From Chthoniobacterales bacterium (GTDB lineage Bacteria > Verrucomicrobiota > Verrucomicrobiia > Chthoniobacterales > JACTMZ01): 64,000 nucleotides of DNA. The notes beneath the pieces are model-generated. The model saw only the letters and a program-made list of their open reading frames with translations. It had not been told where the DNA came from and did no database searches. How positions within the stretch are numbered: position 1 is the stretch's first letter; the number at the start of each line of letters is the position of its first letter. Shown piece by piece: positions 1-64,000 of this stretch. The stretch spans positions 3,218 to 67,217 of the forward strand of contig JBIKLF010000003.1 of NCBI GenBank assembly GCA_044359955.1. Reading direction: 5' to 3'. A program made the position numbers and the translations under genes.

Positions 1-522
1 GACGATCTGACCTTCGACATGCTGCGCGTGGCCTACATGGAGTTCGGCAAAGCGGTGAGGGAGCACGACCGGAAGCGCCTGATTTTCACCGGGGACAGCC
101 TGCCGCGGCCGGCCGCGTGGCACATGGAGAAGGAGGGGAGTTGGACGCCGGACAACGAGCGCCAGTTCCGCCACATGCTGCGCAGTCTCAATCCCGACCC
201 GATCGACGCCATCAGCATCCATGCTTACGGCGAGGACATGGAGCGCATTGCATGGAGCGTGCAGGCGGCCAAGAGCATCAAGAAGCCGCTCTTCATCGGC
301 GAGTTCGGCGTTCCCGGCACGGGCCCGGAGGTGGAGAAAGAATTCCGCCGCATGCTGCGAATCATCGAAGAGTCCAACGTCCCGCTGGCCGCGCTGTGGG
401 TCTTCGACCTGCCCAGCCAGAATGCCGACTACAACATCACCGCCGACAACGAGCGTTCCTACCAACTCCGCGAAGTCGCCGCAGCCAACGCCCGTGTGCA
501 AGGTGGTGCTTCCACGCGGTAG
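1..522 (+). CDS. glycoside hydrolase, GH5-like, C-terminal part (5' end outside window)
   Basis: Frame is open from nt 1 (DDLTFD precedes the listed M at 19). Motifs ISIHAYGE and IGEFG (GH5-type nucleophile context). Stop at 520-522. Confidence 0.6.
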   Translation, partial: DDLTFDMLRVAYMEFGKAVREHDRKRLIFTGDSLPRPAAWHMEKEGSWTPDNERQFRHMLRSLNPDPIDAISIHAYGEDMERIAWSVQAAKSIKKPLFIGEFGVPGTGPEVEKEFRRMLRIIEESNVPLAALWVFDLPSQNADYNITADNERSYQLREVAAANARVQGGASTR

Positions 523-668
523 CCGTAGGTTTCTCGCGCCTTGGGGGAACGATTTGCCACAAAGTGTGGCCAACACTGGGTAAAACTTGCCCGCTCGACT
601 TTTCGCGCTCAACGCCCGCGAATCCAGTATTCATGTGGGTTCCCAAGGTATTTTCCACAAAACCAAGA

Positions 669-744
<76 letters not shown>

Positions 745-828
745 TTTGGGAATCTTTCATTATGCCGCGCGTGGGGGCTTTGACAAGCGCGCGGCCGCCT
801 GCGCTTGCCGTCGGACAGGTGATCGGCG

Positions 829-1083
829 ATGGTTTACAGCTCTATGACCGTCTATATCAAAAGTTTTTGTCCTTGGTGCAAAGAGGCCCTCGCTTGGCTC
901 GATCAGCATGGTTACCGCTACGAAGTGCGCGAAGTTCTCCAAGACCCCGAGGCGATGGCTCGCATGCGTGAGATTTCCGGCCAATCGCTCACGCCGACCC
1001 TCGAAGTGGACGGCAAGGTGCTGGCCGATTTTGACACCGGGCAATTGTCCGCGTTTCTCGACGCGAACGGCCTCAAGCCATGA
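829..1083 (+). CDS. glutaredoxin-like / NrdH-like small redox protein
   Basis: 84 aa with CPWC active-site motif in a MTVYIKSFCPWC context. A second ATG at 844 is an equally good start. Stop overlaps the next gene (ATGA at 1080-1083). Confidence 0.75.
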   Translation: MVYSSMTVYIKSFCPWCKEALAWLDQHGYRYEVREVLQDPEAMARMREISGQSLTPTLEVDGKVLADFDTGQLSAFLDANGLKP

Positions 1084-1895
1084 ACGAGCTGATGCTCTTT
1101 GTCGGTCTGGTCGTCCTCACCGCGGCGTTCTTCAGCTTTCCGCATCCGGTCCTCCGCCGGATCGGGATTCTCTCGCTCGGGGTCACCACGTTCGCCGCCG
1201 GCTACCTTGTCACCGGCAACCTTTGGATCGGCGCCGCCTGTGTCTCGGCGGTGCTTCTGCTCCCCTGGGTGGAAATTCTCCTCCGCGTGCGCAAGTTGCG
1301 TCTGCCGCTGCGCAAGCAATTGCATCAGTCCACCCCGCCTTCCCGCGAAATGTTCCCCGCGCTGGGTGAACTTTCCGATGACATCGAGGCGGCCGGCTTC
1401 GAGCATGTGGCCGACTTGGGTTGGGAGATGGACGGCTACCGCCAGTTCCTCCGCCTCTTCGCCCACCCGCAAAAGCGCGAGGAAGCCGCCATCACTTACG
1501 TGGAGCAAAACCAACTCGGCTTTCATTTTGCCAGCGTGACCTCGCGCGGGGCGGATGGCGCGGTCTTCACCACGTGGAATTGTCCGGTCTCTTCCAGTCT
1601 GAAAACTCCGCCGACCGTCCACTTGCACCGCGTGGCAGGCGATGCGTCATTTGCCGCGATGGTCGAGGGGCATGGGAGTTTTCTGGTTGAGCGCGGGATG
1701 GAGGAGGGCTCACTCCAAGCGGTTGACCCGGATTCGGTGCGCGCCGCGGTCGAGCGCGACATGGAAACCCAGATGCAGCACAACATCCACGAGGGTCTGC
1801 TCGAAGCGGCGGACGAGGGACACGGCCGCTACTCGTGGCGGGGCATGCTTTACTTGTGGTTCCAATTCTTGAGGGATATTTTCCGTTTCACGTGA
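1080..1895 (+). CDS. hypothetical membrane protein (about 3 N-terminal TM segments plus a soluble domain)
   Basis: 271-aa ORF translationally coupled on both sides. Hydrophobic N-terminus LFVGLVVLTAAFF, LSLGVTTFAAGYLV, IGAACVSAVLLLPW. No family recognised. Confidence 0.55.
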   Translation: MNELMLFVGLVVLTAAFFSFPHPVLRRIGILSLGVTTFAAGYLVTGNLWIGAACVSAVLLLPWVEILLRVRKLRLPLRKQLHQSTPPSREMFPALGELSDDIEAAGFEHVADLGWEMDGYRQFLRLFAHPQKREEAAITYVEQNQLGFHFASVTSRGADGAVFTTWNCPVSSSLKTPPTVHLHRVAGDASFAAMVEGHGSFLVERGMEEGSLQAVDPDSVRAAVERDMETQMQHNIHEGLLEAADEGHGRYSWRGMLYLWFQFLRDIFRFT

Positions 1896-2803
1896 ATGCC
1901 CTCTCCCCCGTGTCGAGGACGCCGTCCTTCGGACTCGTCGACCAGGTCATGGTCGAAGAACGCGCGGCCGCCTTCACCAAGCGGAGTATCAAGGCGGAGT
2001 CCAAGATGCAGGGCCTGCGGTTGGTTTTTTCCATGCTCGACCTCACCACTTTGGAGGGACGTGACACTCCGGGCAAGGTGATGACCCTTTGCCACAAGGC
2101 CATGCACCCGGCGCCCGGGCGTTACGGGGTCGGGCCGGTCGCGGCGGTCTGCGTTTATCCGAATCTCGTCCCCGCGGCCAAAGCGTTCCTGCGCGGCTCA
2201 GCGGTCAAGGTCGCCGCGGTGGCCACCTACTTTCCCAGCGGTCAGTCCTCCTTGAAAACCAAGCTGGAAGACACGCGCGTGGCCCTCACGGCCGGGGCCG
2301 ACGAGATCGACATGGTCATCGACCGCGCCGCGTTCCTGCGCGGCGAGTATGCCAAGGTGCATGACGAAATTGCCGCGGTGAAACAGCTCTGTGGTGACGT
2401 CCATTTGAAGGTCATCCTCGAGACCGGCGAGTTGGTCACCTATGACAATGTCCGGGCGGCCAGCATGATCGCCATGCAGGCGGGGGGGGATTTCATCAAG
2501 ACGTCGACGGGCAAGGTCAGTCCGGCCGCCACGCTCCCCGTCACTCTGGTCATGCTCGACGCGATCCGTGAATATTTCTTCGCCACCGGCCTCCGCATCG
2601 GCATGAAGCCGGCCGGCGGCATCCGCACAGCCAAGCAAGCGTTGCAATATCTGGTCATGGTCAACGAAACCCTGGGGGACGACTGGCTGACCCCGGACCT
2701 GTTCCGTCTCGGGGCCAGCACCCTGGCCAATGACATCCTCCTGCAAATCGCCAAGGGTGTCGACGGGCGCTATCAAAGCGGCGATTACTTCTCCCTGCCA
2801 TGA
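1892..2803 (+). CDS. deoC: deoxyribose-phosphate aldolase, long DERA-like form
   Basis: LDLTTLEG, YFPSGQSSLKTKLEDTRVAL, GADEIDMVI, LKVILETGEL and FIKTSTGK (Schiff-base Lys context) align along the whole length with eukaryote-type DERA. Start set at GTG 1892 (GTGA overlap with the upstream stop); ATG 1949 is the alternative. Confidence 0.85.
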   Translation: MNALSPVSRTPSFGLVDQVMVEERAAAFTKRSIKAESKMQGLRLVFSMLDLTTLEGRDTPGKVMTLCHKAMHPAPGRYGVGPVAAVCVYPNLVPAAKAFLRGSAVKVAAVATYFPSGQSSLKTKLEDTRVALTAGADEIDMVIDRAAFLRGEYAKVHDEIAAVKQLCGDVHLKVILETGELVTYDNVRAASMIAMQAGGDFIKTSTGKVSPAATLPVTLVMLDAIREYFFATGLRIGMKPAGGIRTAKQALQYLVMVNETLGDDWLTPDLFRLGASTLANDILLQIAKGVDGRYQSGDYFSLP

Positions 2804-4341
2804 GCAAGAAAACCAAAAAACTCACCACCGGGGTGGCCCCCTTGGCCGCACCGGCCTCGCATGCCGTGGTCGTTCCGGTGCGCGACCGCCACCTGCGTTT
2901 CAACGAGCGCTGGAACTACTCGCCCGCCCCCGAGGTCCACACCGACCTCAAAATCCAACCGCGCTACGACCTCTTCATTGGCGGCAAATTCGTCAAGCCG
3001 ACGTCCGGCAAATATTTCCCCTCGATCAATCCCGCCACCGAGCAGCAGCATGCCGAAATCGCGCGGGGGACGGCGGCCGACGTGGACAAGGCGGTCAGAG
3101 CCGCCCGCCGCGCTTACGAAAAAACCTGGGGCAAAATGTCCGGCCGCGAACGCGGCAAATACCTTTTCCGCATTGCCCGTCTCTTGCAGGAAAAGATGCG
3201 CGATCTGGCGGTCATCGAGTCCCTCGACGGCGGCAAAACCATCCGCGAGAGCCGCCATATCGACCTTCCGCTGGTTGCCGCGCATTTCTTTTACCACGCG
3301 GGTTGGGCCGACAAACTCGACTACGCATTTCCCGGACGCAAACCGCAGCCGCTCGGCGTGGCCGGTCAGATCATCCCGTGGAATTTCCCGCTGCTCATGG
3401 CCGCGTGGAAGTTGGCGCCTGCCCTGGCCTGCGGCAACACCTGCGTGCTCAAGCCGGCCGAGACGACGTCCGTCACGGCGATGCACCTGGCCGAAATCTT
3501 CGCCGAGGCCGATTTGCCCGAGGGCGTGGTCAATATTGTCACCGGTTTCGGCGAGGCCGGAGCGGCCATCGTCAATCATCCGGACATCGACAAACTCGCC
3601 TTCACCGGCTCGACCGAGGTGGGCAAGATCATCGCCAAGTCGGTGGCCGGCACGCGGAAAAAGCTGACCCTTGAGTTGGGCGGCAAGGCGGCCAACATCA
3701 TTTGCGAAGACGCCCCGATCGACCAAGCGGTCGAGGGCATCATCCAGGGCATCTACTTCAACCAAGGCCACGTTTGCTGTGCCGGTTCGCGTCTCTTCGT
3801 GCAGGAAGGTATTGTCGAACCGGTGATCCGCCGTCTGCGCGACCGGCTCCGCACCTTGCGGGTGGGCGACCCGCTGGACAAGAACACCGACATCGGGGCG
3901 ATCAACAGCCGCGAGCAGCTTGAGAAAATCAAGGAGATGGTGGCCAGCGGCAAAAAAGAAGGTGCCGAGTTGTTCCAGTCCGCGTGCAAGCTTCCCGCCA
4001 AGGGTTTTTTCTACGCGCCGAGCTTCTTCACCGGAGTGACCGATTCGCACCGCATTGCGCAGGAGGAAATTTTCGGCCCCGTTCTGAGTGTCATGACCTT
4101 CCGCACACCGGAAGAAGCTCTCGAGCGGGCCAACAACACGCCTTACGGGTTGAGTGCCGGGATCTGGACGGACAAAGGCAGCAAAGTTTTCAAGTTGGCC
4201 ACAGAATTGCGCGCCGGCGTCGTCTGGGCCGAGACCTACAACAAGTTCGACCCCGCGAGTCCCTTTGGCGGCTACAAAGAAAGCGGTTTCGGCCGTGAGG
4301 GTGGGAAGCAGGGGTTGTTGGGGTATTTGAAAATGGAGTAG
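2800..4341 (+). CDS. NAD(P)-dependent aldehyde dehydrogenase
   Basis: 513 aa. Motifs PWNFPLLMAAWK, LTLELGGKAAN and catalytic-Cys context NQGHVCCAGSR. ATGA overlap with deoC. Confidence 0.9.
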   Translation: MSKKTKKLTTGVAPLAAPASHAVVVPVRDRHLRFNERWNYSPAPEVHTDLKIQPRYDLFIGGKFVKPTSGKYFPSINPATEQQHAEIARGTAADVDKAVRAARRAYEKTWGKMSGRERGKYLFRIARLLQEKMRDLAVIESLDGGKTIRESRHIDLPLVAAHFFYHAGWADKLDYAFPGRKPQPLGVAGQIIPWNFPLLMAAWKLAPALACGNTCVLKPAETTSVTAMHLAEIFAEADLPEGVVNIVTGFGEAGAAIVNHPDIDKLAFTGSTEVGKIIAKSVAGTRKKLTLELGGKAANIICEDAPIDQAVEGIIQGIYFNQGHVCCAGSRLFVQEGIVEPVIRRLRDRLRTLRVGDPLDKNTDIGAINSREQLEKIKEMVASGKKEGAELFQSACKLPAKGFFYAPSFFTGVTDSHRIAQEEIFGPVLSVMTFRTPEEALERANNTPYGLSAGIWTDKGSKVFKLATELRAGVVWAETYNKFDPASPFGGYKESGFGREGGKQGLLGYLKME

Positions 4342-4364
4342 GGGGAGAGGGGGGGAGAAGAGAG

Positions 4365-4668
4365 GGCGGAGGGTTGAACCGGAGGCCTGCGCAAGCAGGG
4401 CGGAGATAGCCCTTGGGCAAACTTGAAGGCTGAGTGAGGTTGTAGCGGCGGTCTGTGACCGCCGGAATATGGAGGAAGAGAAAAGAAAAAAAGGCGGAGG
4501 GCTGAACCGGAGGCCTGCGCAAGCAGGGCGGAGATAGCCCTTGGGCAAACTTGAAGGCTGAGTGAGGTTGTGGCGGCGGTCTGTGACCGCCGGAGCATGG
4601 AGAAAAAAAAGAGAGGGAGAGGGCGGAGGGTTGAACCGGAGGGCTGTGCAAGCAGGGCGGAGATGGTC
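4365..4668. repeat. tandem repeat: 102-nt structured unit at 128-129 bp period (4365-4466, 4493-4594; partial third copy 4622-4668)
   Basis: Copies 1 and 2 differ at 2 of 102 nt. The unit contains CCTGC-GCAA-GCAGG (GNRA-type loop) and CGGCGGTC-TGT-GACCGCCG hairpins. Spacers are A/G-rich 26-mers. Confidence 0.85.
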
Positions 4669-4698
4669 CCTGAGCCGTATCCATGCAGTTGAAGACGT

Positions 4699-4906
4699 AA
4701 TAAAAGCGCGGCTTGGCTCGGTTTGTCCAGGGGGCACGGCCGTCCCGGCCGTGTTGTTTGATGTTGTTTGATCGTGACGGGCGGGACGCCCGTGCCCCTT
4801 GGCCACGTGCCAACGCGCTCACCAAATAGTGAGTCAACTCTCGCCCAGGCGCGCCTCTATGGCAGCGCCGGAAAGGGCGGAATGTTTTGCATGGTTACGG
4901 CTTAGG
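4699..4906. repeat. dispersed intergenic element, module B (4699-4835) plus module C (4840-4906), copy 1
   Basis: Near-identical to 16516-16642 (B) and 16817-16883 (C). B holds hairpins CACGGCC..GGCCGTG and ACGGGCG-GGA-CGCCCGT, enclosed by GGGGCACGG...CCGTGCCCC. Confidence 0.8.
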
Positions 4907-5014
4907 CAAACTTGAAAGCTGAGTGAGGGGCGGAGTCAGAGAAAGTGGCACGGGCATTGGCCCGTGAGGGGCGGTCGTCATCGGCAGGATGCCGATGCCA
5001 CTTTAAGATTCCGT

Positions 5015-5137
5015 ATGGCTGCCTCGCATGGATTGGTCGCCGGGGCGACCTTTCCTGGGGTGGCTTCGCTTGTCGAGGGTTCGAGTTCGCCATGCTGTGG
5101 ATGGCTGCCTCGCATGGATTGATCGCCTGTGGCGATC
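5015..5137 (-). repeat. two decoy copies of the tRNA-Gln 3' end (5015-5034, 5101-5120), each abutted by a hairpin (5035-5050, 5121-5137)
   Basis: ATGGCTGCCTCGCATGGATT occurs three times at 85-86 bp spacing; the third copy (5186-5205) is the genuine tRNA end. Hairpins are GGTCGCC-GG-GGCGACC and GATCGCC-TGT-GGCGATC. Confidence 0.85.
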
Positions 5138-5186
5138 TTTCCGAGAGTGACCGTGTATTGGAGACACGAGTCCGCCCTGCTTCGCA

Positions 5187-5260
5187 TGGCTGCCTCGCAT
5201 GGATTCGAACCATGACACACAGATCCAGAATCTGCAGTGCTACCGTTACACCACGAGGCA
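5187..5260 (-). tRNA. tRNA-Gln(CTG)
   Basis: Acceptor TGCCTCG/CGAGGCA (U1:A72, G73), anticodon stem GCAGA/TCTGT with loop TTCTGGA, T-arm CATGG-TTCGAAT-CCATG, encoded CCA. Confidence 0.9.
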
Positions 5261-5557
5261 TTAAAGAAACTTCCATTATAGGCGCGGGGTGGGGAATTTC
5301 AACCTTTGTAAGGGGGGCCAACAATGTTCGCAAAAGACATTTTCAACTTGGTGCACCGGGTTTGGTGCATCATGGATTGTCCACGGTGAAGTTTGCCTGC
5401 CGCCAGTGCACGCAGCGGTTCGAGGTTGATGACTCTTGGCCGGGCGGTCAGGTAGATCGTCCTACCTCCGGCGGGGTTGTCATCCTCCCGCAAGCGCCGG
5501 TCGATCCGCCCGTGGCGAACGTTGTGGTCCCCGCGCGCGGGCGTGGGGCGGCAGGGC

Positions 5558-6079
5558 TCATTGCTGGGCCTGCTGTTGTTGCAGCGTGTGGAGGACGGCT
5601 TCGGCGGTCTGGCGGTGGGTGAGGGTGCCGGAGTCGATGCGGACGGTGGCGGCCTCGCGGTAGAGGGGTTCGCGCTGGTGGTAGAGTTCCTCGACGGTGC
5701 GGCGGGGGTCGGCGGTTTGGAGGAGCGGGCGTTTGCTGTGTTTGACGCGCTGGTAGAGATGCTCGGGGCTGGCGTCGAGCCACACCACGGGGCCGATCTG
5801 CGGGAGGAGTTCGCGGTTTGGCGCGGAAATTATAACGCCGCCGCCGGTGGCGACGATGAGGCCGATGCGTCCGACGAGGCTTTGCAGGACCTTGGTTTCG
5901 AGGGCGCGGAAATGTTCCTCGCCGTGTTGCTTGAAAATGGCGGGGATGGATTGCCCCGCTGCCTGCGCCACAAGGGCGTCGGTATCGACGAGGGCGAAGC
6001 CGGTGAGGGACGACAAAATCCGGCCGACGCTGGATTTGCCGGATCCCATGAAACCGACGAGGACCAGATTGCGAAACAC
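5558..6079 (-). CDS. aroK: shikimate kinase
   Basis: 173 aa. Walker A GFMGSGKSS followed by LVDTDAL; typical length. Confidence 0.9.
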   Translation of the reverse strand: MFRNLVLVGFMGSGKSSVGRILSSLTGFALVDTDALVAQAAGQSIPAIFKQHGEEHFRALETKVLQSLVGRIGLIVATGGGVIISAPNRELLPQIGPVVWLDASPEHLYQRVKHSKRPLLQTADPRRTVEELYHQREPLYREAATVRIDSGTLTHRQTAEAVLHTLQQQQAQQ

Positions 6080-6081
6080 GT

Positions 6082-6288
6082 TCAGATTCTCACCACATTA
6101 AGGGCCTTCGGTCCGCGGTCACTCGGGATGTGCTCGAACTCCACGTTGTCACCTTCCTCCAGCGTCTTGAAGCCGTCACCGCGGATCTCCGAGTAGTGGA
6201 CGAAGATGTCGGCGCTGGCTCCGCTGGGATCGGCAATGAAACCGAAACCCTTCTTGTTGTTGAACCATTTGACTATTCCTTGGGGCAT
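6082..6288 (-). CDS. csp: cold-shock protein (CspA family)
   Basis: 68 aa. [15 protein letters not shown] and DIFVHYS RNA-binding motifs. Stop lies 2 nt before the aroK start. Confidence 0.9.
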
Positions 6289-6444
6289 GCAGGTGGACTG
6301 GTTTTTGACGCGATACTCTGCGCCCGCTGCGGTATATGGTGGAGCGGTGCGTAATGGTCAATTGCTTATTGGAAAAGATAACCGATCCAGTCATGTTGCG
6401 GAGTCCTCTGAGGCGTGGACAGGGACGCCGGTGATGGCTTTGTC

Positions 6445-7482
6445 ATGAATTCTCAAGTGTCTGACTACCAGATGATTAAATCCCAGCAGGGCGAAGAACC
6501 GGGGCGGTGGCAGACGCAGGTGCTCGACGCGCAGGGTGCGCAGGAAATCGCCTGGGCCGTGCGGGAGGCCGCGTCGCTGCTCCGCGCGGGAGAAGTCGCG
6601 GCTGTGCCGACGGAGACGGTGTATGGACTCGCGTGTGATGCGTTGCAGGCGGACGCCGCGGCCAAAGTTTTTGCAGCGAAGGAACGTCCGTCCTTTGATC
6701 CGCTCATCGTGCATGTGGCGGACGCCTCATGGATCGCCACGCTGGCGCAGCCGAGCGCGCTTGCCGCGGCGCTGGCGCAAGAGCTGGCGGCGGCGTTTTG
6801 GCCGGGGCCTTTGACCATGGTTCTCCCGGCGCGCGATGTTGTGCCCGACTTGGTGCGTTCGGGTTTGCCAACCGTGGCGCTGCGCTGCAGTGCGCATCCG
6901 GTCATGGCGGCACTCGTCGTGGAACTGGGCCGGCCGGTGGCCGCGCCGAGTGCCAATCGTTTCGGAAGGATCAGTCCGGTCACGGCGCAAGATGTGGTCG
7001 AAGAGTTGGGCGGGCGCATTCCGCTCGTGCTCGATGGCGGGCCCTGCCGTCATGGCTTGGAGTCGACGATTGTCGCCGTGCAGGACGGGCGCCTTGTCTT
7101 GTTGCGTCCGGGTCCGGTCACGGTGGAGGAACTCGAAAAGTTCGCGCCGGTCGAGCGTGCCCCGCGTGGTCAATCGGTTTCTGCGCCGGGCATGCTCGAG
7201 AGTCATTACGCGCCGCGCACGCCATTGCTTCTGTGGTCGCAGGATGCGCCGTGCCCGGACGATGCAGCGACCAGCGGGGTGTTGGCCTTTGGTGCGGTCG
7301 GGCCGGGCTTTGCCGTGGCCGAGGTGTTGCCGGCGGATCCCGCGAAGGCGGCACCGCTCCTTTTCGCGGCCTTGCGCCGGCTGGATGCCTGCGGTGTGGC
7401 GCGTATTTATGCCGGGGCCATTTCCGAATCGGGGCTGGGCATGGCTATCATGGATCGGCTACGCAGGGCGGCGCATGGCTAA
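6445..7482 (+). CDS. tsaC: L-threonylcarbamoyladenylate synthase, Sua5/YrdC long form
   Basis: AVPTETVYGLACDA and SANRFGRISP motifs plus a C-terminal Sua5 domain. ATG 6445 preferred over GTG 6415; start uncertain. Confidence 0.85.
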   Translation: MNSQVSDYQMIKSQQGEEPGRWQTQVLDAQGAQEIAWAVREAASLLRAGEVAAVPTETVYGLACDALQADAAAKVFAAKERPSFDPLIVHVADASWIATLAQPSALAAALAQELAAAFWPGPLTMVLPARDVVPDLVRSGLPTVALRCSAHPVMAALVVELGRPVAAPSANRFGRISPVTAQDVVEELGGRIPLVLDGGPCRHGLESTIVAVQDGRLVLLRPGPVTVEELEKFAPVERAPRGQSVSAPGMLESHYAPRTPLLLWSQDAPCPDDAATSGVLAFGAVGPGFAVAEVLPADPAKAAPLLFAALRRLDACGVARIYAGAISESGLGMAIMDRLRRAAHG

Positions 7483-9082
7483 AGAAAAGCTGAACACACG
7501 GGCGGCGGGCATCGTCGCGCTGGCCGTCATGCTGAGCCGCGTGCTCGGGTTGGTGCGCGAGTTGATCTTCGCCGCGCTCTTCGGCGCGGGCCGGGGGATG
7601 GATGCCTACATCACGGCGTATCGGGCGCCGAATTTGCTGCGCGATTTGTTTGCCGAGGGGGCGTTGTCGGTGGCCTTTGTTACGGTGTTCTCCAAGCTCG
7701 GCGTGGAAAAAGGCTATGAGGCTTCGTGGGAGTTGGCGCGCAAGATGGCGACGATGGTTCTCGTGTTCATGTCCTTCGTGACCTTGCTTGGGATTATTTT
7801 CGCGCCGGCGCTGATTGCGGTGCTCGCGCCGGGATTCGACGCGGAGAAGTCCGCCTTCGCGACGGAGCTGACGCGCATCATGTTCCCCTTTATCTTGATG
7901 GTGTCCCTGGCGGCGCTGGTCATGGGCATGCTCAATTCGCGCAATGTCTTCGGCGTGCCGGCCCTGGCCTCGAGTTTCTACAACCTAGGCTCGATCTTCG
8001 GCGGAGTGAGTCTGGCGTGGTGGATCGATCCGACGTTCGGTCCGCGGGCGCTGATCGGCATGGCCATTGGCACCCTGCTCGGCGGTTTTTTGCAATTGGC
8101 CGTGCAGATCCCGAGCCTCAAGAAGGTCGGGTTCACCTTCCACTTCGACTTCGGTTGGCGCGACGAGCAGGTGAAGCGCGTGTTGTGGCTGATGCTGCCG
8201 GCGGTCATTGCGGCCAGTGCGGTGCAGATCAATGTGATGGTCAATAGCATCTTTGCGTCCTTCCTCGGCGACGGCGCGGTGAGTTGGCTTTCGTATGCGT
8301 TCCGCCTCATGCAGTTGCCGCTCGGCATTTTCGGTGTGGCGGTGGCGACGGTGACCTTGCCGGCGGTGGCGAAGATCGCGGCGGGCGGCGACATGGCGCA
8401 TTTCCGCGAGACGCTGGCCAAGGCGATCCGGTTGGCGCTGTTCCTCACGCTGCCGGCCACGATCGGATTGATGATGATGAGCGGCGAGATCATCGGGTTG
8501 ATTTACGAGCGGGGGAAGTTCACCGCGGATGACACCTTGCAGACGGGGGCGGCGTTGCAATTTTACGCGGTCGGGCTGATGGGCTACGCGTGCATCAAGG
8601 TGCTCTCGCCGGCGTTCTACGCGCTGGACCGCAAGTGGACGCCGATGCTGGTGACGTTTTTCGGGATCGGGCTGAATATCGCGCTCAATTGGCTGCTGAC
8701 CTTCCGTCTGGGGATGGGGCACAAGGGGTTGGCGCTGTCGACCGGGCTGGTGGCGACGATCGACTTTTTCATCCTCTATTTTCTGATGCGGCGGGCGGCG
8801 GGAGGGATGGAGACGTTCAAGGTGGTGGGATCGTGTGGCCGGATTGTGGTGGCGGCGGCGGGGTTGGCCGCGGTGGTGCTGGTCGGGCGGGAGTGGCTGG
8901 CGCCGTGGCTGACGTCGGTGTCGTTGGTTGACCGGTTGTGGTCGTTGCTGGCGATCATTGGCGCGGCGGCGGTGGTTTATTTTGCGCTTTGCGCTTTGTT
9001 GCGCGTCGAGGAGGCGCGGGAGGCGTTGGCGTTGATCAGGCGGAAGATTTCGCGGCGGGGGATGGCTTCGCCGGGGGCGTGA
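7475..9082 (+). CDS. murJ: lipid II flippase MurJ/MviN
   Basis: ATG 7475 is in frame within listed ORF 6836..9082. From there the protein has a typical MurJ N-terminus (LSRVLGLVRELIFAALFGAG, MDAYITAYRAPNLLRDLFAEGALSVAF) and is polytopic. The upstream 213 codons are an Arg-rich overlap with tsaC. Confidence 0.9.
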   Translation: MAKEKLNTRAAGIVALAVMLSRVLGLVRELIFAALFGAGRGMDAYITAYRAPNLLRDLFAEGALSVAFVTVFSKLGVEKGYEASWELARKMATMVLVFMSFVTLLGIIFAPALIAVLAPGFDAEKSAFATELTRIMFPFILMVSLAALVMGMLNSRNVFGVPALASSFYNLGSIFGGVSLAWWIDPTFGPRALIGMAIGTLLGGFLQLAVQIPSLKKVGFTFHFDFGWRDEQVKRVLWLMLPAVIAASAVQINVMVNSIFASFLGDGAVSWLSYAFRLMQLPLGIFGVAVATVTLPAVAKIAAGGDMAHFRETLAKAIRLALFLTLPATIGLMMMSGEIIGLIYERGKFTADDTLQTGAALQFYAVGLMGYACIKVLSPAFYALDRKWTPMLVTFFGIGLNIALNWLLTFRLGMGHKGLALSTGLVATIDFFILYFLMRRAAGGMETFKVVGSCGRIVVAAAGLAAVVLVGREWLAPWLTSVSLVDRLWSLLAIIGAAAVVYFALCALLRVEEAREALALIRRKISRRGMASPGA

Positions 9083-9111
9083 GGCTGAGGCGTCCGGCGG
9101 TCATATCAGTT

Positions 9112-9129
9112 GGTCGCCTGGGGGCGACC
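9112..9129. repeat. REP-like hairpin GGTCGCC-TGGG-GGCGACC between convergent genes
   Basis: The minus strand reads GAGACAGGTCGCCCCCAGGCGACCAA, sharing both flanks with the hairpin in the tRNA-Ser units. No T-run, so it is not a canonical intrinsic terminator. Confidence 0.6.
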
Positions 9130-9221
9130 TGTCTCGCCAAGCCTCGGCTGACCGCCGCTACAAGTGGTCATCAGAAACGGACGTCGCCGGGGATCCGCAC
9201 ACGGCGGACAGGCTGGCGACG

Positions 9222-10193
9222 CTACAGGCGGAGGCGCTCGCGGACCCAGCGGGCGATTTGTTCGGCGTCTTGGGCGGCCGGGGTGAGCTCGGGGGCGGAT
9301 GAGCTGACGGGGTCGAGGGCGGGGAAAAAGTTGCGGGCTTTCCAGACGTGTGCGCCGGGGCGGTAGGGGCCGACTTGGCAGGGGTCGCTCCACGTGTGGA
9401 TGGCGAGAAGTTTGTCAGTCACGGCGGCGGCGAGGTGCATGGGACCGCTGTCGACGCTGACGACGAACGCGGCATGGCGCAGGAGCCAGAGGAGTTCGGT
9501 GAGGCTGGTGCGGTTGAGGAGGTTGGTCACGTTGGGCGGGAGGCCGGGGACTTCGAGGCCGGTGCGGCCGACGAGGACAATCGGAAAATCGACGGCGCGG
9601 CAGAAGGCGGTGACGGATTCCGGCGCAAGCGATTTGCCGCGGCCGCGGGAGAAGGGGTGGAAGACGAGGAAGGGTTCGGCGGGGATGGATTCCGACGGGC
9701 GGTCGCCCTCGGGCAGGGCGAACTCGGGTGGTCCGACGAGCGTTGCGCCGGTGGCGGCCGCGAGCGCGAGGTAGCGTTCGACGGCGTGGGCTTTCGGGTC
9801 GACGGAGATGGTTTTGGTCTGCACGAAGCGCGCGCCTTCGCGGGCGTCGGAGAGCCCGATGACCGGCACGCCGCGGAAGGCGCGGGCCACGAGGGCGGTG
9901 CGGAGGAGGCCTTGGAAGTCGAGGATGAGGTCGGGTGGGGGCTGCTGCTTTAAGGCGCGCCGCCAACGGCCGAAGCGCAGCCATCCTGGCAGTCCGCGGA
10001 AATCGGCGCGGGGGAAAATGAGGGTCTCATTGAGGTGCGGGTTGCCTTCGAGGAGCGGGGCCCACTCGGGATTGACCATCCAGGTGAGGTGGGCGTCGGG
10101 AAATTTCGCCCGCAGGGCGGCGACGGCGGGCAGGGTGTGGACGATATCGCCGAGGGAACTCGGCTTGAGCACGAGAAGGCGCCCCGGATTCAT
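9222..10193 (-). CDS. glycosyltransferase family 9 (LPS heptosyltransferase-like)
   Basis: ATG 10193 within listed ORF 9222..10832. N-terminus MNPGRLLVLKPSSLGDIVHTLPA is typical of GT9. ATGA overlap with the upstream gene. Confidence 0.8.
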   Translation of the reverse strand: MNPGRLLVLKPSSLGDIVHTLPAVAALRAKFPDAHLTWMVNPEWAPLLEGNPHLNETLIFPRADFRGLPGWLRFGRWRRALKQQPPPDLILDFQGLLRTALVARAFRGVPVIGLSDAREGARFVQTKTISVDPKAHAVERYLALAAATGATLVGPPEFALPEGDRPSESIPAEPFLVFHPFSRGRGKSLAPESVTAFCRAVDFPIVLVGRTGLEVPGLPPNVTNLLNRTSLTELLWLLRHAAFVVSVDSGPMHLAAAVTDKLLAIHTWSDPCQVGPYRPGAHVWKARNFFPALDPVSSSAPELTPAAQDAEQIARWVRERLRL

Positions 10194-10912
10194 GTGCCGA
10201 GGGCGAGGCGCTCGGCCAGTTCGGCGGGGAGGCCGGCTTCGATGATTTTGCGCTGGGTGGTTTCGATGTCGTAAGGGATGCGGCGCAATTCGACCTCGAG
10301 GGTTTCTGGTTGGTAGATGACGTAAGCCGCACGCCAGTCTTTGTCGCGCGGTTGGCCGACGCTGCCGATGTTGATGAGATATTGCGTGCCGGGCTTGAGT
10401 TTGATTTGGTCGAAGGTCTTTTTTTTCACCACGATCCCGGTGGAGAAGAGGAAGGGTTCGTGGGTGTGGCCGAAAAAGCAGACCGGGGTGTGCTGGTAGG
10501 TGAAACTGGCTGCGGCGTCGCCCGGGGTGACGATGTAGCCCCATTTGTGCGGAGTATCGAGGGTGGCGTGGACCACGGTGAAATCGCGGATGACGCGCTG
10601 CAGGCGGAGCGAACGCAGCCACTCTTGGTCCGGCTCGCCGAGTTGGCGGCGCGTCCAAGACATGGCCGCCGCAGCGAGTTCGGTAAAGCCTTCCAGGGAG
10701 CCCGACATGGCGGCTTGTTCGTCGTGGTTGCCTTTGATGACCGGACAATCGAGCGAACGGACGAGATCGATGCAGGCCACCGGGTCGGCGCTGTAACCCA
10801 CCAGGTCGCCCAGGCAGATGTAGTGGGTGCACCCTTGGATCTGCGCGTCGGCCAGGACCGACTGCAGGGCCTCGAGATTGCTGTGAATGTCACCGAAGAT
10901 GGCGATGCGCAT
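10190..10912 (-). CDS. metallophosphoesterase (calcineurin-like)
   Basis: ATG 10912. Motifs GDIHSN, LGDLVGY and GNHDE. Confidence 0.8.
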   Translation of the reverse strand: MRIAIFGDIHSNLEALQSVLADAQIQGCTHYICLGDLVGYSADPVACIDLVRSLDCPVIKGNHDEQAAMSGSLEGFTELAAAAMSWTRRQLGEPDQEWLRSLRLQRVIRDFTVVHATLDTPHKWGYIVTPGDAAASFTYQHTPVCFFGHTHEPFLFSTGIVVKKKTFDQIKLKPGTQYLINIGSVGQPRDKDWRAAYVIYQPETLEVELRRIPYDIETTQRKIIEAGLPAELAERLALGT

Positions 10913-10976
10913 GGGACCGGGTTGCGCCGTCAGACTCCGATGGCCAAAGCGCCATGGCAATCCCGATTGCGTGGCC

Positions 10977-11747
10977 TCACGGGGCTGCGGGGGGTGCGAG
11001 GCGTTCGGCGGTGGGGATGCCGAGTTGCTCCTCGAGTTCGTTGACCAGGGTGATGACGCGGGGCATGCGTTCCTCTTCACCGAGGAGGTAGATGGCGCGC
11101 AATTTGTCGTAAGCCTCGCGTTCGCGGCCCGGGCAGGCGGCCAGTTCGTAGGCGGCGAGGCGTTTGATGTAGGGCGGGGCGCCGGGTTTTTCCGCGGCGG
11201 TGGCGAAGGCGTCGGCCGCACCGCAGGGGTCGTTGAATTTGTCGCGCAGCATGATGCCGAGACGTTCGTGGAGGAGATGGGGTTCGGGGTTGTTGGCGAT
11301 CCCGCGCAGGAGGAAGTCGCGGCCGAGTTCGTGGTATTCCCGTTCGGCGCGGCGGCGCAGAAATTCGCTGGGTTCCTTGGGGTTTTCCCGCGCGGCGATG
11401 GAGGCGTTCCAAGCCATGTGCCAACTGGCGAGGTCCCAGTAGACCAGCGAGCGAGGTTGCAGGGCGGTCACGCTCTGGAAGAGCCCGGCCATGCGGCCCC
11501 AGGCGGTCTGCTCCCACGCGGTGTGGGCTTCGATCCAGAGAAAGGCGGCAATGAGGGAGCGGAATCCGCTGAGGGCGGCCGCGTAGGAAAGTTGGCCGAT
11601 CTGCTCGCGCAATTCGATGTTGAGCGCCGCTGTGCGCAGACCGGCGGCGCGGTGGGCGGCGTCGAGAGAGTTTTCGAAAGGCAGGCGGACCAAGCCGAAG
11701 AGAAGGAGGACGCCGACGACTAAGGTCCAGAGGACGGCAGGCCGCAT
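10977..11747 (-). CDS. hypothetical membrane-anchored helical-repeat protein
   Basis: 256 aa, one N-terminal TM (VLWTLVVGVLLLFGLV), then an alpha-helical TPR-like region. No family recognised. Confidence 0.55.
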   Translation of the reverse strand: MRPAVLWTLVVGVLLLFGLVRLPFENSLDAAHRAAGLRTAALNIELREQIGQLSYAAALSGFRSLIAAFLWIEAHTAWEQTAWGRMAGLFQSVTALQPRSLVYWDLASWHMAWNASIAARENPKEPSEFLRRRAEREYHELGRDFLLRGIANNPEPHLLHERLGIMLRDKFNDPCGAADAFATAAEKPGAPPYIKRLAAYELAACPGREREAYDKLRAIYLLGEEERMPRVITLVNELEEQLGIPTAERLAPPAAP

Positions 11748-11750
11748 GGT

Positions 11751-12611
11751 TCAGAGTTCCTTGTTGTGGAAGACGGCGGCGGCCAGGGCGGTGTAGACGG
11801 CCATGTAGCCGGCGCCGAGGGCGAGGGTTTTCCAGAAAAGGGCGGCGGGTATGGCCACGCCGGTCACGATGTCATCGACGAGATTGAAAGCCTGCAGGTC
11901 CGGAAAGATGAGGGAGACGAGGGCAAGGACGGACTTGGTGAAGACGCCGGAGGTGTCCGCCGCGAGCCAGTATTCGCGGGCCGTGGCTTGGAGGTGCCCG
12001 ATGAAGTAAGCGGCGAAGGCCGTGATGGTGGTGAAAATGGTCGAGGTGGCGAAGGTCGAGATGAGCATGGTCAAGGCGGCGAGAAGCCAGGCTTTGACCA
12101 GAATAATGACCCCGCCGGCGAGCAGGTTGGGGTCGTGGCCGGTGGCGCGGATTTTATCCAGCGCGGCCTGCAACTCGGCGGGGGGCAAGGCGGCCATTTC
12201 GATTTGCGCGGAGTGCAGGAGGGTTTGGGTGCGGAGGAGAAGCACGGTGGCGAAGACGGCTCCCATGAGCAACACGGCCAGGGTGAGGAGGAGAAAAACT
12301 CCGGAGAGCTTCCCGAGAAGGTATTCGGTGCGCGAGACGGGCTTGGCCAGGACGGTGTAGATGGTCCGGTCCTCGATGTCTTTGGGCAAGAGGGTGGCGG
12401 TGGCCAGAATGGCGAGGAGGGAGCTGAAAATGCTCATCGCCCCGAGCGCGATGTCCTTCAGCATTTGGAATTCTTCCTCAAAGCTGAAGCGGGCCAGGAA
12501 GAACGAATTGCCGATGACCAGCAGGGCGAAAATGATGAGGAAATAAAAAACCTTGAGCCTGACGAGCTCGGTCCAGGTGACGGCGGCGATGGCGGTTGTG
12601 CGGCGGATCAT
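11751..12611 (-). CDS. ABC-2 type transporter permease (no cognate ATPase adjacent)
   Basis: ATG 12611 (ATGA overlap with the proB stop). Polytopic, with TIYTVLAKPVSRTEYLLGK typical of ABC-2/NosY-like permeases. Confidence 0.7.
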   Translation of the reverse strand: MIRRTTAIAAVTWTELVRLKVFYFLIIFALLVIGNSFFLARFSFEEEFQMLKDIALGAMSIFSSLLAILATATLLPKDIEDRTIYTVLAKPVSRTEYLLGKLSGVFLLLTLAVLLMGAVFATVLLLRTQTLLHSAQIEMAALPPAELQAALDKIRATGHDPNLLAGGVIILVKAWLLAALTMLISTFATSTIFTTITAFAAYFIGHLQATAREYWLAADTSGVFTKSVLALVSLIFPDLQAFNLVDDIVTGVAIPAALFWKTLALGAGYMAVYTALAAAVFHNKEL

Positions 12612-13366
12612 GGCTTGGCGGGGAAGTGCGTTCCAACGTCTGTTCCGGAAGTCGCGGCGGCCAACTGGCCCGGGCGCCGCCCGTCGAGAATCCACGTTTC
12701 GATCCCGGCGGCTGTGGCGGAGCCGACCGCATCAAGTTTGCTCGCCATGCCGCCGGTGCCGTGCCGCCCTTTTTCGCCGGTGATGTGGCGGCGGGCGTCC
12801 GCGAGGTCGGTGACGACGGGCAGACGATGACCATCGCCCTGCAGTCCGTCGCTGCCGGTCAGGATGAGGAAGAGGTCCGCCCCGCAGAGCTGGGCCACCT
12901 CGGCGCCAAGGCGGTCGTTGTCGCCGAAGCGGAGTTCCTCGACGGCCACGGAGTCATTCTCGTTGATGACGGGAACGACGCGCGGAAAATTGCGGAGTTC
13001 GCGCAGGGTGTTTTCGGCGTTGCCGCGGCGTTGGCGGCTGTCGATGTCACCATGGGTCAAAAGAAGTTGGGCGGCGGTGAGTCCGTGGCGCGCGAATGCC
13101 TCCTCGTAGGTGCGCATGAGCTGCGCTTGGCCCACGGCCGCACAGGCTTGTTTGGCGGGCAGCGCCTCGGGGCGCTCGGGCAAGCCGAGGGCAGCGACCC
13201 CGGCGGCGACCGCCGCGCTGGAGATGACGACAACGGAATGGCCGGCATCGACGAGTCCGGCGATTTCCCCGGCCAGACGCGCGAATTGCGCCGCATCAAG
13301 TTTGAGGCCGCTGGCATCGGTGGTCAGGACGCCGGAGCCGAATTTGACGACAATGTGTTTCTTCAT
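12608..13366 (-). CDS. proB: glutamate 5-kinase (short form without PUA domain)
   Basis: ATG 13366. VVKFGSGVLT, NENDSVAVEELRFGDNDRL and GTGGMASKL motifs. Confidence 0.9.
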   Translation of the reverse strand: MKKHIVVKFGSGVLTTDASGLKLDAAQFARLAGEIAGLVDAGHSVVVISSAAVAAGVAALGLPERPEALPAKQACAAVGQAQLMRTYEEAFARHGLTAAQLLLTHGDIDSRQRRGNAENTLRELRNFPRVVPVINENDSVAVEELRFGDNDRLGAEVAQLCGADLFLILTGSDGLQGDGHRLPVVTDLADARRHITGEKGRHGTGGMASKLDAVGSATAAGIETWILDGRRPGQLAAATSGTDVGTHFPAKP

Positions 13367-14334
13367 GAGCGGGCGAGAGCGAGGCAGCCAGCCTCGAGAG
13401 CGACATCCTCCTTCACGTTGCGGTCCAGAAAAAGGCGCAATTGCGCCGCGCCGTCCAGGAGGCGGAGCAGGGCGGCGTCGTCGAGCCGGGCGGCGAGGCG
13501 TCCGGATTCGGCCGCCAGCGCGGGAAATTGCAGGGCCGCGACGCCGTGCCGTGCCCGAAGCACATCGGCGGCGCGCTCGGCGACGATGCCGGCGAGGTGT
13601 TGGCGTGTCGCGAGCACGCGGGCCTCGGTGAGGGCTTTGAGCCGGCCTTCTTCGGTCTTGATCCATTCATCGTCGGCCGTGTCGCCGAGACGCTTTTTTT
13701 CCGCCTTGAACGCGGAGGAAATTTCGTCTTCCACCGTCTCGCGCGCTTCGCGCAGGAGGGATTGCAGGCGCCGGGCGAGGAGGAGCCCGGCCCCGAGGCG
13801 CGATGGGGAAGGCGCCGCGAGAAGGTGTCCGGTAGCCTCGGCCACGACGGCGGCCGCCCCGTCGAGCGCGGGCAAGGTCGGCGAGCGCAGGGGGAAATGG
13901 GCGCAGCGGGAGACGATGGTGACGGGGAGGAGGCCGGGATTGGAAGTCACCAGAATGAAGAGGGTGTGGTCCGGCGGTTCCTCCAAGGTTTTGAGGAAGG
14001 CGTTGGCCGCATTGACGTGGAGGCGGTCGGCGTCGAGGATGATGCCGGTCTTGACCGCTCCCACTTGAAAGCTGGTCGAAAAGAACGGGAGGCAGAATTC
14101 CTTGAATGGTTCGACGAGGATGCGGCGCGATTTGGAACCGGGCTCGAGACGGTGGATGTCCGGGTGCACGGCCGCCTTCTCCGTGGTGGTGTCGTTGACC
14201 ATGGCCGCGATCTGCAGGGCCAAACGGGCCCGTCCGCTGCCCGGTGAACCGGTGATGAGCATGGCATGGGGCAGGCGCCCGAGTTGACGGGCCCGGCGCA
14301 GGCGTTCGAGGATGTCAGCGGGCAAAAAAGCCAT
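13363..14334 (-). CDS. holB: DNA polymerase III delta' subunit
   Basis: HAMLITGSPGSGR, ANAFLKTLEEPP and SRC motif (IVSRCAHF). Confidence 0.8.
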   Translation of the reverse strand: MAFLPADILERLRRARQLGRLPHAMLITGSPGSGRARLALQIAAMVNDTTTEKAAVHPDIHRLEPGSKSRRILVEPFKEFCLPFFSTSFQVGAVKTGIILDADRLHVNAANAFLKTLEEPPDHTLFILVTSNPGLLPVTIVSRCAHFPLRSPTLPALDGAAAVVAEATGHLLAAPSPSRLGAGLLLARRLQSLLREARETVEDEISSAFKAEKKRLGDTADDEWIKTEEGRLKALTEARVLATRQHLAGIVAERAADVLRARHGVAALQFPALAAESGRLAARLDDAALLRLLDGAAQLRLFLDRNVKEDVALEAGCLALARS

Positions 14335-14959
14335 GGAATTTGTCGCTCAGCACCCCGCGTATTTCCGCGGCGAGGTGTTCCTCGGGCTGGGTGGCGTCGA
14401 GCACGACGAAGCGGGCCGGTTCATCGGCCGCCGCACGGAGGTAACCGCAGCGCACTGCCTCGTAGAAGGCCAGGGGTTCGCTCTCCATGCGGTCGGCGGG
14501 CCGGTCGCGCTTGGCGATACGGTGGTGCGCCTCCCCGGCGTCCATATCGAGGAGGAAGGTGAGGTCCGGCAGGGTGTCCCCGATGGCGAATCCATTGACG
14601 GTGCGGGTCATTTGCGGGTCGAGTTGGCGAGCCACGCCTTGGTAGACGGCGGTCGAGTCGTGGAAGCGGTCGCTGATGACGACCTCGCCGCGTTCGAGCG
14701 CGGGGCGAATGACTTCACGCACATGCTGCGCCCGGCTGGCCGCAAAAAGGAAAAGTTCGGCCTCGGGCACCAGTCCGTGGCCTTCCGGGGCGTGTTGCAG
14801 CAGGTCGCGCATGCGGTCACCCGCCGGGGTTCCGCCGGGTTCGCGGGTGGTCAGGCAGGGGTGCCCGGTGTCGCGCAGCCACGCCGAAAGGCGGCGGATC
14901 TGGGTGGATTTGCCGCAGCCCTCGGAGCCCTCGAAAGTAACAAATAGGCCTCGTCTCAT
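14315..14959 (-). CDS. tmk: thymidylate kinase
   Basis: FVTFEGSEGCGKSTQ P-loop and TREPGGT. 214 aa. Confidence 0.9.
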   Translation of the reverse strand: MRRGLFVTFEGSEGCGKSTQIRRLSAWLRDTGHPCLTTREPGGTPAGDRMRDLLQHAPEGHGLVPEAELFLFAASRAQHVREVIRPALERGEVVISDRFHDSTAVYQGVARQLDPQMTRTVNGFAIGDTLPDLTFLLDMDAGEAHHRIAKRDRPADRMESEPLAFYEAVRCGYLRAAADEPARFVVLDATQPEEHLAAEIRGVLSDKFHGFFAR

Positions 14960-15021
14960 GCCAAGCGGACATTAAACTCATTTGGTGCAGCGGGGGCAAA
15001 AGCATTTCGCAGCAAAAGCCG

Positions 15022-16071
15022 ATGAAAATTGTTTTTGTCGAAACCGAGGACGACGAACGGCCGTTTTTTGCCGAGAGCTTGGCCGGTCATGAGGTTGATT
15101 TCGTCGACGACGTTGCCGGCGTGCCGAGGGATGCGGAAATTGTTTCGGTTTTCATCAATTCGCGGGTCGGGGCGGAGTTTTTTCGGCGTCATCCCCGAGT
15201 GAAGCTCGTCGCCTCGCGATCCTCCGCCAGCGACCACCTCAACCTCAAAGCGGCGGCGCGGAGCGGCGTCGTGCTGGCCCGTGTGCCGGACTACGGGGCG
15301 GCCACGGTGGCCGAGCATACTTTTGCCCTGATTCTCGGGGTGACCCGCCGCTTGCGGCACTGCCTTGACACAAGGAACCGCGGCCGCGGCGCCAGAGAAC
15401 GTCTGCGCGGCCTCGAATTGCGGGGCAAAACCCTCGGGGTGGTGGGGACGGGACGTGTCGGAAGCCTGGTGCTTTCGATCGGCAAGGCCTTCGGGATGGA
15501 TGGCGTGGCTTTCGACATGGAGCCGGACGCCGCACTGGCCGACAAGATCGGTTTCCGCTATGTGTCCCTCGACAAGTTGCTGCGCTGCGCCGACATCGTC
15601 ACGCTGCATGTCCCGCTCAACCCGCGGACGCGCCATATGCTCAGCGCGAAACGCTTGGCGCGCTGCAAACCCGGGTTCATTCTGATCAACACGGCTCGTG
15701 GGGCGTTGGTCGACATCGACGCATTGCTGGCCGGGTTGAACAGCGGGCGCGTGGGGGGCGTGGGCTTGGATGTGCTGGAGGACGATACCGCATTCCGCAA
15801 CGATGCCTCGCGGATCATCGGGGAGCAGATCGTGCAGAAGATCCACGCGATTTCCACCCCGGGCGGTGATCCGCTGCGTCGTGAGAAACGGCTGCGGGAA
15901 CTGGAGGGAATCATGCGCAACCGGCAATTGCTGGCCCACGCGAATGTCTTTTTCACCCCCCATGTCGGCTTCAACAGCATCGAGGCGATCGAGCGGATCA
16001 ATCTCGGCACGGTGCAGAACATCCGCGATTTTTTGGCCGGCCGGCTACGGCCCGAAGCGGTGGTCACATGA
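15022..16071 (+). CDS. D-isomer-specific 2-hydroxyacid dehydrogenase
   Basis: GVVGTGRVGS NAD-binding fold, INTARGALVD and FFTPHVGF catalytic-His context. Confidence 0.85.
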   Translation: MKIVFVETEDDERPFFAESLAGHEVDFVDDVAGVPRDAEIVSVFINSRVGAEFFRRHPRVKLVASRSSASDHLNLKAAARSGVVLARVPDYGAATVAEHTFALILGVTRRLRHCLDTRNRGRGARERLRGLELRGKTLGVVGTGRVGSLVLSIGKAFGMDGVAFDMEPDAALADKIGFRYVSLDKLLRCADIVTLHVPLNPRTRHMLSAKRLARCKPGFILINTARGALVDIDALLAGLNSGRVGGVGLDVLEDDTAFRNDASRIIGEQIVQKIHAISTPGGDPLRREKRLRELEGIMRNRQLLAHANVFFTPHVGFNSIEAIERINLGTVQNIRDFLAGRLRPEAVVT

Positions 16072-16481
16072 TGAAACACTGGCTGGTCAAACAGGAGCCC
16101 GCCGCCTACGCGTGGGAGCAATTCGTCCGCGACCGGGGCACGGCGTGGACCGGCGTGAGGAATTTCCAGGCCCGCAACAACCTCCGGGCGATGAAAAAAG
16201 GCGACGAGGTTTTCTACTACCACAGCGTGACCGGGAAATCGGTGGTCGGAACCGCACGGGTGGTCCGCGAAGCCTACGGCGACCCGACGGCAGAGGATGG
16301 CGATTGGTCATGTGTCGATCTTGTTCCGCAGCAAGCCTGCCGCACGCCCGTCACCCTTGAACAAATCAAAGCGGAACCCTCGCTGCGCGACATCGCGCTG
16401 CTGCGGCAATCGCGCCTGAGTGTGATGCCGCTGACGTCTGCCGAGGCAAAAATGCTACGCAAGATGGGGCAACTTTCGTGA
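16068..16481 (+). CDS. EVE (PUA-like) domain protein
   Basis: 137 aa. HWLVKQEP, RNFQARNNLRAMKKGDEVFYYHS and VVGTARVVREAY are typical of EVE/thymocyte-nuclear-protein-like domains. ATGA overlap with the dehydrogenase stop. Confidence 0.75.
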   Translation: MMKHWLVKQEPAAYAWEQFVRDRGTAWTGVRNFQARNNLRAMKKGDEVFYYHSVTGKSVVGTARVVREAYGDPTAEDGDWSCVDLVPQQACRTPVTLEQIKAEPSLRDIALLRQSRLSVMPLTSAEAKMLRKMGQLS

Positions 16482-16515
16482 GGTGGCTTTGTTTGCCGGG
16501 TGCAGCCGGAGACGC

Positions 16516-16883
16516 AATAAAAGCGCGGCGGGGCCCGGTTTGTCTGGGGGGCACGGCCGTCCCGGCCGTGTTGTCGGGTCGTGACGGGCGGGACGCCCGT
16601 GCCCCTTGGCCACGTGCCAACTCGCTCACCAAATAGTTAGTCTAAAAACGTAGTTGAAAGTTGAGTGATGAGAGTTGAGGGACTGAGTAGGAGCGACTTA
16701 CGTCATCGGCCTGACTCACGCTTAGGGTGACTGCCCGCGGATCGTCAAGTCGTTGGCTTTCAACCTCTCAACCCTCAACCATAAACTCTCAACGCCTTTT
16801 CTGGGGTAAGTCATCACTCGCCCAGGCGCGCCTTTGTGGCAGCGCCGGAAAAGGCAGAGGGTTTGGCATCGTTACGGCTTAGG
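16516..16883. repeat. dispersed intergenic element B-C, copy 2 (B 16516-16642, C 16817-16883), split by an insertion
   Basis: Alignment by eye to 4699-4906. B and C are contiguous there (4 nt between) but are separated here by about 170 nt. Confidence 0.8.
16643..16808. mobile_element. about 166-bp non-coding insertion (MITE-like?) inside B-C copy 2
   Basis: Absent from copy 1. Flanked by AGTC on both sides. Left arm is TTGAG-type repeats (GTTGAAAGTTGAGTGATGAGAGTTGAGGG); right arm is the complementary CTCAA type (CTTTCAACCTCTCAACCCTCAAC). Confidence 0.35.
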
Positions 16884-17169
16884 TAGGGACGCGCGGCTCG
16901 CGCGTCCGTTTGTGGGGGAGCGGACGAGCGGGCCGCTCGTCCCTACCTTCTGAAGGAATGTCGAAACACATTTCCTGCTGCTGCTGCCCGTCCGTGGCCG
17001 CGGCTTCGGCATGGTGAGGGATCAGGGTTTTTCCGCAGTGGCGGCCGGTCCAACAATCCGGGGCGCGACATCCTGGGCGGCGAGGGACCAGAAACTGTGC
17101 GCATGCCGTCGCTGCCGTCTGCGCTGTTTTTGCCGTGAGTTCGGGGAGTGTCCTGCCAGACTTACGGCG

Positions 17170-17820
17170 ATGAAGGAACGCCGTGGGATGTTGTGGACCG
17201 TTTTGCTTTCCGTTGCGGCCCTTGTTTTGCTGGTTGCGGGGGTGGTGGTTTGGGACCAACCGGTGCTGGAGGCGGTGAGGGCCGGTGCCGCGCAGGGGTG
17301 GACGGAGCTGGCGCGGTTCCTTTCGCGTTACGGGGATTTTCCTTTTTTGCTGGCGGCGGGTGTCGTCGCGCTCGCGGTCAGCCTGCGCCGGCGGGCCGTC
17401 TCGTGGTCACGTATCCTCACGGCCATGATTCTCGCGGGAATCATAGCCGGGTTGGCATCGAACCTTGTGAAGCTGGGCACCGGGCGGGTGCGTCCGCGGG
17501 TGGAGCAGGTCGAGCACGGTTGGTATGGTCCGAAGCATGAGGATCAGTGGGTTTCCCTGCAGCATAATTTCCAGAGCTTTCCCTCCTCCCATGCCTCGTG
17601 TGCGTTCGGCTTTTTCTTTCCGCTTTTCCTGTCCCGACGTTGGGTGGGCGCGGCGGGTTTGCTTGCTGCGGCGGCTGTCGCGTGGTCACGGGTGCAACTC
17701 AATGCCCACCATATTTCCGATGTGGCCGCAGGGGCTTTGCTCGGGATGGTGACCGGATGGCTCGTCTGGCGGTGGATTGTGGCCCGCGGGGGACTGTCGC
17801 GCTGGCTCGGGGCGCCCTGA
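17170..17820 (+). CDS. PAP2-family phosphatase (membrane)
   Basis: KLGTGRVRP, FPSSHAS and SRVQLNAHHISDV are the three PAP2 motifs. ATG 17170 precedes the first TM; ATG 17011 is possible. Confidence 0.8.
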   Translation: MKERRGMLWTVLLSVAALVLLVAGVVVWDQPVLEAVRAGAAQGWTELARFLSRYGDFPFLLAAGVVALAVSLRRRAVSWSRILTAMILAGIIAGLASNLVKLGTGRVRPRVEQVEHGWYGPKHEDQWVSLQHNFQSFPSSHASCAFGFFFPLFLSRRWVGAAGLLAAAAVAWSRVQLNAHHISDVAAGALLGMVTGWLVWRWIVARGGLSRWLGAP

Positions 17821-17927
17821 GCCGGGAGATGCTCTATCCACGGTAAAGGGCTGGCCGCCACGGTCTGGTCAAGCAGAAGCGGTTCCGCACTTGCCGGCTG
17901 CCGTTTTCCGGAAAGACAGAATTGGCC

Positions 17928-19646
17928 TCAGGTGTATTTGAGGATTTCTTCCACCGTGGTCTCGCCGTCGAAGATGGCCTGCAGGCCCTCTTCGCGCAGG
18001 GTGCGCATGCCGAGTTCGATGGCTTTCTGGCGGAGCACGACGCCGGGGGCGCGCTGGTTGATCATTTCACGCAGGGTGTCGTTGAGGCGCAGGGTTTCAT
18101 AGATGGCCCGGCGACCTTTGTAGCCGGTGTCGTTGCACTCTTCGCAACCCCGGCCTTTGTAGAATTTCTTGTCGCCCACCTCGTGCGCGGAAAGACCGAG
18201 GAGCATGAGTTCCTCCTCGCTGGGCTCGTAGGGCTCGATGCATTTCGAGCAGGTGCGGCGGACGAGACGCTGGGCCACGACCAGTTCGAGCGAGGCGGAT
18301 ATGAGGAATGGTTCGACGCCCATGTCGATGAGACGGGTGATGGCACCGGTCGAATCATTGGTGTGGAGCGAGGTGAAAACCAGGTGGCCGGTGAGGGAGG
18401 CTTGAATGGCAATCTGGGCTGTCTCGAGATCGCGGGTCTCGCCGACGAGAATGCGGTCGGGATCCTGCCGAAGGAAGGCGCGGAGGCAACGGGCGAAATC
18501 GAGACCGATACCTTCGTTGACCGGAACCTGGATGATGCCGTCGATGTCGTATTCGACCGGATCCTCGGCCGTGAGCAGTTTGGCGTTCGGTTCGTTGATC
18601 TCGCGCAAGCAGGCGTACAGCGTGGTGGTTTTGCCCGATCCGGTGGGCCCGGTGACGATGATGATGCCGTTGGGCAGCTTGATCATGTCCCGCAGCGTCT
18701 TCTTCACGTTGTCCGGGACCCCGAGCTTGTCGAGGTCGAGTTGGACGGCGGAACGGTCGAGAATACGGAGCACGACGCTTTCGCCGAACTGGGTGGGCAG
18801 CGTGCTGACGCGCAGGTCGATGGAGAAGGGTTTGCCGTCGCGCGTGACGCTACGTTGGATGCGGCCGTCCTGCGGCAGGCGGCTCTCGGCAATGTTGAGG
18901 TTCGCGATAATTTTGATGCGCGAGATCAACTCGCGGCCGATCGAGCTGTAGGCCTTCCGGTCGGACTTGGTGAGGAGGGAGCGCAGGGTTCCGTCGACGC
19001 GCATGCGGACGTCCATGAAATCCTCGAACGGCTCGAAGTGGATGTCGCTGGCTTTGGCTTTGATCCCGATATCGATGAGGTTGTCGATGATTTGGGTGAC
19101 GTATTGGGCGCGTTCCTCATCGCTCAGGTTCCCGGCCGATACGGCGGTGCCGGCCTGGCTGAGTCTTTCCCGCAGCTCCTTTTGGGTGAGAGTGGAAAAT
19201 CCCTCGGTCGCGTAGTCAACGGAGTCATAGTATTGCGTGATGAGTTCCGTGATGCGCCGGACCGGGGCGACGCTGACTTGGATATTCTCGTTGAGCGCAA
19301 AGCGGAGTTCCTCGATGCGTTGCGCGTCAAGCGGGTCGCTCATCGCAACGTAGAGCGTTCCGTCCACGTCGGCGACCGGGAGTGCCCCGTGGAGACGGGC
19401 CAACCCGACGGGAATCCTGTCACGCAGGCGGTTCTCCAACTCGAAATCCGTAAGGTCGATGTAATTGGCCCCGATGGAATTCGCGATAGTCTGGTAAAAA
19501 GTGTGCTCGTCGATGTGGCCCTCCTCGACGAGGAAATCCTCGGGGGCGCGTCCGCTTTCCAGAACGGCCTGGAGCAGGGGGTCCGAATGCCCGGCGGGAA
19601 TCGCGCCTTGGTCGGCCAGCGTGGTGATGACGAGGTGCGGGTCCAT
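17928..19646 (-). CDS. GspE/PilB-family secretion ATPase, paralogue 2
   Basis: 572 aa. N-terminal T2SSE_N-like domain, Walker A GPTGSGKTTTLYA, Walker B ILVGETRD, His box TGHLVFTSLHTN, Cys cluster CSKC..CEEC. Confidence 0.9.
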   Translation of the reverse strand: MDPHLVITTLADQGAIPAGHSDPLLQAVLESGRAPEDFLVEEGHIDEHTFYQTIANSIGANYIDLTDFELENRLRDRIPVGLARLHGALPVADVDGTLYVAMSDPLDAQRIEELRFALNENIQVSVAPVRRITELITQYYDSVDYATEGFSTLTQKELRERLSQAGTAVSAGNLSDEERAQYVTQIIDNLIDIGIKAKASDIHFEPFEDFMDVRMRVDGTLRSLLTKSDRKAYSSIGRELISRIKIIANLNIAESRLPQDGRIQRSVTRDGKPFSIDLRVSTLPTQFGESVVLRILDRSAVQLDLDKLGVPDNVKKTLRDMIKLPNGIIIVTGPTGSGKTTTLYACLREINEPNAKLLTAEDPVEYDIDGIIQVPVNEGIGLDFARCLRAFLRQDPDRILVGETRDLETAQIAIQASLTGHLVFTSLHTNDSTGAITRLIDMGVEPFLISASLELVVAQRLVRRTCSKCIEPYEPSEEELMLLGLSAHEVGDKKFYKGRGCEECNDTGYKGRRAIYETLRLNDTLREMINQRAPGVVLRQKAIELGMRTLREEGLQAIFDGETTVEEILKYT

Positions 19647-19647
19647 C

Positions 19648-21336
19648 TCAGTCGGAATCTCCCATGGTGACGGAGAGCACCTCGTCGAAGGTGGTCAAGC
19701 CGGCGAAAACCTTCTGGAATCCGTCCTCACGCAGGGTGCGCATGCCTTGCTCGCGGGCGCGGTTGCGAAGTTGCACGGTGCTGACTTGTTCGGAACGGTC
19801 CCCGCCATCGCCCATGCGGTTGATCATCTGGCGCATGTCGTCGTCGATCTTGAAAATTTCAAAAATGCCGAGGCGGCCGCGGTAACCGGTGAAGCGGCAG
19901 CGCTCGCAGCCCTTGGGCTTGTAGATGGTGGCGTCGGCCAGCTGCTCGGGATCGAGGCGCAGGGCGATCATTTCCGCTTCGCTGAGTGCGCCCGCTTCCT
20001 TGCATTGGCAAAGTTTGCGGCAGAGGCGTTGGGCCATGACGGCGCGCACCGCGCTGGAGACGAGGAAGGGTTTGACGCCGATATCGATGAGGCGGGCGAT
20101 GGCGCTGGGGGCGTCATTGGTGTGCAGGGTGGAAAGCACCAAGTGGCCGGTGAGGGACGCATTGATGGCGATGCCGGCCGTCTCGAGGTCACGAATCTCG
20201 CCGATCATGATCACGTTCGGGGCTTGGCGCAGGATGGAGCGCAGGGCGCGGGCGAAGGTCATGCCAATGTCCGATTTGACGTGCACTTGGTTGACCCCGG
20301 GCATGACGTATTCGATCGGGTCTTCGACCGTGATGATCTTGCGGCTCTCGTTGTTGATTTCCGAAAGGCAGGCGTAAAGCGTGGTGGTTTTACCCGAACC
20401 GGTCGGGCCGGTGACGAGGATAATGCCGTCGGCCATTTTGATCAGGCCGCGGAAATACTCCTGGTCGTCGGTCATGAAGCCGAGGTCCGGCAGGGTGATG
20501 GAGAGCGTGGATTGGTCGAGCAGACGCATGACGATGGATTCGCCTTGCGAGGTGGGTATGGTGGAGACGCGGAGATCGAGCGCTTTGCCGCGCACTTGGC
20601 ACTGGATGCGGCCGTCTTGGGGAACGCGCTTTTCGTCGATGCTCATCGTCTCGGTCATGATTTTGAGCCGGCTGATGATGGCGCTCTGCAGGGTGTGGGG
20701 GAGGAGTTTGTATTGCTCCAGCTCGCCGTCGATGCGGAAGCGGACGCGAAATCCCGCCTCCAACGGTTCCAAATGGATATCGCTGGCCCGCATTTCCTGG
20801 GCTTTTTCGAGGAAGTCCTGCACCAGCTTGATGATGGCCGCGTCGTCCTCGCCGGCTCCGCCCTCGGACTCCTCCTCGGTTCCGGCGGCGACAAGACCGT
20901 CCTGACGCGGATAAATGTCGGTGAGCAGGATATCAACACGCTCCGGATCGGCGTAAAGGAACTCCACCTCCGCCTTGAGCAGGAAAGGCACCGTGTCGAA
21001 GGCCTCGAAATTCATCGGATCGCCAATGGCAACCTGCAGGCCGTGGTCCGTTTGCTGCAAAGGCAGGATACGATGCCGGCGGGCCACCTCGCCGGGGATC
21101 AGTCCGTGCAGCTCGCGGATGCGCTGGACAGTGTCCGCCTCATCGAGGTCCGCGAAGCTCAGCCCGTGGAAGTGCGCGACCGCTTCATGGACGTCGCGCG
21201 GTTGCACGGCCCGTGTTTCCAAGAGCGCGTCGATGATCGGGGCGCCGGGGTGCTGTTCGCGGGCTTCGCTGACCTGCTGCTTCGTCACCCGGAATTGGTC
21301 GAGAAGGACTTCGAGAACTTGGTCGTCAGTGTGCAC
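19648..21336 (-). CDS. GspE/PilB-family secretion ATPase, paralogue 1
   Basis: 562 aa. Walker A GPTGSGKTTTLYA, IMIGEIRD, TGHLVLSTLHTN, Cys cluster CRKLCQC..CERC. Its stop lies 1 nt from the paralogue 2 start. Confidence 0.9.
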   Translation of the reverse strand: MHTDDQVLEVLLDQFRVTKQQVSEAREQHPGAPIIDALLETRAVQPRDVHEAVAHFHGLSFADLDEADTVQRIRELHGLIPGEVARRHRILPLQQTDHGLQVAIGDPMNFEAFDTVPFLLKAEVEFLYADPERVDILLTDIYPRQDGLVAAGTEEESEGGAGEDDAAIIKLVQDFLEKAQEMRASDIHLEPLEAGFRVRFRIDGELEQYKLLPHTLQSAIISRLKIMTETMSIDEKRVPQDGRIQCQVRGKALDLRVSTIPTSQGESIVMRLLDQSTLSITLPDLGFMTDDQEYFRGLIKMADGIILVTGPTGSGKTTTLYACLSEINNESRKIITVEDPIEYVMPGVNQVHVKSDIGMTFARALRSILRQAPNVIMIGEIRDLETAGIAINASLTGHLVLSTLHTNDAPSAIARLIDIGVKPFLVSSAVRAVMAQRLCRKLCQCKEAGALSEAEMIALRLDPEQLADATIYKPKGCERCRFTGYRGRLGIFEIFKIDDDMRQMINRMGDGGDRSEQVSTVQLRNRAREQGMRTLREDGFQKVFAGLTTFDEVLSVTMGDSD

Positions 21337-21461
21337 GAGGTGGGAAACTACAGGGAGTGCTTACGGCTGCGGAGAGAGGCTGTCAAGGAACGGGAAATTG
21401 CAGTGCTGCGTTGTCATTCCTCCGCCGGAGGATAGACTGTCTGCCGATATCTCCCAGACCT

Positions 21462-22088
21462 ATGAGCAAATACCAAACCTACCTTATTTTCGGCGCGCCC
21501 GGCAGCGGCAAAGGAACGCAGGGCCGCGTGCTTGGCAAAGTGCCCGGCTACTATCATTGCGCGTGCGGCGACGTGTTCCGCGCCCTCGATTTGCGCACGC
21601 CGCTGGGCAAGCAGTTCCTCGAGTATTCGAGCCGCGGCGAGTTGGTGCCGGACGAGATCACGGTCAAACTTTGGAAGATCCGCATCGATCAAAGCGTCGA
21701 GTCGCACGCTTTCCATCCCGACCACGACTTTCTCGTGCTCGACGGCATCCCGCGCAACATTCACCAGGTGCAGATGCTGGAGGACATTGTCCGGGTGAGG
21801 AAAATTTTCCATCTGACCTGTCCCGACCGCGCCAAGCTGGTCGAGCGCCTCAAGCGGCGCGCCTTGCGCGACAACCGGTTTGATGACGCCAACGAGGAGG
21901 TGATCAGGCACCGGCTCGAGACTTACGACCAGGAGTCCAAGCCTTTATTGGCCCATTACGGCGATGAGATGATTGTGCACATCGACGCCATGCTCTCGCC
22001 GGTCGATGTGCTCGGCAACATTGTCAGTGTGCTGGCGCAGGACCGACGCAACCACTTCGGGGAGGAAGGGTTCAGCGCGGTGACATGA
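21462..22088 (+). CDS. adk: adenylate kinase family protein (short LID)
   Basis: ATG 21462. P-loop IFGAPGSGKGTQ, LVLDGIPRN, RLETY. Confidence 0.85.
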   Translation: MSKYQTYLIFGAPGSGKGTQGRVLGKVPGYYHCACGDVFRALDLRTPLGKQFLEYSSRGELVPDEITVKLWKIRIDQSVESHAFHPDHDFLVLDGIPRNIHQVQMLEDIVRVRKIFHLTCPDRAKLVERLKRRALRDNRFDDANEEVIRHRLETYDQESKPLLAHYGDEMIVHIDAMLSPVDVLGNIVSVLAQDRRNHFGEEGFSAVT

Positions 22089-22303
22089 GCGGCCGCTTCG
22101 AGAGCCTGCGGGCCAGCAGCCTCTACTGCCGGCGGTGCGGCCAATCCATGCCGGTGCGCGAACGGCTGCTGCTCGTTTTGCCGGACAAGGAAATCTACGA
22201 CTACTGCTGCACGGGATGCGCGGACTCATTGGGTCAGCGCGAGGTCACGGCCGGGGAATTGCTTCGCGTGCGGCGCGGTGCGGCCCCGCGGCGGCTGGCA
22301 TGA
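22085..22303 (+). CDS. small zinc-ribbon protein, hypothetical
   Basis: 72 aa with CRRC...CTGC. ATGA overlaps at both ends (adk stop, fmt start) argue for translation. Confidence 0.5.
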   Translation: MSGRFESLRASSLYCRRCGQSMPVRERLLLVLPDKEIYDYCCTGCADSLGQREVTAGELLRVRRGAAPRRLA

Positions 22304-23238
22304 CGAACGGGGCGATGAGGACGGTTTTTCTCGGCAGCGGGGACATTGGAATTCCCACCCTGCGCTTTTTGCTGGCGAGGCCCGGCCTCGAAGTGGTTGG
22401 CGTGGTGACCCAGCCGGACCGTCCGTCCGGCCGTGGTTTGCAACTCACGCCGTGTGCGATCAAGGAGTTGGCGCTTTCCCACGGTATGGCCCCGCTGCAG
22501 CCTGCGCGCGTCCGCTCGGACGAGGCGGTGGAAGAAATCAAGAGCTGGGCGCCCGATCTTTTTGTGGTCATGGCCTACGGTCAGATCCTGCCCCAGACGC
22601 TTCTCGATGTTCCCCGACTCGGCGCCTTGAATCTCCATGCCTCCCTGCTCCCGCGTCACCGTGGCGCGGCTCCGGTCCATGCCGCTGTCTTGGCCGGTGA
22701 CGAGAAGAGCGGGATAACCGTGATGTGGATGGAGGCGGGTCTCGATACGGGCGATATTTTACTGAGCAAGGAGTGTGACCTCGAATCCGGGGAGACGGCC
22801 GGAACTTTGCATGACCGCTTGGCCGCTCTGGCCCCCGGGGCCCTCGAGGAGGCATTGCTTTTGCTTCGCGAAGGTTGTGCGCCGCGCATCCGGCAGGACG
22901 AAAGCGCGGCCAGCTACGCACCGAAGCTGAGCCGCGCCAGCGGCCGTCTCGATTGGAGCAAGAGTGCGGTGGAACTCGAGCGCATGGTGCGGGGATTGCA
23001 TCCCTGGCCGGGGTGCACTGCCCTGCTCGAAACGACGGCGGGTCGTCGCGTGGAGATCAAGGTTCACCGGGCGGTGGTCAGCCCCGGTCCCGCCGATCCC
23101 ACGCAGTTGCATTTGCCCTGCGAGGGCGGCGGGGTTTTGGAGTTGCTTGAGGTCCAGCCGTCCGGCGGCAAGCGCATGAGCCAGGCGGAGTTCGTGCGAG
23201 GCCACCAGATTTTGCGGGCTGTAGCGGCCGGAGTCTGA
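22300..23238 (+). CDS. fmt: methionyl-tRNA formyltransferase
   Basis: VFLGSGDIGIP, QPDRPSGRG and HASLLPRHRGAAP motifs. ATG 22300 (or 22315). Confidence 0.9.
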   Translation: MTNGAMRTVFLGSGDIGIPTLRFLLARPGLEVVGVVTQPDRPSGRGLQLTPCAIKELALSHGMAPLQPARVRSDEAVEEIKSWAPDLFVVMAYGQILPQTLLDVPRLGALNLHASLLPRHRGAAPVHAAVLAGDEKSGITVMWMEAGLDTGDILLSKECDLESGETAGTLHDRLAALAPGALEEALLLLREGCAPRIRQDESAASYAPKLSRASGRLDWSKSAVELERMVRGLHPWPGCTALLETTAGRRVEIKVHRAVVSPGPADPTQLHLPCEGGGVLELLEVQPSGGKRMSQAEFVRGHQILRAVAAGV

Positions 23239-23243
23239 GCGGG

Positions 23244-23702
23244 TCAGATTTGCTTCGCGGTGTCAGCTCGCGGCGAGCGGGCCAGCCAGGCGAGCAGTGC
23301 GGTGAGCCCGAGGAGGAAAATGTTACGCAGGGTGGCGCCACCCGGGGTGGTCAGTGCGGCGAGTGACGGATGCAACCCGCTCAGATCCAGACAGCCGCAG
23401 TCGATGGGAAGTTCCCGCCACCAAGCCTGTGCGGTGAGCGCCGTGAAGGCAAGCAGCAGGCCGGCGGTGGCGGCGAGGGTAGCCGGCATGAAAACCCCGG
23501 AAAGAAGCGCGAGGCCGAGGATGATTTCTCCCCACGGGAGAGCATGCGCAATGGCCAAGGCCAGCCCGTCGGGCAACACAATCTGGTAAGAATAGACCGC
23601 GGCCAGAGTCTGCAGCGGCGCACCAACTTTGGAGAGTCCGGCCGCGAGGAAAAAAAGCCCGAGCAACCAACGCAGGGCGGGAATGGCTGCGCGTTTCATC
23701 AA
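23244..23702 (-). CDS. MauE/DoxX-family membrane protein
   Basis: 152 aa, 4 TM segments. LFFLAAGLSKV and a CGC motif (PIDCGCL) are typical of MauE-like proteins. Confidence 0.7.
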   Translation of the reverse strand: MMKRAAIPALRWLLGLFFLAAGLSKVGAPLQTLAAVYSYQIVLPDGLALAIAHALPWGEIILGLALLSGVFMPATLAATAGLLLAFTALTAQAWWRELPIDCGCLDLSGLHPSLAALTTPGGATLRNIFLLGLTALLAWLARSPRADTAKQI

Positions 23703-23816
23703 TGGAAATGGCGGTGAGGGAGGGATGCGAACCCTTGATTGGACAGAGAGGAATTTAGTGCTTTGCGTTTTCTTAGCATTTTCGCAGCGTTATTTTCATG
23801 CCAACTGACTCGAAGC

Positions 23817-24149
23817 CTACCTTGGTTGTTTCATTGCGCAATATGTCCATACCGATCTTCGCGCCATCCACGCAGTGCGGTGGTGCCAGTCGTAATTCCA
23901 CGGGCTGAAAGGCAGCAGCACGCCGCCGAGGCACAGGGTTACACCGAGCCAACCCCTGCGTGTAGGTCTTTCTCCGAAGACAATAAAGCTGAGAGGAACA
24001 ACGAAAAGCGATGTGGCGTAGCAAAGGATGCTCGTCTGGCTGGCGTGAAGGTGCTCAATGCCGACATGCGCGAAGGCGAGAAACAAGGCCACTTGGAATC
24101 CGCTGATGATGAGGATGGCTTTAAAGTCGCCCTTTTTCGGGAGGGCCAC
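23817..24149 (-). pseudogene. EamA/DMT transporter, C-terminal half only (probable remnant)
   Basis: Only about 110 codons after the HlyD stop look protein-like (ILIISGFQVALFLAFAHVGIEHLHASQTSILCYATSLFVVPLSFIVFGERPTRRGWLGVTLCLGGVLL, one EamA repeat). No ATG; GTG 24149 is possible. Locally lower GC. Confidence 0.5.
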
Positions 24150-24159
24150 GGGGGCGCCG

Positions 24160-25092
24160 CTATATCTGCGGTGTTCCGTCGATGAAGACGTCCATTTGCT
24201 GTCCCACATAGACTGGGGTGGCGGGCATGGGAAAGGTGTAGATGACTTGCAGCACACGGGTGTCGACGCGTTCGGTGCTTTCGCCGGTGAGCGATTTTTT
24301 CGGGAGGATATACGGTTCGACGCGCACGAAAGTAAGGGGGATTGGTTTGTCGCGGGTGCCTTTGATGTAGGCGGTGGCGGGAGCGCCGGGGCGCACGCGC
24401 CATGCACTGTCCTCATCGACGTCGGCGCGCAATTGTAAGGTGCTGGTGTCGCCGAGAAGGATGGCCTCCACCATGGTGTTCGGGGAGGAATACTCGCCCG
24501 CGCGGATGTTGACCTGCAGGATTTCGCCGTCGCGCGGGGCGGTGACGAGAGTGATGTCGAGGTCGGTCTGTGCTTCGGCCAAGAGCGCCTTCCCCTGCTC
24601 CAGTTCGGCAGCGGCCCGCGCCTGCAGTGCTTCGGCGGCGCGGTGCTGGAATGTGGTACGGCGGACTTCCTCTTGGCTGGCCACGTTTTTCGAGCCGAGC
24701 TTGTTGACGCGTTCAAGGAGATCTTTTTTCTCCGCAAGGTTGGCCTCGGCCTCGGCCAAACGTGCAGTGAGCACGGGAATCTCGGCTTCGCGCGAGGTGA
24801 CTGCAGCCCGCGCTTCGCGCGAGTCGACGCGGAAGAGCGGGGTGCCTTTTTTTACCTGGTCCCCGACCTTAACGAAGACTTCCTCGACCACGCCGCTGAC
24901 GAGGGGGGAAACATGGACGTTTTCCCCGAGAGCTTCGACAATGCCCCGCGCGCCGATGGCGGCTTGGTAAGGCGCGGTAGCCGGTTCCACGAAGGGCGGG
25001 GCAACCGGATCAGGTTTTTTTAAACGGGCGACGAGAAAAAACATGGCCGCGATGCCGACGAGCGCGGCGGCGATGGTGATATTTTTAAGCAT
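24160..25092 (-). CDS. HlyD-family periplasmic adaptor (DevB/MacA-like)
   Basis: ATG 25092. N-terminal TM, then a lipoyl-like motif SPLVSGVVEEVFVKVGDQVKKGTPLFRVD and a coiled coil. Confidence 0.85.
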   Translation of the reverse strand: MLKNITIAAALVGIAAMFFLVARLKKPDPVAPPFVEPATAPYQAAIGARGIVEALGENVHVSPLVSGVVEEVFVKVGDQVKKGTPLFRVDSREARAAVTSREAEIPVLTARLAEAEANLAEKKDLLERVNKLGSKNVASQEEVRRTTFQHRAAEALQARAAAELEQGKALLAEAQTDLDITLVTAPRDGEILQVNIRAGEYSSPNTMVEAILLGDTSTLQLRADVDEDSAWRVRPGAPATAYIKGTRDKPIPLTFVRVEPYILPKKSLTGESTERVDTRVLQVIYTFPMPATPVYVGQQMDVFIDGTPQI

Positions 25093-25834
25093 GGCTCTTG
25101 GGTTGTGGTTGAGGATGGGGATGGTCGCGGAGGTAATCGGACGCGGTCTGCGACGCGGTGACAAGCCCGTCGTCCATTTCGACGATGCGATCGGCGTAGT
25201 GGAAGATGCGGGAGTCGTGGGTCACGACGATAACACAGCGGTCGGGATGGCGAGCGGATTCCCGCAGGAGATCGAGGGCGCGCTGTCCGGCGGCGGCATC
25301 GAGGGAAGCGGTGGGTTCGTCGCAGATGACCAAGCGTGGCTGATGGACCATGGCGCGGGAGATGGCCACGCGTTGCTGTTGGCCGCCGGACATTTGCGAG
25401 GGGAAGCTTTCCTCGCGTCCGGCCAACCCGACCTTACCGAGCATGGCGCCGGCCTCTTGCTGGGCGCGGGCGTAGGATGTCCCGGTGAGCAGGCAGGGGA
25501 TGGAAACGTTTTCCCGCGCGGTGAGGGTCGGCACGAGATTGAACTGCTGGAAAATGAAGCCGACATGGCGCGCGCGGAACGCGGTTAGTTCGCGGTCCGG
25601 CATCGAGGAGATTGTCTTGCCGAAAAGTTCGATCAAGCCGGAGTCGGCCCGCAGTGTTCCGCAGATCACGCTGAGCAGGGTTGTCTTGCCGCAGCCGGAG
25701 GGTCCGACGATCATGAGTAATTCCCCGAAGCGCGCCTCGAGGCTCACGCCTTTGAGCGCGCGCACGGCGATTTCGCCTTTGCCGTAGGTTTTAGCCACAT
25801 CGCGGCAGATGACGGCTGTTTCGTGGGCGCTCAT
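25085..25834 (-). CDS. ABC transporter ATP-binding protein (DevA/MacB-ATPase-like)
   Basis: [23 protein letters not shown] and LVICDEPT motifs. Confidence 0.9.
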
Positions 25835-26964
25835 TTGAAGACCATGGCCGCTTCGAGGTGCGCCACCTTGGCCACGCCGATCGCGGCGGAGAAACTGCAG
25901 ATCAGCGCGATGACCACGCCGACAAAAACCGGGACTTGCCAGGGCATGTAGAAAGGCGGTGTGCCGTTGCGGAGGACGGCGTTGCCGAAAATCGCGGCGA
26001 GCCCGAGCCCGAGGCCGTAGCCGATGAAACCGGTGGAGAAGGCCTGCAGCATGACCATGCCGACGAGTTTGCCGGTGCCGGCGCCCATAGCCTTGAGGGC
26101 GGCCAGGTAACGAAGGTTGTCGTGGACGAAGAGGTAGAAGGTCTGCCCGGCGATGGCGATGCCCACAATGATGCCCATGAGAACGACGGTTCCGAACGAA
26201 ACGGGGATGCCCGTGTTCTTGATATACCAGATCATGGTTTCGCGGAAAAACGTATCATGGTCGAAGGCGCGCAGGCCGGGCAGCGCGTTGATCTGCTGCA
26301 CGACTTCCTGCGGCGTGACGCCCGGTTTCGGCTCGGCGAGAACGTAGGCCAGCATTTTGCGCTGGGCCGGCATGTATAGCAGTGCGCGCTCGTAGGTCGT
26401 GTAGACGTAAGGCTGGCCGAGGAAGCTGCGTTCCGTGTGGCAGATACCGACGATCCGCGCTTCCTCGTCGTTGATTTCGAATGTCGTGCCGATGCGCGCG
26501 TCGATGCCCTTGCGCTGCAGTTTTTCCAGCGCGACCTGGTCGACGATGACCGAGTTGGGCAGGCGCAGATCCTCGATGCGCCCCTCGAGCATCACGGCCG
26601 GGCGTCCGGTGAAGGACGAGGAGTCGAGGCCGGTGAGTTGGATGGCCTGGAAAGAGCCGTCGGGGAGGCGCGCCTGCACAATGCCCCAGAAAAGCGGCAC
26701 GGCCCAAGCCACGCCGGGCAGACTGCGCACCCGCTGCACGTCGATGTCGCGCAGGGAAATGACCTCGTTGACCTGCTGCACCTTGGCATCCACGACCCAC
26801 ACCGGAGAACTGATGTTCCGCAGCGTCGCCGTGGTCCACATCATGATGCCACAAAACACGCCGGCCTGCTGGCTCATGAGCAGCGAGCAAAAAGTCAGGC
26901 CGCTGATCAGCATGGCATACTTCGCCTTGTCGCGGAAAAGCATGAGCAGAGCGATGCGAAGCAT
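25831..26964 (-). CDS. ABC exporter permease, FtsX/DevC-like
   Basis: 377 aa. N-terminal TM, large periplasmic loop, then 3 C-terminal TM segments (FtsX fold). ATGA overlap with the ATPase. Confidence 0.85.
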   Translation of the reverse strand: MLRIALLMLFRDKAKYAMLISGLTFCSLLMSQQAGVFCGIMMWTTATLRNISSPVWVVDAKVQQVNEVISLRDIDVQRVRSLPGVAWAVPLFWGIVQARLPDGSFQAIQLTGLDSSSFTGRPAVMLEGRIEDLRLPNSVIVDQVALEKLQRKGIDARIGTTFEINDEEARIVGICHTERSFLGQPYVYTTYERALLYMPAQRKMLAYVLAEPKPGVTPQEVVQQINALPGLRAFDHDTFFRETMIWYIKNTGIPVSFGTVVLMGIIVGIAIAGQTFYLFVHDNLRYLAALKAMGAGTGKLVGMVMLQAFSTGFIGYGLGLGLAAIFGNAVLRNGTPPFYMPWQVPVFVGVVIALICSFSAAIGVAKVAHLEAAMVFK

Positions 26965-27492
26965 GAAGCAACCTAAATACTGGAGCTTGCCGGCGAACTG
27001 TCAACAAAGTGCACGTCGGACGATTGCCATGAGGCTACACTGGAGACTGTTAGCATCTGGAAAACATCACGAGCCAGCTATGTTGCCGGCCCGCCGCGCT
27101 CTGTTACATTGTCTTCGAGAGTATCCAAAGCATTGGCTATCTCGTTCCCTGCACGTCCGTGATGACTGGTCTGGCGCTCGGTTACTTAGTCAACCAATTG
27201 TGATTCCTGTTTCCGACTTTTTTCGGATTCAGTCTTTTCCAGAAGGTGCTCACGGGGTTTTGCCCGCTAGAGAGGAGTCTGATCAGGGCGGGAGTGGGTC
27301 AGGCTGCGAAGCATTGCAAGGAAATGTTCTGGAGGTCACAGACCGCCGCTTGTCTATTTGCTATGATATTATTCTCGATGTCTTGGGGCTGAGTAGCCCG
27401 GAGGAGCGGCTATGCCGGGAGGCATGTTCCCCGGCAACGGATCTTAGCGGCGGTTCGGTCACGACTCGGGCTGGGCTTGTTTAGGTGGCTCA

Positions 27493-29373
27493 ATGACATC
27501 CAGATTTCAGGTCTGGTCAATGCGCGGTTCCTTGGGCAGCTTTCGCCACGGCATGACTTGGGAAATCACCGTTGTTCTCGCTTTGGTCTTGTTTGCGCTT
27601 GTTCAGTTCGTGCGCGAGCGCTGGCCGCTGGACCTGACGGGGCTGGTTGTTTTTGCAGTCCTCCTCCTCCTTTCGCAGCTTCCCGGTAGCACCACATTTC
27701 CTACTACCGAACGGCTTTTGATGGTTTTCGCCAATGCGGCGCCATTGACCGTGGCCGCCATGTTCATCCTGACCTATGCCCTTGAACGAACTGGTGCGAT
27801 CACCCGCGCCATGGTCGCGCTCGAACGGCTCGGAAACCTCGGAACACGCGGGCTGCTTCTGATCATGATGCTGGCGGCAGGAAGCGCGTCGGCTTTCGTC
27901 AACAATACTCCGGTGGTCGTGGTCGGTCTTCCTGTTGCCATGTATCTCGCCAAGCGCGCGGGCGCTCCTGCCTCGACTTTTCTGATCCCGCTTTCCTATG
28001 CCGCCGTCTTTGGAGGTTGCTGCACCTTAGTCGGCACAAGCACGAATATTCTGGGCAGCGGGTTGCTCAAAGATGCAGGCCAGCCGCCTTTGGGAATGTT
28101 TGAAATCGGCGCGGTTGGTCTGCCGCTGGCCATTTTAGGAACTCTCTACACGGTTTGGGCGGCGCCGAAGCTTTTGCCTGCGCGCAAGACGCTTCGTGCT
28201 GAACTCGGGTCCGAGGCTGAGACGGCGGAATATGCCTTTGAGGTTACGATCAAACCTGGGGCGCCCGTAGTCGGCAAAACTCTAACTCAAGCTGGTCTGA
28301 GCTCGCGCAAAGAAATGCGCGTGATCGAACTGCTGCGTGAGAGCGAACCGGCGCAGCAGTTGGATGGAATCAAACTGCAGGCCGGCGACCGTCTGGTCAT
28401 CGTGGGCACTCCGGAGGCGGTTGCCTCAATTCTTGGCATGCAAGGAGTAGACTTGGAGGCTGGAAAGGACACGGCAGCAGATTATCTTGCGTCCCACGAG
28501 ACGCATCTGGCCGAAGCCATCATCGGTCCTTTGTCCGAGATTGCTGGACGCAGTTTGCGGGACGTCAACTTTCACCAACGATTCGGATTGATTGTGCTCG
28601 CGATCCACCGCCGCGGACTAAACCTGAGTCGCGGATTTGAAACCGTGCCACTGCAGGCGGGAGATACCTTGCTGCTCATGGGCGGCAACGCCAGTGTGAA
28701 CGCTCTTCGTCGCAGCGGCGATCTGCTGCTCTTGGATCGAACCCGTGTAGCTACATCCGCCCAGCAGGCAAATGCGCCGGTCGTGTTTGGCACATTGCTG
28801 GGAGTCATTCTTTTGTCCGCTTTCGAGTTGATGCCTATTGAAGTGGCGGCGCCAGTTGGTTGCGTGTTGCTGATGCTGACCGGCGCCATCCGGCCTCGGG
28901 ACGCCTATGCATCGGTGGACTGGCCATTGATGTTTTTGATCTACACCACGATAGCTCTGGGTCTCGCCATGGACAGCACCGGGGCAGCTAATTTCATAGC
29001 ACAGCACTTGGTCGGCACGGCGGCGGGTTGGTTTGAGGAAGCGTGGCGACCGCTAGCCATGTTGGCCGTCGTCTATCTCCTGACTGTCGCTATCACGGAA
29101 GTTCTCTCCAACAACGCCACGGTTGTGCTGATGATGCCGATTGCACTCGGCATTGCTTTGCAGATGGACTTGGACGCGCGTCCTTTCGCCATCGCCATCA
29201 CCCTCGGGGCCAGCGCAGGCTTTGCCACGCCGATCGGCTATCAGACCAACACCTTTGTCTATTCCGCCGGCGGATACCGTTTCGGCGACTTTTTCAGGAT
29301 CGGGTTGCCTCTGAACTTTTTGTATTTTCTTGGTGCAGTCATCATCATTCCTTTGGTCTGGCCGCTCAAGTAA
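27493..29373 (+). CDS. SLC13/DASS-type permease with two internal TrkA-C domains
   Basis: 626 aa. Polytopic halves flank two RCK_C-like segments (IKPGAPVVGKTL..., IGPLSEIAGRSLRDVNF...). GC is visibly lower than in neighbouring genes. Confidence 0.8.
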   Translation: MTSRFQVWSMRGSLGSFRHGMTWEITVVLALVLFALVQFVRERWPLDLTGLVVFAVLLLLSQLPGSTTFPTTERLLMVFANAAPLTVAAMFILTYALERTGAITRAMVALERLGNLGTRGLLLIMMLAAGSASAFVNNTPVVVVGLPVAMYLAKRAGAPASTFLIPLSYAAVFGGCCTLVGTSTNILGSGLLKDAGQPPLGMFEIGAVGLPLAILGTLYTVWAAPKLLPARKTLRAELGSEAETAEYAFEVTIKPGAPVVGKTLTQAGLSSRKEMRVIELLRESEPAQQLDGIKLQAGDRLVIVGTPEAVASILGMQGVDLEAGKDTAADYLASHETHLAEAIIGPLSEIAGRSLRDVNFHQRFGLIVLAIHRRGLNLSRGFETVPLQAGDTLLLMGGNASVNALRRSGDLLLLDRTRVATSAQQANAPVVFGTLLGVILLSAFELMPIEVAAPVGCVLLMLTGAIRPRDAYASVDWPLMFLIYTTIALGLAMDSTGAANFIAQHLVGTAAGWFEEAWRPLAMLAVVYLLTVAITEVLSNNATVVLMMPIALGIALQMDLDARPFAIAITLGASAGFATPIGYQTNTFVYSAGGYRFGDFFRIGLPLNFLYFLGAVIIIPLVWPLK

Positions 29374-29403
29374 GAAGGGCAGCTGGAGCCGACCATATTC
29401 CTC

Positions 29404-31041
29404 ATGCCGTCTCCCCTGATTATCGATGCCGCGGTCGTGGTGCTTTATTTTGCGGTGATTGTCGGCATCGGTTTGCGGGCCGGCCGGGGCAGCAACAGCC
29501 TGCAGGAATTCACGCTGGGCGGACACAAGATCCCTTGGTGGGCCGTGCTTGCCTCGATCATTGCGGCGGAAACCAGCGCCGCCACTTTCCTCGGCGCGCC
29601 GGCGGAGGGTTTCAAAACAAGGAGCTTCGCCTATGCGCAGTTGGCCATCGGCACGGTTATCGCCCGCTTCATCATCGCCTTCTTGTTTATCGCGCCTTAC
29701 TACCGCCACAAAGTCCAAAGCATCTACGAGTATCTCGACCTGCGGTTCGGTCCGCGCACGCGCGATATGGCCAGTGCGATATTCCTCGTCACCCGCGTCC
29801 TCGGCATCGGCGTGCGTCTCTACCTCGGCGGCGTGATCATCGTCGTCATCTGGCGCTACCTTTATCCCGGCGCGCCGATCACGCTCGGCACGTATTTTTG
29901 GGGCATTCTGTTCACTACCGTGGTGACGACCCTCTACACCGCCGTGGGTGGCATCAAAGCGGTGATCTGGACCGACCTTATCCAGGCCTGTCTCATGGTC
30001 GGAGCCATTTTCTTTGCCATGGGAGCGGTATTTTTATCGATCCCCGGGGGATGGGAAACGGTCTCGGCCAGCATCGCGGCCAATCCCGGTGCAGGAATGA
30101 TCCAAACCGGTTGGGACCCCTCGAAACCCTTTGGCGAGGCGCTCAAGGGGATGCTGGAGACGCCTTACACCATTTTTGCAGCGATCATCGGATCGACGCT
30201 CTTCACCATGGCCACGCACGGCACGGACCAGGATATGGTGCAGCGCCTCCTCACCGCCGAAAATCCAGCCAAGGCGAAGCGATCGCTCATCGTTAGTGGC
30301 TTTGCCGACATTCCCATCGTCCTTGGTTTCCTGACCATCGGCCTCCTCCTCGCCATCCACTACGAGAAGACGCCCGATCCGAATCTGCCGGCGCAGCACA
30401 ATGAAGTTTTTGCTTACTACATCGTCAACGAAATGCCGGTGGTTATCCGCGGACTCATCGTGGCCGGCGTCTTCGCGACCATGATGGGCTCGACATCCGC
30501 CGCGCTCAACGCGCTGGCCACTTCTTTCACCAAAGATTTCTACGTTCCTTACCTCGGCGGGGCCACGGCGTCGGATGCGAAGGCGGTCGCTGTGGTGCGT
30601 ATTGCCACGGTGGTTTTCGGTGCGCTCATGGTCGGCGTGGCCACCGCGGCTGCCTACGCGGTGCTCCAGACCAACATCACGATCATCCCGCTCGCACTTG
30701 GTATTCTCGGCTACAGCTATGGCAGTCTGCTCGGCATGTTCCTGCTCGGCATGCTCACCGAAACGCGCGGCAGCGACCGTGCCAACGTAGTCGCCATGAT
30801 TGCCGGTATTGTTTCCGTCCTGGTGTTTTGCCGGGTCAAAGTTCCTGCATTTGACCTCGCCGCCCTGCTGCGCGGGGAACTCGTGCCGCAGGAGTGGGCC
30901 TTCGGAGCCTTCTTGCCGGATTGGTGGCCGGCCATTGCCTGGCCGTATTATGTGCTCATCGGCACGATCGGCACCGTCGCGGTGGCGGTGTTTTTCCGGA
31001 CACCTAAAAGAGCGTTGGCGTTGACTCAGGGGAGCCGCTAG
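29404..31041 (+). CDS. sodium:solute symporter family transporter
   Basis: 545 aa, about 13 TM segments. SSF-like WWAVLASIIAAETSAATFLG motif. Confidence 0.85.
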   Translation: MPSPLIIDAAVVVLYFAVIVGIGLRAGRGSNSLQEFTLGGHKIPWWAVLASIIAAETSAATFLGAPAEGFKTRSFAYAQLAIGTVIARFIIAFLFIAPYYRHKVQSIYEYLDLRFGPRTRDMASAIFLVTRVLGIGVRLYLGGVIIVVIWRYLYPGAPITLGTYFWGILFTTVVTTLYTAVGGIKAVIWTDLIQACLMVGAIFFAMGAVFLSIPGGWETVSASIAANPGAGMIQTGWDPSKPFGEALKGMLETPYTIFAAIIGSTLFTMATHGTDQDMVQRLLTAENPAKAKRSLIVSGFADIPIVLGFLTIGLLLAIHYEKTPDPNLPAQHNEVFAYYIVNEMPVVIRGLIVAGVFATMMGSTSAALNALATSFTKDFYVPYLGGATASDAKAVAVVRIATVVFGALMVGVATAAAYAVLQTNITIIPLALGILGYSYGSLLGMFLLGMLTETRGSDRANVVAMIAGIVSVLVFCRVKVPAFDLAALLRGELVPQEWAFGAFLPDWWPAIAWPYYVLIGTIGTVAVAVFFRTPKRALALTQGSR

Positions 31042-31050
31042 CCTTGCCCG

Positions 31051-32001
31051 GTGACCGTGACGCTCCTGTTCCTTTTCCTAGGATTAGTTCTGCTTTACTT
31101 CGGTGCCGAAGGGCTAGTGCGTGGGAGTTCCTCTCTGGCGCTGCGCCTCGGCATAGGGCCCTTGCTTGTCGGGTTGACTGTCGTGGCCTTCGGCACGAGC
31201 GCGCCGGAGATGATGGTCAGCGTCAAAGCGGCTTACCTCGGCCAGGGCGACATTAGTCTGGGCAACGTGGTCGGATCGAACATCTGCAACATCGGGCTGA
31301 TCCTCGGTTTCTGCGCGCTTATCGTGCCGATCAAGGTTGCGTCGCAGATCGTCCGTATCGACACGCCGATCATGATCGCCGCCACCGCGCTGGCCATCGC
31401 GTTGCTCTACGACGGGGCTTTGACCCGCACCGAGGGGATCATCTTTTTCCTGCTTCTGGTTGTTTACGTCGTTTTCAGCATCCGTCTGGCCAGAAAGCAG
31501 GCTTCGGACCCGTTGGCGCAGGAGTTTTCCGAAGAGGTGAAAATTTCCAAAAGTGGTGTGGCGCTTGATGTTCTCATGGTCATCGGTGGTCTGGTCATGC
31601 TGGTTTTCGGTGCCCGTTTCCTCGTCGATGCCGCGATTGAAATCGCCCAAGCTTTCGGTCTGAGCGAGGCTGTCATTGGGCTGACTATTGTCGCGGTCGG
31701 CACCAGTTTGCCCGAGTTTGCCACTTCGCTCATCGCGGCCATCAAAAAGGAGTCGGATATCGCGGTGGGCAACATTGTCGGCAGCAATATTTTCAACATT
31801 TTCGGCATTCTGGGCGTCTCCGCGATCATCGCACCGCTGAGTTCCAGCGGGATCAACAGCTTGGACCTCGGGGTGATGGCGGCTTTTGCCTTGGCCCTCT
31901 GGGGTTTTGCCGTGACGGGACATCGCATCACGCGCATCGAAGGACTGCTTATGCTCGTGGCCTACTCGGGCTACGTGGCTTGGCTAGTCGCGAGGACTTA
32001 G
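31051..32001 (+). CDS. Ca2+/Na+ antiporter (CaCA, YrbG-like)
   Basis: Two alpha-repeats, GTSAPEMMVS and GTSLPEFATS, plus GNVVGSNICN and GNIVGSNIFN. GTG start at 31051. Confidence 0.85.
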   Translation: MTVTLLFLFLGLVLLYFGAEGLVRGSSSLALRLGIGPLLVGLTVVAFGTSAPEMMVSVKAAYLGQGDISLGNVVGSNICNIGLILGFCALIVPIKVASQIVRIDTPIMIAATALAIALLYDGALTRTEGIIFFLLLVVYVVFSIRLARKQASDPLAQEFSEEVKISKSGVALDVLMVIGGLVMLVFGARFLVDAAIEIAQAFGLSEAVIGLTIVAVGTSLPEFATSLIAAIKKESDIAVGNIVGSNIFNIFGILGVSAIIAPLSSSGINSLDLGVMAAFALALWGFAVTGHRITRIEGLLMLVAYSGYVAWLVART

Positions 32002-32006
32002 GAAGC

Positions 32007-32642
32007 TCACGATGCCTGCGGCGCGAAATGGCCGATGATTTCCGCACCTCCCCAGACAAGCGCGCCGAAGAAAGCCAGCGTGAGGAGAAAAGCAACCCCC
32101 GCGGCGATTAGGCAGTAGCCGTCCCGTTCGGAGAAAGCGGCCGCGGTGAGAATGACGGTGAGGGCCGGTAGCATGTTCGTGCCGGGGATGGGCAGGGGCA
32201 GGAGAAGCAACAGCCCGCACAGACAGACGACGGTGCCGGCGAGGAAGCGCATTTGGCCGAACTCGAAAATCCCGGTCATGCGCGGATGAAGCAGTTTTTC
32301 GAAAACTCCGAGCACCCGCGCGCCCCCGCGCATCACGGCCGGAAAGAAATTTCCGCTCAGCTTGGTGGCGAGGAGGCGTTTCGGCATCCACGGGTGTTGA
32401 CTGAGGGCAAAGCGGAGTCCGAGCAAGGCGATGGCCACGCCCAGCGGCGTGGAGAGTCCGGGCAAAGGAATCGGTTGGCACATGGGCAAGGCGAGAATCA
32501 CGAGCAGGAGCGTGTAGACGCGGCCTTGGAGTTCATCCATCAAGCCGCCAAGTGTCAGTTCTGCGTGCTCCTCGCGATCCGCGAGCTGAAGCAGTTGAGC
32601 CGAAAGCCGCTCGGATACCTCGCGTGCCGGTGGTGTCGTCAT
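32007..32642 (-). CDS. ExoD-family membrane protein
   Basis: 211 aa. LGGLMDELQGRVYTLLLVILALP and PLPGLSTPLG are typical of ExoD. Confidence 0.75.
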   Translation of the reverse strand: MTTPPAREVSERLSAQLLQLADREEHAELTLGGLMDELQGRVYTLLLVILALPMCQPIPLPGLSTPLGVAIALLGLRFALSQHPWMPKRLLATKLSGNFFPAVMRGGARVLGVFEKLLHPRMTGIFEFGQMRFLAGTVVCLCGLLLLLPLPIPGTNMLPALTVILTAAAFSERDGYCLIAAGVAFLLTLAFFGALVWGGAEIIGHFAPQAS

Positions 32643-32759
32643 GCCCGTGTGTTTTGGGTGCTCACCATCTTATGCATTGATGTCGGCGTTAAGTTCACCA
32701 TGGGTCCCCTGCGTGAGCACCTCATCGTGGATTTTTGCGCAGGGGGGATTCCCATGAAC

Positions 32760-34658
32760 TCAATCAAGCACGACCTGCAGACCGTCGCGGATGGCCTCGA
32801 TGACTTCGTCCGGGTCGGAGGCTTTCTTGAGGCGGTCGGTGACGTATTCGCTGTCGACTAGACCGACAATGTCCGCGAGGAAACGCGGTTGGATGCGGGC
32901 CACGCTTTGCGGGGTAATGAGAAGAAAGATCATGCTGATGCGCTCGTTGCTCCCAGGAATGGGAATACCCTCCTCCGAGCGGGCAAAGATCAGGACGGGC
33001 GCATCAATGGAGTCCAAGCGGCAATGCGGGATGGCCAAGCCGTGACCGAAATAAGTCGTCATGGTTGCTTCGCGCTGCAGGACTTGGGTGATGATTTTCC
33101 GTCCGTCGGCCGGGAGTTGGTTGAGCGGGACAGCCAACACAATTTTCTCGATCGCCTCTTCGAGATTGGCCGCCTGAACATCGAGCACGATGCGACCGGG
33201 CGTGATGGCATCGGCCAGCGAGATGGTTTTGCCGGTGCGGTCGGTGTCGGATTCATCGCTGATTTTGCCGACCAGTTCCTCCAAGACGTCTTCGAGCGTG
33301 ATGATGCCGGTCCAAGCGCCGCCCGCGTCTGTGACGAAAGCTATGTGCTGGTTGCCGCGTTGGAGTTTGGACAGCGCGTCGTCGAGGGGCATGTCTTCGG
33401 GCAACTCGAGCACTGGGCGCACGAATTCGCGCAGTTCAGAGGAGCGCAGCTCCGGCCAACCCTGGCGCAGGGCGAGATCTTTGAGCAGAATGACCCCGAG
33501 GGGCTTGCTGTGTTCCTTTTCCAGCAGGGGGTAGCGCGAGTAGCGGGACTCCTGGATGGCGGCGAGGTTATAGGACCACGGCCAATCCAAGCGCAGGTGC
33601 CGGACGCCGCTGCAGCGTCGCATCGAATCGCGGACGGTGATTTCGGCCATATCGACCACGTTCTCGATGAGCAGTAGGCGCCGGAAAGGCATCAGGCCGA
33701 GTTTCTCGGGCCGCTCGAAGTGCATCTTCAGCTCATCTTTCCGGGGTAGCAGCAGGGAAACGATGATGCAGACGAGCAGAATGACGAGGATGAGGATGAG
33801 CGACGCGACGACCGGAATCTCGTAGAAGTCGCTGACCAGCATCTTCACGCCGAGAATGAGGATGATGGACGCGAAGCCGTAGTGCAGCGCGTGGAACATG
33901 CGCATCACGCCGGAGACGGCAAAATAGAGCGACCGCAAGCCCAGCATGGCGAAGATGTTTGAAGTGAAAACAATGAACGGGTCGCGGCTGATGGCGAAAA
34001 TGGCCGGGATGGAGTCGACGGCGAAGACGATGTCGGAGGACTCAACGGCCAGCAGGGCGACGAAGAGCGGTGTGGCGGCCAAGGCTCCCCATCGGCGAGT
34101 GAAAAACTTTCCTTCGTCGTATTCCTGACTCACCGGGAACCAGCGACGGAAGATGCGGATCACCCAGTTTTTCTCCGGGTCGGTCTCCGTGTCTTTGTTG
34201 CGCATCATGCTGAGCCCGGTTAAGACGAGGAGCGCGCCGAAGACATACATCAGCCAATGGAACCGGTCGAGGAGTGCGAGGCCGCCGAGGATGAAAGCGG
34301 CACGCAGGACAATCGCGCCGAGGATTCCCAGGAAAAGGACCTTGTGCTGGAAGACCGGCGGAACCCGGAAGTAACTGAAGATGAGAACGAAAACGAAAAT
34401 GTTGTCGATGCTCAGCGACTTTTCGACGAGGAAGCCGGTGAAGAACTCCAGCCCCGCCTCGGTGCCGCGCTCGTGGAAAAAGAAAATTCCCGCGTTGAAG
34501 AGGAGGGCCAGTCCCGTCCAGAACCCGTAGAGAATGAAAGCCTCCCTGGTGTCGATGACATGCGGCTTGCGGTGGAAGGTGCTGAAGTCCAGAATCAGCA
34601 GAAGCAGCAGGAAAACGACAAATCCGCTCCAAAGCAGCAGGTGGAGCTCGTTGATCAT
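32760..34658 (-). CDS. TerC-family membrane protein fused to a CBS pair and a PTS EIIA (fructose/Ntr type) domain
   Basis: ATG 34658 within listed ORF 32760..34940. N-terminal TerC motifs (FLVEKSLSIDNIFVF, AVDSIPAIFAI), a central CBS pair ending GIITLEDVLEELVG, and a C-terminal EIIA_2 with the phosphorylatable-His motif GHGLAIPHCR. Confidence 0.85.
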   Translation of the reverse strand: MINELHLLLWSGFVVFLLLLLILDFSTFHRKPHVIDTREAFILYGFWTGLALLFNAGIFFFHERGTEAGLEFFTGFLVEKSLSIDNIFVFVLIFSYFRVPPVFQHKVLFLGILGAIVLRAAFILGGLALLDRFHWLMYVFGALLVLTGLSMMRNKDTETDPEKNWVIRIFRRWFPVSQEYDEGKFFTRRWGALAATPLFVALLAVESSDIVFAVDSIPAIFAISRDPFIVFTSNIFAMLGLRSLYFAVSGVMRMFHALHYGFASIILILGVKMLVSDFYEIPVVASLILILVILLVCIIVSLLLPRKDELKMHFERPEKLGLMPFRRLLLIENVVDMAEITVRDSMRRCSGVRHLRLDWPWSYNLAAIQESRYSRYPLLEKEHSKPLGVILLKDLALRQGWPELRSSELREFVRPVLELPEDMPLDDALSKLQRGNQHIAFVTDAGGAWTGIITLEDVLEELVGKISDESDTDRTGKTISLADAITPGRIVLDVQAANLEEAIEKIVLAVPLNQLPADGRKIITQVLQREATMTTYFGHGLAIPHCRLDSIDAPVLIFARSEEGIPIPGSNERISMIFLLITPQSVARIQPRFLADIVGLVDSEYVTDRLKKASDPDEVIEAIRDGLQVVLD

Positions 34659-34930
34659 TGTCGAAAGGAAACAGTGCGGACAGAGAGCGACACTGCCTTG
34701 AGCTATACGGGTCGCCTCGGCGAAAAGCAACGGCGGGATAAGAAGCGCTGTTTTCCGACGGAAGTTAGAGGGTAAGCGGCAATTCCGCTGAGAGCAGCCA
34801 GAGGCAAGAAAGGATTTTTCACGCCTATTTGCGACAAGGAGCGACGAAATTCGTTCAAAGCGGGGCGGTTTATAGCTCTCCTTGGTCGGCAAATATTGCG
34901 TCCAGTGCAGTCTTGCCCTTAATTCGGGCC

Positions 34931-35587
34931 ATGGTTGCACTTTCCGCTGCTGCTTTGCCTTCGCTGGAGAACACCGAGCTTTATGGCGTGGTCGATCTGA
35001 ATTACCACCTTTCTGCAGAAACTGCTTCGGTGGCGGCGGAGCGCTTGCTCGAAGGCGGCGTCGACATTCTGCGATTGCGCGCGAGCGCGGTTCCTCGCTC
35101 CATTGTGATCGGACTCGCCGAAGAAATCCACGCGATGACTTCGGCTTTGGGAGTCCCTTTGATACTTCACGATGGCTCCGACTTGCTCCGGGAGGTGCCG
35201 GCCGAAGGCGTGCATCTCGCGCAGGAACAAATCTCCATCGCCGAGGTCCGCGCGGCTGCCGGTCGTCCCGTCGTCATCGGGCGAGATGCCCGTAGTTTGC
35301 CGCAAGCGCGGGCCGTCGCCGAGTACGGGGCTGATTACGTCGGCTTCGGCCCGCTTTTTGCGAATCCGGAAAAAACCGAACATGAGGCGATCGGTCTGGA
35401 GGATCTGGCGGCGGTGCACGAGCAACTCTCGATCCCCGTGTTTTGCTTCGGCGGAATCACGTTGGACAATCTGGCGCAGGCTCGCGACGCCGGTGCGCGC
35501 CGGGTGGTCATGGTGTCGGCGTGGTTGGAGGCGAAGGATATTCCCGCCGCGGTGCGAAGTGCTCGGAATCTCTTGTTCCAGAGCTAA
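34931..35587 (+). CDS. thiE: thiamine-phosphate synthase
   Basis: ATG 34931. LYGVVD, GVDILRLR, HLAQE, YVGFGPLF and FGGI motifs. Confidence 0.85.
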   Translation: MVALSAAALPSLENTELYGVVDLNYHLSAETASVAAERLLEGGVDILRLRASAVPRSIVIGLAEEIHAMTSALGVPLILHDGSDLLREVPAEGVHLAQEQISIAEVRAAAGRPVVIGRDARSLPQARAVAEYGADYVGFGPLFANPEKTEHEAIGLEDLAAVHEQLSIPVFCFGGITLDNLAQARDAGARRVVMVSAWLEAKDIPAAVRSARNLLFQS

Positions 35588-35708
35588 ATCGTACGCGCCT
35601 CCTCCATAAATCTGCCCCGCGCCCACTCCCTGCTCTCATGCATCCCAGCGCGGAGGGAGACAACGGTCAGTCCTTCCACGCGTGTGGCGATCGTTTGTCT
35701 GAGGAAGG

Positions 35709-36026
35709 GTGCTCAATCTTGCCTTTCGCTTTGGCAGCAAATACCGACCGGGCTCCACGCCGGCGGTGATCCCTGGCGTCCGGGCTAATGCCACTACCAG
35801 CAAGTTCGGCAACCGCTGCATCACCCGAGCCTCGGAGGGTAAAAGCTACAGGACTTCCCGCTTCGGCAGCGGCACGATCAGCCGCGATTCCAAAGGAGCC
35901 ACGACCACGACGCAGCGCATTGGGGATGGCGCGATCAGCCGCCGCAGCTCGGGGGCTTCAGCCACCACCTCGCGCTTTGGGAGCGGCTTTACGACCTCGC
36001 AGAGCAGTGGGCACGGCGGGGTGTAG
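35709..36026 (+). CDS. hypothetical S/T/G/R-rich small protein with S(K/R)FGxx repeats
   Basis: 105 codons from GTG 35709 directly after GAGGAAGG. SKFGNR, SRFGSG and SRFGSG recur. The antisense frame shares the same third-codon positions, so codon bias does not decide the strand. Confidence 0.3.
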   Translation: MLNLAFRFGSKYRPGSTPAVIPGVRANATTSKFGNRCITRASEGKSYRTSRFGSGTISRDSKGATTTTQRIGDGAISRRSSGASATTSRFGSGFTTSQSSGHGGV

Positions 36027-36037
36027 GGGTGTTGGTG

Positions 36038-37382
36038 CATAGGCGTTAACCTAATATCTTGCATGTTGAGGTGGCGGGCCGCAGGGTGGCGGAGTGAAAA
36101 CCGACAGTCTTCCCGAGGATTGGAACATCGTGCGTGGGTGGTTGCCCGAGGAGCTCAATGCTGGCGCGCGTCAGCATGGATTCCTGCAGCGGGCTCGAGG
36201 GCTGCAGGAAGCCGAAACGTGGCTGCGGCTGTTTCTGATGCATGTCGTGGGCGGCCTCTCGCTACAGCAAACCATCGTGCGCGCCGAAGAGTTGGGGCTG
36301 GCCAAGATCAGCGCCGTGGCGCTCTTCAAACGGCTTGGCAAGGCCGAGGCTTGGCTGCGGTCTCTGTGCTCTCACCTGCTGGAAGAGCAAAGACGGCGGC
36401 TTGGACTTCACCGGTGGCCTTGGAAAAAGCGTTTGCGGGTCATCGATGCCACCACCATCCAGGAACCCGGCACCAGCGGCACCAAGCTGCGCCTGCACTA
36501 CAGCATCCAGTTGCCAACCTTGGCGTGTGACCATTACGAACTGACCGATATCCACGGCGGGGAAAAACTCGGGAGATTTTCCTTTGCCCCGGGCCAATGG
36601 GTCTTGGTGGACCGCGGTTACAGTCACAGGCGGGGTGTGGCGCACGTCTTGGACGAGGGAGCCGAAGTGGTGATGCGATGGAACGCGGCGCTCTTCCCGC
36701 TGGAAGATGAACAAGGCAAGGCGTTCAAGCCCCTGCCGTGGGTGCGCAAGTTGCCGGCGCGGCGCTCCGCGGAGATTAAGCTCTTCTTCCAGCACGACTC
36801 CCGGCGGCATGCCGTGCGGCTTTGTGCGTTGCGCAAGTCGAGGATGGCCACGGAGAGAACCTTGCGAAAAATGGCCGACAAGGCGCGGCGCAACGGGACC
36901 AAAGAGATGGACGCCACCAGCCGCAAGCTGGCTGGTTATGTGTTGATCCTGACCACCATCGACGGGCCAGAGTTGTCCACAAGCCAAGTGCTGGAAATCT
37001 ACCGCTACCGCTGGCAGATCGAGTTGTATTTCAAGAGGCTCAAGAGCCTGCTTGACGCCGGGCACATGCCCAAAAGCAACGACGCCTCGGCCAAAGGGTG
37101 GATGCAGGCCAAAATGCTTTCGGCTCTGCTGCTGGAGCGAATCATGTTGGAGGCCGGTTTTTTTTCCCCCTGGGGATACCGCCTGCCAGAAGAGCCAGTG
37201 GGCGCTACTGGTCGAGACCAGAGACTGCCTCAAGCAAATCGTCGCTCCGGGGTTGCTGCTGGGTGACTTGATCGCCGCAGGCCAGAGGCTGAAAAAGCTC
37301 TTGGCCATCCGCCGCAAGAAGCGCCCGATGCAAATGACGGGATTGGGGTGTCTTGTTGATGCTCGTTAGGTTAACGCCTATG
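36038..37382 (+). mobile_element. IS4-family insertion sequence, 1345 bp, complete ends
   Basis: Perfect 17-bp terminal inverted repeats CATAGGCGTTAACCTAA (36038-36054; reverse complement at 37366-37382). 11-bp direct target duplication GGGTGTTGGTG (36027-36037 and 37383-37393). Confidence 0.9.
36094..37266 (+). CDS. IS4-family DDE transposase
   Basis: DDE_Tnp_1-type motifs VIDATTI, VLVDRGY and YRYRWQIELYFKRLK (Y-2-R-3-E-6-K). The C-terminal tail may continue in frame +1 to 37369 (see findings). Confidence 0.85.
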   Translation: MKTDSLPEDWNIVRGWLPEELNAGARQHGFLQRARGLQEAETWLRLFLMHVVGGLSLQQTIVRAEELGLAKISAVALFKRLGKAEAWLRSLCSHLLEEQRRRLGLHRWPWKKRLRVIDATTIQEPGTSGTKLRLHYSIQLPTLACDHYELTDIHGGEKLGRFSFAPGQWVLVDRGYSHRRGVAHVLDEGAEVVMRWNAALFPLEDEQGKAFKPLPWVRKLPARRSAEIKLFFQHDSRRHAVRLCALRKSRMATERTLRKMADKARRNGTKEMDATSRKLAGYVLILTTIDGPELSTSQVLEIYRYRWQIELYFKRLKSLLDAGHMPKSNDASAKGWMQAKMLSALLLERIMLEAGFFSPWGYRLPEEPVGATGRDQRLPQANRRSGVAAG

Positions 37383-37653
37383 GGGTGTTGGTGGTGCCGG
37401 GTTTGGTGCGGGGCTGGTGAGCTAAAAGTTTCGCCTAAATGGCTCCACGTTTTTCGGGCTCAAGCCAATTGAAGGGGCGATCGGCCCGGGCCTGCGCAGT
37501 TATTTGGTTCAACGGAGGCCAAATTTTCGCAGCATTCGCAGCAAAGACGACTCAACTACACTCAACTTGGCTTAACTCATTGACGGTCCAGCCGGTCTTG
37601 TAAACACTTGGAAATGAAGCGTTAACAGTGTCTTTTTTGGCAGAGGCAAAAAA

Positions 37654-37741
37654 CGGTGAGGGAGGGATTCGAACCCTCGGTAGCCTTTTGGACTACGGAG
37701 CTTTAGCAAAGCTCTGCTTTCGACCACTCAGCCACCTCACC
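37654..37741 (-). tRNA. tRNA-Ser(GCT)
   Basis: Acceptor GGTGAGG/CCTCACC, anticodon stem GAGCT/AGCTC with loop TTGCTAA, long variable arm CGTAGTCCAAAAGGCTACC, T-arm GAGGG-TTCGAAT-CCCTC. CCA is not encoded. Confidence 0.9.
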
Positions 37742-37885
37742 AGAATTGAAGGGGAAAATTGCCATCGTCGGCAGGCGGCGTCAATGCCGGTTGCACAAGA
37801 AGTTGGCGTTGCGCCCTCCGCGGAGGACAAAGGCAGGGGTGCCCGAGGCCAAAGGAAGAAGGCGACGCAGGAGTGGAGGGGGTGC

Positions 37886-39283
37886 CTATTTGCGCTGCGA
37901 GGCCTTGAGCACAGCGGCGGGGATTTGTTTGACGCCGCCGCGGCGGATGATGTCACGGTAATCGAAGGCGGCGGGCTTTAGTTCGCGGGCGAAGGTCCGC
38001 GGGTTCATGCGGGCGAGGCCGAAGGTGGCGTCGTAGCCATAGTGCCATTCGTAGTTGTCGAGCAGGGACCAGACGAAGTAGCCACGCACGTCGTGTCCGT
38101 CCTCGCGCGCCTGCTGCACGGCGGCCACGTGTTCCTCGAGGTAGCGCTTGCGCTGGGTCTCGTCCTGCGTGGCGATTCCGTTTTCGGTGATCATCATGGG
38201 CTTGCCGTAGCGCTTGCCCACGAGGCGGATCTGTTTGTAGAGCCCGGCCGGATCGATGTCCCAACCCATCTCGGTGAAATTGGGTCCGCGGTGGGAGCCG
38301 AGCCCGAGGGCGGCGATGGGGCCGGCTTTTTGGCTGTAGTAGTAGTTGATTCCGATCACGTCGCAGACGTCCCAGATTTTGTCGAGGTGGTCGAAATTCA
38401 TCCGCATCATGCCGTTGTAGGCCGCGCCGGTGGGATCAAACCAACCGTTGCTCCACCACGGGAGGGCTTGCACGGACATGACAATGGCATCGGGGCGTTC
38501 GCGTTTGATGATGGCGGCGGCCTGACGAAACTGGCGGGCGCTGGCCCGCACGGCGGCGGCGTAGGTGCCGAGCGCGGCCGTCATGGCCGGCGGCCATTGT
38601 CCGTTGAGATAAGCGGTGGCGATCTGTCCGTTGGGTTCGTTTTGCGGGGCGAAGTAACGGACGTGTGGCTTGAGCCGGGGGACGACCTTGTTCACGTAGG
38701 CTTGCCAGCGGGTATCGGAATCGGGGTGCAGCCAGTTCGAGCGCTTGGGATTTTTCTCGTCGTAGAGCCAGTCGGGGAAGGTGAAGTGCCATAGGCAGAC
38801 AACAGGTTCGATGCCGGCGGCTTTGAGGCGGCGGGTCATTTCGACATAGCGGGCGATGGCGGCCTCGTCGTATTGGCCCGGTTTAGGCTCGAGGCGGGCC
38901 CACTCGAGGCTGAGGCGGTAATGGGTGGCGCCGACTTTTGTCAGCGCCGCGACGTCCTGGTCGAACTCGCTCCATGACATGACCACGGTGTTGCCGCGCG
39001 GCACCGCTTTTCCTTGCTCCATGAGGATGTCCCAGTCGGTGCGGAAGGGCAGTTGGCCGTTCTTGCCGACTTGGCGGTTCTCGTATTGCCAACTTGATGA
39101 CGAGAATCCCCAGGCGAAGTCACCGGTGTCGACGCGGGCGGCTTGGGTGCGGGCCTGCGGCGTGATGGTCGGCGCCTTCGGATACATGATGCAGCCGGTG
39201 AGGGGCGCGGCGAGAAGGATGAGGAGAAGACGCGGCACGGTGGAAAAGTGGGAGGGTATGAAAATGGAAAGACGGGCGGCCAT
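37886..39283 (-). CDS. glycoside hydrolase family 1 lipoprotein (beta-glucosidase-like)
   Basis: ATG 39283. Lipobox LLAAPLTGC, acid/base QNEPNG, nucleophile ITENG. Confidence 0.85.
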   Translation of the reverse strand: MAARLSIFIPSHFSTVPRLLLILLAAPLTGCIMYPKAPTITPQARTQAARVDTGDFAWGFSSSSWQYENRQVGKNGQLPFRTDWDILMEQGKAVPRGNTVVMSWSEFDQDVAALTKVGATHYRLSLEWARLEPKPGQYDEAAIARYVEMTRRLKAAGIEPVVCLWHFTFPDWLYDEKNPKRSNWLHPDSDTRWQAYVNKVVPRLKPHVRYFAPQNEPNGQIATAYLNGQWPPAMTAALGTYAAAVRASARQFRQAAAIIKRERPDAIVMSVQALPWWSNGWFDPTGAAYNGMMRMNFDHLDKIWDVCDVIGINYYYSQKAGPIAALGLGSHRGPNFTEMGWDIDPAGLYKQIRLVGKRYGKPMMITENGIATQDETQRKRYLEEHVAAVQQAREDGHDVRGYFVWSLLDNYEWHYGYDATFGLARMNPRTFARELKPAAFDYRDIIRRGGVKQIPAAVLKASQRK

Positions 39284-39329
39284 AGAGATCCGACGGTCAT
39301 AGACCGCCGCTGCAAGTTGGGGAAGGGAA

Positions 39330-39995
39330 TTAGACGGGCCAGTCGGCCCGTTGGTAGGCACTGTCCCAGAACATCCATTCGAGCTGGGTCGCGCGGGTGA
39401 AGGCGGCGTGCATGGCGACCAGCGTATCCGCGGAGCAGCGTGACGCCACTTTGTCAGTCGTGGCGATGACGGCCTGCACCGCAGAGGCAAATTCCTCTCC
39501 CGCGTAAGTTTCGATCCAGGCGTGGTAGGGGTTGGGCTGGGTGGCCCGGGTGTGGATGCTTTTCCCCACTTCGAGGTAAATCCAGAAGCAGGGCAGGAGC
39601 GCGGCGAGAACAACGGGGAAGGGCTCGAGGGCGGCCACGCGGAGGAGGTAGCTGACGTAATGGTCGCAGGCCGGCGTGGGACGGGCCGCGGCGAAGTCGG
39701 CGGCACTGAGGCCGAACTTTGCGAAGTAGTCGGTGTGGAGGGCGCGCTCGACGAGGATGGCGGTTTGGGCGGCGCCGGCGAATTGGACGAGGTGGTCGCT
39801 GTGGTCCGCCTTGGCGGCGGCGAGGGCGAGCGCGCGGGCGAATCCCTCGAGATAGTGGGCGTCTTGAATGATGTAGTGGCGGAAGCGATCCTCACGCAAG
39901 GTGCCCGCGGCAAGCTCCGCGTTGAACGGCATGGCGAGGATGGCTTGGTAAAGCGGCAGGTTGTATTGCCAGGCGGAGGTGCTGAAGGTCGGCAT
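39330..39995 (-). CDS. tenA: TenA-family aminopyrimidine aminohydrolase (thiaminase II)
   Basis: ATG 39995 within listed ORF 39330..41330. 221 aa; FRHYIIQDAHYLEGFARAL and LLPCFWIY are typical of TenA. Confidence 0.85.
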   Translation of the reverse strand: MPTFSTSAWQYNLPLYQAILAMPFNAELAAGTLREDRFRHYIIQDAHYLEGFARALALAAAKADHSDHLVQFAGAAQTAILVERALHTDYFAKFGLSAADFAAARPTPACDHYVSYLLRVAALEPFPVVLAALLPCFWIYLEVGKSIHTRATQPNPYHAWIETYAGEEFASAVQAVIATTDKVASRCSADTLVAMHAAFTRATQLEWMFWDSAYQRADWPV

Positions 39996-39997
39996 GA

Positions 39998-40027
39998 GGG
40001 CGGAGACTTGAGTTTGAAACCTGAGTG
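39998..40027 (+). repeat. 30-nt direct repeat GGGCGGAGACTTGAGTTTGAAACCTGAGTG (partner at 41611-41640)
   Basis: 29 of 30 nt identical to 41611-41640. Together they bracket selO. Confidence 0.8.
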
Positions 40028-40076
40028 AGACGCAGAGAGGAGTTGAAAGATTCGGGAGAGTGCGCAGTTTAGGCGG

Positions 40077-41561
40077 ATGGGAGTGAGGTCCGAGAGCAAA
40101 AGCAGCGCAGGATGGAAATTCGACAATTCGTATGCGCGGTTGCCCTCGGCGCTTTGGTCGGCCGTTGCCCCGGTGGCGGTGGCTAAGCCGGGGCTCGCGC
40201 TGCTCAATGAGGTCTTGGCGCGCGATCTCGGTCTGGATCCCGGAGCTTTGCAGGAGGTGGGGGCGGAAATTTTTTCCGGCAACCGCGTGCCCGAGGGAGC
40301 GGAGCCTATCGCGCAGGCTTATGCGGGCCACCAGTTCGGGCATTTTACCAATTTGGGTGACGGACGTGCCATTTTGCTCGGTGAGCAGGTCACGCCGGGT
40401 GGCGCGCGGTTTGATGTGCAGCTGAAAGGGGCGGGGCGGACGCCGTATTCGCGGCGGGGTGACGGACGGGCCGCGCTCGGTCCGATGCTCCGCGAATACG
40501 TGATGAGTGAAGCGATGCATGCCTTGGGGATTCCGACCACGCGCAGTCTGGCCGTGGCGACCACGGGCGAAGAGGTTGCGCGGGAGGAGTTGCTGCCCGG
40601 GGCGGTTTTGACCCGGATTGCTTCGAGCCATATCCGCGTGGGAACGTTCGAATACGCCGCCGCTTTGGGCGATCGCGCGCTGCTCCAGGCGTTGGTTGAT
40701 TACACCTTGAAGCGGCATTATGCGGACTCGCTGATCGCGGAGAACCGGGCATTGGCTCTGCTCGAAGGTGTGCTCGAGCGGCAGGCAAAACTGGTCGCGC
40801 AGTGGGCGGGTGTGGGTTTCGTGCATGGCGTGATGAACACGGACAACATGGCCTTGAGCGGAGAGACGATTGATTATGGTCCGTGTGCTTTTCTGGACGC
40901 CTATGATCCGGCAACGGTGTTCAGCTCGATCGACCGCGGTGGGCGTTATGCCTTCGGAAATCAGCCGAGTATGGCCCACTGGAATCTCGCCCGATTGGCC
41001 GAGGCGCTGGTGCCGTTGCTGCACGAGGACCAGGCCAAGTCGGTCGGCATAGCCGAAGAAGCGCTGGACCGTTTTCCGGAACGCTTTGCCTATTTTTATG
41101 CGGGCGTGCTGCGGGGGAAGTTGGGCTTGGTGAGCGAGGAGGAGGGGGATTTGGACTTGGCGAAGGAGTTGCTGGCGTGGATGACGCGGACCGGTGCGGA
41201 TTTCACGAACACGTTTGCGGCGTTGACGCGCGGGGTTGAGGCGGGATGGTGGGATGAAGGCGCGGTCCCGGTCGGCGGGGAGTTCGGCGCGTGGCGGACG
41301 AAATGGAGGGCGCGTTTGGGGCGTCAGCAAGCGGAGAAGACGGAAGTCATGGCCCTGATGCGGTCAGCCAATCCGGTGGTTATTCCGCGCAATCATCGTG
41401 TGGAGGAGGCTCTGGCTGCCGTGGTCGCAGGAGATTTTGCGGTCATGCAGCGGCTGCTCGATGTGCTGGCGCGGCCGTATGAGGAGACGGAGGAGAACAA
41501 GGCTTACCGCACGTCGCCAGAGCCAAGCACAGAGCCTTACCGGACGTTTTGTGGGACGTGA
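40077..41561 (+). CDS. selO: protein adenylyltransferase SelO (YdiU/UPF0061)
   Basis: 494 aa. YAGHQFGHF, LGDGRAILLGE, LKGAGRTPYSR and GVMNTDNMALSGETIDYGP motifs. Confidence 0.9.
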   Translation: MGVRSESKSSAGWKFDNSYARLPSALWSAVAPVAVAKPGLALLNEVLARDLGLDPGALQEVGAEIFSGNRVPEGAEPIAQAYAGHQFGHFTNLGDGRAILLGEQVTPGGARFDVQLKGAGRTPYSRRGDGRAALGPMLREYVMSEAMHALGIPTTRSLAVATTGEEVAREELLPGAVLTRIASSHIRVGTFEYAAALGDRALLQALVDYTLKRHYADSLIAENRALALLEGVLERQAKLVAQWAGVGFVHGVMNTDNMALSGETIDYGPCAFLDAYDPATVFSSIDRGGRYAFGNQPSMAHWNLARLAEALVPLLHEDQAKSVGIAEEALDRFPERFAYFYAGVLRGKLGLVSEEEGDLDLAKELLAWMTRTGADFTNTFAALTRGVEAGWWDEGAVPVGGEFGAWRTKWRARLGRQQAEKTEVMALMRSANPVVIPRNHRVEEALAAVVAGDFAVMQRLLDVLARPYEETEENKAYRTSPEPSTEPYRTFCGT

Positions 41562-41610
41562 GAGGGAGAGGGCGGAGACGAGATAAAAAAGGGCGGAGAC
41601 GAAAAAGAAA

Positions 41611-41640
41611 GGGCGGAGACTTGAGTTTGAAACTTGAGTG
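41611..41640 (+). repeat. 30-nt direct repeat, second copy, preceded by two extra GGGCGGAGAC motifs (41571-41580, 41591-41600)
   Basis: GGGCGGAGACTTGAGTTTGAAACTTGAGTG, followed by the perfect palindrome ATTTCAAATTTGAAAT. Confidence 0.8.
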
Positions 41641-41728
41641 GATGGGGGAGGCGGAGCGGGGCGAGGGATTTCAAATTTGAAATTTGAGATTTCAGAGGGG
41701 ATGGCGCGGGTGTAGGTTGGATTGATGA

Positions 41729-41820
41729 GGAAGGGTGGCTGAGTCCGGTTTAAGGCACTCGACTCGAAATCGAGCGTGGGGTTAAACCCACCGTGGGTTC
41801 GAATCCCACCCCTTCCGCCA
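41729..41820 (+). tRNA. tRNA-Ser(CGA)
   Basis: Acceptor GGAAGGG/CCCTTCC, anticodon stem CTCGA/TCGAG with loop CTCGAAA, long variable arm CGTGGGGTTAAACCCACC, T-arm GTGGG-TTCGAAT-CCCAC, G73, encoded CCA. Confidence 0.9.
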
Positions 41821-42025
41821 ATCCGCCGCAGGCGGCTTGAAACATCCCGGTGGGATGAAGAACGCAGTTCGAGCCGGAGACAGGTCGCCGGAGGCGACCA
41901 ATCCCACCCCTTCCGCCAATCCGCCGCAGGCGGCTTGAAACATCCCGGTGGGATGAAGAACGCAGTTCGAGCCGGAGACAGGTCGCCGGAGGCGACCAAT
42001 CCCACCCCTTCCGCCAATCCGCCGC
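41821..42025 (+). repeat. two perfect 98-bp tandem units plus a 28-nt partial third, each re-creating the last 19 nt of tRNA-Ser(CGA)
   Basis: AATCCCACCCCTTCCGCCA occurs at 41802-41820 (genuine), 41900-41918 and 41998-42016. Spacers 41821-41899 and 41919-41997 are identical. Confidence 0.9.
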
Positions 42026-42109
42026 GCTGGCCGAGGCACGACATCACCCTTCACAAGTTGGCTGCGCTTTTCTTCCGGGGCTACGAGCCCCAGGTCGATG
42101 CATGGGTGT

Positions 42110-42964
42110 TCAGGCGCGGCGGCCGAACCACCAGATCATCAGGCCTCCGCTGAGGAACATGAAGAGGCTGTAGACGACCGAGGGCATGGCGATGCTGGCG
42201 TTTTCGAGCAGGCCGAGAGTGATGGCGAGGGCGAGGGTGCCGTTCTGGATGCCGGTTTCGACCGCGATGGTGACTTTTTGTGCGCGGGGCAGTCCGGCGG
42301 CCCAGCCGGCGCCGAAGCCGAGGATCATGGCGGCAAGGTTGAGAGTGATGGCGGCGGGACCGGCGGTGGCGAATTGGTGGGCAAGGTCTTTTTCCCGCAG
42401 CACGGCTGCAGCAATGATGAGGGCGAGGAAGACGAGCGAAAAGATGGCGGCCGGACGTTCCAATCGCTGCGCGAGGAGAGGAAAGGCCGAGCGGACACCC
42501 ATGCCGCAGACGATGGGCACGATGGTGACCAGCGTGAGCTGGCCGAGCGTTTTCCAGAAGGGCAATTGCACTGCGGCGCCGCTGCCGAGAAACCAGTCCA
42601 TGGAAAAAGCGACAATCCACGGGATGGTAAAGACGCACACCATGCTCGAAATGGCGGTCAGGGTGACGGAGAGGGCGGTGTCACCCTTGGCCAGGTGCGT
42701 GATGACGTTTGAAGTAGAGCCGCCCGGGCAGGCGGCGAGAATCATCAGCCCGACCGCCAGTTCACCGGGCAGACGGAAGGCGAGGGCCAGCACGAAGGCG
42801 ATGAGCGGCAGCATGACAAGCTGGCAGGTCAGGCCGACGATTTTCGCTTTGGGAGAGAGAATAACGCGGCGGAAATCCGCCGGCACCAAACTCAGCCCCA
42901 TGCCGAAGAGCACGGCAAAGAGGGCCAGAGGCAAAGCCAGTTGCTTCAGGAGGTCAGGCGGCAT
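42110..42964 (-). CDS. bile acid:sodium symporter (BASS) family transporter
   Basis: 284 aa. FGMGLSL and AACPGGSTSNV motifs. Confidence 0.85.
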   Translation of the reverse strand: MPPDLLKQLALPLALFAVLFGMGLSLVPADFRRVILSPKAKIVGLTCQLVMLPLIAFVLALAFRLPGELAVGLMILAACPGGSTSNVITHLAKGDTALSVTLTAISSMVCVFTIPWIVAFSMDWFLGSGAAVQLPFWKTLGQLTLVTIVPIVCGMGVRSAFPLLAQRLERPAAIFSLVFLALIIAAAVLREKDLAHQFATAGPAAITLNLAAMILGFGAGWAAGLPRAQKVTIAVETGIQNGTLALAITLGLLENASIAMPSVVYSLFMFLSGGLMIWWFGRRA

Positions 42965-43054
42965 CCGGTCAAGCTGCCGCAGAGGCTGCGGGGCGTCGAT
43001 GCCGGAACGGGCCGCGGCTTCGGCGCGGTCAGGCGGAACGAACTTCGGCGGAGC

Positions 43055-43357
43055 TTAACAGTCCGCGCTTTCCAGCGCGGCATCGACGTGATCGGCTGCG
43101 GCCTCCAACTGCTCCATCAGGTCGTGCAAGGCAGCCCAGGATTGGGCGATGTCCGGCCCCCATTCGCCCTCGAGGCCTTCGAGTTTGGCGTTGGGTGAGG
43201 GATGACAGGAGAGGTTTTCCTCGATCAAGCACGCAATGGTCCGCAAGGCGGGGCCATGGTAGGGGAGGTGCAGTTCGAGACGGTGCGAGACTTTCGTCGT
43301 CTTCGGCATATCGGGCAATGTTCCACCGAAAGCGCAACCGCGCAAGCCGGAGGACAA
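43055..43357 (-). CDS. hypothetical small acidic protein
   Basis: 100-aa ORF (the internal start MPKTTK gives 84 aa). No family recognised. Sits between the BASS and HAD genes on the same strand. Confidence 0.35.
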   Translation of the reverse strand: MSSGLRGCAFGGTLPDMPKTTKVSHRLELHLPYHGPALRTIACLIEENLSCHPSPNAKLEGLEGEWGPDIAQSWAALHDLMEQLEAAADHVDAALESADC

Positions 43358-43363
43358 ACTTTT

Positions 43364-44017
43364 TTAGCCTGGGGCCAGCGAGGCGAGGAGTTCGGGCGTG
43401 ATTTCCGCCATGCTGGGCACGGCGGCATGGGCGGCGCGGAGAGCGTCGAGCGGGTTGGTCGTGGCCACGGCCACGACCGGCATGCCGGCTTGTCGGGCGG
43501 CCTCGATGCCGACCAGCGCGTCCTCGATGACGACGCATTCGGCCGGGGCGAAGCCGAGTCTTTCCGCGGCGAGGAGAAAGATGGAGGGGTCCGGCTTGCC
43601 GTGCACGACTTCTTCGCCGGAAACGATCACGCGGAAAAAATCACGCAGGCCCATCAGGTCGAGGAGAAGATCCAAGTTGGCGCGTTCGGTTGACGAACCA
43701 ATGGCGCAGGGGATGTCCCGGCCGCGCAGGGCCGCGAGGAGTTCGCGCACTCCGGGCAGTGGCTGCAGGCCCTTTTCGCGCACCAGCGCGCGGTAGGCTT
43801 CTTCCTTCTCCTGTGCGAGTTCGGCAACTTCCTGCGGAACCACGGCCCAACCGAGGTCGGGGATGATCACGTTGTTCTTCTTGCCGAAGCCGCGTTTGAA
43901 ATGGTCGGGCGGCAGGGGGAGTCCGCGGCGGCTGGCCAGGATTTCCCAACTGCGCTCGTGGTGGGCCGAGGAGTCAACGACGACCCCGTCCCAGTCGAAG
44001 ATGACCGCGCGGAGCAT
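43364..44017 (-). CDS. HAD-superfamily hydrolase (beta-phosphoglucomutase-like)
   Basis: ATG 44017. Motif I VIFDWDGVVVDS; later GSST and VIEDALVGIEAA. Confidence 0.85.
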   Translation of the reverse strand: MLRAVIFDWDGVVVDSSAHHERSWEILASRRGLPLPPDHFKRGFGKKNNVIIPDLGWAVVPQEVAELAQEKEEAYRALVREKGLQPLPGVRELLAALRGRDIPCAIGSSTERANLDLLLDLMGLRDFFRVIVSGEEVVHGKPDPSIFLLAAERLGFAPAECVVIEDALVGIEAARQAGMPVVAVATTNPLDALRAAHAAVPSMAEITPELLASLAPG

Positions 44018-45726
44018 CAGAGCCCGGCGTCGGTTACGGCACCGGTGGAGGCGCTGGTGGCACTGGCCGCGAATTTGGCGAGCACACCGCGGCGGTAGCG
44101 CGGGACGGGTTTCTTCCACTTGGCCTTGCGCCGCTTCATCTCGGCGGCCGGAATGTCGAGCGTGAGGCGGTGTTTGATCGCGTCGATCTCGATGGTGTCG
44201 CCATTTTTGACCAACGCAAGCGGCCCGCCATCGAAGGCTTCCGGAGTGATGTGGCCGACGACGAATCCGTGGGTGCCGCCGGAGAAACGTCCGTCGGTGA
44301 CGAGGGCCACATCTTTACCCAGGCCTTTGCCCATCACGGCGGAAGTGGGGCCGAGCATTTCACGCATACCGGGCCCGCCTTTGGGTCCTTCGTAGCGGAT
44401 GACAATGACGTCACCTTTTTTCACCGCGCCCTTGAGGATGTCCTCGAGGGCGGCTTCCTCCGAGTCAAAGACCCGTGCTGTGCCCCGGAATTTCTCGCCT
44501 TCTTTGCCGGAAATTTTGGCCACGGCCCCGCCGGGTGCGAGGTTGCCGTAGAGGATGACGAGGTGGCTGTCCTTCTTCACCGGATCTTTGAGCGGTCGAA
44601 TGACTTGCTGGCCTTTGGGGTAGGGTTTGAAAGGCGCGAGGTTCTGCTTGAGGGTTTTTCCGGTCACGGTGAGGCAATCGCCGTGGAGCAGGCCGGCCGA
44701 GAGGAGTTGCTTCATGAGCGGCACGATGCCGCCGATGGCGACAAGTTCGGACATGAGGTATTTGCCACTCGGCTTGAGGTCGGCCAGCACCGGGACGCGG
44801 CGGCCGATCTTGGTGAAGTCGTCGATGTGCAATTTCACGTTGGCCGCGTGGGCCATGGCGAGGAGGTGGAGCACGGCATTGGTCGAACCGCCCAGCGCGA
44901 TGATCAGGGTGATGGCGTTTTCGAAAGATTCTCGGGTCAGGATGTCCGAGGGAACGATGCCGCGCTTGAGCAGGTTAACCACCGCGGCGCCGGCGTCGCG
45001 CGCATCGGCCTTTTTGTGGACGGAGACGGCGGCTTGCGCCGAGCTGTTGGGCAGGCTCATCCCCATGGCTTCGATCGCCGAGGCCATGGTGTTGGCGGTG
45101 TACATGCCGCCGCACGATCCGGCCCCGGGGATGGCGCAGGATTCGATTTTCTGCAGTTGCTGGTCGTCGATCGTGCCGGCCGCGCGCTGGCCGACCGCTT
45201 CGAAGACCGAAACGATGTCGAGGTTTTTGCCGTTGAGGCAGCCGGGGAGAATGGTGCCGCCGTAAACGAAGACCGCGGGGCGGTTGAGGCGCGAGATGGC
45301 CAGCATGCAACCTGGCATGTTTTTATCGCATCCGCCGATGGCGACAAAGCCGTCGAAGCCTTCGCAGCCGATGACCGTTTCGATCGAGTCGGCGATCACT
45401 TCGCGCGAGACGAGCGAGTATTTCATCCCTTCGGTCCCCATCGAGATGCCGTCGGAGATAGTGATGGTGTTGAAGATGGTCGCTTTTCCGCCCGCCGCGT
45501 TGGCTCCGCCGGCGGCCTCGCGGGCGAGCACGTCGAGGTGCATGTTGCAGGGGGTGACCATGCTCCAAGTGGAAGCGACACCCACCTGAGGCTTGGCGAA
45601 ATCTTTTTCCTGGAAACCGACCGCGTAGAGCATGGCGCGGCTCGGAGCGCGCTCGGGTCCGTCCAGGACCTGCGAGGAATAACGGCGAAGGGGTGCTTTT
45701 TTGGCGCGGGCGGATTTTTTGCTCAC
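44017..45726 (-). CDS. ilvD: dihydroxy-acid dehydratase
   Basis: 569 aa, full-length IlvD-like. [21 protein letters not shown]-type motif ([14 protein letters not shown]). Confidence 0.95.
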
Positions 45727-45773
45727 GCGGAGGTTTTACACTGCACCGCGCTCCGCGTTAAGCAGAAACCGGA

Positions 45774-47729
45774 TCAGCGTGCACCGGGCGACGAGCGGAT
45801 CAACGCAATTTCCTCTTCGAGTTCGCTCCGCTGCTTCGCGGTCAGGCTTGGCGATTCCACGGCGAGCCCCAATTCGCGCAGGGCGGGGCGAGCCAATCCT
45901 TGTTTGGCGTAGGATTGCCCGAGGTAGAGCCGGTAAAAGCCGGCGTCCCCACCGCGCGCGGCGGTCAGAGCGACCAAGCGCTCGAGCAATTCCGCCTCGG
46001 TCTGGAAGGCGCGGGCCGCATTGGCGGCGCGGGCGGCGAGCCACAGTGTGCCGGTTTCTCCCGGCGCCAGGGTGACGGCTTTTTGCGCGGCGGCGTAGGC
46101 TTGATCGGTTAGTCCGGCATGCAGACACGCCTCGGTGCGGACTTCCCACGCGAGCGGAAGCGATGGGTCGAGGTCCACGGCCCGCGAGCTTTCCTCCAAC
46201 GCGGCGCGCACCTCACCGAGCGAAACCAAGGTGCGGGCCCGCACCGCCGCCGCCGGTGCCGAGAGGTCCGAGTTCCGCACGGCCGCGGCGGACAACTCCC
46301 CCGACTCGGGGAGCGCATTGGCCGCCAGCGCGGCGAGGGCGGCATCGGCGAGGAAGGCCGAGCGGTTGGCCCCGCCCCACATGTCGCGCGCCATTTGTTG
46401 CGCGGGTTCGGTCGGGAATTCCTTGGTTTGCGCTGCGCGGAGAAAAAGCACGCCGGCCGCATCAACGGCGGTCAACCGCCAGTCGGGTGATTCACCGAGG
46501 TGGCGGGCAAGGGCTGCATAGTCGGATTTTTCGCCGAGGAGCCAGACCGCATCGAAGCGGGACTCCCTGTCGCGGGCCCGCCAGAGCGAGGGTTCGCGTC
46601 CGAGCGGTTGTCCGCCGCCGGCCTCAACCGCCGGGGGGAGCGGTCCGGCCAAGCGGGCCAAGGGCAAGCCACGCGGGTTGACATAAATCAGGCCCCCGGC
46701 CGGCAAGGCATCGCGGGTCAGGGTCGGTTGAATCGCGGCCGGGGTCATGGCCAAAGCATACCAGCGCGGTGCGGCTTCCAGTGCGGGGGGCACGACGAGT
46801 CCGGCCGCAGCGAGGATCGCCGAGGCTTGCATCCACCAGCGGAAGGTGAAACCAATCTGCCGCCATTGGTCGACGGCGGCCGGCCAAGCGGGAATGAGCC
46901 AGAGGGCGAAGGGCCAGAGGAGGGCGGTTTGGCCAAAAGCCGCCGTGAGCAGTAACAAAGCAGGGGCCATGACGGTGCCGCGTGAGTCGAGGCGCCACGC
47001 GTTGGCCCCCGCGAGTGTGAGGATGCCGAGACCGGCCAGCAAGGCGAAGGCGGCGGCGGCGGAGAGGCCGCTTTGCGGCGACCAGAAGACGAAAATATTG
47101 GCCTCGGACCAGACGCCAAGTCCGCGCGGGGTGAATTGCGCTGCAGCGAGAACGAGGGCGGTCGCGGTCAGTGCCCAGCGACGAGGCAGTCGCGGCCAGG
47201 CATCGATGGTGAAGGCCGCGGCCAAGAGCAGTCCGCCGGGTGAGAGCCACACCGCAAGCCACACGGCAACGGGGAGGGTGAAGGCGACAAGGCGCGGCGA
47301 CCAGTGGAAGGTCGCGGTGCGCCAGGCCGACATGAGGAGCACCGCGAGGCCGAAGCCGCTCCAACCGCTGGCCGGTCCCGAGAGGACCACGGCAAGCAGA
47401 GCGGGCACCAGCGGGCCGAGTCCCCGCCACGCCCGGAGAGGCAGCAGCCAAAACCAAGTCAGCACGGCCAACCAGGCGACGAGGACGTGGAGATTTTGCC
47501 AAGCGCGCGGACCGGCCAAGGCAAAGGCGGTCGTGCTGGGCGCGGCCGAGAGGGTGAGCGGATGCCAGAACGAGGGACCGGACAGCAGCCAGAGTCCGGC
47601 TTCTTCCGCCACTCCGGCGCTGATCGCCTCGGGTCCACGCAGGGCAATCAGCGCGCCGAGGACAAACAAGGCGCAAACGGCGAGCGCGACAAGGCGGCGC
47701 CAGTTGCTGCGGTTCTCCTGCTCGGCCAT
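45774..47729 (-). CDS. polytopic membrane protein with C-terminal TPR-like repeats, hypothetical
   Basis: Start set at ATG 47729 (MAEQENRSNW). The listed ORF extends to 47870 but would then overlap the divergent bcp. More than 10 TM segments, then helical repeats. Confidence 0.6.
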   Translation of the reverse strand: MAEQENRSNWRRLVALAVCALFVLGALIALRGPEAISAGVAEEAGLWLLSGPSFWHPLTLSAAPSTTAFALAGPRAWQNLHVLVAWLAVLTWFWLLPLRAWRGLGPLVPALLAVVLSGPASGWSGFGLAVLLMSAWRTATFHWSPRLVAFTLPVAVWLAVWLSPGGLLLAAAFTIDAWPRLPRRWALTATALVLAAAQFTPRGLGVWSEANIFVFWSPQSGLSAAAAFALLAGLGILTLAGANAWRLDSRGTVMAPALLLLTAAFGQTALLWPFALWLIPAWPAAVDQWRQIGFTFRWWMQASAILAAAGLVVPPALEAAPRWYALAMTPAAIQPTLTRDALPAGGLIYVNPRGLPLARLAGPLPPAVEAGGGQPLGREPSLWRARDRESRFDAVWLLGEKSDYAALARHLGESPDWRLTAVDAAGVLFLRAAQTKEFPTEPAQQMARDMWGGANRSAFLADAALAALAANALPESGELSAAAVRNSDLSAPAAAVRARTLVSLGEVRAALEESSRAVDLDPSLPLAWEVRTEACLHAGLTDQAYAAAQKAVTLAPGETGTLWLAARAANAARAFQTEAELLERLVALTAARGGDAGFYRLYLGQSYAKQGLARPALRELGLAVESPSLTAKQRSELEEEIALIRSSPGAR

Positions 47730-47838
47730 CGGGACTGGATCATTCGGACGGGGCGCGGGCTTGGCAAGGAGAAGCGGGTGGAGGTTGATCGGCCTTCGGT
47801 GCCTTGCATCACGCCGCGGGCGCGATAAGTTCTCGTCC

Positions 47839-48369
47839 ATGCACGTTTTTTCATTCACTTTTGTTCTCATGCTTTCCTTTCTCGGCCTGACCCGCGAGGC
47901 GGGCGCCCTGTCCGTCGGCGACGAGGCGCCGCGCGTCTCTTCGCGTGACCAGCATGGCGCGGAAGTTCAGCTGGCGGACGTCTATAGCCGAGGCCCGACG
48001 CTCGTTTATTTTTATCCCAAAGCGGGAACGCCCGGTTGCACGGCGCAGGCCTGCTCGTTGCGTGATGCTTTTCCCGATTTCTCGGCGGACGGCATCCAAA
48101 TTATCGGGGTGAGTGCGGATACGGTGGAGGCGCAGAAAAAATTCGCCGACGCGCAGCAGATCCCGTTCATTTTGTTGGCCGACACGGACCTGTCGGTGGC
48201 CAAGGCCTTCGGAGTGCCGACCATTCCCGTGTTGGGAGTGCCGAAGCGCCAGTCCTTTTTGGTCAAGGACGGCAAGATTGCGTGGATTGTGGAGAGTGCG
48301 AAGACCGGGGACCATGCCGCGGAAGTGCGGCAGGCGTTGCAGTCGCTTGGTTCCGGGGAAAAATCTTGA
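47839..48369 (+). CDS. bcp: secreted peroxiredoxin, Bcp-type
   Basis: ATG 47839 within listed ORF 46747..48369. Signal-like N-terminus. VYFYPKAGTPGCTAQAC peroxidatic-Cys motif. Confidence 0.85.
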   Translation: MHVFSFTFVLMLSFLGLTREAGALSVGDEAPRVSSRDQHGAEVQLADVYSRGPTLVYFYPKAGTPGCTAQACSLRDAFPDFSADGIQIIGVSADTVEAQKKFADAQQIPFILLADTDLSVAKAFGVPTIPVLGVPKRQSFLVKDGKIAWIVESAKTGDHAAEVRQALQSLGSGEKS

Positions 48370-48410
48370 GCCTGCATCCGCGCGCGCTACAGTGTGCGTT
48401 CACCATGCGA

Positions 48411-48482
48411 GGGTTGGTAGCTCAATGGTAGAGCAGCGCCCTTTTAAGGCGTTGGTTGTGGGTTCGAGTCCCACCCGACCCA
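48411..48482 (+). tRNA. tRNA-Lys(TTT)
   Basis: Acceptor GGGTTGG/CCGACCC, anticodon stem GCGCC/GGCGT with loop CTTTTAA, T-arm GTGGG-TTCGAGT-CCCAC, A73. CCA is not encoded. Confidence 0.9.
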
Positions 48483-48548
48483 CTCGCTTTATGACGCGCT
48501 GAATAGTCTGCGGTGATCTCCGGGGCCCGCGGAGCTTCCGTTGATGTT

Positions 48549-48980
48549 TCAATTTTCGCGCACCCGGATGGCGAGGGCCGTGGCGGACTTGAAGGGGGCG
48601 GGGACGCCGATGGAGGTGCCGAGGCCGTAGCCGGCGGGAGGTCCGCCCCAGCCGTAGGCGATGCCGGTGCCGAGGGTGGGGGAAGCGGCCCATGGCTCGC
48701 CGAGAGAGAGGTTGAGGAGTCCGTTGGCGCCGAGTTGCGCGGCTTCGTTTTTCAGCCGCTCCAAGGCAAGATCCGTTGTGCCCTGCGAACTCCAACGGAA
48801 AGAACCGCGACTGTCGGCGTTGACCATGGCGATTTCCTCGTAATCGGAGGGCGGGTGAAGGTAGATGCGCACGGTGGAGGGATCGACCGGTGGGCGGGGT
48901 GGTCCGACCATGACATGCGAGGAGTTGTAGTTCGCGCACCCGGCGCAAAGCATCGCGGCCAAGACAGAGCGCAGCCTCAT
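48549..48980 (-). CDS. lipoprotein, hypothetical (paralogue of 49032..49442)
   Basis: ATG 48980. Lipobox AAMLCAGC. Shares MVGPPRPPVDPSTVRIY and LKNEAAQLGANGLL blocks with the divergent neighbour. Confidence 0.6.
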   Translation of the reverse strand: MRLRSVLAAMLCAGCANYNSSHVMVGPPRPPVDPSTVRIYLHPPSDYEEIAMVNADSRGSFRWSSQGTTDLALERLKNEAAQLGANGLLNLSLGEPWAASPTLGTGIAYGWGGPPAGYGLGTSIGVPAPFKSATALAIRVREN

Positions 48981-49031
48981 CCGGGCAGAGTGGCAGATTG
49001 ACCCGGCGCCGTCATCTGTTAGCAGTGAACC

Positions 49032-49442
49032 ATGCGTCGCATCCGAATCGCTTCCGCTTTGACCGCGGTCCTTTGTCTTCTCGCGGCGCCGGGGTGTGTC
49101 AGCACCAGCGTGAGGATGATGGGGCCGTCCAATCCCCCGACCGATCCCGCGCAGGTCGCGGTGTATGGTAGCTTGCCGTCCGGGTTTCGCGAAATCGCCT
49201 TGATCGAGGCGCACGTCTATTTCCCTATTTTCCTTTCGGACGAGGCGAAGACCGCGATGGGCCTCGAGGCATTGGCCAAGAGTGCAGCAGGGGTGGGGGC
49301 CAATGGGATCATGATCCGCAACTTGCACCCGGCGGCGGTCAACGCCTTTGGTCATGGCCACCGTGCTTTCCGGATGGCCGCGGTGGAGGGCAATTTTGCG
49401 CATAAGTCAACCATGCACGGGGTGGCGATCCAGACGCGCTGA
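49032..49442 (+). CDS. lipoprotein, hypothetical (paralogue of 48549..48980)
   Basis: Lipobox LLAAPGC. MMGPSNPPTDPAQVAVY and LAKSAAGVGANGIMI blocks. Confidence 0.6.
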   Translation: MRRIRIASALTAVLCLLAAPGCVSTSVRMMGPSNPPTDPAQVAVYGSLPSGFREIALIEAHVYFPIFLSDEAKTAMGLEALAKSAAGVGANGIMIRNLHPAAVNAFGHGHRAFRMAAVEGNFAHKSTMHGVAIQTR

Positions 49443-49475
49443 GGACGGCGTGGGCGCGATGGGGCGCGGCGGGAG

Positions 49476-50804
49476 CTACGTGGCGGGGAGAAATTTGCTG
49501 ACTTCGAGAAAGCCGGGGGCGAAATCGCGGGGGCGGGCGGCCAGCCAGTCGCGGATTAGCGAGAGGGGAAGAAAGAGGGTGTCTTCGATTTCGGAGGGCG
49601 GAAGCACGTAGGGTCCGTCATGTTGCGCGGTGAAGACTTCGACGAATTCCTGGCCGGTGTTCGAGCAGGCGCGAATTTTGCCGACCCGGGTAAGTTCGGG
49701 GCGGATCCCGAGTTCTTCTTCCGTTTCCCGTGCGGCGGCGGCGGCATAGGTTTCGCCGGGTTCAAGGTGCCCCGCGGCGCTTGAGTCCCACTTGCCGGGC
49801 TCGCGGTCTTTCCAGGCGGAACGCTTTTGCAGGAGGAGTTCGCCCTGGCGGTTGAAGACCAGAATGTGCACCGCGCGGTGGAGGAGGTCGCGGTCATGGA
49901 CTTCTTGGCGGGGGCGGGTGCCGATGACTTCATCGTGCTCGTCAACGATATCGAATGTTTCCCCGTCCTGCTGGGCGGGAGTGGCCGCGGCGGGGTCGAG
50001 AGTGCGGGCCAAGGCGACCCATTGCGGGACGGAAAGATCTTCGGCGCGGCAGGTGGCGGGAAGATTTTGCCCGGTGCACCAAGCGGACCAAACGGCGGGA
50101 TCGGCTTTGAGCAGGGAGCGAAGCTGCTTGCGGCGTTGGCTGAAACCGCGCTGGACGAGTTGGTCAAAAAAAAGCGAACGAACCGGCGGGAAGGCGTGCG
50201 AATCCCGCCGTTCGAGGATGACGAGGGCCGAATCGACGCCGGGCTCGGGAAAGAAAACGGTGGGGGGAAGCAGACGTTCGCGGCGCACGGACCAGAGTCG
50301 TTGGGTGCGCACGGTGAGGGCGCTGTAATCGGGTTGGTCGGGGATGGCGGCGAGGCGTTGGGCGAATTCGTCCTGCACGGCAAAGGTGGCGCGGGTCACG
50401 GGCGTGCCGGGGCCGAGCCAGGTGCGCAGGATCGGCGAGGTGGCGCAGTAGGGCAGGTTGCCGGCGAGGGGAAAGGGGCCGTGGAGGAGGAGCGGACGCC
50501 AGTCGAAGTCGATCGCGTCGGCCGGCACGACTTCCACGCGGTCGGCGGGAAATTTCTCTCGCAGCCAAGCGGCGAGGCGGGCGTCCTTCTCGATGACCAA
50601 CAGCCGGTCGCAGCGCTCGAGGAGCGGAGCGGTGAGGGAACCGAGGCCGGGGCCGATTTCGACCGCGAAAGGGACGTGGTCCGGAAGAGCCGCGGCCGCG
50701 AGGGCGCGGGCCAGATTTTGGTCGTGGAGAAAATTTTGCCCGAGGCTTTTGGTCGGGCGAAGTTGGAGTTCGTCCAAGGCGAGGCGGAGGTCAGTGAGGC
50801 GCAA
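49476..50804 (-). CDS. rsmA: 16S rRNA dimethyladenosine transferase (RsmA/KsgA) fused to a Nudix hydrolase domain
   Basis: The N-terminal 260 aa carry KSLGQNFL, VEIGPGLGSLT and GNLPY. The C-terminal 170 aa carry the Nudix box GHLEPGETYAAAAARETEEELGI. A single uninterrupted ORF of 442 aa. Confidence 0.85.
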   Translation of the reverse strand: MRLTDLRLALDELQLRPTKSLGQNFLHDQNLARALAAAALPDHVPFAVEIGPGLGSLTAPLLERCDRLLVIEKDARLAAWLREKFPADRVEVVPADAIDFDWRPLLLHGPFPLAGNLPYCATSPILRTWLGPGTPVTRATFAVQDEFAQRLAAIPDQPDYSALTVRTQRLWSVRRERLLPPTVFFPEPGVDSALVILERRDSHAFPPVRSLFFDQLVQRGFSQRRKQLRSLLKADPAVWSAWCTGQNLPATCRAEDLSVPQWVALARTLDPAAATPAQQDGETFDIVDEHDEVIGTRPRQEVHDRDLLHRAVHILVFNRQGELLLQKRSAWKDREPGKWDSSAAGHLEPGETYAAAAARETEEELGIRPELTRVGKIRACSNTGQEFVEVFTAQHDGPYVLPPSEIEDTLFLPLSLIRDWLAARPRDFAPGFLEVSKFLPAT

Positions 50805-50891
50805 GAGGAAGAAAGTTGACGGTTTGCGGTGTGCAGTTTTCAGCCAGAATGGTCGCGGCGGACGGGGTGCGGCGCGGCGGACGGAAGAAAC

Positions 50892-52658
50892 TTAAAGATC
50901 GAAGAGGTCGGGGTAGTGTTGTTTGGCGTAGTCGCGGCACATGGTTTCGATCTCCTGCGGATCGGTCATGCTTGAGGCGCGGCCGGCGAATTCCTTGCAG
51001 TCCTGGGAGTCGAGGCTTTGCAGGGCTTTTTTGATCCGGGGCACGGCGGGGGTGCCCACGCTGAATTCATCCATGCCGAGGCCGAGGAGCAGCGGGGTGA
51101 GATGGATCTCGGCGGCCATCTCGCCGCAGACCCCGATCCAGATGCCATTTTCGTGGGCCGCGGCAGCGGCCATGGCGAGGAGCCGCAGGACGGCGGGGTG
51201 GGCTGGTTGGTAAAGGTGGGCGATGCGCTCGTTGCCGCGGTCGACCGCCATGGTGTATTGCACGAGGTCGTTGCTCCCGACGCTGAAAAATTTCACTTCC
51301 TTGGCCAGTTGGTCCGCAATGAGAGCGGCGGCGGGCAACTCGATCATGCTGCCGACCTCGATGTCATGGAGGTAAGGGACACCGCGGCCGGCCAGCTGCT
51401 TTTTGCATTCCTCGAGGTGGGCGTTGGCGCGGCGGAGTTCGTCCGTCTGCCCGATCATGGGATACATAAGCCGCACGTGGCCGTGGGCACCGGCACGAAG
51501 GATGGCGCGCAACTGGGTCTGGAAAAGTTCGGGCTGGGCGAGGCAGAGGCGGATGGCCCGGCAGCCGAGGAAGGGGTTGTCCTCGCTGGCTTGGTCCGCG
51601 AGGTGCATGAGTTTGTCGCCGCCGATATCGAGGGTGCGGATGATGACGCCGTGGGGGCGGCAGCGTTCGGCGACGAGTTTGTAGGCTTCGTATTGCTCGT
51701 CTTCGGAGGGCGAGGCGGCCTTGTTGAGGAAAAGAAATTCCGTGCGGAAGAGACCGACGCCCTCGGCGCCCGAGGAGGCGATGGCGTCGAGTTCGGAAGG
51801 TAGTTCGATATTCGCGGAGAGGACAATGTGGCGTCCGTCGCGCGTGTTCGACAGGGTTTCGCGGATGGCCTCGAGTTGGTGGGCGACTTCGACTTTGTGG
51901 CGTTCGATTTGTCCGTATTCGAAGCGTGTCTGTTCGGAGGGATTGCCGATGAGTTTGCCGCTGTAGCCGTCGAGCAGAACGTAATCGCCAGTGGCGATTT
52001 TGGTGCAGATGCCGGGGAGGGCGACAATGGCCGGGATGCCGAGGGACCGCGCCATGATGGCGCTGTGCGAGGTGCGGCTGCCTTGTTCGGTGACGAAGCC
52101 GCGGACGAGTTCGCGGTTGATCAGCGCGGTATCGGACGGCGTGAGATTGCGCGCGACGATGATGTGCGGCCGGTCGAGTTTGTGGAGTTCCTCGCGGGAT
52201 TTGCCCAGAAGGTGGCGGATGATGCGGCGGGTGACGTCTTCGACGTCGACGACGCGTTCCTGCAGGTAGGGGTCATCGATGGCGGCGAGGGTGCGGCAGT
52301 ATTTCTCGGCGACCTGGTGGAAGACGAATTCGATATTATGCAGGTCGCGTTCGAGTCCGCGCAGGGCTTCATCGATAAGGGTGCGGTCCTCGACGACGAG
52401 GAGGTGGGCATCAAAGATGCTGGCGTCGTCCGCCCCGATGGCTCCGGCAATTTTCTGCTGAATCTCGAGAAGTTCCTGGCGTGTGGCGATGAGGGCGACC
52501 TCGAACCGGGCAATTTCCGCCGGGATTTCCTCCGGGGTGATGTCGCGAACCGGTATTTCTTCCTCGTTCTGCCAATGGACGACCGCCTCGCCCTCGACGA
52601 TGCCGGGGGAGACGCCGAGGCCTTGCCAAATGATTTCTGTCTCTTGCGGTGCGCCCAT
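50892..52658 (-). CDS. ptsI: phosphoenolpyruvate-protein phosphotransferase (PTS enzyme I)
   Basis: 588 aa. Phospho-His motif GSRTSHSAIMARSLGIPA. PEP-utilising C-terminal TIM barrel with CGEMA. Confidence 0.95.
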   Translation of the reverse strand: MGAPQETEIIWQGLGVSPGIVEGEAVVHWQNEEEIPVRDITPEEIPAEIARFEVALIATRQELLEIQQKIAGAIGADDASIFDAHLLVVEDRTLIDEALRGLERDLHNIEFVFHQVAEKYCRTLAAIDDPYLQERVVDVEDVTRRIIRHLLGKSREELHKLDRPHIIVARNLTPSDTALINRELVRGFVTEQGSRTSHSAIMARSLGIPAIVALPGICTKIATGDYVLLDGYSGKLIGNPSEQTRFEYGQIERHKVEVAHQLEAIRETLSNTRDGRHIVLSANIELPSELDAIASSGAEGVGLFRTEFLFLNKAASPSEDEQYEAYKLVAERCRPHGVIIRTLDIGGDKLMHLADQASEDNPFLGCRAIRLCLAQPELFQTQLRAILRAGAHGHVRLMYPMIGQTDELRRANAHLEECKKQLAGRGVPYLHDIEVGSMIELPAAALIADQLAKEVKFFSVGSNDLVQYTMAVDRGNERIAHLYQPAHPAVLRLLAMAAAAAHENGIWIGVCGEMAAEIHLTPLLLGLGMDEFSVGTPAVPRIKKALQSLDSQDCKEFAGRASSMTDPQEIETMCRDYAKQHYPDLFDL

Positions 52659-52716
52659 CCCGAGCGCTGTTTAACGTAAAGAGCAGAGGGGGGGAAGGGG
52701 GAATGCTGGGTCCGGC

Positions 52717-53034
52717 TCAGTCCTCGTGGAAACGGCTGGCCACGAGTTCCTCGATTTCTTTGAGGAATTTTTCGGCATCGCTGCCGGCGGCGGAGACCTT
52801 GAGTTTGGAACCGTGGCCGGCGGCCAGCATCATGAGACCCATGATGGACTTGCCGTTGACTTCCTCGCCGTCCTTCTCGACCCAGACCTCGGCTTTGAAG
52901 CGGTTCGACGTCTTGACGAAAAGGGCCGCGGGGCGGGCGTGGAGCCCGTAGCGGTTGAGAATGACCAGTTCGCGAGTGAGGCGGCTGCCCGCCGCGCCGG
53001 TTTTTTTGGCGAGGATTCCCATGTGTTTTGTCAC
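52717..53034 (-). CDS. ptsH: phosphocarrier protein HPr
   Basis: GLHARPA (His15 site) and GKSIMGLM (Ser46 site) are both present. GTG 53034 overlaps the hprK stop; ATG 53022 is the alternative. Confidence 0.9.
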   Translation of the reverse strand: MTKHMGILAKKTGAAGSRLTRELVILNRYGLHARPAALFVKTSNRFKAEVWVEKDGEEVNGKSIMGLMMLAAGHGSKLKVSAAGSDAEKFLKEIEELVASRFHED

Positions 53035-53978
53035 TTGCCCTTCATTTGCTTGATCAGTCGTTCGTTGAACTCGTTGGCGCTGTCCGTCCCGTGGGACTTC
53101 AACTTCTGGTCCAACGCGGCAACTTCGACCAAACGCCCGAGATCACGGCCGGTGCGAACGGGGATAATAACGTGGGCCACGGAGATGCCAAGGATCTTGT
53201 AGAACTGCCGCTGGAGGCCGTGGCGGTCGACGTCTTCCATTTCCGTCCAGTCCTTGAGGGTCACGACAAGATCGAGGGACTTTTCCGTCCGGATACTGCG
53301 GACGCCGAAGATGGAGGCAACGTTGATGATGCCGATGCCGCGGACTTCCATGTGGAAGCGGGTCAGTTCGGCGGAGGCGCCGATCAGGTCGCGGCCTTCG
53401 ATGGCGCGGAAGCGGGTGATGTCGTCGCTGACCAGGCTGTAGCCGCGCTCGAGGAGGCTGAGGACGCACTCGCTTTTGCCGATGCCGCTGGCGCCGCGGA
53501 TGAGGGTGCCCACGCCGAGGATATCGACCATGCTGCCGTGCTCGCTGCGGCGCGGGGCGAATTCGAGTTCGAGCGCGATGGTCGCGGCATTGATGAACTT
53601 CATGGTGATCATCGGGGTGCGGAAGACGGGAATGCCGGCGCGGTCGGCAAACTCGGTGACACCTGACGGAAGTTTCGCCCGGCGGGCAATGACAAGGCAG
53701 GGGATGGTGCAACCGAAAAACCGGCGCAGGCGGTCCTTGCGTTCGCTGGTGGGGAGACTTTGAAGGTAGCTCAATTCGGCACTGCCGAAAACCTGGACGC
53801 GTTTCGGGGCGAAGTAATTGTAGAAACCCGAGAGGGCAAGGCCCGGGCGGTTGACCGTGGGCTCGCGGATGATGCGGTCGAGGCCGGTTTTTCCGGCCAC
53901 CAGTTCGAGGCCGAGGGCGTCGGCGTTGGTTTCGAAAAATTGCCCGACGCTGGGTGGTTCGATTGCAAGAGAGGCCAT
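53031..53978 (-). CDS. hprK: HPr kinase/phosphorylase
   Basis: 315 aa. P-loop GASGIGKSE, LVSDD, MEVRGIGI. Confidence 0.9.
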   Translation of the reverse strand: MASLAIEPPSVGQFFETNADALGLELVAGKTGLDRIIREPTVNRPGLALSGFYNYFAPKRVQVFGSAELSYLQSLPTSERKDRLRRFFGCTIPCLVIARRAKLPSGVTEFADRAGIPVFRTPMITMKFINAATIALELEFAPRRSEHGSMVDILGVGTLIRGASGIGKSECVLSLLERGYSLVSDDITRFRAIEGRDLIGASAELTRFHMEVRGIGIINVASIFGVRSIRTEKSLDLVVTLKDWTEMEDVDRHGLQRQFYKILGISVAHVIIPVRTGRDLGRLVEVAALDQKLKSHGTDSANEFNERLIKQMKGK

Positions 53979-53983
53979 GGCGT

Positions 53984-54751
53984 TTACATGCTGAAGCTTT
54001 CGCCGAGGTATAGGCGGCGGCTGACGGGATCGTTGAGCAGGAAATCTTTGGGTCCCTCGCTTTCGACGCGTCCTTCGAAGATGAGGTAAGCGCGGTCCAC
54101 GATGGCGAGGGTTTCGCGGACGTTGTGGTCGGTGATGAGGATGGCGAGGCCGGCATCGCGCAGGTTCGAGATGATCTGCTGGACGTCGAAGACCGCGATG
54201 GGGTCCACGCCGCTGAAGGGTTCGTCGAGCATGAGGAGCGAAGGGCTGGTCACGAGCGAGCGGGCGATGGTCAGGCGGCGTTTCTCGCCACCGCTGAGGG
54301 TGAGGGCGGTATTTTTGGCGATGTGCTCGATGCCGAACTGGTGGAGCAGTTCCTCGCAGCGGGCTTTGCGTTGCGGGCGGGAGAGCTGGGTGGTCTCGAG
54401 GATGGCCATGATGTTCTGCTCCACGGTGAGCTTGCGGAAGACGGATTCCTCCTGCGGCAGGTAGCCCATGCCGGCGCGGGCGCGGCGGAACATGGGCATG
54501 CGGGTGACATCCTGGTTGTCGAAGAGGACGCGGCCCGAGTTCGGACGGACGAGACCGACGATCATGTAGAAACTGGTCGTTTTGCCCGCGCCATTGGGTC
54601 CGAGCAAGCCGACGACTTCGCCGCGGCGCACATGGATGTCGACGCCATTGACCACGGGGCGTCCGCCGTAAATTTTGACCAGCTGGTCCGTCTGGAGAAT
54701 CGGGCTGGTGGCAGTTTGGCCGGGCTGGGCGGTGGGAAGTTCGGCGGTCAT
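53984..54751 (-). CDS. lptB: LPS export ABC transporter ATP-binding protein
   Basis: GPNGAGKTTSFYM, GMGYLPQE, LSGGEKRRLTIARSL, LMLDEPF. Confidence 0.9.
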   Translation of the reverse strand: MTAELPTAQPGQTATSPILQTDQLVKIYGGRPVVNGVDIHVRRGEVVGLLGPNGAGKTTSFYMIVGLVRPNSGRVLFDNQDVTRMPMFRRARAGMGYLPQEESVFRKLTVEQNIMAILETTQLSRPQRKARCEELLHQFGIEHIAKNTALTLSGGEKRRLTIARSLVTSPSLLMLDEPFSGVDPIAVFDVQQIISNLRDAGLAILITDHNVRETLAIVDRAYLIFEGRVESEGPKDFLLNDPVSRRLYLGESFSM

Positions 54752-55284
54752 GGCAATTCGGGGGCGGAGGAGTCGGTGATCACCGTGCGGCTGGGTCCGA
54801 CGGTGCTGGCCCGCCCGTCGCGGTGGAGAATCATGCGTGTTTCGGGGGAGGTGGCGATGTGGCGGTTGATGCCCTGTTGGATTTGTGGACTGCCGCTGAG
54901 GGTGGCGCGGCCGGCGGAAGGAATGTATTCGGCGCGCTGGGCCCGGCCGACCGCACCTTTGCCCTGCTCGCCCTCGCCGGCGGCGCGTTGCACGATAACC
55001 ACATTGCCTTCGGCCACCGCGCGTTCGATCCCCGAGCGGTCGGCGCTGAGGAGAACGGTGAGCCGGTCGGCGGAGAGGAGGAAACTGGGGTCGGTGACGC
55101 GCACGCTGCCGACGAAGATGGCGGTGTTTTTTTGTTCGTCGAAGGTGGCCTCTTTTTGCGCGGTGATTTCGGTTTTGGATCCGAGCGGCCGCGTATCGGC
55201 CAAGGGTCCGAGCCCGAGCGGATCGGCGCCGGTCTGGGCCGCCGCGGTGGCGGCGAGAGCGAGGAGAAAAACGGCGGGTCTCAT
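54748..55284 (-). CDS. lptA: LptA/OstA-like periplasmic LPS transport protein
   Basis: ATG 55284. Signal peptide, then the OstA_N pattern (AIFVGSVRV..LSADRLTV..AEGNVVIV..RAEY). ATGA overlap with lptB. Confidence 0.7.
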   Translation of the reverse strand: MRPAVFLLALAATAAAQTGADPLGLGPLADTRPLGSKTEITAQKEATFDEQKNTAIFVGSVRVTDPSFLLSADRLTVLLSADRSGIERAVAEGNVVIVQRAAGEGEQGKGAVGRAQRAEYIPSAGRATLSGSPQIQQGINRHIATSPETRMILHRDGRASTVGPSRTVITDSSAPELP

Positions 55285-55739
55285 GGTTGCAGTTTGTCGG
55301 CGGCGGTGACGACCATGGTGACGGGTCCGCGCAGGCGGCTGGTCCGCGTGTCGATGTCGAATTCGAGTTGGCTCCCGGTGATTTCGAGTGTTTCGCCTTT
55401 GATGACCGAGCGGCGGTCGCTGACCAGCCGGCGCGTGTTTTGGTCGAAGACGGCTTCGGGGAGAAGGACTTCGAGGGAGGCCTTGTCGGACGCGTCGCCG
55501 AAGATTTCGATGCGCAGATCGTCGAAGGTGAATTCGGTGCTGCTGGAACGTTCGGCCCGCTCCGCGTTCAGACGGAGGCTGAGTTTGCCTTGGGCATTGT
55601 GGTGGGGGACGCGGATTTCTTTGACGCTCTGGCCGATGGCGACCGGAATATCGATGGGGCCCATGGCCGGACTTTCCTGCGCGGGGGCGGCGCATGGCAG
55701 GAGGAGAGCACCGAGCAGGACGGGGAGTTTAAAGCGCAT
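55281..55739 (-). CDS. LptC-like / OstA-fold periplasmic protein
   Basis: ATG 55739. N-terminal signal or anchor, a beta-rich 152 aa, and a position immediately upstream of lptA. The assignment rests on context and fold-like pattern only. Confidence 0.5.
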   Translation of the reverse strand: MRFKLPVLLGALLLPCAAPAQESPAMGPIDIPVAIGQSVKEIRVPHHNAQGKLSLRLNAERAERSSSTEFTFDDLRIEIFGDASDKASLEVLLPEAVFDQNTRRLVSDRRSVIKGETLEITGSQLEFDIDTRTSRLRGPVTMVVTAADKLQP

Positions 55740-56544
55740 GGCGGATGGCGAGAAGTTGGCGCAGGACGGCGGGCAAGCGGGCGAGAGGAATCTGGTTGGG
55801 TCCGTCGGACGGAGCCTTGGCCGGATTTTCGTGGGTCTCGAGAAAAACACCGTCGGCCCCGGCTGCGACCGCGGCGGCCGCGAGCACGGGTGCGAGTTCG
55901 CCGTCCCCGGTGGTCCGATCGCCGCCGCCGCCCGGACGTTGCACGGCATGGGTGGCGTCGAAAACCAGGGGGAAGCCCTGGGCGCGGATCCATGGGATGG
56001 AGCGCATGTCGGCCACGAGGTTATTGTAGCCGAAGGTTGTGCCGCGCTCGGTGAAGAAGAAGCGGCGGCAGCCCACGGCACGGAGTTTGCGCGCGATGGG
56101 TTCGACTTCCCATGGCGAGAGGAATTGGCCCTTCTTCACGTTGACGGCACAGCCGCTGGCCCCCGCGGCGGCGATCAGGTCGGTCTGGCGGCAGAGGAAA
56201 GCGGGGATTTGCAAGAGGTCGACATGGCGTGCGGCGACGGCGACTTCTTCCGGCGAGTGGACGTCGGTGGTGACGGGCAGGCCGAAGTCGCGGCCGATGG
56301 AGGAGAGAATGCGGCAACCTTCCTCGAGGCCCGGGCCGCGGAAGGAGGCTCCTGATGTGCGGTTGGCTTTGTCGTAGGAGGCTTTGAAGATAAACGGGAC
56401 GCCGAGCCGGCGCGTGATGGCCAGGATCCGCGAGGCGGCGCGGCGGGCCGACTTCTCGCTTTCGAGGACGCACGGGCCGAGGATGAGCAGGAGTGTTTTC
56501 CCGCCCACGGTGACATTTCCGATTTTAAAGGGTTTGGCCCTCAT
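55729..56544 (-). CDS. kdsA: 3-deoxy-8-phosphooctulonate (KDO8P) synthase
   Basis: ATG 56544. ILGPCVLES, FKASYDKANR, LQIPAFLCRQTDL, FDATHAVQ. Confidence 0.9.
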   Translation of the reverse strand: MRAKPFKIGNVTVGGKTLLLILGPCVLESEKSARRAASRILAITRRLGVPFIFKASYDKANRTSGASFRGPGLEEGCRILSSIGRDFGLPVTTDVHSPEEVAVAARHVDLLQIPAFLCRQTDLIAAAGASGCAVNVKKGQFLSPWEVEPIARKLRAVGCRRFFFTERGTTFGYNNLVADMRSIPWIRAQGFPLVFDATHAVQRPGGGGDRTTGDGELAPVLAAAAVAAGADGVFLETHENPAKAPSDGPNQIPLARLPAVLRQLLAIRHAL

Positions 56545-56557
56545 TGGCTCCTTCAGT

Positions 56558-57868
56558 TTACACGCGGGCGCGGGGGGAGTCACTCCCCATGACCGCGTTT
56601 TCGACCAACTCGGCGGTCCGGACGGTGGCGCCTTGGTGCGGTCGCAGGGCGACTTCCGCACGCTCGACCAGCTTGGCGCGGTGCGAGGGGTCGGTAAAAA
56701 GCCGGACGGTTTCTGCGGCCAGGTGGTTGGCGTCGTGTATTTCCACCGCCCCGCCGTTCGCGAGCAGCGCATCGCGGAGCGTGGCGAAATTTTCCATCTG
56801 CGGGCCGAAGAGGACAGGGCGGCCGGCGAGGATGGCTTCGACGGGGTTTTGTCCGCCGGATCCGCAGAGGCTCTTGCCGATAAAAACCGCGTCCGCGCAG
56901 GCATACCAATCGCGCAATTCCCCGGTGGTATCGAGGAGGAGAATATCCGGAGCTGGCCCGTTGTGAGGGTCCGTGCGTCGCGCCACGCGGAAACCGGTCG
57001 GGGCGAGGCGCGCGGCGATCTTCGCGGTGCGCTCGACGTGACGCGGGGCGATGAGGAGACGCGCGGCGGGGAATTGGGCGCGCACAATGCGCAGGCCCTC
57101 GGCGAGAATTTCCTCTTCTCCCTCGTGGGTGCTGCCGCCGAGAAGAATCGGGTCGGAGGGGTCGAAGCCGAAGCCCGCGAGCACGGGACGGAAGTCGTGG
57201 CCGGGGGGAAGGTCGCCCGCGGGGTCGTATTTCACGCTGCCGGTCAGGTGCAGGCGCTGCGGTGACACGCCGAGTTGTTCCCACAGGGCGGCGTGCGACT
57301 GTTCCTGCAGTCCGACGGCCTGCAGATGCCGGGTCACGGCACGGAGCACCGGCGCGAAACGTCGGTAACGGCGCGCGGAGCGCGGGGAGACGCGGGTATT
57401 GACGAGCACAACAGGGATGTGGCGGCGTCGGGCCGTCCAGATGAAGTTCGGCCACATTTCACTTTCGGTCAGGACGATGGCGCGCGGACGAATGGCGTCG
57501 AGCGCGCGGCGCACGAAGGGAGGAAAGTCCACGGGAGTGTAGATGGGGACCCACCAGTCGGTCTGTCGTTCGAGGGCAAGCGCGTGGGCGGTGGAGGTGG
57601 TGCTGGAAACAGCGAAGCGCCAGGCGGGGTGGCGGCGGTGGAGTTCGTCGAGGAGTTTGAGGGCGATGAGCAATTCGCCGACGCTGACCGCATGGATCCA
57701 GATCCATTCCCCGTGGTCGAAGCGTGAACGCAGTTCCGGGGTGTAGCGCGCGAATCGCTGGCTGAAATCGCGCCGGTAGTCACCGCGGCGGAACATGCGC
57801 GCCAGGTAGCACGGCAGGATGACGAGGAAGGCGAGGGGAAAGAGGAGGTTGTAAAGAAAGCGCGTCAT
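56558..57868 (-). CDS. waaA: 3-deoxy-D-manno-octulosonic acid transferase
   Basis: ATG 57868. WIHAVSVGE motif and a GT30-like C-terminus (GGSL-type CGSGGQNPVEA). Confidence 0.85.
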   Translation of the reverse strand: MTRFLYNLLFPLAFLVILPCYLARMFRRGDYRRDFSQRFARYTPELRSRFDHGEWIWIHAVSVGELLIALKLLDELHRRHPAWRFAVSSTTSTAHALALERQTDWWVPIYTPVDFPPFVRRALDAIRPRAIVLTESEMWPNFIWTARRRHIPVVLVNTRVSPRSARRYRRFAPVLRAVTRHLQAVGLQEQSHAALWEQLGVSPQRLHLTGSVKYDPAGDLPPGHDFRPVLAGFGFDPSDPILLGGSTHEGEEEILAEGLRIVRAQFPAARLLIAPRHVERTAKIAARLAPTGFRVARRTDPHNGPAPDILLLDTTGELRDWYACADAVFIGKSLCGSGGQNPVEAILAGRPVLFGPQMENFATLRDALLANGGAVEIHDANHLAAETVRLFTDPSHRAKLVERAEVALRPHQGATVRTAELVENAVMGSDSPRARV

Positions 57869-58419
57869 GCGTCGGGCGTCCGGCGATACATCGCCACCCA
57901 AGCCTGCCCGTAACGGCGGTTGCGGAGCAATTCCCAAGACGGTGCAGCTTCAGGCGGTTCCTGCGGCAACTCGACCACAAAGAACCCGCCGGGTGCCACG
58001 CAGCGGGCGAGGTCGGCTCCGGCGAGGAGGGAGTTGGGGTGGGCGGGATCCCCGGCTGCCAGAGCGAAGGGCGGGTCCGCAAAGACGAGATCGAAGGAAG
58101 CGGGCGCCGCGCGTCCGAGGTAAGCGGCCACGTCCTGCAGGCGGACGTTGCCGGATAATTTGGCGCGGGCGAGGTTGCGGCGGATGACTTCGGAGGCCTT
58201 GCGATGGCGGTCGACGAAGTCGCATGAAGCGGCGCCGCGGCTCAGCGCCTCGATCCCGATGGCTCCACTCCCGGCAAAAAGATCGAGGGCGCGCGCGCCG
58301 GGAACGGCGTCACCGAGGCTGGAGAAAACCGCCCCGCGCACGCGGTCCATCATGGGCCGGGCCACGCCCGCCGGGCAGTCGAGGCGCAGGCCGCGCGCGG
58401 TTCCGGCAATCACGCGCAT
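57865..58419 (-). CDS. rsmD: 16S rRNA (guanine966-N2)-methyltransferase
   Basis: MRVIAGTARG, LDLFAGSGAIGIEALSRGA and FADPPF. ATGA-type overlap with waaA. Confidence 0.85.
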   Translation of the reverse strand: MRVIAGTARGLRLDCPAGVARPMMDRVRGAVFSSLGDAVPGARALDLFAGSGAIGIEALSRGAASCDFVDRHRKASEVIRRNLARAKLSGNVRLQDVAAYLGRAAPASFDLVFADPPFALAAGDPAHPNSLLAGADLARCVAPGGFFVVELPQEPPEAAPSWELLRNRRYGQAWVAMYRRTPDA

Positions 58420-58422
58420 GGT

Positions 58423-59835
58423 TCAGGGGGCGCCGATGAAGTTGAGGAAAAATTCGCCAATCCGTCCGCCGACCCCGCCACCCAGCAGGCGCGAAGCGAG
58501 GTCGCTCTGCGGTTTCTCGAGGGTTCCGGTGACGCGGAAGCTGACCGCCCGGAAGCCGGGCATTCCCTCGATGTTTGCCGCGGGCAACTCGCGTCCGGTC
58601 AGCGCGGCGAGGCGAGAGGCGGAAGATGGTCCGAGGAGGAGACGGGCTTTCAGGTCCAGGCCGCCGCCACGGGTAATCGGTCCGCTCATTTCCACAGCGA
58701 ACTCGTCGGAACGCAGCCACAGTGGCGCGACGTGGATGAAATCGTCATCGAGACGCAACTCGGCGTAGGCCTCGCGGAAGTCGAGCCCCTGCATTTCGCG
58801 GATGCCGAGCACTTGGCCGAGTCCTTTGAGGTAGTCGGACGGAATCATGCGGCCGTTGGCCAGATCGATGCGGGTGCGCCCTTGCAATCGCCGCTGCGGA
58901 GCATTGCGTCCTTGCACGGTGAAGTGCGCGGCGAGGATGCCCTCCAGGCGGGTTCCGCCGAACGAGGAGGGCAGGCGCAGTTCGGACATTTGGAATCCGT
59001 CGAGCCGGAGGTCCCACTCGTAAGGCGACCCTTCGGCCACGGTGGCCACGCTGCCTTGGCCGGCGAGGCTTCCGCCCGCAATTTCCCCGCGGATGCCGGT
59101 GAGTTGGAGAAGACCTTCCTCGAGCGTGAAATCGGTCGCGAGGTCCCGGGCCACGATGAGGCCGGCGAGGACGGCTTCGGGCACGCGCGCTTGGCCGGTC
59201 GCGTTGCCGTCGCCGGTGAGGTCGGCCCGCGCCGTGATGCCGTCCGCATCAAGCAACGGCCAGCCGTCGCGGTTTTCAAAAAGAATGCGTGAGCGCCGCA
59301 CTTCCATCCCGTCCACCCGCACGGCCATGACCGGTTCGGGCACCACGGCGCCGACAATTTCCACTGCCGGCCGGGCCGGGGTCGGCACGGGTGAGGGGGC
59401 GGGGCGTGCCGTGGCGGGCGTGCCGCCGGGCGCGGGGACGGCGTCGGCCGGTTGACGCGGGACCCGCCATTGGCCCTCCGTGTTTTGGCGCCAGGTGAGG
59501 ACGGCCTCGTTGAGTTGCAGGCTGCTCACCACGAACTCGCGTCGCCAGAGCGGCCAGAGGCGGAACATGATGCGGAATTCGGAGGCCTCAAGGAAATTGA
59601 CGCCGGCATTTTCCATGTCGGGCATGACCAATCCGCGCAGGCAAATTCCGTCCCAAGGCGTGTAGACCGCACTGCGCACGTTGAGCGGCAGGCCGATGGT
59701 GTCGATGGCGGCTTTGCGCAACTGCTCCTGCATGGCGTTCGACTGCAGGTGCAGGTTGAAAGCGAGCACGGCGGCGACGACCAGGGCGCCGAGCGCGGCG
59801 GCGGCGATAAGACAGAGGCGGAGGCAGCGCGACAT
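58423..59835 (-). CDS. AsmA-like outer-membrane biogenesis protein
   Basis: ATG 59835. N-terminal TM, then an extended beta-rich region resembling AsmA/DUF748-like proteins. The family call is tentative. Confidence 0.55.
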   Translation of the reverse strand: MSRCLRLCLIAAAALGALVVAAVLAFNLHLQSNAMQEQLRKAAIDTIGLPLNVRSAVYTPWDGICLRGLVMPDMENAGVNFLEASEFRIMFRLWPLWRREFVVSSLQLNEAVLTWRQNTEGQWRVPRQPADAVPAPGGTPATARPAPSPVPTPARPAVEIVGAVVPEPVMAVRVDGMEVRRSRILFENRDGWPLLDADGITARADLTGDGNATGQARVPEAVLAGLIVARDLATDFTLEEGLLQLTGIRGEIAGGSLAGQGSVATVAEGSPYEWDLRLDGFQMSELRLPSSFGGTRLEGILAAHFTVQGRNAPQRRLQGRTRIDLANGRMIPSDYLKGLGQVLGIREMQGLDFREAYAELRLDDDFIHVAPLWLRSDEFAVEMSGPITRGGGLDLKARLLLGPSSASRLAALTGRELPAANIEGMPGFRAVSFRVTGTLEKPQSDLASRLLGGGVGGRIGEFFLNFIGAP

Positions 59836-59922
59836 GAGATCCGCTACGTTAACGTAACGGGGCTTGATGCAAAGCGGGAAGCGCGCGTTGCCCCGACGCA
59901 CCACGGCTGTTAGCCTCGGTCG

Positions 59923-60681
59923 ATGAATGATTTGCGGCACAAGTTTCGCACGGCGCCGGTTACGGTGTCATTGGCGGCGGCGTGCGTGGTGGCTTACGCC
60001 TTGGAGGTCCTGTTCCTCGGCGGAGAGCGTGGCATCGATCTTTCGGGATGGGCGCTGAGCCGGCAAGCGCTGTCCGAGGGCCGCTGGTGGACTTTGCTCA
60101 CCCATCTTTTCCTTCACGCCAACCTCCTGCACCTGTCCGTCAATGTGTTGGGCCTGTGGTTCATCGGACCGGAAGTGGAGTCCATGCTGGGGCGGGCGAA
60201 ATACTTGCTGCTTTATCTTTTTTCAGGCGTGGCAGGCGGACTGCTGCAGACGGCATTTGCTTCACCCTCCGCCGAATTGATCGGCGCTTCCGGTGCGGTC
60301 TGCGGCGTGATGTTGTCTTTCACCACGGCTTATCCCGAAATGCCGCTGCGCGCGCTGCTCTTCTTTGTTTTGCCCGTGAGCCTGAAGGCCAAAACGCTCG
60401 GACGCGGGATTGTCGTCGTCTCCCTGCTGTGCGCCGTGCTCCGCATTTTTCCGCAGATCGGTCACCTGGCGCATCTGGGCGGCGCGTTGGCCGGAGCATT
60501 TCTGACCTGGTGGTGGCTCCCCAGCGCGCCGCGCGCCCCCCGGCCCGCGGATGAAGTCGGGCGCACCGCGCAGACCGACGAATTGCTTTCGCGGGTCGTC
60601 GAGGAAGGCATCGAGAGTCTCAGCCGCGAGGAACGGCGGCAGTTGGAGTTGCTCGGGCGGGAGCAGCGGCGCCGCTGGTGA
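59923..60681 (+). CDS. rhomboid-family intramembrane serine protease
   Basis: WWTLLTHLFLHANLLHL, GASGAVCG (catalytic Ser) and HLAHLGGALAG (catalytic His). Confidence 0.85.
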   Translation: MNDLRHKFRTAPVTVSLAAACVVAYALEVLFLGGERGIDLSGWALSRQALSEGRWWTLLTHLFLHANLLHLSVNVLGLWFIGPEVESMLGRAKYLLLYLFSGVAGGLLQTAFASPSAELIGASGAVCGVMLSFTTAYPEMPLRALLFFVLPVSLKAKTLGRGIVVVSLLCAVLRIFPQIGHLAHLGGALAGAFLTWWWLPSAPRAPRPADEVGRTAQTDELLSRVVEEGIESLSREERRQLELLGREQRRRW

Positions 60682-60741
60682 GGGGCGCGGGGATGGCAGA
60701 CTTCCGGTCGAGCCGCCGGCGTGGCCAGGAGAGGGCAGGTA

Positions 60742-61650
60742 TCAGGAGCCGGTGGTGTCCGGCCGCAAGGGAAAGTCAGCGGGCAACGGGGCGGTGAATT
60801 CCATCAGTTCGCCCGTGGCGGGATGGGTCACGGCAATTTTCCAGGCGTGGAGGAGTTGGCGCGGATAATCGGCGCCGCCGCCGTAGGTGCGGTCGCCGGC
60901 GACGGGATGACCGAGGTGTTTGAGGTGCACGCGGATCTGATGGGTGCGGCCGGTTTTCGGCCGGCACTCGAGGAGGGAAAGTTTGCCGTCGGAGTGGAGG
61001 ACGCGCCACGCTGTTTCCGCGGTGCGCGCGCCCGGCCGGCGACTGACCGACATGCGTTGGCGGTGGACGGGATGGCGCTCGATGGCACCGTTGATCGAAC
61101 CGGCCGAAGTGCGGGGAACCCCGCGCACCACGGCGAGATAAGTTTTCTGCGCAGTGCGGTCGGCAAATTGGCGCGCCAGTGCGGTCAGGGCATGCTCCGT
61201 TTTCGCGACGAGGATGCAGCCACTGGTATCCTTGTCGAGCCGGTGGATGATGCCCGGGCGGAGCGGGTGGCCGCCCGCGGTGACCGGGCCGCAGTGGTGG
61301 AGGACGGCATTGACCAAAGTGCCCTGCCAGTGGCCGACCGCGGGGTGGACCACGAGGCCCGGGGGTTTGTTCAGGCAGAGGAGGTGTTCGTCCTCATAGA
61401 GGATGTCGAGGGGGATATTCTCCGGCGTGACGCTGGCGGGGAGGGCGGCGGCGGGCGGCAGGCGTGCCTCGATGTTGTCGCCGGCCCGGACCGGATCGGA
61501 GGCGCGGGCCATGGTGCCGTTGACCTGCACCAAGCCGGAGGTCAGCGCCTTCTGCCAGCGCGCGCGGCTGAAGTCAGGCCACTGCACCGCGAGCCAGCGG
61601 TCGAGGCGGTCGGCGCGTTGCTCGGCGGTGCAATAGAGGGTGTCTTCCAT
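60742..61650 (-). CDS. rluD: RluA-family 23S rRNA pseudouridine synthase (RluD-like)
   Basis: ATG 61650. S4-like N-terminus (RLDRWL), catalytic HRLDKDTSG, KTYLAVV. Confidence 0.85.
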   Translation of the reverse strand: MEDTLYCTAEQRADRLDRWLAVQWPDFSRARWQKALTSGLVQVNGTMARASDPVRAGDNIEARLPPAAALPASVTPENIPLDILYEDEHLLCLNKPPGLVVHPAVGHWQGTLVNAVLHHCGPVTAGGHPLRPGIIHRLDKDTSGCILVAKTEHALTALARQFADRTAQKTYLAVVRGVPRTSAGSINGAIERHPVHRQRMSVSRRPGARTAETAWRVLHSDGKLSLLECRPKTGRTHQIRVHLKHLGHPVAGDRTYGGGADYPRQLLHAWKIAVTHPATGELMEFTAPLPADFPLRPDTTGS

Positions 61651-61658
61651 GGGCTGCG

Positions 61659-63332
61659 GTGGAAACGCTGGACGTTCCGGCCCCACCGCGCAAGGTTTGC
61701 CGCGTGGAAGAGTCCACATTCCCCACCCTGATCGAGAACTGTCCGTCCTGCGGCGGTTCCATCGACGTCAGCGACGAACTGCCCTTGGCGCAAATTTTTT
61801 GTCCGCATTGCGCGGAGGGACTGCGCGCGCGCCGCATCTTCAATAATTTCGAACTCGTCGAGCTGATCGGTCAGGGCGGCATGGGCTCGGTCTTCAAGGC
61901 CTATGACCACACGCTCGAGCGCATGGTCGCGCTCAAGGTGCTGCGCCGCGAGATGAGCGCGAGCGAGGAAGAGCGGGCCAAACTCGAGCAGGAGGCCCGT
62001 GTGACCGCCTCGGTCAATCATCCGCACGTGGTGCGCGTCTATTCCTTCGGCGAGGCGTCCGGACAATTTTATCTCGCGATGGAATTGGTCGAGAAGGGAT
62101 CGTTGGACGACCTCATGGCCATCCAGACCCGGGTATCGGAGGCGCAGGTGCTCGAGATCGGCGCGCAAATCGCGCAGGGATTGGAAGCGGCGGCGGAGAA
62201 GGGGTTGATTCACCGCGACGTGAAACCCGGCAACATCCTTTTTTCCGACGCGCACACCACGAAGATTGTGGACTTCGGTCTGGCCCGCGTGTTGGAGGAT
62301 GAAGCGGAGGCCCGCGGGGAAATTTGGGGCACGCCTTACTACATTGCACCCGAGCGATTGAACTACGACCCGGAGGATTTTCGCAGCGACATCTACAGTC
62401 TGGGCGGCACGCTCTTTCACGCCATTGCAGGTCGTCCGCCTTTCGAAGCGGAGAACGCGAGCCTGGTCGCGCTCAAGCAAATCAAAAGCCAACCGGTAAG
62501 CCTCGAGGCCTTCGCCCCGGATGTTTCGCCGGAGACGGCCTATGTGATCAACCGCATGCTGGAGAAAGACCCCGGTGACCGTTACGCGTCATACCCCGAG
62601 CTGATTGAGCATCTCGAGTTTGCCCGCGCCAAGGTTCTGGAACAGGCCGGCCGTCCGGTCGGGGCCAAGCGGGAAGTGGTCAAGGTGGAGACCAATCGGA
62701 CCAAGCTCTATGTCGCTTCGATTTCGATCGCCGCCGCTTTGCTCGTCCTGGCGGTGGGAGTTTGGCTCTTCCTCGGCAGCGAGCGCCCGGAGATTGCCGC
62801 GCTGCGCGAGGCGATGATGGGCGGGCGGGAAACCAAGGTCCCCGATCCGATGGCGGCCGGTCTCGGGGCTTTGGCGGCCGGAGACCAAGCCGGTGCGCAG
62901 GGGAGTTTCCGGGAAGCGGCTTTGTCGGCCGCGCCGCGCAGCGCGCGCGCCCAATGGGCGGCGTTCCATCTCGCGCTGGCTTGCGCCTTGGCCGGGGATT
63001 CCGCCGCGGCGCAGGAACAATGGCGTTCGCTGGCGGAGACCGGACTATTTTCCGACCGGGCGGAGGACCGGGAGTTGGCCAATATGTTCCTCGATTCGGC
63101 CGGCTTCGGTTTGCGGACCAACCCGCTGCGCCTCGACGAATTGGCGCATTATCCGACGACCGGTTCCGCGTCGCTCGTCTTTTTTGTGGCCGGCGTAACG
63201 GACTGGTCGCTGGGGGACAAAGAGGAGGCCAAGCGCCTTTTCGCGCGGTTCCTCGAGATCGATCCCGCGCCGGGGGTGGAGGGTTGGAGCACTTACCGGC
63301 GGGTGGCCGAGAGACTCCTGTCGGGAGGTTAG
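61659..63332 (+). CDS. Ser/Thr protein kinase with N-terminal zinc ribbon, TM segment and C-terminal helical-repeat domain
   Basis: CPSCGG..CPHC ribbon; GQGGMGSVFKA, VALK, HRDVKPGNIL, DFGLAR and PYYIAPE; TM LYVASISIAAALLVLAVGVWLFL. GTG start, uncertain. Confidence 0.85.
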   Translation: METLDVPAPPRKVCRVEESTFPTLIENCPSCGGSIDVSDELPLAQIFCPHCAEGLRARRIFNNFELVELIGQGGMGSVFKAYDHTLERMVALKVLRREMSASEEERAKLEQEARVTASVNHPHVVRVYSFGEASGQFYLAMELVEKGSLDDLMAIQTRVSEAQVLEIGAQIAQGLEAAAEKGLIHRDVKPGNILFSDAHTTKIVDFGLARVLEDEAEARGEIWGTPYYIAPERLNYDPEDFRSDIYSLGGTLFHAIAGRPPFEAENASLVALKQIKSQPVSLEAFAPDVSPETAYVINRMLEKDPGDRYASYPELIEHLEFARAKVLEQAGRPVGAKREVVKVETNRTKLYVASISIAAALLVLAVGVWLFLGSERPEIAALREAMMGGRETKVPDPMAAGLGALAAGDQAGAQGSFREAALSAAPRSARAQWAAFHLALACALAGDSAAAQEQWRSLAETGLFSDRAEDRELANMFLDSAGFGLRTNPLRLDELAHYPTTGSASLVFFVAGVTDWSLGDKEEAKRLFARFLEIDPAPGVEGWSTYRRVAERLLSGG

Positions 63333-63371
63333 GGAGTTTGCGCCCGGGCTGGCGGCCGCTAAAGTGGCGGG

Positions 63372-64000
63372 GTGAGCGAAACCAACCTTCCCGGACCCGA
63401 CGAGTTGCAACGTCGCCTGCAGGCCTTTCTGCAAACCGCTTTCCAACAACCGGCCTCCCCGGCCTCCGAGCCCGCGGGGGCACCCGAGACGGTGGTCGGT
63501 GAGACTGATGATATTTTTAATTTCAACCTCACGCCGCGTGAGATCAAGGCGCACCTCGACCGCTTTGTCATCAAGCAGGATGAAGCGAAAAAGGTGCTCT
63601 CCATCGCGGTCTGCGACCATTACAACCACGCGAAATTCTTGCGCGCGCGCGCCCGGCGCGGGGAGACGGCTCCGGTCGAATACGCCAAGCAGAATGTGAT
63701 CGTGACCGGTCCGACCGGCGTGGGCAAAACCTACCTCGTGCGGCACATCGCGGAATTGATCGGCGTCCCATTCGTCAAGGCCGACGCGACGAAATTCAGC
63801 GAGACCGGCTACGTGGGCGGTGACGTCGAGGACTTGGTGCGCGAGCTGGTGCAAAAGGCGGATGGCGACACCGAGCGCGCCGAGCATGGCATTGTTTACA
63901 TCGACGAGGTCGACAAGATCGCGACGTCGGGCAACATGATCGGCCGCGACGTGAGCGGGCGCGGGGTGCAGACGGCCTTGCTCAAGTTGATGGAAGAAAC
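63372..64000 (+). CDS. ClpX-like AAA+ ATPase lacking the N-terminal zinc-binding domain (3' end outside window)
   Basis: Not in the ORF track because it runs off the window. My translation from GTG 63372 gives LDRFVIKQDEAKKVLSIAVCDHYNH, VTGPTGVGKTYL, PFVKADATKFSETGYVGGDVEDLV, IVYIDEVDKI and RDVSGRGVQTALLKLMEE, which is co-linear with ClpX. The in-frame stop at 63360 excludes a C4 zinc finger upstream. Confidence 0.8.
   Translation, partial: MSETNLPGPDELQRRLQAFLQTAFQQPASPASEPAGAPETVVGETDDIFNFNLTPREIKAHLDRFVIKQDEAKKVLSIAVCDHYNHAKFLRARARRGETAPVEYAKQNVIVTGPTGVGKTYLVRHIAELIGVPFVKADATKFSETGYVGGDVEDLVRELVQKADGDTERAEHGIVYIDEVDKIATSGNMIGRDVSGRGVQTALLKLMEE

Follow-up and report, generated by a model that had tools for sequence, protein, structure and literature searches.

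Hairpin-ended units behind tRNA genes of Chthoniobacterales as a probable family of miniature mobile cassettes

Why should an intact tRNA gene be followed by two further copies of its own 3' end, each set directly behind a short hairpin, and did these copies arise in place or were they brought in? The question is raised by the tRNA-Gln(CTG) locus of a Chthoniobacterales bacterium, which lies in a 64,000-nucleotide stretch of DNA analysed here as a whole (the window). The locus has the following features, in window coordinates; in sequences below, a caret marks a point of insertion.

5275 to 5302, minus strand: promoter-like site TTGAAA-16-TATAAT, just upstream of tRNA-Gln (11 of 12 consensus positions matched; consensus match only)
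5187 to 5260, minus strand: intact tRNA-Gln(CTG) gene (ARAGORN; Rfam tRNA, 58.9 bits; sequence)
5121 to 5205, minus strand: cassette 1, 85 nt, running from A58 through CCA into a body, GGAAA and a terminal hairpin (sequence)
5174 to 5190, minus strand: left hairpin H1 of cassette 1, GCCATGC-GAA-GCAGGGC, which takes in the discriminator base and CCA (consensus fold of six Gln cassettes)
5121 to 5137, minus strand: terminal hairpin H3 of cassette 1, GATCGCC-ACA-GGCGATC, perfect (sequence)
5035 to 5120, minus strand: cassette 2, 86 nt, on the same plan as cassette 1 (sequence; 120 bits against a covariance model of Gln cassettes)
5035 to 5050, minus strand: terminal hairpin H3 of cassette 2, GGTCGCC-CC-GGCGACC, perfect (sequence)
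5015 to 5034, minus strand: last 20-mer (A58 to CCA and one further T), taken to be the original tRNA-Gln 3' end after its displacement (exact 20-mer match)

On the minus strand the 20-mer AATCCATGCGAGGCAGCCAT, which comprises tRNA-Gln positions A58-A76 and one T, occurs exactly three times, at 5186-5205, 5101-5120 and 5015-5034, with periods of 85 and 86 nt, and its second and third copies each directly follow GGAAA and a perfect 7-bp hairpin. The first-pass annotation of this DNA had reported the three 20-mers, their periods and the hairpins before the downstream copies, and had placed the junction at T-loop position G57/A58; the present analysis bears this out, the copies beginning at A58. 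It had also judged the matches unlikely to arise by chance, and none are expected, since 100 shuffles with up to three mismatches allowed yielded no match. What it missed is that each inserted cassette has the hairpin as its right end. On the tRNA body, the 20-mer is read here as imported, the last 19 nt of the gene (A58-A76, 5187-5205) being supplied by cassette 1 on this reading, and the last 20-mer as the displaced original. Downstream of the promoter-like site, no terminator-like site was seen on the minus strand through the Gln units. Between the aldehyde dehydrogenase gene and tRNA-Gln, where repeats and no gene had been noted before, none was called; three tandem repeats of 128 bp and a number of inverted repeats lie in this gap.

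Related features are found in the window at tRNA-Ser(CGA) and at a site with no tRNA nearby.

41729 to 41820, plus strand: tRNA-Ser(CGA), with the same hairpin/A58 junction as tRNA-Gln
41802 to 41997, plus strand: two identical 98-nt Ser-type cassettes (sequence)
41867 to 41875 and 41965 to 41973, plus strand: internal GTTCG/AGCC junctions of the Ser cassettes
41883 to 41899 and 41981 to 41997, plus strand: H3 hairpins of the Ser cassettes
41998 to 42025, plus strand: displaced tRNA-Ser(CGA) 3' end with 9 nt of trailer (28-nt repeat)
9106 to 9149, minus strand: solo hairpin module AGCC..GAGACA plus GGTCGCC-CCCA-GGCGACC (+AACTGA), inside the loop of a terminator-like hairpin

At tRNA-Ser(CGA) the sequence GGTCGCC-GGA-GGCGACC/AATCCC occurs twice with a period of 98 nt, the repeat being 28 nt long; the Gln layout had been likened to that of tRNA-Ser, and the hairpin/AATCC junction is indeed the same at both. 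Orthologous loci hold three (L132) and four (L128) of these cassettes where the window has two, a change in copy number that needs only unequal crossing-over. The solo module (module size 40-46 nt) lies between two convergent genes. Its host loop reads GCGGCGGTC-TAT-GACCGCC, a target duplication is absent, and the flanks (GGTC/../TAT) have no overlap sequence in common with AATCC. At the corresponding site of L189 the hairpin is uninterrupted (GCAGCGGCGGTC-TAT-GACCGCCGGA) and constitutes an empty site, and L191 has neither the terminator-like hairpin nor the module; a bare module inserted in a non-tRNA loop is demonstrated here. Of the five perfect hairpins of the H3 type in the window, four abut A58 of a tRNA 3' copy. 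No further Gln-type copy was found in the window with the covariance model of Gln cassettes, and the other three tRNAs of the window are without a unit. The window genes, according to Pfam lists that cover most of it, are housekeeping genes with the exception of one DDE transposase (DDE_Tnp_1 IS, 36094-37266), and no recombinase, fitting transposase or HUH gene appears in this gene content.

The terminal hairpin H3 is GC-rich and of 7 bp, with the consensus G[G/A]TCGCC-N2-4-GGCGA[C/T]C, and its arms covary: GATCGCC is found with GGCGATC, GATTGCC with GGCAATC and GGTTGCC with GGCAACC, the four arm variants all being complementary. Compared with the form GGTCGCC with GGCGACC, H3 of cassette 1 shows one compensatory change, from G-C to A-T. 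In the consensus fold of six Gln cassettes there is one double change in H3, and in H1 (GCCATGC-GNA-GCATGGC), of which the CCA end is part, double changes preserve three pairs. A GGA 5' of the terminal hairpin is able to pair with a TCC 3' of it. The cut is flush with H3, the left end bears only the variable H1, and the insertion target is GTTCG^ or GTTCA^ in every tRNA case and GGTC^ at the solo site. Folded as single-stranded DNA and set against shuffles, unit 1 gives z = -4.0 and the Ser unit a less strong z = -2.3, and the fold of unit 2 is not clearly below its shuffles (z = -1.65, 11 of 200 shuffles being equally good).

The same anatomy is demonstrated in other genomes and in metagenomes. 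A scan of 185,579 species genomes with the pattern GGATTGRTCGCC-N2-4-GGCGAYC gave at least 119 matches, most of them coding-sequence coincidences such as conserved enzyme motifs; among the matches listed, the real cases are five MAGs (four with the label Chthoniobacterales, one with Chthoniobacter flavus), the hairpin lying just 3' of tRNA-Tyr, Ala, Ser(GGA), Ser(TGA) and Asn. A stricter metagenome scan, for the hairpin plus AATCC, returned 54 loci, about 40 of them with the hairpin 43-400 nt downstream of tRNA-Ser(CGA/TGA/GGA/GCT), Gln, Asn or Ala. About 40 loci from metagenomes and MAGs have the hairpin/AATCC junction, those with a name all being Chthoniobacterales; the tRNAs in front of it are those for Ser (four anticodons), Tyr, Gln, Asn and Ala. 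As hairpin and AATCC were a condition of both scans, the spread and the hairpin diversity are lower bounds, and Flagellimonas L052 hints at an extension to Bacteroidota. In one of the five MAGs (L094) the contig begins inside an array, and its locus matches the tRNA-Asn locus of L098. Across about 434 kb of loci the hairpin stands before the AATCC of a tRNA 3' copy 50 times and occurs without it six times, most of the six being decayed copies.

Units measure 47-170 nt, with bodies of 30-120 nt. The 5 nt before the hairpin differ by subfamily, being AGACA for Ser and Tyr, GGAAA for Gln and Asn and CCGGA for Ala, and each subfamily stays with the same tRNA types in different genomes. The tRNA 3' repeat always starts on the left at A58, and its right edge is variable, giving 16-31 nt and running 1-15 nt beyond CCA. 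In several loci the downstream 3' copies have decayed, with one to four mismatches or indels, which fits relics rather than selected decoys; the term decoy used in the first-pass annotation therefore overstates function. A scan of viral contigs for the hairpin junction gave four chance matches and no phage link, Rfam 15 at gathering and permissive thresholds (E <= 10) returned only tRNA matches, with the units matching nothing, and a search of the literature by concept and by literal junction sequences found no description of these units. The cassettes are apparently an undescribed family of miniature mobile elements in the Chthoniobacterales.

Loci of tRNA-Gln were also sampled independently of the hairpin, via homologues of the adjacent shikimate kinase labelled Chthoniobacterales at NCBI. 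In three syntenic relatives, L185 (kinase 90% identical), L186/L189 (89%) and L187/L190 (84%), tRNA-Gln(CTG) adjoins the shikimate kinase gene and is entirely without a unit: the next gene lies within about 25 nt of the tRNA, and there is neither a hairpin nor a second 3' end. Since these relatives have tRNA-Gln without any unit, a conserved and required trailer is excluded. Two units are present at tRNA-Gln in L157 (kinase 80% identical), and empty as well as filled sites are demonstrated in this way; in L191 (96%) tRNA-Gln is missing from this place, and an empty site bearing the window's own right flank was not found among the relatives examined. A comparison of orthologous tRNA-Gln loci had been proposed earlier, and the relatives have either no spacer or a spacer with the junction, spacers lacking the junction not being found. 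As a separate observation, the MAG of L185 bears a Tyr unit.

The bodies of cassettes 1 and 2 are 57% identical. That of cassette 2 is 72-76% identical to the Gln units of L130, L157 and L145, that of cassette 1 is 54-70% identical to Gln cassettes of other genomes, and the Gln 3' copies are exact in both units despite the divergence of the bodies. These identities fit two arrivals of already diverged cassettes rather than in-place duplication and drift, in line with the original suggestion that the two diverged spacers reflect separate events and not one slippage. Slippage or a simple tandem repeat was rejected for the Gln units on the strength of the 57% identity, near-identity being seen only in the Ser(CGA) array.

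The origin of the two kinds of 3' end, imported and native, can be followed where they differ. At L143 and L168 the working tRNA-Ser(GCT) ends CACCG-TGTTTTTT, with CCA absent, and the copy behind the hairpin is AATCCCTCCCTCACCGCCATTTGCGCGCC (..CACCGCCATTTGCGCGCC); the same end and trailer are attached to the tRNA in L141, where an extra cassette is inserted adjoining the tRNA. Behind the last Gln copy of L157 stands GCCTAATGC.., which resembles the native trailer GCCTCACACC at the L185 empty site. In both comparisons (L143/L168 against L141, and L157 against L185) the proximal 3' end is element-borne and the distal copy is the native end with its trailer. It is by analogy with these loci, in which the distal copy keeps the native trailer, that positions 5015-5034 of the window may be read as the displaced original tRNA-Gln 3' end.

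Exchange between loci is seen at L098 and L127, where an Asn-type cassette (AATCC[C/T]ACCTCAGGAGCC..GGAAA or GGAGA plus hairpin) lies exactly between the hairpin of a Ser(TGA) cassette and the Ser 3' copy, a demonstrated case of a foreign-type cassette in a locus; it is missing at five other Ser(TGA) loci (L171, L131, L142, L154 and L158). Nesting is also seen at L152, where a GGAAA unit of 47 nt follows an Ala unit. The flank of nested insertions is GGCGACC^, and the demonstrated insertion points are G57/A58 or an existing hairpin/AATCC junction.

The Ser, Tyr and Ala cassette types are, on sequence grounds, built on a smaller module. GTTCG/AGCC..(G)AGACA precedes the hairpin in 26 of 28 ACA-type units. 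At L133, two tandem copies of the promoter and tRNA-Ser(GCT), truncated at position 57, stand upstream of an intact copy; each is fused at its cut end to AGCC..AGACA and the hairpin. The younger copy reads GTTCG at the cut and AATCC.. after the hairpin, and the older, decayed copy has GTTCC and CATCC.. at these places. Given these fusions and the solo module at 9106-9149, the larger cassette bodies look like fossils of the T-arm 5' half fused to the hairpin module. A segment of the body that is the complement of the T-stem (GGTGGGAT and the like) was considered as a guide for target choice and rejected, as Ser(GCT) units carry the Tyr-type TGGAT and as the segment in L136 matches the old downstream copy and not the present tRNA; it is better read as a relic of the T-arm 5' half.

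The Gln units were probably acquired separately, as members of a Chthoniobacterales family of miniature mobile cassettes that are non-coding and site-specific and recombine at the T-loop between G57 and A58. A cassette begins with a copied tRNA 3' end, which starts at A58 and stops at the discriminator base or CCA, and continues with a structured body and a terminal hairpin. With a trans-acting enzyme and a circular or otherwise excised intermediate, recombination would occur in the T-loop between position 57 and A58, tRNA positions 1-57 would join the cassette's own 3' end so that the gene stays intact, and the original 3' end and trailer would be displaced behind the hairpin. A later cassette could enter at the same point or at an existing hairpin/AATCC junction to give an array, within which identical neighbouring cassettes may expand or shrink like any tandem repeat. 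An excised form was not observed, which counts against this reading.

The chief rival is a tyrosine integrase acting in trans from elsewhere, the units being attP-only satellites or CIME-like deletion remnants of integrase-borne islands or prophages and the hairpin a core-proximal or arm binding site. It has in its favour that a tRNA 3' repeat starting in the T-loop flanks the units, that the tRNA is regenerated and that newer units adjoin it, which is the classical signature, as in tycheposons (10.1101/2020.12.28.424599), and the imported and native 3' ends in L143 and L141 would fit attP-attB exchange. This explanation is nevertheless considered unlikely: no large element and no integrase follows the hairpin in any of about 40 loci, a crude scan of about 0.5 Mb of cassette loci for tyrosine-recombinase motifs found nothing, and double-stranded circles of 47-170 bp would be very strained. 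Furthermore, the GTTCG/AGCC junction and the solo insertion have no overlap sequence in common with AATCC, and one hairpin serves eight tRNA ends, whose right-hand core sequences share nothing. A host-selected structured trailer, in which the hairpin and second 3' end serve processing, termination or as decoy RNA and were multiplied by replication slippage, would be in keeping with the strong promoter-like site and the lack of a terminator-like site before the units, which make co-transcription probable, with the highly structured units, in which H1 sequesters the CCA end, with the VNTR-like Ser(CGA) array of two, three or four identical units, and with subfamilies that are constant by tRNA type across genomes. 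It becomes improbable in view of the three syntenic relatives whose tRNA-Gln lacks a unit, the Gln bodies that are too divergent for slippage products, the decay of downstream copies in many loci and the failure of the units to match Rfam; moreover, slippage cannot account for L143, where the 3' end and trailer of the tRNA are unlike those after the hairpin, for the Asn unit at a Ser locus or for the solo module within a terminator loop. Chance matching or faulty assembly can be practically dismissed, for only the general risk of repeat misassembly in metagenomes speaks for it, whereas zero matches are expected by chance, the window matches JGI metagenome contigs and its sequence is present in independent assemblies of two samples, and an identical design recurs in dozens of unrelated contigs.

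Other explanations were rejected outright. Reverse transcription of a mature tRNA that halts at m1A58 is incompatible with repeats that pass CCA by 1-15 nt, and fails again in that the arrays end in a 3' copy and an unrelated flank. In a CRISPR array the 'spacers' would not be homologous to each other and to units elsewhere, as they are here, nor would the repeat be a tRNA end, and no cas genes are in the Pfam lists of the window. Integron attC sites do not apply either, as the junction is GGCGACC/AATCC, with no R''/L''-L'/R' boxes and no G/TT crossover, and no integrase was found.

Williams, in 2002, reportedly set out the same traits of tRNA integration, namely the 3' repeat, the restored end and the stacking. 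As with tRNA-integrating islands, prophages, tycheposons and CIMEs, the insert is flanked by a tRNA 3' repeat that starts in the T-loop, the element supplies the tRNA-preserving end, arrivals stack at the tRNA and partial copies decay distally (10.1101/2020.12.28.424599). Direct tRNA 3' copies of 16-31 nt flank the insert at about 40 loci and the tRNA is regenerated. The cassettes differ from integrase elements in measuring 47-170 nt, in being gene-less with no integrase nearby, in having a perfect conserved hairpin flush with the crossover, one hairpin family serving at least eight tRNA species, and in having some junctions without a shared core (GTTCG/AGCC and the solo module). No overlap sequence is common to all sites, AATCC being common to hairpin/AATCC and T-loop/AATCC only, unlike GTTCG/AGCC and the solo site, and no integrase was found in or beside the element (units without an ORF, window Pfam lists and the crude motif scan). 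The logic of tRNA 3' end restoration is already known, and the novelty lies in a miniature form that has no genes and ends in a hairpin, in the one junction for many tRNAs and in the bare module.

Like IS200/IS605, their non-coding, PATE-like derivatives and REP/RAYT, the cassettes lack terminal inverted repeats, and the bare module makes no target duplication, as seen in the solo module against L189 and in the fusion of tRNA positions 1-57 to AGCC at L133; they also keep a hairpin by compensatory change, and the GGA-TCC pairing at the cut is reminiscent of the pairing of guide and cleavage site (PMC3201880, PMC5027513, PMC8266576). In the tRNA loci, though not at the solo site or at nested insertions, they insert beside a short fixed sequence (GTTCR^). 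IS608 has hairpins at both ends and is cleaved away from them (PMC3201880), and such subterminal hairpins at both ends with distant cleavage were not found in the cassettes. Unlike in the IS200/IS605 and REP/RAYT group, the target is inside an essential gene, the element brings the replaced gene end, no replication-orientation bias was seen, and no TnpA or RAYT gene was identified in the 64 kb and the genome fragments that the analysis covered. The arrays also resemble those of integron cassettes in being ordered units that end in a folded recombination hairpin, with one fixed attachment point, the newest first, and open to reshuffling, but IntI, ORFs and attC boxes are missing and the attachment point is the tRNA T-loop. 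In casposons and similar elements a direct repeat of the tRNA 3' end flanks the insert as well, whereas the cassette repeat is 16-31 nt long with a fixed left and a variable right edge and there is no Cas1; in L143 the two copies diverge after the discriminator base, so that a fill-in duplication does not explain the repeat.

The favoured enzyme is one of the HUH type, known from IS200/IS605 or IS91, which would recognise the hairpin and act on single-stranded DNA. It fits better than a tyrosine integrase, because the units (47-170 nt) are too small for comfortable double-stranded circles, the conserved hairpin structure is flush with the cut, junctions occur without shared homology (GTTCG/AGCC and the solo module) and the bare module inserts without target duplication. 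Against the HUH type stand the position of the hairpin flush with the cut and its conservation at one end only. The Gln and Ser(CGA) arrays are oppositely oriented and the GC skew of the window is positive throughout, so there is no lagging-strand rule. There is a substantial chance that a new enzyme system is hidden behind the cassettes. A more specific proposal, put forward tentatively as a possibility, is a transposition system of a new type that targets the T-loop (G57^A58), in which a trans-acting, hairpin-recognising single-stranded DNA enzyme would move the 30-45-nt hairpin module and, using an upstream tRNA T-loop as an alternative left cut, would also move composite cassettes with a spare tRNA 3' end. 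Were such a system to exist, the element could live in essential single-copy genes without killing the host, and integron-like arrays of non-coding cassettes would preserve fossil tRNA ends.

If the reading as mobile cassettes is correct, these units, at 47-170 nt with a core module of about 30-45 nt, are to our knowledge among the smallest site-specific mobile DNAs, and they target the most conserved tRNA loop, avoiding lethality by bringing the replaced gene end. A recombinase with T-loop specificity should then exist and might serve as a tool, and stacked partial tRNA ends would be explained without lost prophages. Arrays of this kind could mislead tRNA annotation, island prediction and assembly. 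Displaced ends would be dated fossils of tRNA evolution, an example being L136, where the old T-stem reads CCCCC and the present one CCCTC.

The copy of the tRNA 3' end that lies behind the hairpin can differ in sequence from the gene that it adjoins. At the tRNA-Ser(GGA) locus L136, one of the loci from other genomes and metagenome contigs compared with the window, this copy carries the T-stem strand CCCCC and the unit body contains GGGGGAT, while the T-stem of the working tRNA is GAGGG/CCCTC. The tRNA-Ser(GGA) of a further locus, L077, retains GGGGG/CCCCC. Read from these sequences, the displaced end at L136 appears to keep an older allele of the tRNA.

The window also encodes a tRNA-Ser(GCT), which has no hairpin unit and ends in CACCG-TTTTTT with no encoded CCA; a transposase ORF lies approximately 390 nt downstream of it.

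36094-37266, plus strand, DDE_Tnp_1 (IS4/IS5-type) transposase ORF
37653-37742, minus strand, tRNA-Ser(GCT)

At L133 (ERZ889217 contig, 1750-2700) the layout is a mirror image: the promoter and tRNA-Ser(GCT) are present in two tandem copies, each cut at position 57 and joined to the AGCC..AGACA-hairpin module. These truncated copies stand upstream of the intact gene, and the duplicated portion here is the tRNA 5' side.

In the closest relative (L191; shikimate kinase 96% identical), tRNA-Gln is absent downstream of the shikimate kinase gene (7500-9600), and a cytochrome b562 gene, a sigma-70 region-4 fragment and a ParE-like toxin gene are found where it would stand; the segment downstream of shikimate kinase is therefore a variable spot. 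In the window, a 128-bp repeat present three times in tandem (4356-4740, plus strand, 91% identical) takes up much of the space separating the aldehyde dehydrogenase gene from tRNA-Gln, and no further copies were found in the window or in 187 loci. On the plus strand the repeats include GCCTGCGCAAGCAGGGCGGAGA, which is similar, in inverse orientation, to the start (CCATGCGAAGCAGGGCGGACT) of the first hairpin unit behind tRNA-Gln. Immediately past the last 20-mer of the tRNA-Gln 3' end are two more palindromic structures (4942-5004 and 4724-4805), one consisting of AAAGTGGCA..TGCCACTTT around two small hairpins and the other having arms of 29 nt with 86% complementarity.

A second family of hairpins is REP-like (GCGGCGGTC-NNN-GACCGCCG) and has 7 matches on both strands of the window, where 0.18 are expected.

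4445-4465, REP-like hairpin copy
4573-4593, REP-like hairpin copy
27330-27349, REP-like hairpin copy
39290-39310, REP-like hairpin copy
9085-9170, REP-like hairpin copy between the MurJ and glycosyltransferase genes, interrupted by the solo hairpin module

Beyond the Verrucomicrobiota, three GGAA+GATCGCC-NNN-GGCGATC hairpins are found in Flagellimonas algarum (Bacteroidota; NZ_JBEVTG010000003.1, 5090-5330), in the 400 nt that follow tRNA-Arg(TCT). AATCC(T) comes after two of the three; the third is degenerate, with CATCC behind it. None is accompanied by a copy of the tRNA end, and the hairpins may be related to the module.

Each 8-kb bin of the window (1-64000) has a positive GC skew (0.055-0.19), so the entire stretch seems to belong to a single replichore.

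Follow-up and report, generated by a model that had tools for sequence, protein, structure and literature searches.

What are the repeated copies of a tRNA 3' end that stand directly behind tRNA-Ser(CGA) in the 64,000-nt stretch of Chthoniobacterales DNA analyzed here (the window), and do they represent a mobile-element scar, a DNA-level signal or a structured RNA? An earlier note on this DNA had described perfect 98-bp tandem units at this gene, each containing the last 19 nt of the tRNA, and three hairpins in the spacer, the last of which adjoins nucleotide A58; Tandem Repeats Finder (TRF) and the sequence itself bear out the repeat in every detail, and all three hairpins are found. As assembled, the array (41802-42025) has a period of 98, 2.3 copies and 100% matches (score 448). 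The copied segment extends from A58 to A76 and reads AATCCCACCCCTTCCGCCA at 41802-41820 (the end of the tRNA gene itself), 41900-41918, and 41998-42016, with two identical 79-nt spacers between these copies (Table 1). Because the spacer's first 9 nt appear once more after the last tail, the true direct repeat comprises 28 nt (tail plus 9). In the window, this locus is flanked by SelO and an SBF transporter.

Units of the same design follow tRNA-Gln(CTG) on the opposite strand, between the end of an aldehyde-dehydrogenase-like open reading frame on one side and the start of a new one on the other. The earlier note had placed this second locus, roughly rightly, at 5015-5205 and had held it against a one-off duplication, and it does exclude one. 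The spacer of unit 2 has diverged from that of unit 1, so the pair cannot be an assembler duplication. At both loci the two units begin 1 nt after the CCA of the tRNA and on its strand, with neither a promoter nor a terminator predicted between tRNA and units, and the tail matches the tRNA at 19/19 nt in all four units. The junction lies exactly at T-loop position 57|58, as the note had stated, in every unit and at every tRNA. The pattern TCGCC-N2-4-GGCGAYC-AATCC has four matches in the window, all of them in these tails (0.00 expected from shuffles). With lengths of 85, 86, and 98 nt, none a multiple of 3, the units are non-coding.

Table 1. Features of the two tRNA loci of the window, with positions in the window, strand and basis of the assignment.
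Feature	Position	Strand	Basis
tRNA-Gln(CTG) gene, CCA encoded	5187..5260	-	ARAGORN; Rfam
Gln-type unit 1, 85 nt: spacer, hp3 GATCGCC-ACA-GGCGATC (5121-5137), tail 5102-5120	5102..5186	-	
Gln-type unit 2, 86 nt: spacer, hp3 GGTCGCC-CC-GGCGACC (5035-5050), tail 5016-5034	5016..5101	-	
tRNA-Ser(CGA) gene, CCA encoded	41729..41820	+	ARAGORN; Rfam tRNA 55.7 bits
Ser-type unit 1, 98 nt: 79-nt spacer and 19-nt tail (41900-41918)	41821..41918	+	TRF; sequence; model R1 115.3 bits
Ser-type unit 2, identical to unit 1; tail 41998-42016	41919..42016	+	TRF 100% matches; model R1 115.3 bits
ATCCGCCGC, first 9 nt of the spacer again, unique sequence thereafter	42017..42025	+	Sequence
hp1, CCGCC-GCA-GGCGG, just 3' of CCA	41823..41835; also 41921-41933	+	RNAalifold, pair counts
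Stem-a 5' strand GGTGGGAT, complementary to tail ATCCCACC (41901-41908)	41849..41856	+	RNAalifold long-range pairing
Stem-a in unit 2, pairing with 41999-42006	41947-41954	+	
Small hairpin GAAC-GCA-GTTC, within the almost invariant block GGGATGA(A)GAACGCAGTTCGAGCCG	41860..41870; also 41958-41968	+	
hp3, GGTCGCC-GGA-GGCGACC, directly adjoining A58 of the tail	41883..41899; also 41981-41997	+	

Other tRNA loci and related genomes, where the earlier note had suggested looking, contain the same arrangement, the hairpin-plus-tail motif recurring in 17 Chthoniobacterales genomes. The scan covered one genome per species and its pattern demanded hp3, AATCC, and CCA, so that these three elements determined which related loci were collected. 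It returned 100 loci, 28 of which come from 17 Chthoniobacterales/Verrucomicrobia genomes; at 23 of these 28 the motif lies 43-484 nt 3' of a same-strand tRNA with an end identical to the tail. Six tRNA species are involved (Ser-CGA, Ser-GGA, Ser-TGA, Ser-GCT, Gln-CTG, and Asn-GTT), and within the same loci a Glu-TTC tRNA (L100) has its tail behind a variant hairpin. The compared genomes carry 1 to 7 units per locus. The tails of L011 are chimeric, and at three loci (L068 and, for Ser-GCT, L040 and L064) CCA is missing from the tRNA gene itself and present in the downstream copy. No copies were found away from tRNA tails in the window or the 28 related loci. None of the 72 scanned loci from other phyla combined the motif with a matching tRNA, and the non-Verrucomicrobial loci contain seven tRNAs, none with a downstream copy, a sample too small to weigh much.

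At the SelO-tRNA-Ser locus, synteny is retained in five genomes, and the age of the arrangement can be judged against the neighboring gene. The SelO proteins of genomes with orthologously placed units are 65-79% identical; at the DNA level, SelO is 70-80% identical to the window, the spacer alone 85-95%, and the upstream intergenic region, which does not align, 24-54%. Since the units are orthologous and their spacer is conserved above SelO, the event that gave rise to them is ancient and the sequence is under purifying selection, unlike a decaying scar. The presence/absence polymorphism and unconstrained content that would mark a mini integrative element are not what this locus exhibits, its spacer being 85-95% conserved and its changes including compensatory ones.

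Those compensatory changes support a predicted fold. RNAalifold, applied to a MAFFT alignment, recovered hp1, a helix between an upstream segment and the tail (stem-a), the GAAC/GTTC hairpin, and hp3. In the alignment 95.5% of cells are paired, compared with at most 52% in slid controls, and six pairs have changed on both sides versus 2.4±0.9 in shuffles (0/500 shuffles reach six). hp1 covaries between genomes (CTGCC/GGCAG, CTTGCC/GGCAAG; RNAalifold and pair counts). The tail-pairing helix covaries with tRNA identity, as GAGGGAT/ATCCCTC for Ser-GGA, GGGGAAGGAT/ATCCTTCCCC for E. coli Tyr and GGGAGGAT/ATCCTCCC for E. coli Arg. The Gln-type alignment also has a covarying hp1, which there takes in the CCA, with U·G pairs on the sense strand. 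For hp3, the stem sequence of which is common to Ser-, Gln-, and Asn-type units, 44 units give 268 Watson-Crick pairs, 7 G·U and 1 A·C, and at the stem position left free by the search pattern G·U occurs four times and A·C 0 times. The hp3 loop is hypervariable, and its length of 2-4 nt does not suit a palindrome bound by protein as duplex, which would not tolerate such variation.

The middle hairpin of the earlier note, CATCCC-GGT-GGGATG (41843-41857), is present, but does not stand as the main fold. The GGGAT core of stem-a (41852-41856) together with G41857 forms its 3' strand, so that it competes with the better-supported tail pairing; its pairing reaches 86%, with many U·G pairs and no double changes, and we retain it as a possible alternative fold only. 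Single-sequence folding was set aside as support for structure, since its energies are unremarkable (z = -1.1 to -2.5), z-scores alone are insufficient, and sense and antisense strands fold equally well.

The closest counterparts are in E. coli. The tRNA-linked repeats (TLRs) of that organism, a precedent absent from the earlier note, were described in 1978 and first seen at tyrT, one unit of which is the source of the RtT RNA. TLRs are defined by 18-19 bp of identity to the 3' end of the upstream tRNA or rRNA, occur in 1-5 copies per locus, and number 22 in E. coli K-12; according to a 2021 study they "have no known function," and the repeated 3' end has been proposed as a processing signal for RNase E (PMC8144298). 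The E. coli repeats (the 178-bp repeats of tyrT/tyrV, with RtT RNA/rttR, RF00391, and the repeats of the serV-argVYZQ operon) stand, like the units described here, on the same strand directly behind a tRNA, singly or in short tandem; they end in the tRNA's last 18-19 nt from A58 (AATCC...), CCA included, and contain several small hairpins with GCA or GAA loops. In the E. coli Tyr and Arg repeats, as here, the tail has its complement in a segment upstream, the sequence of which changes in step with the tRNA. The closing helix of RF00391, formed by an upstream segment and nucleotides about 59-68 with NCCA single-stranded, is likewise that of the units, for which RNAalifold predicted it independently. 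[quoted passage not shown]

Differences from the E. coli repeats concern size, layout, and host. The units here measure 85-105 nt versus about 115-178 nt in E. coli; the last hairpin adjoins A58, whereas in E. coli GAGT or a further module intervenes; and the host tRNAs are Ser, Gln, Asn, and Glu rather than Tyr, Arg, and others, in a different phylum. RtT and RrB have been shown to be transcribed with the upstream gene and processed to a discrete product; that the units here would be expressed in this way has indirect support from the sense-strand G·U bias and the covariation. The Gln- and Asn-type units have no type-for-type counterpart for comparison, such repeats being absent from the E. 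coli asn tRNAs, serV, and glnX.

Sequence comparison points the same way as anatomy, by an indirect route. The Rfam RtT model matches on the right strand and exactly on units in L070 (31 bits, twice) and L068 (33.4 bits), with E of 0.012-0.045 over 4227 families, and gives 21.1 bits for a window unit; all of these scores (21-33 bits) lie under the RF00391 gathering score of 45 bits, which is why we assign the element to the TLR class in its broad sense and not to RF00391. In the reverse direction, a model built from Chthoniobacterales units alone finds all four E. coli tyrT units (E = 2.4e-5 to 1.4e-4), with tRNA-Tyr genes at about 10 bits. When spacers alone were aligned locally, the likeness of the L068 and L070 units to the tyrT unit was equalled or beaten by about 1 in 1000 shuffles, and the common string is GGATGAGAA...GGTTCGA..CGAGCG.CAGCGAGA.AG. 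The units here and the E. coli TLRs have in common GGATGAGAA, GGTTCGA..CGAGCG.AGCGAGA.AG, and a palindromic xGCC-GCA-GGCx hairpin. The same spacer-only comparison gave no significant similarity to the E. coli unit for the window Ser unit (p = 0.18) or for the Gln and Asn types (p = 0.17-0.82), which share with the Ser type only hp3 and the architecture. The link to E. coli runs via the intermediate units of L068 and L070 and via the common architecture. Some of the signal between phyla may stem from shared tRNA-derived sequence; tRNA-Ser itself also scores with model R1, its 3' part reaching 25-27 bits. Rfam matches to sX4 (24-36 bits) were rejected as a lead, since they derive mostly from the tRNA-Ser part of that model and the sX4 literature added nothing.

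The units belong to the known TLR class, of which the Verrucomicrobial version is new. We consider it rather probable that they are co-transcribed RNA modules of the TLR type, in which the tRNA-like 3' end serves as the module's own processing signal and copy number changes by unequal recombination. This corresponds to the third option of the earlier note, a co-transcribed mimic of the tRNA 3' end that takes part in processing, which is the reading that the evidence favors and which has likewise been proposed for the E. coli TLRs, be they homologous or analogous (PMC8144298). In the predicted RNA, hp1 would follow the preceding CCA, the upstream segment would pair with tail nucleotides 59-66 as closing helix around two inner hairpins, and the last of these, hp3, would adjoin A58, leaving the 3' strand of the acceptor stem and NCCA as a free tRNA-like 3' end. 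The array would be transcribed together with the tRNA, and the tRNA's own 3'-end maturation machinery would recognize every copy of the 3' end: an endonuclease would cut just after CCA and an exonuclease would then trim, stopping at CCA, to release the tRNA and, from each unit, a single small stable RNA, from which any downstream role would proceed. Unequal recombination or slippage between the direct repeats of 19-28 nt would raise or lower the copy number, and for this reason neighboring units would stay identical.

The units could alternatively be the footprint of a DNA element that targets the T-loop or 3' end of tRNAs and duplicates or replaces nucleotides 58-76 (a non-autonomous mini-integrative element, a casposase- or Cas1-like insertion that duplicates a fixed target site, or a hairpin-guided HUH/Y1 element), being either selfish or exapted DNA; we regard this as unlikely, although several observations speak for it. 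The 57|58 junction is precise throughout, the same palindromic hairpin occupies it behind unrelated tRNAs, and the tRNAs that precede the core motifs differ from phylum to phylum (Tyr and Arg in E. coli, Ser and Glu in Chthoniobacterales), a distribution which implies that the module moved between tRNA genes at some time. The loci in which the copy and not the tRNA gene has CCA would fit an insertion between nucleotide 73 and CCA with a replacement end, and the chimeric tails of L011 are also compatible with mobility. Real small elements that duplicate tRNA 3' ends exist in the same genomes, such as a 313-nt GIY-YIG insert at tRNA-Lys in L068. The att sites of tyrosine integrases, including tandem accretions and cis-mobilisable remnants, resemble the units in that an intact tRNA is followed by direct repeats of a tRNA 3' segment, and in L017, of the same lineage, an integrase gene adjoins a partial tRNA-Ser. 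However, at that true integrase junction the identity begins before the T-loop is reached and takes in the T-stem 5' strand, whereas in the units it begins at A58, the 79-nt spacers are conserved and structured, inheritance is vertical, and the locus holds neither integrase gene nor cargo. No site-specific recombinase gene or remnant lies within or beside the repeated block at the Ser or the Gln locus, the only nearby transposase being that of an ordinary DDE insertion sequence about 4.5 kb away, and inserts of 79 nt are much smaller than known integrase substrates.

Guided by a T-loop motif, casposases duplicate 14-15 bp of the tRNA-Pro 3' end, and casposon or CRISPR-type Cas1 integration resembles the units in this fixed-length duplication and in the repeat-spacer-repeat layout (PMC6614799). 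In contrast to such systems, no Cas1 or casposase gene and no casposon-type terminal inverted repeats were seen with the units, and E. coli has TLRs without casposons. The spacers are also not unique, as those of a CRISPR array would be, but identical (Ser) or homologous (Gln) and conserved between genomes.

The earlier note's element inserting into the T-loop with a replacement 3' end is thus at odds with the orthologous positions of the units, where the spacer is better conserved than the flanking gene and the same 9-nt array boundary is present in L041, with the absence of dispersed copies, and with the absence of a flanking integrase or transposase gene. Its hairpin-guided mobilization of the IS200/IS605 or RAYT kind fares no better: many dispersed copies and an unduplicated target would mark IS200/IS605 or REP/RAYT elements, whereas in the window and the 28 related loci copies are confined to tRNA tails, and these tails are tRNA-specific duplications; IS200/IS605 elements are not known to duplicate their target. 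A phage or viral origin was also considered and rejected. The IMG/VR pattern scan gave two matches, both by chance and in coding-like sequence with no tRNA nearby, and among phage records BLAST of the unit returned nothing significant (E about 0.3-0.9); both results also weigh against the footprint of a mobile element.

An action of the units on the level of DNA or transcription instead of as released RNAs, in which stable hairpins following strongly transcribed tRNA genes would be, for instance, factor-dependent terminators, buffers of R-loops or replication conflicts, or decoy attachment sites shielding the tRNA from integrating elements, seems to us quite improbable. No canonical intrinsic terminator is predicted behind either window tRNA, and Kupper et al. 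are said to have located the end of tyrT transcription, in 1978, at a Rho-dependent site inside the repeats; the tRNAs concerned are themselves targets of integrases, as in L017. The units contain many small GC-rich hairpins with GNA triloops (C-GCA-G, GCGAAGC). Such triloops are also a hallmark of unusually stable single-stranded DNA hairpins, and given their presence the units may have a role at the DNA level. Yet that role would leave unexplained both the exact copy of the tRNA end in each unit, CCA included, and the covariation of the upstream segment with the tail; the bias toward G·U over A·C on the sense strand favors RNA, or at least a single sense strand, and the almost invariant unpaired block GGGATGAGAACGCAGTTCGAGCCG is hard to derive from hairpin stability alone.

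That the array is a neutral by-product, either a functionless slippage duplication or an assembly artefact, is very improbable and appears largely refuted by the comparative data: the Ser units are 100% identical, as a recent duplication or assembler behavior would leave them, two short-read Logan contigs end inside the array, and one JGI contig encoding an identical SelO protein is apparently one unit short (judged from the length of its intergenic gap alone, exactly 98 bp shorter), but the same 2.3-copy array is present in a further JGI metagenome contig (99.987% identity over 15.65 kb), the Gln units have diverged from each other, the spacer is strongly conserved with compensatory changes, and the same design occurs at seven tRNA species in 17 genomes, plus E. 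coli.

In annotation, such arrays could pass for att sites of integrases, for pseudo-tRNAs, or for CRISPR-like repeats, and assemblies from short reads break at them. Beyond the co-transcribed, self-processing TLR module favored above, a more far-reaching possibility, which we put forward tentatively, is an ancient selected class of RNA common to Proteobacteria and Verrucomicrobia. Its members would be three-way junctions whose closing helix contains a replica of the T-stem 3' strand from the host tRNA, with a free acceptor-strand-NCCA end, and they would have a real role in tRNA 3'-end biology, as decoy or sponge for CCA-end enzymes or toxins, or as regulator of the processing of their own tRNA; the module would have moved repeatedly between tRNA genes by copying of the mature 3' end. 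The three loci at which CCA is present in the copy and absent from the tRNA gene are a possible clue to such copying. Conservation above that of a neighboring enzyme gene, in a phylum distant from that of E. coli, together with covarying helices, argues that TLRs as a class have a function and are not debris. The comparison also yields a minimal version of 85-98 nt with a conserved core and a defined fold, which opens the old question of the TLRs to experiment.

The repeat units behind tRNA-Ser(CGA) and tRNA-Gln(CTG) in the window (see table) are conserved, structured, non-coding modules that lie directly behind particular tRNA genes, and they are of a kind already known from Escherichia coli as tRNA-linked repeats (TLRs) and the RNA RtT of the tyrT repeat. 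The earlier note had described the repeats of this locus from the sequence alone, and its tRNA, tandem array, tails, identical spacers and hairpin were all borne out; the finding is real, and broader than could be seen from one stretch. Tandem Repeats Finder returned the Ser array at 41802-42025 (period 98, 2.3 copies, 100% matches), in which both 79-nt spacers are identical and the final base of the hairpin GGTCGCC-GGA-GGCGACC directly precedes A58 in every copy. The Gln tail copies are preceded by GATCGCC-ACA-GGCGATC or GGTCGCC-CC-GGCGACC, and the two Gln spacers are unlike each other. Within the window the hairpin-plus-AATCC pattern is matched four times, each time at a Ser or Gln tail (chance expectation none), and no such tails follow the remaining three window tRNA genes (Glu-CTC, Ser-GCT, and Lys-TTT). 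The same Ser array is present in a JGI metagenome contig (99.987% identical over 15.65 kb); another contig, with an identical SelO protein, has an intergenic gap shorter by exactly 98 bp, and two short-read contigs terminate within the array.

Features of the Ser and Gln loci, their surroundings, and the short-form units of other loci
Feature	Position	Strand	Remark
tRNA-Ser(CGA)	41729-41820	+	gene prediction
Tail copies AATCCCACCCCTTCCGCCA (last 19 nt of tRNA-Ser(CGA), A58 to A76)	41900-41918, 41998-42016	+	
ATCCGCCGC	42017-42025	+	recurrence of spacer start before unique sequence
SelO	40077-41561	+	one side of Ser locus
SBF-family transporter, convergent	42110-42964	-	other side of Ser locus
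IS-type transposase gene, ordinary DDE IS	36094-37266	+	Pfam DDE_Tnp_1, E=5e-13
tRNA-Gln(CTG)	5187-5260	-	
Copies of last 19 nt of tRNA-Gln(CTG)	5102-5120, 5016-5034	-	
Short-form units, 72-75 nt	L040 6249-6412	-	
Short-form units, 72-75 nt	L064 7329-7495	+	
Short-form units, 72-75 nt	L068 4869-5034	-	

Encoded CCA is mixed among the window tRNA genes (669-744, 5187-5260, 37653-37742, 41729-41820, and 48411-48483): it is present in Glu-CTC, Gln-CTG, and Ser-CGA, and absent from Ser-GCT (followed by TTTTTT) and Lys-TTT; CCA is encoded by both of the genes that carry repeats. Between the tRNA and the units, prediction gave neither promoter-like nor terminator-like sites. An AT-rich heptamer repeat (ATTTGAA x3.6, 41668-41692) lies ~40 nt 5' of tRNA-Ser(CGA) in GC-rich surroundings and may be part of the tRNA promoter region. 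Purine-rich GGGCGGAG repeats are clustered just 3' of the stop codons of + strand genes near both repeat-bearing tRNA loci: six copies at 4364-4935, including a 128-bp tandem repeat (4365-4664; 2.3 copies, 90% matches), downstream of an aldehyde-dehydrogenase-like ORF that ends near 4330, and three copies with a 20-nt period at 41570-41618, beyond the SelO stop codon (41561). Over the whole window 15 copies were counted (expected 8.3±2.8), of which 14 are on the + strand. Their placement differs between the two loci, upstream of the tRNA in the Ser case and antisense on its downstream side in the Gln case, which makes a separate 3'-UTR element the probable interpretation.

The pattern TCGCC-N2-4-GGCGAYC-AATCC-N11-CCA, scanned against one genome per species of bacteria and archaea, gave 100 loci, 28 of them from 17 genomes labelled Chthoniobacterales, Chthoniobacter or Verrucomicrobia. 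At 23 of these 28 the match is 43-484 nt downstream of a same-strand tRNA (Ser-CGA, Ser-GGA, Ser-TGA, Ser-GCT, Gln-CTG, or Asn-GTT) whose 3' end equals the tail. A tRNA-Glu(TTC) gene at one locus bears a tail too, its hairpin being of variant form. No tRNA-linked tail was seen among the 72 loci belonging to other phyla. Arrays comprise one to seven units (seven in the Gln locus L056, four in the Ser-CGA locus L064, three in the Asn locus L039), and the units form families by tRNA type (Ser-type, 97-105 nt; Gln-type, 85-90 nt; Asn-type, ~93 nt) that have the last hairpin in common. The short-form units of L064 and L068 carry GGCGAAGCC in place of that hairpin. At L040, L064, and L068 the tRNA gene ends in ...CCG TTT or ...CCG TTC without CCA, and the downstream copy has CCA. 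In locus L011 (3155-3340 and 4080-4401, minus strand), chimeric tails with a Ser-like start and an Asn-like end (AATCCCACC joined to TCAGGAGCCA) occur in the arrays of both tRNA-Ser(TGA) and tRNA-Asn, ~1 kb apart, which suggests recombination between unit types.

Judged by the relatives of its SelO, the organism belongs to the Verrucomicrobiota. The order SelO then tRNA-Ser(CGA) is syntenic in five of the Chthoniobacterales genomes (SelO protein identity 65-79%). Identity to the window there is 85-95% in the spacer alone, 70-80% in SelO DNA, and 24-54%, effectively unalignable, in intergenic DNA upstream of the tRNA; the array boundary (tail plus 9 nt) is common to the window and locus L041. 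The units are thus old, vertically inherited, and under purifying selection. Their lengths are not multiples of three, and therefore they are not protein-coding.

RNAalifold applied to a MAFFT alignment of 17 Ser-type units predicted a first hairpin just 3' of CCA, a long-range helix pairing [T/A]GGGAT with ATCCC[A/T] of the tail, a GAAC-GCA-GTTC hairpin, and the last hairpin. In this fold 95.5% of cells are paired (at most 52% in slid controls) and six pairs have two-sided changes (2.4±0.9 in shuffles, with 0 of 500 reaching the observed number). The tail-pairing helix covaries with tRNA identity, being GGTGGGAT/ATCCCACC in Ser-CGA and Ser-TGA and GAGGGAT/ATCCCTC in Ser-GGA. In the Gln-type alignment the first hairpin extends into the preceding tail and takes in its CCA (GCCAUCC-GCA-GGAUGGC, with covariation), there are two short upstream-tail pairings (one with five U·G pairs), and the variable position of the last hairpin comprises eight A-U, seven G-C, and three G·U pairs. 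As modelled, the tail replica is partly paired with its upstream complement, leaving the 3' strand of the acceptor stem and NCCA free. Across 44 units the last hairpin has 268 Watson-Crick, seven G·U, and one A·C pairs, with four G·U and no A·C at the stem position left free by the search pattern, and a loop of 2 to 4 nt. This sense-strand G·U bias, together with the variable loop, speaks for one folded sense strand, most simply the transcript, rather than for a palindrome bound by protein as a duplex.

In E. coli K-12, tRNA or rRNA operons carry 22 TLRs, spread over ten loci with one to five each. A TLR is recognised by its final 18-19 bp, which match the 3' end of the directly preceding gene exactly; the class was first described in 1978 at tyrT and has "no known function" (PMC8144298). 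We compared the K-12 tyrT-tyrV-rttR locus (L103) and serV-argVYZQ operon (L110). Like the Chthoniobacterales units, those of E. coli are identical to the tRNA from A58 (AATCC...) and include, further upstream, a segment complementary to the tail (GGGGAAGGAT/ATCCTTCCCC for Tyr, GGGAGGAT/ATCCTCCC for Arg); the small hairpins that make them up have GCA or GAA loops. The tyrT unit has in common with the Ser-type units the motifs GGATGAGAA and GGTTCGA..CGAGCG.CAGCGAGA.AG, and a palindromic GCC-GCA-GGC hairpin. RF00391, the RtT family model in Rfam, which derives from the tyrT repeat RNA, hits units exactly and on the right strand (L070, 31 bits twice; L068, 33.4; the window, 21.1), all below its gathering score of 45, with E-values of 0.012-0.1 in which 4227 families are already counted. 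Conversely, a covariance model from Chthoniobacterales units only found all four tyrT units (E=2.4e-5 to 1.4e-4), with tRNA-Tyr genes scoring ~10 bits; it also scored 25-27 bits on the 3' two-thirds of tRNA-Ser itself, so part of the signal is tRNA-derived. In spacer-only local alignments to the tyrT unit, the scores of L068 and L070 were equalled or beaten by ~1 in 1000 dinucleotide shuffles, but the window's own unit (p=0.18) and the Gln and Asn types (p=0.17-0.82) were not significant; the link to E. coli thus runs through architecture and intermediate sequences. True homology is likely, although not proven.

We propose that the array would be read through from the tRNA promoter and the tail replica handled by tRNA 3'-end maturation enzymes, so that each unit would be freed as a small RNA whose end resembles that of a tRNA; processing via the repeated 3' end has been proposed for 5S-linked TLRs (PMC8144298). 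Identity between neighbouring units, divergence of distal ones (L056 unit 7, L039 unit 3, and L063 unit 2), and a varying unit number are all consistent with the 19-28-nt direct repeats having undergone unequal recombination or slippage. The spacer start (41821-41860) is similar to the 28-nt direct repeat (tail plus 9 nt) read in reverse complement (GCAGGCGGCTTG versus GCGGCGGATTG, and GGTGGGAT). Together with the 25-27 bits between the whole unit and the 3' two-thirds of tRNA-Ser, this hints that partial copies of the tRNA end, nested and in both direct and inverted orientation, may have given rise to the units.

A mobile-element footprint at the tRNA 3' end would account for the invariant 57/58 junction, for the same hairpin behind unrelated tRNAs and the core behind different tRNAs in two phyla, and for the chimeric L011 tails; the CCA found only on the copy at L040, L064, and L068 is expected from insertion with a CCA-less replacement end, but equally from selection for CCA on the copy. 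This origin is nevertheless unlikely, as the units are vertically conserved, dispersed copies are absent, no recombinase gene lies beside the Ser or Gln window locus, and viral and phage searches were negative. No integrase or transposase gene adjoins the Ser locus; the sole transposase near it, that of the DDE IS, is ~400 bp from tRNA-Ser(GCT) (37653-37742) and is without relation to the repeats. A real integrase junction at the same tRNA also looks different: at L017 (4372-5922), where an integrated island has its far junction, a truncated 3' fragment of tRNA-Ser(CGA) that starts upstream of the T-loop adjoins the ORF of a tyrosine integrase (Phage_integrase, E=2e-14). The fragment still has one repeat unit attached, which shows that the unit is older than the integration. 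At L068 (~5590-5977, minus strand), tRNA-Lys(TTT) is followed by a 313-nt insert encoding an 86-aa GIY-YIG domain protein (Pfam E=6e-10), after which the final ~35 nt of the tRNA occur again; this is a genuine small coding element duplicating a tRNA 3' end, in genomes with the non-coding repeats. The nearest mechanistic analogue of a fixed-length duplication is casposase integration at tRNA-Pro, where 14-15 bp are duplicated beside a T-loop motif (PMC6614799), but here no Cas1 gene was found, and the TLRs of E. coli occur in the absence of casposons.

A role at the DNA level (termination, replication conflicts, or decoy att sites) appears slightly less probable still, although the units are rich in GNA triloops. 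Such triloops form very stable DNA hairpins. Neutral duplication or artefact is contradicted by the comparative data and essentially excluded.

What the Chthoniobacterales units add to the known TLRs is the phylum, a compact form of 85-98 nt in which a conserved hairpin directly adjoins A58, unit families tied to tRNA type, evidence of purifying selection and covariation, and the clue of copies with CCA where the tRNA gene has none. The phenomenon is recognisable to a specialist, and its conservation across phyla bears on a question nearly 50 years old.
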